Positions 1 through 13,391 of a stretch of DNA of 13,391 nucleotides are shown here, one piece after another. The stretch covers positions 1-13,391 of the forward strand of contig JBHHXN010000144.1 of assembly GCA_046757025.1 (NCBI GenBank), given 5' to 3'. Within the stretch, counting starts at the first letter, position 1. The number at the start of each line of letters is the position of its first letter. The notes beneath the pieces are model-generated. The model did not search any database and had not been told where the DNA came from. It was given only the letters and a program-made list of their open reading frames with translations. Source of the DNA: a bacterium (lineage in GTDB: Bacteria > Zhuqueibacterota > Zhuqueibacteria > Oceanimicrobiales > Oceanimicrobiaceae). The position numbers were made by a program, and so were the translations under genes.

Positions 1-182
1 AAAAAATGCGTGGAAGTAAAAAAGTGGGTGTTTTTCTTGATCGGTTTCAGCGCTTCCAGCGAGATGGATTTGTTAATGCTCTGGTCCAACCAGATTGGCT
101 GAGCCGACACGTCCAGAAAAGAAAAAAAGATACCAACGAATAGGACTACTAAATGTATGATAAAAAGTGTAGCTTTAGGCAT
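1..182 (-). CDS. Exported protein of unknown function, 5' part only (runs off the left edge); possibly an outer-membrane protein
   Basis: Not in the ORF track. The minus strand from ATG at 182 reads MPKATLFIIHLVVLFVGIFFSFLDVSAQPIWLDQSINKSISLEALKPIKKNTHFFTSTHF... with no stop before the edge. AAGGAGG lies 5 nt upstream. It has a Sec-type signal peptide (Lys, hydrophobic core, VSA|Q). The outer-membrane guess is weak inference. Confidence 0.85.
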   Translation of the reverse strand, partial: MPKATLFIIHLVVLFVGIFFSFLDVSAQPIWLDQSINKSISLEALKPIKKNTHFFTSTHF

Positions 183-187
183 GGTTC

Positions 188-194
188 CCTCCTT
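188..194 (-). promoter_or_regulatory. Shine-Dalgarno site (AAGGAGG) for the left-edge CDS
   Basis: + strand cctcctt at 188-194 reads AAGGAGG on the minus strand, 5 nt before the ATG at 182. Confidence 0.85.
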
Positions 195-226
195 TTATGT
201 AAAATGATTAGATTTCTGTAAAATGA

Positions 227-446
227 GGTGTTCAACCTTCAGAGACTGTGTGAAAAGTCAACTTCCGGGCTTTTGTCATTCCCCGCTTTGCGGGACAGGC
301 AGGAGGAATCTTTTTAGTTTTGAAGTAAAGTGCTGTTTATTAAAAAGAATCTTACAGAATAACTTCAACCGCGTGTTTAGTTTAGAGTTGATTTGTCGAT
401 TTTTCACACAGTCGCTTCAGGTTGCTGCAGGCTGAAGCCGAACACC
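227..446. repeat. REP-like inverted doublet (REPIN-like), left unit interrupted by a MITE
   Basis: Removing 242-415 and one TTCA copy restores GGTGTT-CAACC-TTCA-GGTTG-ctg-CAGGC-TGAA-GCC-GAACACC. This is two inverted ~20-bp hairpin units with complementary GGTGTTC/GAACACC ends. Confidence 0.7.
242..415. mobile_element. 174-bp non-autonomous MITE-like element with terminal inverted repeats and a 4-bp target duplication (TTCA)
   Basis: The TIR core gactgtgtgaaaa (244-256) / ttttcacacagtc (401-413) is a perfect 13-bp inverted repeat, and 17/19 over 244-262 vs 395-413. TTCA flanks both sides (238-241, 416-419). No transposase-length ORF lies inside. Confidence 0.75.
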
Positions 447-606
447 CCTTGGTAATTTCATTTTGCAGAAACCTCTTAATAGGATTTTAATACAGATTTA
501 TGAATGTCACAATCGCGCAGTTGCTTAAGCCTGCTTCAAAATCGTTTTCAAGCTGATCATATCTGTGGAAAAAGACACCACGATTTCAATGAATCCCCGT
601 GCAGGC

Positions 607-1941
607 TCAGTTCTGATTCAGCAGCGGGAGAGCAGGATTCAGCGGCTCTAAGCCTCGCTCAGGATGAAATTTGAAGCGCTGATATTTCTTTTTTCGGTTT
701 CGCACCAGCAACAGCATCTCTGTGGCGGGCGCCTGCAGGTCCACCGCAATGAGCTGGCCGTCATAACTCTCCCGAATGGATTTCACGGGTGTGTGCGCCA
801 CCACATGCAGCTCACTTTTAAAATGCTTGAGCACACGACGCAAATCGTTCTGCAATGTATCGCTTTTTACATAGCCTCGGTGCCAGAAAACGCTGTTGCT
901 GCTGAAGAAGAAGGCCTGACGATTGGCGATGAGCGCCGAATCGGCCGCACTGAAGGTTAACGTGTCGTTGAATAAATATTGAAAGATATCTTCGTTTAAA
1001 TAAGAATTCAAAATATCATTAAATGAATGGACCGAAAATGCCGTGTAAACCGGCGTCACCCCGCCGTGTGCCAACAGAATTTTGTCCATTTTTAAAATTC
1101 CGGGTTTGGAAGCCAGCCATCTGCCGAGGAGTGAATGATGCACATCAAACATATTTTGATAGTGCGTGTTGTGGGTCGTGGCAATCAACTTCTCCTTGCC
1201 CGAGAGATAGCGCAGATCCCCCACGAAGGTCATGATTTCGTGGTTGCCGAGCAAAACGTGCACTTTCCCACCCGCGCGTTCGGCCTGTCTTTCTAATTTG
1301 TAAAGCAGCCAGAGCGTGCGGGTCACATCAAATCCGCGGTCGAACAGATCGCCCAGCGCCACCAGATGTTTACGATGCCCCCGCCAATTCAGCTCCGCGT
1401 CGATCAAATTCGCGACGGTCAGCAATTTCACCAGATTCTCGAAATAACCGTGAATATCGCCCAGCACATAGATGGAATCCACCTTGCTGAAAACCGCTTT
1501 TGTTCGCTTATTCTTTAAATAAATGCTGGTAACATGGCGGTCGTCAGGATTGCTTTGCCCACCATAGCGTAACACAACTGAATTGAATTTGGGCCGTTTA
1601 AAAGTGACTGCATGCGCCTGCGACAACGGCGTGGTGAAATCGTACAACTTATGACCGTCCTTTAAAACGCTTAAAAAGCCGGAGTCGGCCGGCGTGGTAA
1701 TCCAGTGTACGGTAATTTCGCCATCCATGATTTGCACCCACAGGCCGTATTCGCCGTTAAAGTTAAACCTGGAGGAGGATTTCGCCTGGTAGGAAACGCT
1801 GCGAACGGCCTTTTTGAGTGGAATGGGGGGTTCGCTGGAGAAGGTGGTTGCGGAATGACTCAACGTGCACACCAGCGCCAGACACAAAACGCCGCCGAAA
1901 CGCATCCGTTCAGGTATGCGATTCAAATTTATTGATATCAT
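607..1941 (-). CDS. Exported calcineurin-like metallophosphoesterase, PPP family, Shewanella-like phosphatase (Shelph) type; start may be Met13 at 1905
   Basis: Carries the ordered PPP motifs GDIHG, GDLFDRG, GNHE, HGG, (A)HTP, plus Shelph-like FWHRGY and IAVD. The N-terminus is signal-peptide-like (MRFGGVLCLALVCTLSHSA), and a ~100-aa beta-rich segment precedes the catalytic domain. Confidence 0.9.
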   Translation of the reverse strand: MISINLNRIPERMRFGGVLCLALVCTLSHSATTFSSEPPIPLKKAVRSVSYQAKSSSRFNFNGEYGLWVQIMDGEITVHWITTPADSGFLSVLKDGHKLYDFTTPLSQAHAVTFKRPKFNSVVLRYGGQSNPDDRHVTSIYLKNKRTKAVFSKVDSIYVLGDIHGYFENLVKLLTVANLIDAELNWRGHRKHLVALGDLFDRGFDVTRTLWLLYKLERQAERAGGKVHVLLGNHEIMTFVGDLRYLSGKEKLIATTHNTHYQNMFDVHHSLLGRWLASKPGILKMDKILLAHGGVTPVYTAFSVHSFNDILNSYLNEDIFQYLFNDTLTFSAADSALIANRQAFFFSSNSVFWHRGYVKSDTLQNDLRRVLKHFKSELHVVAHTPVKSIRESYDGQLIAVDLQAPATEMLLLVRNRKKKYQRFKFHPERGLEPLNPALPLLNQN

Positions 1942-2003
1942 CGAGAAAGTTTTCTATGAATTGTCGACAAACTTTAATCCCCTGAGTGAAAATTGCCTCT
2001 CGG

Positions 2004-2957
2004 TTAGAAGGTTTTAATTTTACCTTTGTGCACTCGTTTTAACAAATCTTGCAATCGTCTGTGCACACCTTTGATCTCAAATTCCGTCAATCCGAATTGC
2101 ACAACGTTATTAGAAATTCGAACGCCTTTTTTAGGATCGAGATTTTCAGTGTGTTGGACTTCCACCAGGTTGTCGCCTTTAAAAGTGAACTGAGCGACGA
2201 CCCCCAGGGTTTTTTGCAGGTCTTGCAGTGTGATTTTTCGAAGTTTTTCCACCGTCGCCGCGGGGAGTTTTTTTACTCGCATGTCCTGCCATTCATAACC
2301 GCGATCACTCTTGATGTTGTTGAATGCCATGCCGTTGTCAACAGCAAATACTCTCAAATTGGCGGGGTCAGTGGAGATCAAAAAATTACCCACGTTTGAG
2401 TCGCTGTGTTTGATTAAATAAGAAAGTATGTTCATATTCCCCAAATGCATAGCATAATATTCGTTGGTTTTGAATAATTTCTTGTCGTAGATATTTTTGT
2501 TGGTGACGTTTTCCAACCAGTATTGCAAAACAAATAGCACACAGGGAATTTTCTTAAAGGTCGGTTTCACATTGGGTTCGATTTCACGGTATTTCTCGAT
2601 GGAAAAAAAACGCGCAACCGTCGGAGGAACCACATAATATTCAGGCTGCAGAAACAGCTTCTGCAGCTGGTAAGCGGCTATTTCATAGCGCGGCTGATTG
2701 TTCACGGCCTGGCCTTTAGAGGGACCGCGCTTCCACTTCACGCGCATGTAAACCCCATCCTGCCACTTGATAATCATTTGTTTGGTGATATCCCCTTTAA
2801 ATCGCGAGTCTCTTTTGCGAAAAATATCAAAGGGCTCGTACTTCAAGCGCTGCTCAATATCGGCAATGGGAAATTGAATGTTGTTATCCTGCGCAATAAC
2901 CGGGGCGAAATTGCTGAGGATAAACTTGCTGATTATAAGGATAATAAACGTTCTCAT
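2004..2957 (-). CDS. Exported atypical kinase-fold protein (PI3/PI4K type II / FAM20 / HipA-like superfamily); frame is open upstream to 3134
   Basis: From Met at 2957: signal peptide MRTFIILIISKFILSNFAPVIA|QD. Then, in kinase order: RVKWK (beta3 Lys), RYEIAAYQL (alphaC Glu), VVPPTV, LQYW (hinge), SYLIKHSDSNVGNFLI (catalytic D-x4-N) and AVDNGMAF (DFG equivalent). The CDS is convincing; the kinase assignment is motif-based inference. Confidence 0.7.
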   Translation of the reverse strand: MRTFIILIISKFILSNFAPVIAQDNNIQFPIADIEQRLKYEPFDIFRKRDSRFKGDITKQMIIKWQDGVYMRVKWKRGPSKGQAVNNQPRYEIAAYQLQKLFLQPEYYVVPPTVARFFSIEKYREIEPNVKPTFKKIPCVLFVLQYWLENVTNKNIYDKKLFKTNEYYAMHLGNMNILSYLIKHSDSNVGNFLISTDPANLRVFAVDNGMAFNNIKSDRGYEWQDMRVKKLPAATVEKLRKITLQDLQKTLGVVAQFTFKGDNLVEVQHTENLDPKKGVRISNNVVQFGLTEFEIKGVHRRLQDLLKRVHKGKIKTF

Positions 2958-3294
2958 CGGACTTTTTATTTTGAAATACCGCGATTCAAAAAAAAGGTTG
3001 GAATATTGGACCATTTGACGCTTTTCCGCAGACCCAAACTGAGCGGTCGAATCATCCGAATCCATCACTTCCCGAAAAGCCTCATTTTTAAGAAATCCTC
3101 CGGTGGAAAATGGTTTACGTTCATCGCTTATCATTTCATCCCAAATCTAACCAAATTTTGCCAATTTGAAAAATGCTTCGAAAAACACACTAAACAGGCT
3201 GCCAACTTGAGCAACCCAAATCTGCTGGAAGTCGAGAAGGAAGGTATGTAAAAGAAAATTATCGAGATGTCAGCAATTTAGATTATCGCTTGAT

Positions 3295-3323
3295 AATATA
3301 ATTAACGCGACAGGACTTGTCAA
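3295..3323 (-). promoter_or_regulatory. Predicted sigma70-type promoter for the kinase-phosphatase unit
   Basis: Minus strand reads TTGACA (3323-3318), a 17-nt spacer, then TATATT (3300-3295): perfect -35, 5/6 -10 and optimal spacing, oriented toward the kinase gene. Confidence 0.7.
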
Positions 3324-3618
3324 GGGAAATCCGACCAAAAGGTCATTGTAATGTAAGGAATTCTGAATACTTTGCAAAATGGTGGTCTGGCGTAAAATCA
3401 AACACCGCAGCGAGCGAGTTAAAATAGAACGGTGAATAAAATTAGAGAAACTAACCCAAAGGCGGGTGCCAGGGAGGGCTGATCGCAAACTTCGTTCGTG
3501 AAACTTAACAAGCGGCATCACTGAATTCCAGGGGGAGAAATCCACACAGGCTCAACAATCTAACCTATGTCATTTTAATCGGCTTAAGAACACATTTTCA
3601 GTGTTGACGGATTCTACC

Positions 3619-6600
3619 CTATTTCAGAATCAGCATACGGCGAGTGGCTTGAAAGTCTTGCACTTTTATTTGATAAAGATAAATTCCAGACGGCGCCGGC
3701 AATCCGCGGGAATCACGCCCATCCCATTCAACCTCATATTGGCCCGGGACCATGGATTCATTGAGCAATTCTCGCACCAACTGTCCCAGAATATTATGAA
3801 TTCTCAATTCTACCTTTGCCTTGTTTTGCAAAACAGACGGAATCACAAATCGAATTTTGGTAGAGGGGTTGAACGGATTTGGATAATTTTGTTCAAGCGT
3901 GAAAACATCTGGCAAAGTCAATTGGGTTTGTTTATAAACAGGCAACAAAAAGCGGCTCCCGTTCATCAATCTCTCTGGCGCCAAAAAAGCGATTCCCACA
4001 ATTTTATCCTCCTTGCCCGTTAAGCGCGAAAGACTTTTACCGATTCCCGAATTAGGGTCGATTTTGATCAATTGCTTTTTCCCGGCCCCTGCAAATCCAA
4101 ACAACTTTCCATCGGGAGCAAAGGCAAGAGATTCAACGTGATCAAAGCCGATCTTGTGAGGCCGGTACGCCGATGTGTTGGTTCGACTCGAAGTATTGAT
4201 GACAACCAACCTCCCGGATTTGGTATCGACTCCATAAAGCACGGGCTTCCGATTGATTGAAAAAGCCAAACCACGAATATCTTTAAATCCCAGCCTTTTT
4301 ATTCTTTTCACCCGGCCGGAGGCGCGGTCGATCTTCACCAGTTCTTGCTCGTCATCATCAACACCATACAGTTCCCCCGTCACCGGATTCACCGCCAGAC
4401 TTTTGATGTCTTCTATTTCAATCCTTGTGAGATAGGTTGCCGTGACGCCTGTAGAAGAAGCCTTTCTAATATTCGCACTTTTTATTTTATAAATGGTGCC
4501 GTCGCTTTTGCGGGAAAGAAGGAGCACACAATTGGTTATAGGATCCCAGGTCATCGCCACGATTTTCTTTATTTTTTTCTTTTTCTTATCTTTGAAAAAA
4601 ATCGGACCAACTCGGGAGACGACAGGATTACTCGTGTGGAAGTCGATCTTTACCAGTTCGGTTTTATCTTCGGTGATGGCGTACAGAACGTTCGCTTGTG
4701 ACGATTGTTGTGGAAACCTTTTAAAGATCATGGTGTCGCTGCATGTCGAAACCGTACCCCAACTATCGGTAAATTTGGCTTCCAAATGAATCGTATTGGC
4801 GCCCATAGTCAATGGGATGATCGCCATCAGCGTATCCTTGACGGCAACGGCGCTGGTGCCATTGAATTTCCCCTGGGCTTGAATAGGCGGTACGCCGCCG
4901 CTGACTTTGAACACTCCCATGACTTTAATGCGAGCGTCCCGGATGATGGTGCCCGGTTCCGGCGGTAGAAATTCAACCTCACAAATCAGGGGCTTAGGTT
5001 TACGAAAAACGATTACCGAATCTGTGCAAACGGTCTGAGTGCCGCATTCGTCCAGAATGGAACAAGTAACGGTAAATCGGTTTTCTCCGAATTCCAAAGG
5101 CGCCAAAACCGAAAAGGCGTTTTGCGAAAGAGCCACAGATTTGCCATTTATTTGACACGAGACCGAAAAGGGCGGCTGCCCCCCTGACACTTCGATCCGT
5201 CCGCCGATGCGGATGCTTTCGTTGCTGATGGTGGTGTCGCCCTGTGGCGTTGAGATGGTCACAGCGCAAGCAAGAGGCTGAGGTCGATTTAGGATAATAG
5301 ATTGGTTAGAGGTCTTACTGACGCCGCGGGTATCCCCCACCGTGCTGTTCACGACCACTTGATTTTCTCCCGGAACGAGCGCGATGGTCGCGCTGAACAG
5401 GTTTCCCACTACTGTGGCGGGGACGCCATTCACTTCACAGGCGATAGAGTATGGTGGAATACCGCCATGGATGACAATTTCACCTGTTACGGTGCTATTT
5501 TCAGCACAGATGAGCTCGCCATTTTGAGGCGACGTTATCGTGGTTTGCATCGTCAGCTCCTCAAACGCGAAGCCTGTTAACTCGACGGTCACGATCTGCT
5601 CATCAGGGTCGTTGCTGGTTATTTCAAGCTCGGCTTTTTTAACGCCCGGTGCGTCTGGCTGGAATCGGATTTCGAAACTGGAGCTGGCGCCCGGCGGCAA
5701 AATGAACAAAGCATTCGCGGAGAGCAGCTCAAACTGGCTGGCATCGCTGCCGGACAGGTTCAAGACATTCACTTGAAGCGCTGCCACGCCGTCGTTGCTG
5801 ACCACAAAGGTTTTTGTTTCCACGCTTCCAATCAGCACCTTCCCGAAATCGTGATTTGCCGGATCCACCGTGATATCTGGTTGTAGCGGCGAAATGCCCT
5901 CTCCGGACAAGGTGACATTCAAGATGGCCTGATCGGGATCGTTGCTGAAAATCTGTAAATTGGCTTTTTTCGAACCTAAATCAGTCGGTTGAAAAATGAC
6001 GATGAGATTATGGCTTTCGCCTGGTATCAAAGTGATCATGCCGGAATTCGTTACGATTTTGAACTGATCGGAATAGGCACCAGAAAGGCTGATGGAATTC
6101 ACCGTTAAATCGGCTAAACCGCTGTTGGTAATGATAAAATTCTTGGTCGCCAGTGTACCAACCACCACAAGCCCATAATCATGACTGCTTGGACTAACCA
6201 CCATTTTGGGCTGCGGTAACGGCAGGCCCGTACCGGTCAATCCAATCTCTGCCAATGGGGTATCGGGATCGTTGCTGGCGACTTGCAAACTGGCTGTTTT
6301 TACGCCTTCCGATGCCGGCCGGAAGCGAATATCGAGCTTTTCGCTTTCCCCCGGCATCAGCGTGAACGACGTTCGACCGGACAGGAGCGCGAACTGGTCT
6401 AAATTTGCACCGGCTAAGCTCACGTTATTTACCAACAAATCGGCGCTGCCGTTGTTGGAAATGACAAACGATTTTGACGCAACGGATCCCTGCCTCACCT
6501 CGCCAAAGTCGTAATCAGCGGGCTGCACCGCGATGTTCGGCGCCGGCGCCGGCACGCCATTGCCCGTGAGCATGATACCAAACGTGGCCTGATCCGGATC

Positions 6601-7695
6601 GTTGCTGAATATCTGCAAACTAGCGGATTTATTGCCAATAGAAAGCGGCTTGAAACTGATGGTAAAACTCTGGCTGTCTCCGGATGCCAGGGTGATCAAC
6701 GTGCCAACGCTTTCAATTGTGAATTGATCTTTATCGACGCCGACAATCTTAGCGGCATTTAATACCAGGTCCGCGGTGCCATCATTGGATATGATAAATG
6801 TTTTAAAAACAATGGCGCCAACCATGACGTCGCCAAAGTCATAGGCTGCCGGCTGAACCAGGATATTGGGTTGCGGTTTTGGCTTACCGGCACCGTCCAG
6901 GTTTACATTAACCGTTGCTTGATCCGGATCGTTGCTGGTAATTTGAAGCACGGCGCTTTTTAAGCCGTCGGAGTCGGGATGGAATCGGACAGAAATATTT
7001 TGACTTTGCCCGGGAGCAAGAGTAAACGGAGATACGGTGGCTGCAAAGCCGAATTGATCGGAATCCATACCCACGATGCGGACGTCGCTCACTTGCAGAT
7101 CTGCGGTACCGCTATTTGAAATAACAAACGACTGCATGGCGCTGGAACCGACTTCCACCTCGCCAAAATCGTGCGAGATCGGCGTCACATCGATGGCTGG
7201 AACTCTGGCCGGCAGCACGGTAAAATGGCCGTTGGTTATTTCTGCCGGAGGGTCGCCCGTATTAAAAATAAATCCGATAAATTTTAAAATGGTGGAAGCA
7301 CCGGGTTGTCCGACCACATCAAAGATAATATTTATCAAGGTTCCGCTGCCGCTGAGTTCCGAATGACCGAATACCGACACGATCAGCTCCCCGTCCAACG
7401 TATTATCGACGATGGGCGGATCAAACGGTTCAGCCAGCGTGCCGGCTGTGGAGGCGCCGACGCCGCGCAAAACCGTTTTATCGAACACGATGACCATCTG
7501 GAATGACAAAACTTTGCCACCCGCAAGCTCCCCAACCGTAATGGGGACGCGGACGGTGGTGCCAGCCTCGCCCGCTGCCGAACCTGGCAGAGAGACTTTC
7601 ACTGGCGGACTGGACTGCAAAACTTGTGCAAAAGCATCACCACAAAATAAGAGTGAAACCAGGGCCAAAAAGAAGAAAATTCTGCAAGAATTCAT
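3619..7695 (-). CDS. Large secreted modular protein (~1358 aa): cohesin-like domain, 5x choice-of-anchor-D/ASH-type Ig repeats, 3 Ig-like repeats, propeller-like region, FlgD-Ig/T9SS type A C-terminal sorting domain
   Basis: Start reassigned to ATG 7695 because GGAGGTG lies 5 nt upstream and a signal peptide follows (MNSCRIFFFLALVSLLFCGDAFA|Q). Cohesin-like TVRVPITV...FQMVIVFDKTVL...SGSGTLINIIFDV. Five DFG/DYG...N-x-G...SNDPD repeats. The C-terminus LEQNYPNPFNPSTKIRF...NILGQLVREL...WDGRDSRG...SGIYLYQI...RRMLILK is the typical secretion C-terminal signature. Confidence 0.9.
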   Translation of the reverse strand: MNSCRIFFFLALVSLLFCGDAFAQVLQSSPPVKVSLPGSAAGEAGTTVRVPITVGELAGGKVLSFQMVIVFDKTVLRGVGASTAGTLAEPFDPPIVDNTLDGELIVSVFGHSELSGSGTLINIIFDVVGQPGASTILKFIGFIFNTGDPPAEITNGHFTVLPARVPAIDVTPISHDFGEVEVGSSAMQSFVISNSGTADLQVSDVRIVGMDSDQFGFAATVSPFTLAPGQSQNISVRFHPDSDGLKSAVLQITSNDPDQATVNVNLDGAGKPKPQPNILVQPAAYDFGDVMVGAIVFKTFIISNDGTADLVLNAAKIVGVDKDQFTIESVGTLITLASGDSQSFTISFKPLSIGNKSASLQIFSNDPDQATFGIMLTGNGVPAPAPNIAVQPADYDFGEVRQGSVASKSFVISNNGSADLLVNNVSLAGANLDQFALLSGRTSFTLMPGESEKLDIRFRPASEGVKTASLQVASNDPDTPLAEIGLTGTGLPLPQPKMVVSPSSHDYGLVVVGTLATKNFIITNSGLADLTVNSISLSGAYSDQFKIVTNSGMITLIPGESHNLIVIFQPTDLGSKKANLQIFSNDPDQAILNVTLSGEGISPLQPDITVDPANHDFGKVLIGSVETKTFVVSNDGVAALQVNVLNLSGSDASQFELLSANALFILPPGASSSFEIRFQPDAPGVKKAELEITSNDPDEQIVTVELTGFAFEELTMQTTITSPQNGELICAENSTVTGEIVIHGGIPPYSIACEVNGVPATVVGNLFSATIALVPGENQVVVNSTVGDTRGVSKTSNQSIILNRPQPLACAVTISTPQGDTTISNESIRIGGRIEVSGGQPPFSVSCQINGKSVALSQNAFSVLAPLEFGENRFTVTCSILDECGTQTVCTDSVIVFRKPKPLICEVEFLPPEPGTIIRDARIKVMGVFKVSGGVPPIQAQGKFNGTSAVAVKDTLMAIIPLTMGANTIHLEAKFTDSWGTVSTCSDTMIFKRFPQQSSQANVLYAITEDKTELVKIDFHTSNPVVSRVGPIFFKDKKKKKIKKIVAMTWDPITNCVLLLSRKSDGTIYKIKSANIRKASSTGVTATYLTRIEIEDIKSLAVNPVTGELYGVDDDEQELVKIDRASGRVKRIKRLGFKDIRGLAFSINRKPVLYGVDTKSGRLVVINTSSRTNTSAYRPHKIGFDHVESLAFAPDGKLFGFAGAGKKQLIKIDPNSGIGKSLSRLTGKEDKIVGIAFLAPERLMNGSRFLLPVYKQTQLTLPDVFTLEQNYPNPFNPSTKIRFVIPSVLQNKAKVELRIHNILGQLVRELLNESMVPGQYEVEWDGRDSRGLPAPSGIYLYQIKVQDFQATRRMLILK
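5551..7200 (-). repeat. Five tandem 330-nt (110-aa) intragenic Ig-domain repeats
   Basis: The SNDPD-encoding motif (g[a/g]tcgttgctg on +) recurs in 10-nt blocks starting at 5601, 5931, 6261, 6591 and 6921, an exact 330-nt period. Repeats begin PAIDV, PNILV, PNIAV, PKMVV, PDITV. Confidence 0.9.
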
Positions 7696-7700
7696 GGAAT

Positions 7701-7707
7701 CACCTCC
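7701..7707 (-). promoter_or_regulatory. Shine-Dalgarno site (GGAGGTG) for the large secreted protein
   Basis: + strand cacctcc at 7701-7707, 5 nt from the ATG at 7695. Confidence 0.85.
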
Positions 7708-7856
7708 AAAGAAACAAAAATGTTTGATATTCAAAAACGTCAACTATAAAAATACACAAACATTTTTGGATGACGGAATTTTTACGACCTTGCTGTTTTA
7801 TTTACCTTTCATAAAATATGACGTCTTTCGAATCTTAATTGGTATTTTTAGCTAAA

Positions 7857-8017
7857 TAGTGTTTGAACAGAGACTCGAGAAATGCGCGATTTAAGAGCCT
7901 CTTCGCGAAGGTGTCCCTTCGACAAAGCTCAGGACAAGCCCCCCACCGAGCCAGGCAGGAATTCACCATCGGCCAGGAGACCTTCGGGAAGATCGGACCA
8001 TTATCGTTCAGGCACTA
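7857..8017. mobile_element. ~160-bp MITE-like element with terminal inverted repeats, flanking direct repeat and internal palindromes
   Basis: tagtgtttgaac (7857-7868) / gttcaggcacta (8006-8017) is 10/12 inverted. The direct repeat ctaaatag occurs at 7852-7859 and 8015-8022. An internal inverted repeat at 7900-7916 / 7976-7992 is 15/17. It is a GC-rich patch in AT-rich intergenic DNA. Confidence 0.6.
7916..7939. repeat. REP-like extragenic repeat (CCTTCGACAAAGCTCAGGACAAGC)
   Basis: Resembles the widespread CTTCGAC(AA)GCTCAGGACAGGC / GCCTGTCCTGAGC..GTCGAAGG extragenic repeat type (recognised from memory, not searched). Confidence 0.6.
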
Positions 8018-8157
8018 AATAGCTACTATCAGTTGTCTGTTGGTCTTTGGTCTTTAGACTTCAGGTCACAGATTAGATTATCATCTCATATTATTCGATT
8101 TTTTCGTTGATACAAAGCGAATGGGCAATAAACAAAAACCCAGACGCAATTTATCTA

Positions 8158-10482
8158 TCAGCATTTATGCGAAGCATATTCCGGTATATTTTTGTCCAGC
8201 TCTTTTCGCACCGCGGCAGCCAGAGCGTTGAGTGAAATGGGTTTAGCCACAAATTCACCCGCGCCGATTCTCAAAGCGTTTTTCACTCGTTTGGATTTGG
8301 CATAACCAGACAAAACTATGGCCCTTTGCTTGGGTTGAATTTTTAAAATTCGTTTGTAGGTTTCGGCGCCGTCGATGCCATCCATGACCATATCCAGAAT
8401 TAACAGGTCCTGTGGATTCTCTTTCACAAATTCCACAGCCTGTTCACCACTTTGCACCGTGTGAATTCTGTAACCCAACCGTTTAAGTAGTTGTGTCGTG
8501 ACGCGGCGTTGAATCGGATCGTCATCCACAACCAATATCGACTCGTTTCCACCCGAGATATTTTCCACAGTTTTGGCAACATCCTCCTGAATCTCTCTCG
8601 AAACCGGGAAATAGAGACAAAAGGTTGTGCCGCTGCCCACCTCGCTTTCAACCGTGATGTAGCCTTTGTGATCTTCGATGATACCGTGCACGACACTCAG
8701 TCCCAAGCCCGAACCGCGCATACGATCCATGGTTTTGGTGGTAAAAAACGGATCGAATATTTTATCGAGCAGCTCGGGTTTGATTCCGTGCCCCGTGTCG
8801 GAAATGGCGAGCTTTACATATTCTCCGCGCTTTACGGTCTGATAGCCATGTAATGGCCAATCGAGATATTCATTGGAGGTTTGAATGGCGATGGTGCCGT
8901 GGTTGTGAATGGCTTCTATGGCGTTTATCAATAAATTGGTGATGGCTCGGGTTAACTGAGCAGCGCCGCCTTTGATGGTAAACAACTCTTTTTCCAGTGA
9001 TTTGTGTAGGGCTATTTTTTTTGACCAATCCATAGTGCAAACCACGTTTTGCACCAACTCATTCAGGTCGATGGCATCCATAGTGTAATGACCGCGACGA
9101 CCTAAGGCCAACAGTTGCTGGTTGATATCTGCGATCTTTCTAGCGGCAATTTCCATTTCATCCACCATTTCTACCACCGGATGTTCTTCAGGTAAATCCT
9201 CGCGGATTAACGTCGGATACGCAGCCAGAGGTCCCAGCAGATTGTTAAAGTCGTGGGCGATCTGGCCGGCAATGCGACCGGCGGCTTCCAATCGTTGTGC
9301 CCGCTCTAACTCTTCCTGAAGCCGCTTGCGCTCTGTAATGTCCCGGCAAATCACGCGGATAGTTTGTAACTTACCGCTTTCAGATTTTAACAGTGAAAAT
9401 TCCTTGCTCACCCATACGGTTCGACCGCTTTTGTGAATCAGGCGTGATTCAATGTTTTTAGGCGGTTGTCCGGTTGTTTGAATTTGGTAAAAATATTTTT
9501 CAGTTTGCGGTCGGTCGCGATGATACATCAATTGTTGAATGGGCTTGCCGATGACTTCTGCGGTGGTATAACCCAGCTCCTTTAAACCACGTTGATTAAA
9601 ATCGACAATCGTGCCTTCGGGATCTAAAATGATGTACATGTCAGGGGCGTTATCAAACAGGTCTCGAAACCGCTCCTCGCTATGACGCAGCGCTTTCTCC
9701 ACTTTTTTGCGCACATCCAGCTCCTGTTGCAGTTTTTCAGCCTGGCATTCCAGCTTGTGGTGAGCGAGTTGCAAAGCGGTATCTCTTTCCTGGATGTGAC
9801 TCAGCATTTCGTTAAATCGTTCAGTCAAATAGCCTAATTCGTCTTCGTTGAACTTTTTGGCGCGAATGGAGAAGTCTTTTTTCAAGGAAACTTTTTTTGC
9901 CATTTTCGCGAGATGCAAAATGGGTTCGGAAATAATTCGCTGAAGATTGGCTGCCATAATGAATGCCGTTAACGCAGAAAGACCCAGCACCAGGGCAATT
10001 ATGGCTGCGTAGCGTTTAAGCCGCATATAAAACTCTTCCAGGTCCGATTGGATGTAAAGCGTGCCGATTTGTTCTCCATCCAGGATGATTTCATGAAATA
10101 AATTTAATCGACGATTTTCAAAAAAAGAGCGCGGATTTTGTACAGGTGGCAGCGTCACTTTTTCGCCGATATCCTTTCGAGCATAAGAAGCGAAATGCAC
10201 GCCATCCCGCGAGTAAATACACGCAGTAGTGATATTCTCCTTCGCTACCAGGGCTGCCAGCATTTCAGTTGCTTCATCCGCACGGTCAAAGCTGATGGCG
10301 GCCGTACTGTTCGTTCCAATGATTTCAGCCAGAATGTGCAGGTCGTGAACCATGGCATCCTTAAAGGAAATGAGATCAAAAATTATGAATCCCAAACAGG
10401 CCAAAAACACCGCTACCCCGCTGATAAGCAGGATAATCAGCGTCAGTTTTTTCTGAATGGAAAAATCATGCATAAATCTCAT
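8158..10482 (-). CDS. Membrane hybrid sensor histidine kinase (CHASE8-HAMP-PAS-HisKA-HATPase_c-REC)
   Basis: TM1, a YfiN-like periplasmic CHASE8 motif (STAAISFDRADEATEMLAAL...ACIYSRDGVHFASY), TM2, HAMP (EPILHLAK...DELGYLTERFNEML), PAS (SEERFRDLFDNAPD...RDITERK), H-box AHDFNNLL, N/G1/F/G2 boxes (NAIEA, DTGHGI, FDPFFTTK, GSGLGL), and a REC domain (VVDDD, ILDMVM, VLSG, AKP). ATG 10482 is preferred to TTG 10488; it lies 2 nt after the upstream stop. Confidence 0.93.
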   Translation of the reverse strand: MRFMHDFSIQKKLTLIILLISGVAVFLACLGFIIFDLISFKDAMVHDLHILAEIIGTNSTAAISFDRADEATEMLAALVAKENITTACIYSRDGVHFASYARKDIGEKVTLPPVQNPRSFFENRRLNLFHEIILDGEQIGTLYIQSDLEEFYMRLKRYAAIIALVLGLSALTAFIMAANLQRIISEPILHLAKMAKKVSLKKDFSIRAKKFNEDELGYLTERFNEMLSHIQERDTALQLAHHKLECQAEKLQQELDVRKKVEKALRHSEERFRDLFDNAPDMYIILDPEGTIVDFNQRGLKELGYTTAEVIGKPIQQLMYHRDRPQTEKYFYQIQTTGQPPKNIESRLIHKSGRTVWVSKEFSLLKSESGKLQTIRVICRDITERKRLQEELERAQRLEAAGRIAGQIAHDFNNLLGPLAAYPTLIREDLPEEHPVVEMVDEMEIAARKIADINQQLLALGRRGHYTMDAIDLNELVQNVVCTMDWSKKIALHKSLEKELFTIKGGAAQLTRAITNLLINAIEAIHNHGTIAIQTSNEYLDWPLHGYQTVKRGEYVKLAISDTGHGIKPELLDKIFDPFFTTKTMDRMRGSGLGLSVVHGIIEDHKGYITVESEVGSGTTFCLYFPVSREIQEDVAKTVENISGGNESILVVDDDPIQRRVTTQLLKRLGYRIHTVQSGEQAVEFVKENPQDLLILDMVMDGIDGAETYKRILKIQPKQRAIVLSGYAKSKRVKNALRIGAGEFVAKPISLNALAAAVRKELDKNIPEYASHKC

Positions 10483-10484
10483 GG

Positions 10485-11048
10485 TCAATTTTTCCCTTTA
10501 TGGTTCGAGTTTTCTACAATTCGCGCTAAATTCAACAATCTGGAGCTAATTTTTAAATGCGATCTTTCCGCGGCCTCAATATTGATGGCAAATCGCACTT
10601 TGTTATTTTGATTGAACAAGCGAATAACGCCGCCATTAACTGCAAAGTCGGGAGTTTCCCCAACAGTGAGAACATTGAATTCGCGAAGAATGGCCAGATT
10701 TTTTTTCATCCTCCTTCTTTCAGATGAGCTAATAAAAAGAAGATGACAGAATTCCCAGTCCTCGATTTTATCAAAACGTTTGATGACGATCTTTTTTCCT
10801 TTCACGGTTTTACCGGCGATCATTTCATCCAGGTCTGACCCAAAGGGGTCTCGACCCAGAATGCCAATAATTAACGGTTGAGTGGTATCCTCAACCACCT
10901 CCTTTGGCCAGTCCACAAATTTGGCAAAATTGTACAAAAACGCGGCTTTAATTTGATATTCCGTAACTCGTGCCCTGCGCAGATTCTGAGCGTGAGTGGC
11001 CGAACTGAATACAAAAAACAACAAAATAATTCTAAATACTTTATCCAT
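10485..11048 (-). CDS. yfiR: YfiR/HmsC family (DUF4154) periplasmic regulator
   Basis: Signal peptide (...SSATHA|Q) and family signatures EYQIKAAFLYNFAKFVDWP, IGILGRDPFG, CHLLFIS, LTVGE...F...GG.I, VRFAINIEAAERSHLKISSRLLNLA. It sits directly upstream of a CHASE8-HAMP sensor. The symbol denotes family membership, not proven orthology. Confidence 0.9.
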   Translation of the reverse strand: MDKVFRIILLFFVFSSATHAQNLRRARVTEYQIKAAFLYNFAKFVDWPKEVVEDTTQPLIIGILGRDPFGSDLDEMIAGKTVKGKKIVIKRFDKIEDWEFCHLLFISSSERRRMKKNLAILREFNVLTVGETPDFAVNGGVIRLFNQNNKVRFAINIEAAERSHLKISSRLLNLARIVENSNHKGKN

Positions 11049-11138
11049 TCACATTGCCTGAAAAACGAGGCGAACTTAATTCTCTGCTCAAATCGGTGAA
11101 ATTTTCCAAATTCGCAAGTTTTCAATTATCTTTACAGT

Positions 11139-13322
11139 CTAAAACTGCCAGGTTATTTTACTAAACACACTGCGTTGGACTTCACTGGCTTCGGTCCCGC
11201 TTACTGCCACCCGATTCGCTATATTGAGAATCTGGCTGTTTTCCGCATGGTGTTTTTGCAGCAAATTTTGTCCAACAACGGAAAAGATCAAACTTTCATT
11301 TAGTTTCCAATTAAAGCTTAAATCGGCCGTTAAATAGCTGTCAACCTCCTGCATGGGAAGCTCATCCACAAAGCGCAGGATGATATCAAAATTTATTCTT
11401 CGGCCAACATCAAACATCGAACGAACAAAAAATTGATGTCGCGGGCTCTGGCCTTCCATGCTTTCTCGGAAGCTGTCTATGCTGTTGTTTGGCCGATGAA
11501 GCTGCATATTCAGGTAGGAATAAGCTGCCATGAGCCGCCAATGATCGCGAACCTGCCAATTCAGCGCCATTTCAAAACCGTTGGTTTCGCCTTTGAGGTT
11601 ATTTTTAATGATAACAGGCAGAACGCGGCCGATATGGTCCCGGAACACCACACCGGGTTCGTCCGAGCGCAAATTAAAATAGCGATTGTGAAAAGCCGTC
11701 AGATCCAGTGCGATATCGTCGCCGGGCTGCACACGATACCCCAGCTCAAATGCCAGCATGTTTTCCGATTGATAATTCCGGTTACCGATCAACTTAGTGA
11801 AAATCGTCAGGCTCTCAGGAATGGTGGCTTCCAGCAACAGCTCGACATCGTGTTCACCACGAGAAGGCGAGCGCACCGCATGCGACACCGCACCCCAGAG
11901 GGAATGGCGTTCTTCCGGCTTCCAGTGCAGGCGCAGACTGGGCTGCAGCTCAAGGCCCGTGAAAGCATTGTGCTCGATTTTGGTTCCGAGGAAAAGACGC
12001 AAACGATCTCTAACCAGCGAGATTTCATCCTGGATAAACGCGCTGTACAGATTGAATTGGCGGCTGTCTGGACGCAGGTGAAAGGTAAAGTTGGAATCAA
12101 ATTTATCGGCAATAAAACGCCAGCCGGCGCCCCAGATAATTTCCTGACGCTCACCCCAAAAAAATCGGTGCTGGAAGTCCACATCAAAAGTCTGGATGGT
12201 GCCGTTCACCACCGGCTCTCTCCGCTTCACCAGGTCGTAGTAAACTTGCAAGGCTAGCTCTGAAAAATTGCTGAAACTGCGTTTCCAGCGCCCCAGCACA
12301 TTGCCGCCGCTAATGCCCGAGTCAAAATCGAATTTATTCTGGTAGGGCGGCACATTTGAATCGACAATGTTAAATCGTTGACCGATTTTGCCAGAATAGA
12401 TATCTCCCTGAACCGTTAAATTTTCATTGTTCGCCACATCCCAATCGATCCGAAATCCACTCCGAAAAATATGCCAGTCATCCGAAGTTTTGATGCCAGC
12501 CTCATCGACTAAGCTATCTACTTTTTGGAATTTAGCATAAACGCGATAATAAGCGTTATTGCCAATTCCGGCTCCATAACGGAAATGCCCAAACCCCAGG
12601 CGTTCGGTGCCCAAGCCAAAGCTGAACAACCCACCCTGAGTATCCATACAACTCTTGGAAAGTATGTTGATGATGCCATTGACTGCATTGGCGCCCCAAA
12701 GGGTTGCGCCCGGTCCGCGGATGATTTCGATGCTATGGATATCATCCAATAATTGTTCCAGCGTTTCCCAGGAGACGCCTGAAAATAATGGGGTGTAAAC
12801 ACTCCGGCCATCCATAAGCACCAGCAGTTTATTGGCAAACTGCCCGCTAATGCCGCGTGACACACCGCTAAAACCGCGGGAGGTGATGGCCCAGCTGCCA
12901 GCATCGTGCTGAGCCACTTGCATTCCAGGCACCATTCGCAATGCTCCGGGTACGTCCAGGTTGCCGCTGCGCTTCATATCCTCGTTGGTGATGATGTATG
13001 CCGCCGCCGGTGAATCAAATAACGTTTCAGGCCTTTTAAAAAGAGACGTGAATTCGATTTCCATGAGTTGCTCAGGGGATAATTCGATCAAACTGACAAT
13101 CTTATCGTTGTCGTTATGCAGACTCCCAGTCCAACAACCGAATAACATTGTGGTAATGAGAAACAGTGCCATAAAATGCCCTGATTTTTGTAAATAAGAA
13201 ATCTTGATTTTTATTTTACAAAAAAAATTATTTACAATTAACTGGATGACTAAATCAGAAAAAGCAAGCACTACCTGAACGACTTTTTGACCCAAAGGCT
13301 CTGTCATCAAATTTCTCCACAT
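11139..13322 (-). CDS. TonB-dependent outer-membrane receptor (plug + beta-barrel); true start uncertain (13322, 13307 or 13172)
   Basis: Plug motifs AAAYIITNEDMKRSG...ALRMVPG...RGF...NKLLVLMDGRSVY...IHSIEIIRGPGATLWGANAVNGIINI. The barrel region is amphipathic beta-rich, with GQNLL near the end and a C-terminal beta-signal KITWQF. Confidence 0.93.
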   Translation of the reverse strand: MWRNLMTEPLGQKVVQVVLAFSDLVIQLIVNNFFCKIKIKISYLQKSGHFMALFLITTMLFGCWTGSLHNDNDKIVSLIELSPEQLMEIEFTSLFKRPETLFDSPAAAYIITNEDMKRSGNLDVPGALRMVPGMQVAQHDAGSWAITSRGFSGVSRGISGQFANKLLVLMDGRSVYTPLFSGVSWETLEQLLDDIHSIEIIRGPGATLWGANAVNGIINILSKSCMDTQGGLFSFGLGTERLGFGHFRYGAGIGNNAYYRVYAKFQKVDSLVDEAGIKTSDDWHIFRSGFRIDWDVANNENLTVQGDIYSGKIGQRFNIVDSNVPPYQNKFDFDSGISGGNVLGRWKRSFSNFSELALQVYYDLVKRREPVVNGTIQTFDVDFQHRFFWGERQEIIWGAGWRFIADKFDSNFTFHLRPDSRQFNLYSAFIQDEISLVRDRLRLFLGTKIEHNAFTGLELQPSLRLHWKPEERHSLWGAVSHAVRSPSRGEHDVELLLEATIPESLTIFTKLIGNRNYQSENMLAFELGYRVQPGDDIALDLTAFHNRYFNLRSDEPGVVFRDHIGRVLPVIIKNNLKGETNGFEMALNWQVRDHWRLMAAYSYLNMQLHRPNNSIDSFRESMEGQSPRHQFFVRSMFDVGRRINFDIILRFVDELPMQEVDSYLTADLSFNWKLNESLIFSVVGQNLLQKHHAENSQILNIANRVAVSGTEASEVQRSVFSKITWQF

Positions 13323-13391
13323 TTACCCCCCCGGCCTTATTGCCTTAGATATATAGTGAGAAAATTTTGGCTTATTTCTACTTCAGATTAA

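Follow-up and report, generated by a model that had tools for sequence, protein, structure and literature searches.

Two neighbouring genes in the 13,391-nt stretch of DNA analysed here (the window) had been proposed, from sequence, to encode a kinase and a phosphatase that write and erase a phosphoryl mark outside the cytoplasm, which raises the question of what phosphoryl donor such a kinase could use. Our analysis supports the writer/eraser reading, in which both enzymes presumably act on one shared substrate. An NTT-family carrier, which is not visible from the window alone, is a candidate answer to the donor question.

Organization and predicted export of the gene pair

The two ORFs are co-oriented neighbours separated by 62 nt, with the kinase at 2004..3134 (−) and the phosphatase at 607..1941 (−). 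Counted from its first ATG, the kinase ORF encodes 376 aa. Translation almost certainly begins with the ATG at 2957 (−), giving 317 aa, because the 30-row alignment begins there; the longer start at 3134 was ruled out, as its 59 additional residues have no counterpart in these rows. For the phosphatase, Met13 (1905) is a possible start in place of the beginning of the 444-aa ORF, as the protein representing its cluster has 432 aa. The sigma-70-type promoter-like site noted earlier, TTGACA-17-TATATT, is present at 3295..3323 (−) with 11/12 matches. This putative promoter is the best among 11 such sites in 6 kb, compared with 8.4 ± 3.2 expected from shuffling, and is located ~340 nt upstream of the kinase start. 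The leader between them contains a terminator-like hairpin of 9 pairs with a T-rich tail (3195..3218 (−)), which may be due to chance, and terminator-like sites overall are at chance level (9 vs 7.3 ± 3.4). That both genes form one transcription unit is plausible. Rfam families were matched nowhere in the window, no match to plasmid sequences was found, and the RNA search found no holder. A third gene for an exported protein, without a Pfam family, is truncated by the contig end, so that only its 5′ part is present (3..182 (−)); its homologue comes after the phosphatase in two related loci, L003 and L005 (E 5e-7).

For both proteins, Sec-dependent export into the periplasm is predicted. The signal-peptide-like N-termini described in the sequence-only reading were seen by a heuristic combining hydropathy and family alignment, and the phosphatase homologues begin alike. 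In the kinase, the predicted signal peptide comprises residues 1-22 (2892..2957 (−)), with predicted cleavage just before the conserved Q23-D24. A hydrophobic N-terminal stretch is found in 176/185 full-length kinase homologues vs 123/1005 control windows, and 26 homologues carry lipobox-like motifs.

Fold and active sites of the two enzymes

The model and the alignment predict that the gene at 2004..2957 (−) encodes an exported kinase of the FAM20/PI4K2 fold (P0001, family A). The kinase-like fold that had been anticipated is borne out by the model (pLDDT 92), for which FAM20 and PI4K2 top both fold searches. The VIA fold search gave Hydra Fam20 (5xom/5xoo; Z 16.4, rmsd 3.7, 245 aligned), PI4KIIalpha (4hnd/4pla; Z 15.8) and Fam20C (5yh0, 4kqa; Z 15.2), the last of which was matched by Foldseek at E 4e-8. 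All of the motifs named earlier were recovered, including VPPT and LQYW. Among 76 aligned rows, the predicted ATP-binding lysine K74 (2736..2738 (−)) is K in 74 and R in 2, the predicted helix-C glutamate E92 of EIAAY (2682..2684 (−)) is E in 74, the catalytic loop D186-x4-N191 (2385..2402 (−)) has D in 75 and N in 72, and the predicted metal-binding motif D207-N-G (2331..2339 (−)) has D in 75 and N in 73. The putative active site thus appears to be kept in 72-75 of 76 diverse relatives in the canonical order and spacing. The two-lobed atypical fold, with Lys, Glu, Asp/Asn and the metal Asp in order, agrees with the PI3K/PI4K2/FAM20-like superfamily. Fold and active-site motifs support the assignment of P0001 as an atypical kinase, with phosphotransfer as its predicted activity.

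Family databases gave no name to the protein. Pfam has no family for P0001; PF00454 (type II PI4-kinase) does not match it and reaches 25.4 bits (E 1.6e-5) in the best homologue against a cut-off of 27.1, and PF06702 (Fam20C) matches neither P0001 nor its homologues. The nearest Atlas cluster carrying PF06702 scores 0.93, below three unnamed clusters. In NCBIfam, the SCO1664 family TIGR03843, which shares the superfamily, was hit at E 0.0035 and 16.7 bits, far under its cut-off of 172. Searches of the PDB by sequence and by the kinase profile found nothing.

Fam20 kinases work outside the cytoplasm and need ATP carried across a membrane. P0001 resembles them in its signal peptide and atypical fold (Z 15-16 over ~250 residues), but it is 13-17% identical, carries D-x4-N where the Fam20 catalytic loop is D-R-H-H, and is a bacterial protein that comes with a phosphatase and a candidate carrier of its own. 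The type II PI4Ks, tied with Fam20 in fold similarity, share the E-x-A-A-Y, VPPT, D-x4-N and DNG-x-A-F pattern. They are cytosol-facing membrane-bound lipid kinases, whereas P0001 is predicted to be soluble after signal cleavage and its distant-clade relatives are predicted lipoproteins. CtkA, CotH, HipA and MavQ belong to the same superfamily (Z 9-12); of these, CotH works on the proteins of the spore coat, outside the cytoplasm. However, these proteins are effectors, toxins or spore enzymes that depend on host, cytoplasmic or mother-cell ATP, and none of them is known to us to combine a Sec signal with a partner phosphatase and a carrier for nucleotides.

The second gene, 607..1941 (−), encodes a PPP metallophosphoesterase with predicted export (P0002, 444 aa, or 432 aa from Met13), which matches PF00149 at E 8.5e-13. 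Its nearest solved relative is Shewanella psychrophilic phosphatase I (2z72/1v73; PMC535813), aligned over residues 154-416 with all metal ligands (E 6e-40). The PPP motifs GDIHG, GDLFDRG, GNHE, HGG and HTP (787..1461 (−)) are complete, as the sequence-only reading stated, and D162, H164, D198, D201, R202, N233, H234, H292 and H383 are invariant in 25 rows. They conform to the PPP signatures GDXHG and GDXXDRG as well as GNH(E/D) (PMC535813), and the GNHE-to-HGG insert of the Shelph/bacterial-type PPPs is present. P0002 departs from this group at two C-terminal signature positions, with A in place of G ahead of the final metal-binding His, and with V-D-L-Q for the Shelph motif (I/L/V)D(S/T)G (PMC535813), of which the Asp is kept in ≥90% of the 25 rows and S/T and G are not. 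Unlike the Shelphs, it is tied to a kinase gene and has an additional N-terminal domain (residues ~60-150; 1492..1764 (−)), located outside the Shewanella enzyme match that begins at residue 154. This accessory domain conserves G-E-Y-G-L, W80, H110 and Y126-G127 in 25 rows and marks the subfamily of phosphatases linked to the kinase.

Genomic linkage to a phosphatase and a nucleotide carrier

The linkage between the two genes that the sequence-only reading expected to recur held in the near clade but not in distant clades. A phosphatase gene lies ≤6 kb from the kinase in 42/80 related genome loci, which are kin and not independent, and in 34/80 it is directly downstream on the same strand. Six proteins are kinase-phosphatase fusions, in both domain orders; kinase fusion counts are lower bounds because the search for longer proteins missed both of the carrier-kinase fusions described below. 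The 17 strong phosphatase matches in the phylum all fall in kinase-bearing genomes (17/22), 15 of them adjacent to the kinase. In distant clades the phosphatase is absent from 80/80 loci, and therefore it is not a required part. The large ORFs upstream of the pair (3619-13322) were rejected as members of the system because, the phosphatase aside, no neighbour recurs in >3/22 phylum regions.

The most constant partner of the kinase is an NTT carrier (TLC-family, ATP/ADP-translocase-like), found in 36/80 kinase genome loci; 22/80 have neither phosphatase nor carrier. In metagenome loci of distant clades it is present in 33/80, 27 of which place it within 400 nt, and in 16/26 of the loci of ≥7 kb. 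Two carrier-kinase fusions come from different sources, with kinase parts 66% identical and a hydrophobic segment preceding the kinase domain in both. Among 167 genomes of the phylum, NTT is present in 22/22 with the kinase and the kinase in 0/112 without NTT (p 0.0014 within the family), a co-occurrence to be read with the caveats that genes of any kind may be more numerous in larger genomes and that most of the carriers used to build the carrier profile were themselves kinase-linked. In a sample of Gemmatimonadota, the 6/151 genomes with the kinase are the six with the top-scoring NTT-HEAT, and in each the two lie within ~5 kb. A further family of exported kinases, described below, goes with the same carriers. 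Carriers do occur alone: 33/55 NTT-bearing phylum genomes lack this kinase, and 11 have neither of the two families. We tested and rejected the view that an exported kinase accompanies each free-living NTT, as among 20 other Gemmatimonadota NTT regions this kinase is in none and a second family in 2.

No carrier adjoins the kinase in the source genome or in most of its phylum. The source genome encodes a single-domain NTT on contig C137, and contig C81 carries NTT-HEAT, cNMP, regulator and histidine kinase genes, the regulator being the best match of the operon regulators. The linked carriers show PF03219 (C137, 68.7 bits; C81, 52.8 bits; cut-off 21) and homology to AtNTT1 (9j3j); against the PDB, their profile matches only plant NTT1 and a second NTT1 structure (E 4e-18). 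They also share the architecture of the NTT-HEAT(-cNBD) fusions, which are uncharacterised (PMC5381601); the main text of that paper names no kinase neighbour.

The charged transport residues of NTTs are K155, E245, E385 and K527 (PMC4256464), and we read the corresponding positions from the alignment of the profile to the AtNTT1 structure. Operon NTT-HEAT carriers have K/R/Q, D, D and K at these positions, and C137 has K one column off, D, D and K. C81 reads L, S, D and R, and in the kinase-fused carriers E245 is replaced by G and K527 by D; C81 and the fused carriers are without two or three of the four charged residues. The same G and D occur in 15/34 distant-locus rows. Because these key residues differ, ATP specificity is not a given for the C81, fused and 15/34 distant carriers; PMC4256464 states that NTT substrate range is not readable from sequence. 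Complex prediction for the L040 carrier domain and its kinase scored 0.00, which speaks neither way.

Proposed supply of ATP to an envelope kinase

Given a kinase and a phosphatase with predicted export, and kinase relatives that mostly lie beside a membrane carrier akin to the ATP/ADP exchangers of parasites, ATP is likely shipped out of the cytoplasm for reversible envelope phosphorylation. We therefore consider it probable, by somewhat more than an even chance, that the NTT carrier exports ATP to the periplasmic kinase and that the phosphatase reverses the mark. Both enzymes, with intact active-site motifs and predicted Sec export, would act on an envelope substrate, the kinase using ATP from an inner-membrane carrier encoded elsewhere in the genome and the phosphatase taking the mark off. 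Characterised NTT/TLC carriers import nucleotides into parasites or plastids; here the carrier would run in the opposite direction, releasing ATP in return for ADP. The high ATP/ADP ratio of the cytoplasm would power this exchange, together with the kinase's conversion of ATP to ADP outside. In the NTT-HEAT-cNMP form, export would be gated by the cyclic-nucleotide domain and by a receiver-only regulator acting with a histidine kinase, so that ATP would not be wasted to periplasmic nucleotidases. The weakest step is the identity of the substrate: our expectation is balanced for a periplasmic or surface protein, lower for an envelope glycan and lowest for a lipid or small molecule.

All parts come from known superfamilies, and the novelty lies in their combination, resting on gene context; in the literature within reach, which took in few subscription journals, we found no paper on an NTT-linked exported kinase. 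A 2020 review calls the passage of ATP across the bacterial inner membrane into the periplasm unknown (PMC7432876), and no function has been assigned to the NTT-HEAT(-cNBD) proteins that free-living bacteria encode (PMC5381601). The system offers candidates for the carrier and for the consumer of periplasmic ATP, and an eraser of the mark. It would be the bacterial counterpart of the Fam20-type phosphorylation that takes place in the secretory pathway, and it cautions against taking an NTT gene in a metagenome-assembled genome, by itself, as a sign of energy parasitism.

The pair could be a periplasmic writer/eraser whose carrier is not the ATP supplier, moving another nucleotide (ADP, AMP, NAD or a signal) or recovering a spent one, with environmental or leaked ATP or another compound as the donor. 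Many linked carriers are without K155, E245 and K527, the last of which is tied to triphosphate, not diphosphate, transport (PMC4256464). Those characterised relatives of NTTs that fall outside the main clade transport NAD or purine nucleotides (PMC5381601), and the periplasm of E. coli is reported to contain ~24 uM ATP without a translocase (PMC7432876). On the other hand, near-clade operon carriers keep D, D and K at E245, E385 and K527 in 31/32 rows, 10/34 distant rows share the C137 residue type, and the kinase is never found without NTT in the 167 + 151 genomes. We regard this alternative as unlikely, although it is the strongest of those considered.

Somewhat less probable is scavenging, in which the kinase would run in reverse or remodel outside nucleotides, the carrier would import ATP or other nucleotides as it does in parasites, and the phosphatase would be a nucleotidase or phosphate scavenger. 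Uptake is the role of every characterised NTT (PMC5381601), PPPs of the bacterial type are broad in specificity (PMC535813), and PhoU and Na/Pi cotransporter genes occur in 2/22 NTT regions. However, a nucleotidase beside an importer of ATP would break down the very cargo of that importer, the nearest folds act on proteins, glycans or lipids, and no conserved binding-protein, porin or salvage gene recurs across the 80 loci. Nor is a high-energy donor known in the periplasm.

At a similarly low level we place the possibility that the kinase fold serves another chemistry (nucleotidyl transfer, ligation or ATP hydrolysis) or is an ATP sensor reporting to the two-component pair. The catalytic loop has D-S/G/A-N/R in place of the usual D-R-H in the 76-row alignment, kinase folds with different chemistry exist (PMC7948968), and a regulator and histidine kinase are found in 33-34/80 kinase loci. 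Against this possibility stand the canonical order and spacing of Lys, Glu, D-x4-N and DNG and the phosphatase partner, which implies a phosphoester product; several operon histidine kinases are without a periplasmic sensor, and the regulator comes after NTT-HEAT even where this kinase is missing. Finally, co-inheritance by descent without a common substrate would fit a phosphatase confined to the near clade and loci that are largely kin, but is very improbable given fusions in both orders, same-strand, convergent and carrier-between layouts, and the same 8/20 genomes of the source family holding both genes.

Extending the ATP-export reading, free-living diderms of several phyla might possess a Golgi-like phosphorylation compartment with deliberate, regulated NTT export of ATP to the periplasm, at least two FAM20/PI4K2-fold kinase families that mark envelope substrates and a dedicated phosphatase that clears the marks, a proposal to which we give equal weight for and against. 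If true, the uncharacterised NTT-HEAT-cNMP proteins would gain a function, and the rule of a periplasm devoid of usable ATP would fall. It would also point to ATP exporters as the ancestors of the carriers with which parasites and plastids steal energy. The second exported kinase family is distinct in sequence. In fold it is related to CtkA (Z 13.3), with a lower-confidence model of pLDDT 68 and a Foldseek match to CtkA at only E 3e-3; in the first sequence the catalytic loop is degenerate. When the profiles of both families were compared, the catalytic loop and the DNG/DFG motifs lined up without significance (probability 0.2); their kinship rests on the fold search. This second family is present in 13 of 22 NTT regions that we selected in the phylum, and NTT occurs in 41 of the 43 genomes with the family.

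The kinase and phosphatase genes

The sequence-only reading had placed a kinase-phosphatase pair at 607..3134, and both ORFs were found there, on the minus strand and 62 nt apart (kinase gene 2004..2957, phosphatase gene 607..1941), in a window that is an entire contig of a 5.96 Mb, 95% complete genome. The proposed promoter-like site is present ~340 nt upstream and ranks top of 11 in 6 kb. As 29 homologues align from 2957, this position was taken as the kinase start (317 aa); the phosphatase has 444 aa, or 432 aa if it starts at Met13. The intergenic region downstream of the phosphatase (183-606) gave 143 blastn matches within the host genome and thus contains a MITE- or REP-like repeat between it and the next gene; at 233-424, a 30-nt inverted repeat with 83% complementarity surrounds a palindromic core. 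Elsewhere on the minus strand, 3619-7743 encodes a 1374-aa exported protein with a cohesin-like domain, five choice-of-anchor D repeats, a propeller-like region and a FlgD/T9SS-type C-terminal domain. The genes at 8158-13322 (-) for a TonB-dependent receptor, a YfiR-like protein and a CHASE8 hybrid histidine kinase each exceed the NCBIfam cut-off (NF053590, NF053591, NF053592) and are a known trio unrelated to the pair.

The kinase (family A) has no Pfam family and no PDB match by sequence or profile; sequence searches found 472 and 479 relatives. In a structure model built from a 30-row alignment (pLDDT 92), the kinase fold suspected for 2004-2957 was recovered: Fam20 and type II PI4-kinases topped both fold searches (Z 16.4 for Hydra Fam20, 15.8 for PI4KIIalpha and 15.2 for Fam20C; Foldseek E 4e-8), followed by CtkA (11.7), actin-fragmin kinase (11.1) and CotH (10.3). 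The motifs proposed from the sequence are retained across a diverse 76-row set, made up of the query plus 75 full-length proteins chosen to represent 150 relatives listed: K74 in 74, E92 in 74, D186 in 75, N191 in 72, D207 in 75 and N208 in 73. By fold and conserved catalytic residues, family A therefore appears to be an intact atypical kinase, with phosphotransfer predicted. Neither PF00454 nor PF06702 fits as its family. In P0030, a close homologue, Ser replaces the catalytic Asp186, and this protein is likely a pseudokinase.

Export was assessed by a heuristic (a hydrophobic stretch within residues 1-45 plus the family pattern). A completeness filter kept 185 of ~286 homologues, and such a stretch is present in 176 of the 185, compared with 123 of 1005 mature-region windows, which agrees with the signal peptide-like start noted earlier. 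A lipobox-like motif occurs in 26 of the 185, and near relatives commonly show A-x-A then Q-D at the predicted cleavage site. The host genome carries a second, 60% identical kinase copy (C202:75-1019) on a contig that begins just upstream, with a TonB-dependent receptor and a presumably DUF2914-like gene after it and no phosphatase downstream.

In the phosphatase, the PPP metal-binding motifs are complete, every metal ligand being invariant across 25 rows. PF00149 and structures of Shewanella phosphatase I, a Tyr-specific enzyme (PMC535813), match its C-terminal part. The subfamily resembles Shelph/Shewanella phosphatase I in this catalytic part but differs by a signal-like start, an added conserved domain of ~90 residues and the absence of the (I/L/V)D(S/T)G motif that bacterial-type PPPs are reported to have (PMC535813); it would work like a Shelph but is not classed as one. 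Gammaproteobacterial members (L074:6905-8878, L071, P0273) lack the N-terminal accessory domain and carry a second kinase-like domain at the C-terminus, its catalytic motifs altered; in these loci the convergent nucleotide carrier ends in a He_PIG Ig domain.

Linkage of kinase and phosphatase

A GTDB scan confirmed 135 kinase loci, and the best 80 were examined. The expected conserved pairing stood in this near clade, where a phosphatase lies within 6 kb in 42 of the 80 by profile (43 by tblastn), but not in distant clades, where none was found in the best 80 of 211 metagenome loci retrieved with a distant-clade profile, many on short contigs and 26 reaching 7 kb. In 34 of the 42 linked loci the phosphatase directly follows the kinase on the same strand; 7 loci are convergent, and in 1 a carrier lies between the two genes. 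Six proteins are kinase-phosphatase fusions, with either domain first. The 167 genomes covered in the host phylum include 22 with the kinase and 20 with phosphatase profile matches: 17 strong ones, all in kinase genomes and 15 adjoining the kinase, and 3 weak ones in genomes without it. In a Gemmatimonadota clade (L025, L030, L036, L048, L054, L064, L072, L078, L079) that keeps carrier, two-component pair and kinase, the phosphatase's downstream place is taken by a gene for a MATE exporter, frequently together with DUF6941.

Nucleotide carriers beside the kinase

Neighbor clustering of the best 80 of 135 loci brought out one other large family, whose membrane proteins combine TLC, HEAT and cNMP-binding domains. 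This ATP/ADP translocase-like (NTT) carrier occurs in 36 of the 80; carrier and phosphatase are found together in 22 loci, and both are missing from another 22. The commonest order is NTT-HEAT-cNMP, regulator, histidine kinase, kinase, with or without phosphatase, and in three loci lacking the two-component pair the carrier directly precedes the kinase. In distant clades, 33 of the best 80 of 211 loci have NTT, 27 within 400 nt. In two proteins of separate origin, an extra hydrophobic segment with a signal peptide-like end joins a single-domain NTT to the kinase, a topology that would put the kinase outside.

In the host phylum, all 22 kinase genomes have NTT and none of the 112 NTT-free genomes has the kinase (p 0.0014 family by family, uncorrected for kinship and genome size). 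In Gemmatimonadota (151 genomes), the top NTT-HEAT matches belong to the same 6 genomes that have the kinase, and each lies within ~5 kb of it; one of the 6 is the search centre, and the profile was built largely from kinase-linked carriers. NTT occurs without family A or the second kinase family described below in 11 of 55 host-phylum genomes and 18 of 20 other Gemmatimonadota regions. The kinase seems to need the carrier, but the carrier does not seem to need the kinase.

The host genome has a split layout: away from the pair, contig C81 carries NTT-HEAT, a cNMP domain, a regulator and a histidine kinase, and C137 a single-domain NTT. The C81 regulator is the best match of three operon regulators, but the C81 histidine kinase ranks only second or third for the three operon histidine kinases.

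The linked carriers are NTT homologues by profile comparison, yet not uniform. When the known positions K155, E245, E385 and K527 (PMC4256464; PMC3306366) were mapped by profile alignment, operon NTT-HEATs showed K/R/Q, D, D and K, the last three in 31 of 32 rows. C137 and 10 of 34 distant rows likewise have D, D and K at the last three; the C81 carrier has L, S, D and R. In the kinase-fused carriers, as in 15 of 34 distant rows, E245 is replaced by G and K527 by D. In L086-L095, single-domain NTT and NTT-HEAT are often in tandem with complementary losses of known charged residues, which may mean that the two form a heterodimer or divide the work. Another single-domain NTT-like subfamily (L113, L114, L118, L120-L122) has no exported kinase beside it; its neighbors are presumably aldo/keto reductase-like.

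A second exported kinase family, the proposed ATP supply and possible substrates

A lipoprotein of 520-600 aa shares a gene run with NTT in 13 of 22 host-phylum NTT regions (20 hand-picked from the matches and two of the host genome). The motifs K, E, D-x4-N and DFG appear in the family alignment, and its model matched CtkA, PI4K2, Fam20C and CotH (Z 13.3-11.7). NTT is present in 41 of 43 genomes with this family. It often adjoins an Omp85 barrel, with another metallophosphoesterase near in 4 regions; both host-genome copies (C41:5165-6892 and C62:155-1768) lie directly behind an Omp85-like gene. The barrel might be a substrate of the kinase, its partner or its route of export. As the two families barely align in profile comparison and both are tied to NTT, they point to convergence on the same carriers.

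An ATP-dependent kinase with a signal peptide needs ATP outside the cytoplasm. By the established rules of transport, an ATP-rich cytoplasm and a kinase using up ATP outside make an exchanger carry ATP outwards and ADP inwards. The NTT carrier is predicted to run in this direction, exporting ATP and taking ADP back to feed the periplasmic kinase, and the phosphatase would render the mark reversible. A cNMP domain and a receiver-only regulator follow NTT-HEAT in most host-phylum regions examined and likely gate ATP export. The kinase-phosphatase system is real and conserved, and it likely runs a cycle of phosphorylation in the periplasm for which NTT is the candidate source of ATP; the whole reading, a carrier-fed kinase whose mark the phosphatase reverses, we favour by a modest degree. 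ATP transport into the periplasm is called unknown in PMC7432876, and NTT-HEAT(-cNBD) is described as uncharacterised, with no kinase neighbor named in the main text (PMC5381601). The relevant parts of PMC7948968 contain no bacterial kinase family of such kind, and the literature searched, with subscription journals mostly uncovered, gave no description of an NTT-linked exported kinase system.

As to substrate, Fam20 and PI4K2 tie as nearest folds. In distant clades, an exported beta-lactamase-like protein is paired with the kinase in 15 of the best 80 of 211 loci, and 13 proteins (P0274-P0286) fuse the two, which hints at a substrate linked to the cell wall. PF13354 beta-lactamase-like proteins also lie beside NTT, with or without the kinase (L102:8758-13827, L115:13808-16086, L151, L154, L162), and could likewise consume, or partner with, exported nucleotide.

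Follow-up and report, generated by a model that had tools for sequence, protein, structure and literature searches.

A conserved N-terminal tail as the likely coupling element between TonB-dependent receptors and YfiR-like/CHASE8 sensor pairs

Genes and features of the locus

The window analyzed here, i.e., the complete 13,391-nt contig JBHHXN010000144.1 from an assembly of the bacterial phylum Zhuqueibacterota (GCA_046757025.1), carries a run of 3 genes encoding a TonB-dependent receptor, a YfiR-like periplasmic protein and a hybrid histidine kinase (Table 1), separated, as read from the sequence, by 90 nt (11049-11138) and 2 nt (10483-10484) and found by a genome-wide check in 1 copy apiece. 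Genes, gaps and domains all agree with the sequence-only reading of this DNA, which had described a tight 3-gene run with outer-membrane, periplasmic and inner-membrane parts. Judging from the spacing, the trio is probably transcribed together; a promoter and terminator scan of the locus gave matches no better than chance level. The contig stops 69 nt 5′ of the receptor gene, so that the promoter and any upstream gene fall outside the window, and the run encodes no response regulator gene.

Table 1. Genes and features of the locus. Paired scores are given as score/cut-off.
Feature	Position	Strand	Description
TonB-dependent receptor, 727 aa	13322-11139	minus	Plug PF07715 and barrel PF00593; NF053590, 619 bits
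Lipobox-like LFGC, receptor residues 60-63	13134-13145	minus	Identified by eye; 15 residues ahead of the docking motif
N-terminal docking motif, receptor residues 78-93	13044-13091	minus	Acidic amphipathic helix, then strand at the TonB-box position
YfiR-like periplasmic protein, 187 aa	11048-10485	minus	PF13689 161/24.9; NF053591 169/125; YfiR fold
Predicted tail-binding groove of the YfiR-like protein	10527-10970	minus	Helix 1 (27-44), strand start 148-152, last helix 170-174 (from model)
Hybrid histidine kinase, 774 aa from ATG	10482-8158	minus	CHASE8, HAMP, PAS, HATPase_c, receiver; NF053592 225/194
AAISF, kinase residues 61-65	10288-10302	minus	Putative counterpart, by alignment, of the AAVVF YfiR-binding motif of YfiN/DgcN

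The receptor displays the features of TonB-dependent transporters, namely, a plug inside a large beta-barrel and a C-terminal phenylalanine, and its model (pLDDT 87, pTM 0.89) retrieved PirA, PfeA, Cir and BtuB in structure searches. NF053590 matches it with 619.4 bits against a cut-off of 645, over profile positions 2-603 of 604, and the next family scores 88 bits. A Pfam search at E up to 0.01 returned the plug, the barrel and one sub-cut-off porin stretch, with no STN domain. Just behind the signal peptide lies the LIELSPEQLMEIE segment, which is the conserved docking motif, with the family consensus DLxxxSLEDLMNxxVTS in our alignments. Residues 1-14 and 19-21 of the receptor model (protein residues 75-95) have pLDDT below 50, the rest being confident; as modeled, the tail of the lone receptor is conserved yet unfolded without a partner. 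Its residues 88-93 align with the V-x-T-A-S-R stretch of the other receptors of this genome, from which they differ in sequence. A lipid anchor at the LFGC would hold the receptor tail at the outer membrane in the way that YfiB is held there; the Cys-Trp motif at this site is common to 4 relatives (L002, L003, L004 and L201) and absent in a fifth (L005). The lipobox-like signal and the phenylalanines in the TonB-box strand mark the receptor's own branch.

The YfiR-like protein (model pLDDT 92) superimposes on Pseudomonas aeruginosa YfiR in Foldseek with TM-scores of 0.70-0.74 at 16-19% identity, matches Escherichia coli YfiR in hhalign at 97% and resembles substrate-binding proteins in fold, according to the structure search. 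The model for true YfiR, NF053586, gives 36.4 bits against a cut-off of 85. The only cysteine is C101, so that the protein lacks the Cys145-Cys152 disulfide described for P. aeruginosa YfiR (PMC4655355), and redox sensing through a disulfide was rejected on the same ground.

The kinase is laid out as TM-CHASE8-TM-HAMP-PAS-kinase-receiver, with H410 of the H box, the N, G1, F and G2 boxes, and D697 and K747 of the receiver all located; the presence of the catalytic motifs suggests that it autophosphorylates. Its CHASE8 domain scores 61.5 against 27 with PF17152, and no solved structure was matched by sequence in this region. AAVVF of YfiN was identified genetically as the YfiR-binding site (Malone 2012, PMC3375315), and the phenylalanine of AAISF, its putative equivalent by alignment with E. 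coli DgcN, is retained in 150 of 152 related sensors. Four further kinases of the genome share 53-55% identity with the PAS-kinase-receiver part, and CckA models score 262 against 1000, which denotes resemblance only.

Distribution of the trio and of the docking motif

The 80 best GTDB loci picked by YfiR contain 81 YfiR-like ORFs. Neighborhood statistics for DUF4154 placed a TonB-dependent receptor within 700 nt of 73 of these ORFs, a CHASE8-type sensor near 69, and both near 62; since 62 of the 81 have both neighbors, the arrangement is not due to chance. When all 152 YfiR-like ORFs in the YfiR-picked loci were considered, many of these loci having been chosen for the lack of a motif hit, the figures were 103, 113 and 77, respectively. 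Record titles assign the trio to KSB1, Acidobacteriota, Verrucomicrobiia, Nitrospirota and delta-, alpha- and betaproteobacteria, among others, and the outputs of the relatives vary, including several kinase types, GGDEF and MCP. Thus, the output domain is the least conserved part of the system. The suspicion that the arrangement is probably not unique was well founded: NCBIfam holds models for all 3 parts, the trio recurs in many phyla, and the copy described here is ordinary for its family. With the trio itself catalogued and widespread, what is new is the likely coupling element, the docking tail.

In the same loci, chosen by YfiR and not by the motif, 81 complete receptors adjoin a YfiR-like gene, and in 76 of them the docking motif scores at least 20; the other 5 comprise 3 receptors with scores of 15-17, a frameshifted ORF and a receptor that lacks the motif. 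Receptors only ~20% identical to each other have the motif in common. Within the genome studied here, 1 of 33 receptor-like ORFs carries it, with a profile score of 34.1 bits versus 6.3 for the next of 12,486 ORFs, and the motif score of the other 32 is at most 19, the best being a look-alike within the plug. Invariance of helix 1 of the YfiR-like proteins in L002-L081 was set aside as evidence, being partly built into the search pattern.

Across 4 sets of 145, 220, 201 and 151 genomes (717 in total), PF13689 was present in 83 of the 88 genomes with the motif (E up to 0.01) versus 70 of the 629 without it, counts that are inflated by kin and include 4 anchor genomes picked for having YfiR, with 1 genome (G366) left unscored in 2 of the underlying scans. 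Among the 153 genomes with YfiR-like genes, 70 gave no motif match, in a short-motif search known to miss real cases, and 12 of 14 loci fetched for the absence of the motif had no receptor or motif carrier adjoining the YfiR-like gene, indicating that the YfiR-like/CHASE8 core can stand alone or use distant receptors. Distances vary as well: in one sample, 20 of 40 motif matches had no PF13689 match within 6 kb on their own contig, and in the phylum of the window, 43 of 72 lay within 6 kb of one. Of 20 regions around non-adjacent matches, 5 held a divergent YfiR-like gene missed genome-wide and 11 reached a contig end. One genome (G169) has 10 YfiR-like genes and 9 motif matches on different contigs. 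E. coli K-12, which has YfiBNR, gave no motif match. With an E limit of 0.001, a motif profile search returned 4709 clusters, of which those listed were mostly short and probably fragments.

The existence of YfiR-like/CHASE8 pairs without an adjoining receptor is what would be expected if the YfiR-like protein and the kinase formed a self-contained sensor and the receptor were merely a co-regulated uptake gene, its motif inherited within the receptor lineage. A tree of 51 receptors, built by a quick method that leaves the deep branches open, requires 4 changes of the motif and is compatible with one origin, so that most receptor cases do not count as independent. The best answer to the objection of mere inheritance, which the receptor tree leaves standing, comes from carriers that are not receptors. 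PF13557-like proteins in 3 loci (L145, L183 and L263) bear the motif, each encoded immediately 5′ of genes for a YfiR-like protein and a CHASE8-type sensor; those of L145 and L183 are 73% identical and represent one event, and that of L263, from another phylum sample, is 41% identical. Six PF13557-like relatives (L184-L189) have neither the motif nor a YfiR-like gene in the fetched DNA, which for 3 of them includes little or no downstream sequence. In another locus (L254), a 434-aa protein without a Pfam family, possibly porin-like by its C-terminal aromatic ending, bears the motif in the same position. The motif thus moves between unrelated proteins, alongside YfiR-like neighbors. This tracking onto 2 other protein kinds, together with the lack of the motif in the remaining 32 receptor-like ORFs found here, argues against the receptor being only a co-regulated target, a reading we regard as very improbable.

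In loci L001-L182, searches with E. coli YfiB found no YfiB beside a YfiR-like gene except in E. coli itself; OmpA-like ORFs occur in 3 other loci, none adjoining the YfiR-like gene. The genome studied here has 8 OmpA-like ORFs, none of them on the contig, which ends 69 nt upstream of the receptor.

Predicted complex of the tail with the YfiR-like protein and possible modes of signaling

We modeled residues 27-182 of the YfiR-like protein with receptor residues 74-105, using a 76-row alignment for each; of 81 pairs, those with a truncated receptor (5) and one that duplicated a YfiR pairing had been left out of the paired alignments. The complex scored 0.80 versus 0.02 for the best of 3 controls. 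These controls were unrelated proteins and included neither true YfiR nor the N-termini of ordinary receptors, and amphipathic helices are prone to dock. Of 157 solved complexes, 116 attained this mark, as did 2 of 215 mismatched pairs; with own alignments, as used here, these figures are approximate. At least 94% of contacts are common to the runs, and the pLDDT of the partner is no lower than 65. The model therefore supports binding of the receptor tail to the YfiR-like protein, for which the sequence-only reading had named the LIELSPEQLMEIE segment as the site to examine, and together with the gene context it favors the proposed placement of the receptor in the role of YfiB. Sequence and structure searches with the parts found no solved complex of a similar kind. 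The wide margin over the controls is a further point against the receptor as a co-regulated target only. Paired covariation (MI-APC, 128 pairs) did not strengthen the case for docking, which leaves that reading some room: there was no enrichment at the predicted interface, with 3 of the top 25 pairs falling there versus 3.5 expected. Where the YfiR-like protein has proline at position 151, tail position 87 is Leu or Phe (20 of 20 pairs), versus Met in 77 of the 108 others; this may reflect one or two events and was not counted.

In the model, L81, P83, L86 and M87 of the tail pack between helix 1 (I33, A36, F37 and N40) and the last helix (L171 and L174) of the YfiR-like protein, and E88-F91 run along N149-R152. 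By alignment, the contacted V151 and L174 are equivalent to P. aeruginosa YfiR residues 160 and 183 and would correspond to 2 of the 3 residues of the YfiN-binding patch, which was itself proposed from a homology model (Malone 2012, PMC3375315). The predicted tail site adjoins, and differs from, the crystallographic YfiB site, which comprises L166/I169/V176/P178/L181, E163 and R171 (PMC4655355, PMC4887326). Because the YfiN patch derives from a homology model and the tail site lies beside the YfiB site, competition between the tail and CHASE8 can only be inferred. The modeled interface extends onto the beginning of the TonB-box strand, for which TonB and the YfiR-like protein would therefore be expected to compete.

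We consider it fairly probable that the system operates by partner switching, with the YfiR-like protein alternating between CHASE8 of the kinase and the receptor tail, and capture by the tail releasing repression. At rest, by analogy with YfiR-YfiN, the YfiR-like protein would sit on the AAISF patch and keep the kinase off. Once the receptor has bound an extracellular ligand, the accessibility of the tail, whose position coincides in part with that of the TonB box, might change, as in other TonB receptors. The tail helix is predicted to pack into the groove lined by helix 1, strand 148-152 and the last helix, and would thereby retain the YfiR-like protein at the outer membrane. The freed kinase would autophosphorylate and send phosphate via its receiver to a regulator. 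The sign of the ligand-dependent step may be reversed, so that TonB would drive the YfiR-like protein off the tail.

The same structural data bear on a scaffold arrangement, in which the YfiR-like protein would bind the tail and CHASE8 together, through neighboring faces or across a dimer, and relay a conformational change or the pull of TonB. That the predicted tail site (helix 1, 148-152 and 170-174) largely avoids the YfiB pocket would suit such a bridge, as would the dimeric state of P. aeruginosa YfiR (PMC4655355) and a natural fusion in one locus (L143), where a YfiR domain and a membrane kinase are connected by what is predicted to be a long coiled coil, with a receptor bearing the motif encoded next to them. 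However, the tail contacts V151 and L174 match the proposed YfiN-patch positions 160 and 183, and the solved relative acts by sequestration; we consider a bridge unlikely. A search for fusions among longer proteins yielded 13 matches; direct receptor-YfiR and YfiR-CHASE8 joins (P0008 and P0010; also L079) were rejected as single records with odd junctions, likely to be frameshift or read-through artefacts.

The receptor could also import a small molecule that the YfiR-like protein binds before regulating the kinase, leaving the tail to park the protein or to serve TonB. There is precedent for this order of events in PfeS, which senses enterobactin once PfeA has imported it (PMC8001512), and weak binding of vitamin B6 and tryptophan has been reported for YfiR (PMC4887326), the fold of which resembles substrate-binding proteins. 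Furthermore, the plug and barrel of the receptor are intact and the genome has 14 TonB_C matches. Import alone, however, leaves unexplained a dedicated docking motif on unrelated non-TonB proteins encoded beside YfiR-like genes, and we judge it quite improbable as the whole account, although it can be combined with partner switching.

Collectively, these observations are best explained if the tail acts as a docking tag, portable between proteins, and if one output domain can be exchanged for another. More tentatively, we propose that a tag of ~16 residues at the TonB-box position converts receptors, along with any other outer-membrane protein that gains it, into sensors, which by capturing a YfiR-like adaptor control kinases, cyclases or chemoreceptors without a sigma factor, that TonB and the adaptor vie for the strand, and that many tagged receptors feed a shared periplasmic network. 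If so, the tag could be used for wiring outer-membrane proteins to chosen outputs. The trio occurs commonly among phyla that have received little study, and the motif, the groove and the residues defined here now make the link between receptor and sensor testable.

Relationship to known signaling systems

One close counterpart is the NCBIfam trio NF053590/NF053591/NF053592 (receptor TOL_0244, YfiR-like TOL_0243 and kinase), which provides the best family-specific matches for the 3 proteins, 2 of them passing the cut-offs. TOL_0244 bears the same tail, the docking motif being visible in the supplement of Gregson 2018 (PMC6304351), and TOL_0243 has the same helix 1 pattern as the YfiR-like protein described here; the present trio differs in a receptor under the cut-off (619/645), a lipobox-like signal and a Phe-rich TonB-box strand. 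The NCBIfam models name the parts, with no mechanism seen attached to them. In a literature search with thin coverage of subscription journals, we found no study of the trio or of the docking tail, and no experiment on any trio member apart from the approximately sevenfold rise of TOL_0244 on n-C28 (Gregson 2018, PMC6304351), the only functional datum found for the family.

A TonB-dependent receptor is tied to a histidine kinase in PfeA-PfeS/PfeR as well, there without a periplasmic adaptor, as described in PMC8001512. OmpS of Alcanivorax dieselolei, reported to be required for sensing alkanes and to have 40.3% similarity to TOL_0244 (Wang and Shao 2014, cited in PMC6304351, PMC5174103 and PMC9788540), was not counted as a characterized member because ompS directly follows a pfeS-like kinase gene, at 110 nt and with no gene listed between. 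Alkane sensing by the receptor described here was likewise rejected, with nothing to support it.

Textbook signaling by a TonB-dependent receptor independently of import, as in FecIRA-type systems, relies on an STN domain of the receptor, an anti-sigma factor and an ECF sigma factor. The present trio resembles FecIRA in that a TonB-dependent receptor would reach a regulator through a periplasmic N-terminal extension, and differs from it in that the extension is a motif of ~16 residues acting with a soluble adaptor. The receptor has no STN domain and the run, on a contig covering 69 nt upstream, contains no anti-sigma or ECF sigma gene, the downstream pair being the YfiR-like protein and the kinase, in line with the earlier proposal of a phosphorelay output and of signaling without the FecIRA sigma/anti-sigma pair. 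If true, this would constitute a widespread route of cell-surface signaling without a sigma factor.

YfiBNR of P. aeruginosa and E. coli is also known as YfiB-YfiR-YfiN/DgcN/TpbB, with HmsCDE as the Yersinia counterpart. It shares with the present trio the YfiR fold, a TM-CHASE8-TM-HAMP sensor with an AAxxF patch and, if the complex model is correct, an outer-membrane partner that holds the YfiR-like protein. Here, the receptor tail stands in place of YfiB and a kinase-receiver module in place of GGDEF, NF053586 is below its cut-off (36.4/85) and the Cys145-Cys152 pair is missing. Pairs of YfiR and YfiN without YfiB, with kinase, GGDEF/EAL or MCP outputs, were already reported in 2012 in a paper that does not use the word "TonB" in its main text and that regards YfiR-YfiN as the older core and YfiB as a later input (Malone 2012, PMC3375315). 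The idea that the trio was rewired from YfiBNR may thus have the direction backwards, because Malone 2012 argues that YfiB came later. If the predicted docking is true, the tail would answer the question of what replaces YfiB in the many YfiR-YfiN-like pairs without it, filling a gap left by that study.

Motif carriers, variants and a look-alike in the plug

In another genome, a near-tandem row of 6 receptors carries the N-terminal motif (the acidic amphipathic helix plus the strand at the TonB-box position), flanked by a CHASE8-type kinase and a second kinase (L084); within the 20 kb fetched around these receptors, no YfiR-like gene was found. In three further loci (L157, L159, L180), receptors with a variant motif adjoin YfiR-like genes, and approximately 15 additional conserved residues separate the variant from the TonB-box strand. 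The plug of the receptor in the window contains a conserved stretch ahead of its RGP motif, which bears a faint likeness to the tail motif and, under simple motif scoring, yields false matches of up to 19-22.

Further YfiR-like proteins and outputs

In the natural fusion protein of locus L143 (907 aa), a coiled coil, predicted to be long, joins the YfiR domain to 1 membrane span, a kinase and a receiver; CHASE8 is absent. Two YfiR-like domains occur in tandem within single proteins in L128 and L129 and in the longer proteins P0004 and P0005. YfiR-like genes, some highly divergent, also adjoin sensors with MCP output (L088, L102, L138, L254, L257, L263).

Other features of the window

The surface protein gene lies 414 nt 3' of the trio kinase gene, on the same strand. 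The intergenic repeat is represented genome-wide by 119 BLAST pieces, 26 of them near full length.

Coordinates of the features discussed
Feature	Location	Strand	Basis or content
REP- or MITE-like repeat, intergenic	window 7870-7995		BLAST against genome
Surface protein, 1374 aa	window 3619-7743	-	cohesin, 5 choice-of-anchor D repeats, C-terminal FlgD-Ig/T9SS-like part
376-aa protein	window 2004-3134	-	nearest named Atlas clusters PI3/PI4-kinase-like, Fam20C-like
Calcineurin-like metallophosphoesterase	window 607-1941	-	
Receptor plug stretch	window about 12725-12770		
Row of 6 receptors	L084 3030-19443		
YfiR-domain fusion, motif-bearing receptor nearby	L143 6016-8739 and 2527-4647		

The metallophosphoesterase gene is immediately downstream of that for the 376-aa protein, and the two products possibly constitute an exported kinase-phosphatase pair of a family without a name. 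The 376-aa protein has no Pfam or NCBIfam matches; its closest named Atlas clusters, PI3/PI4-kinase-like and Fam20C-like, resemble it with TM values of 0.61-0.67.
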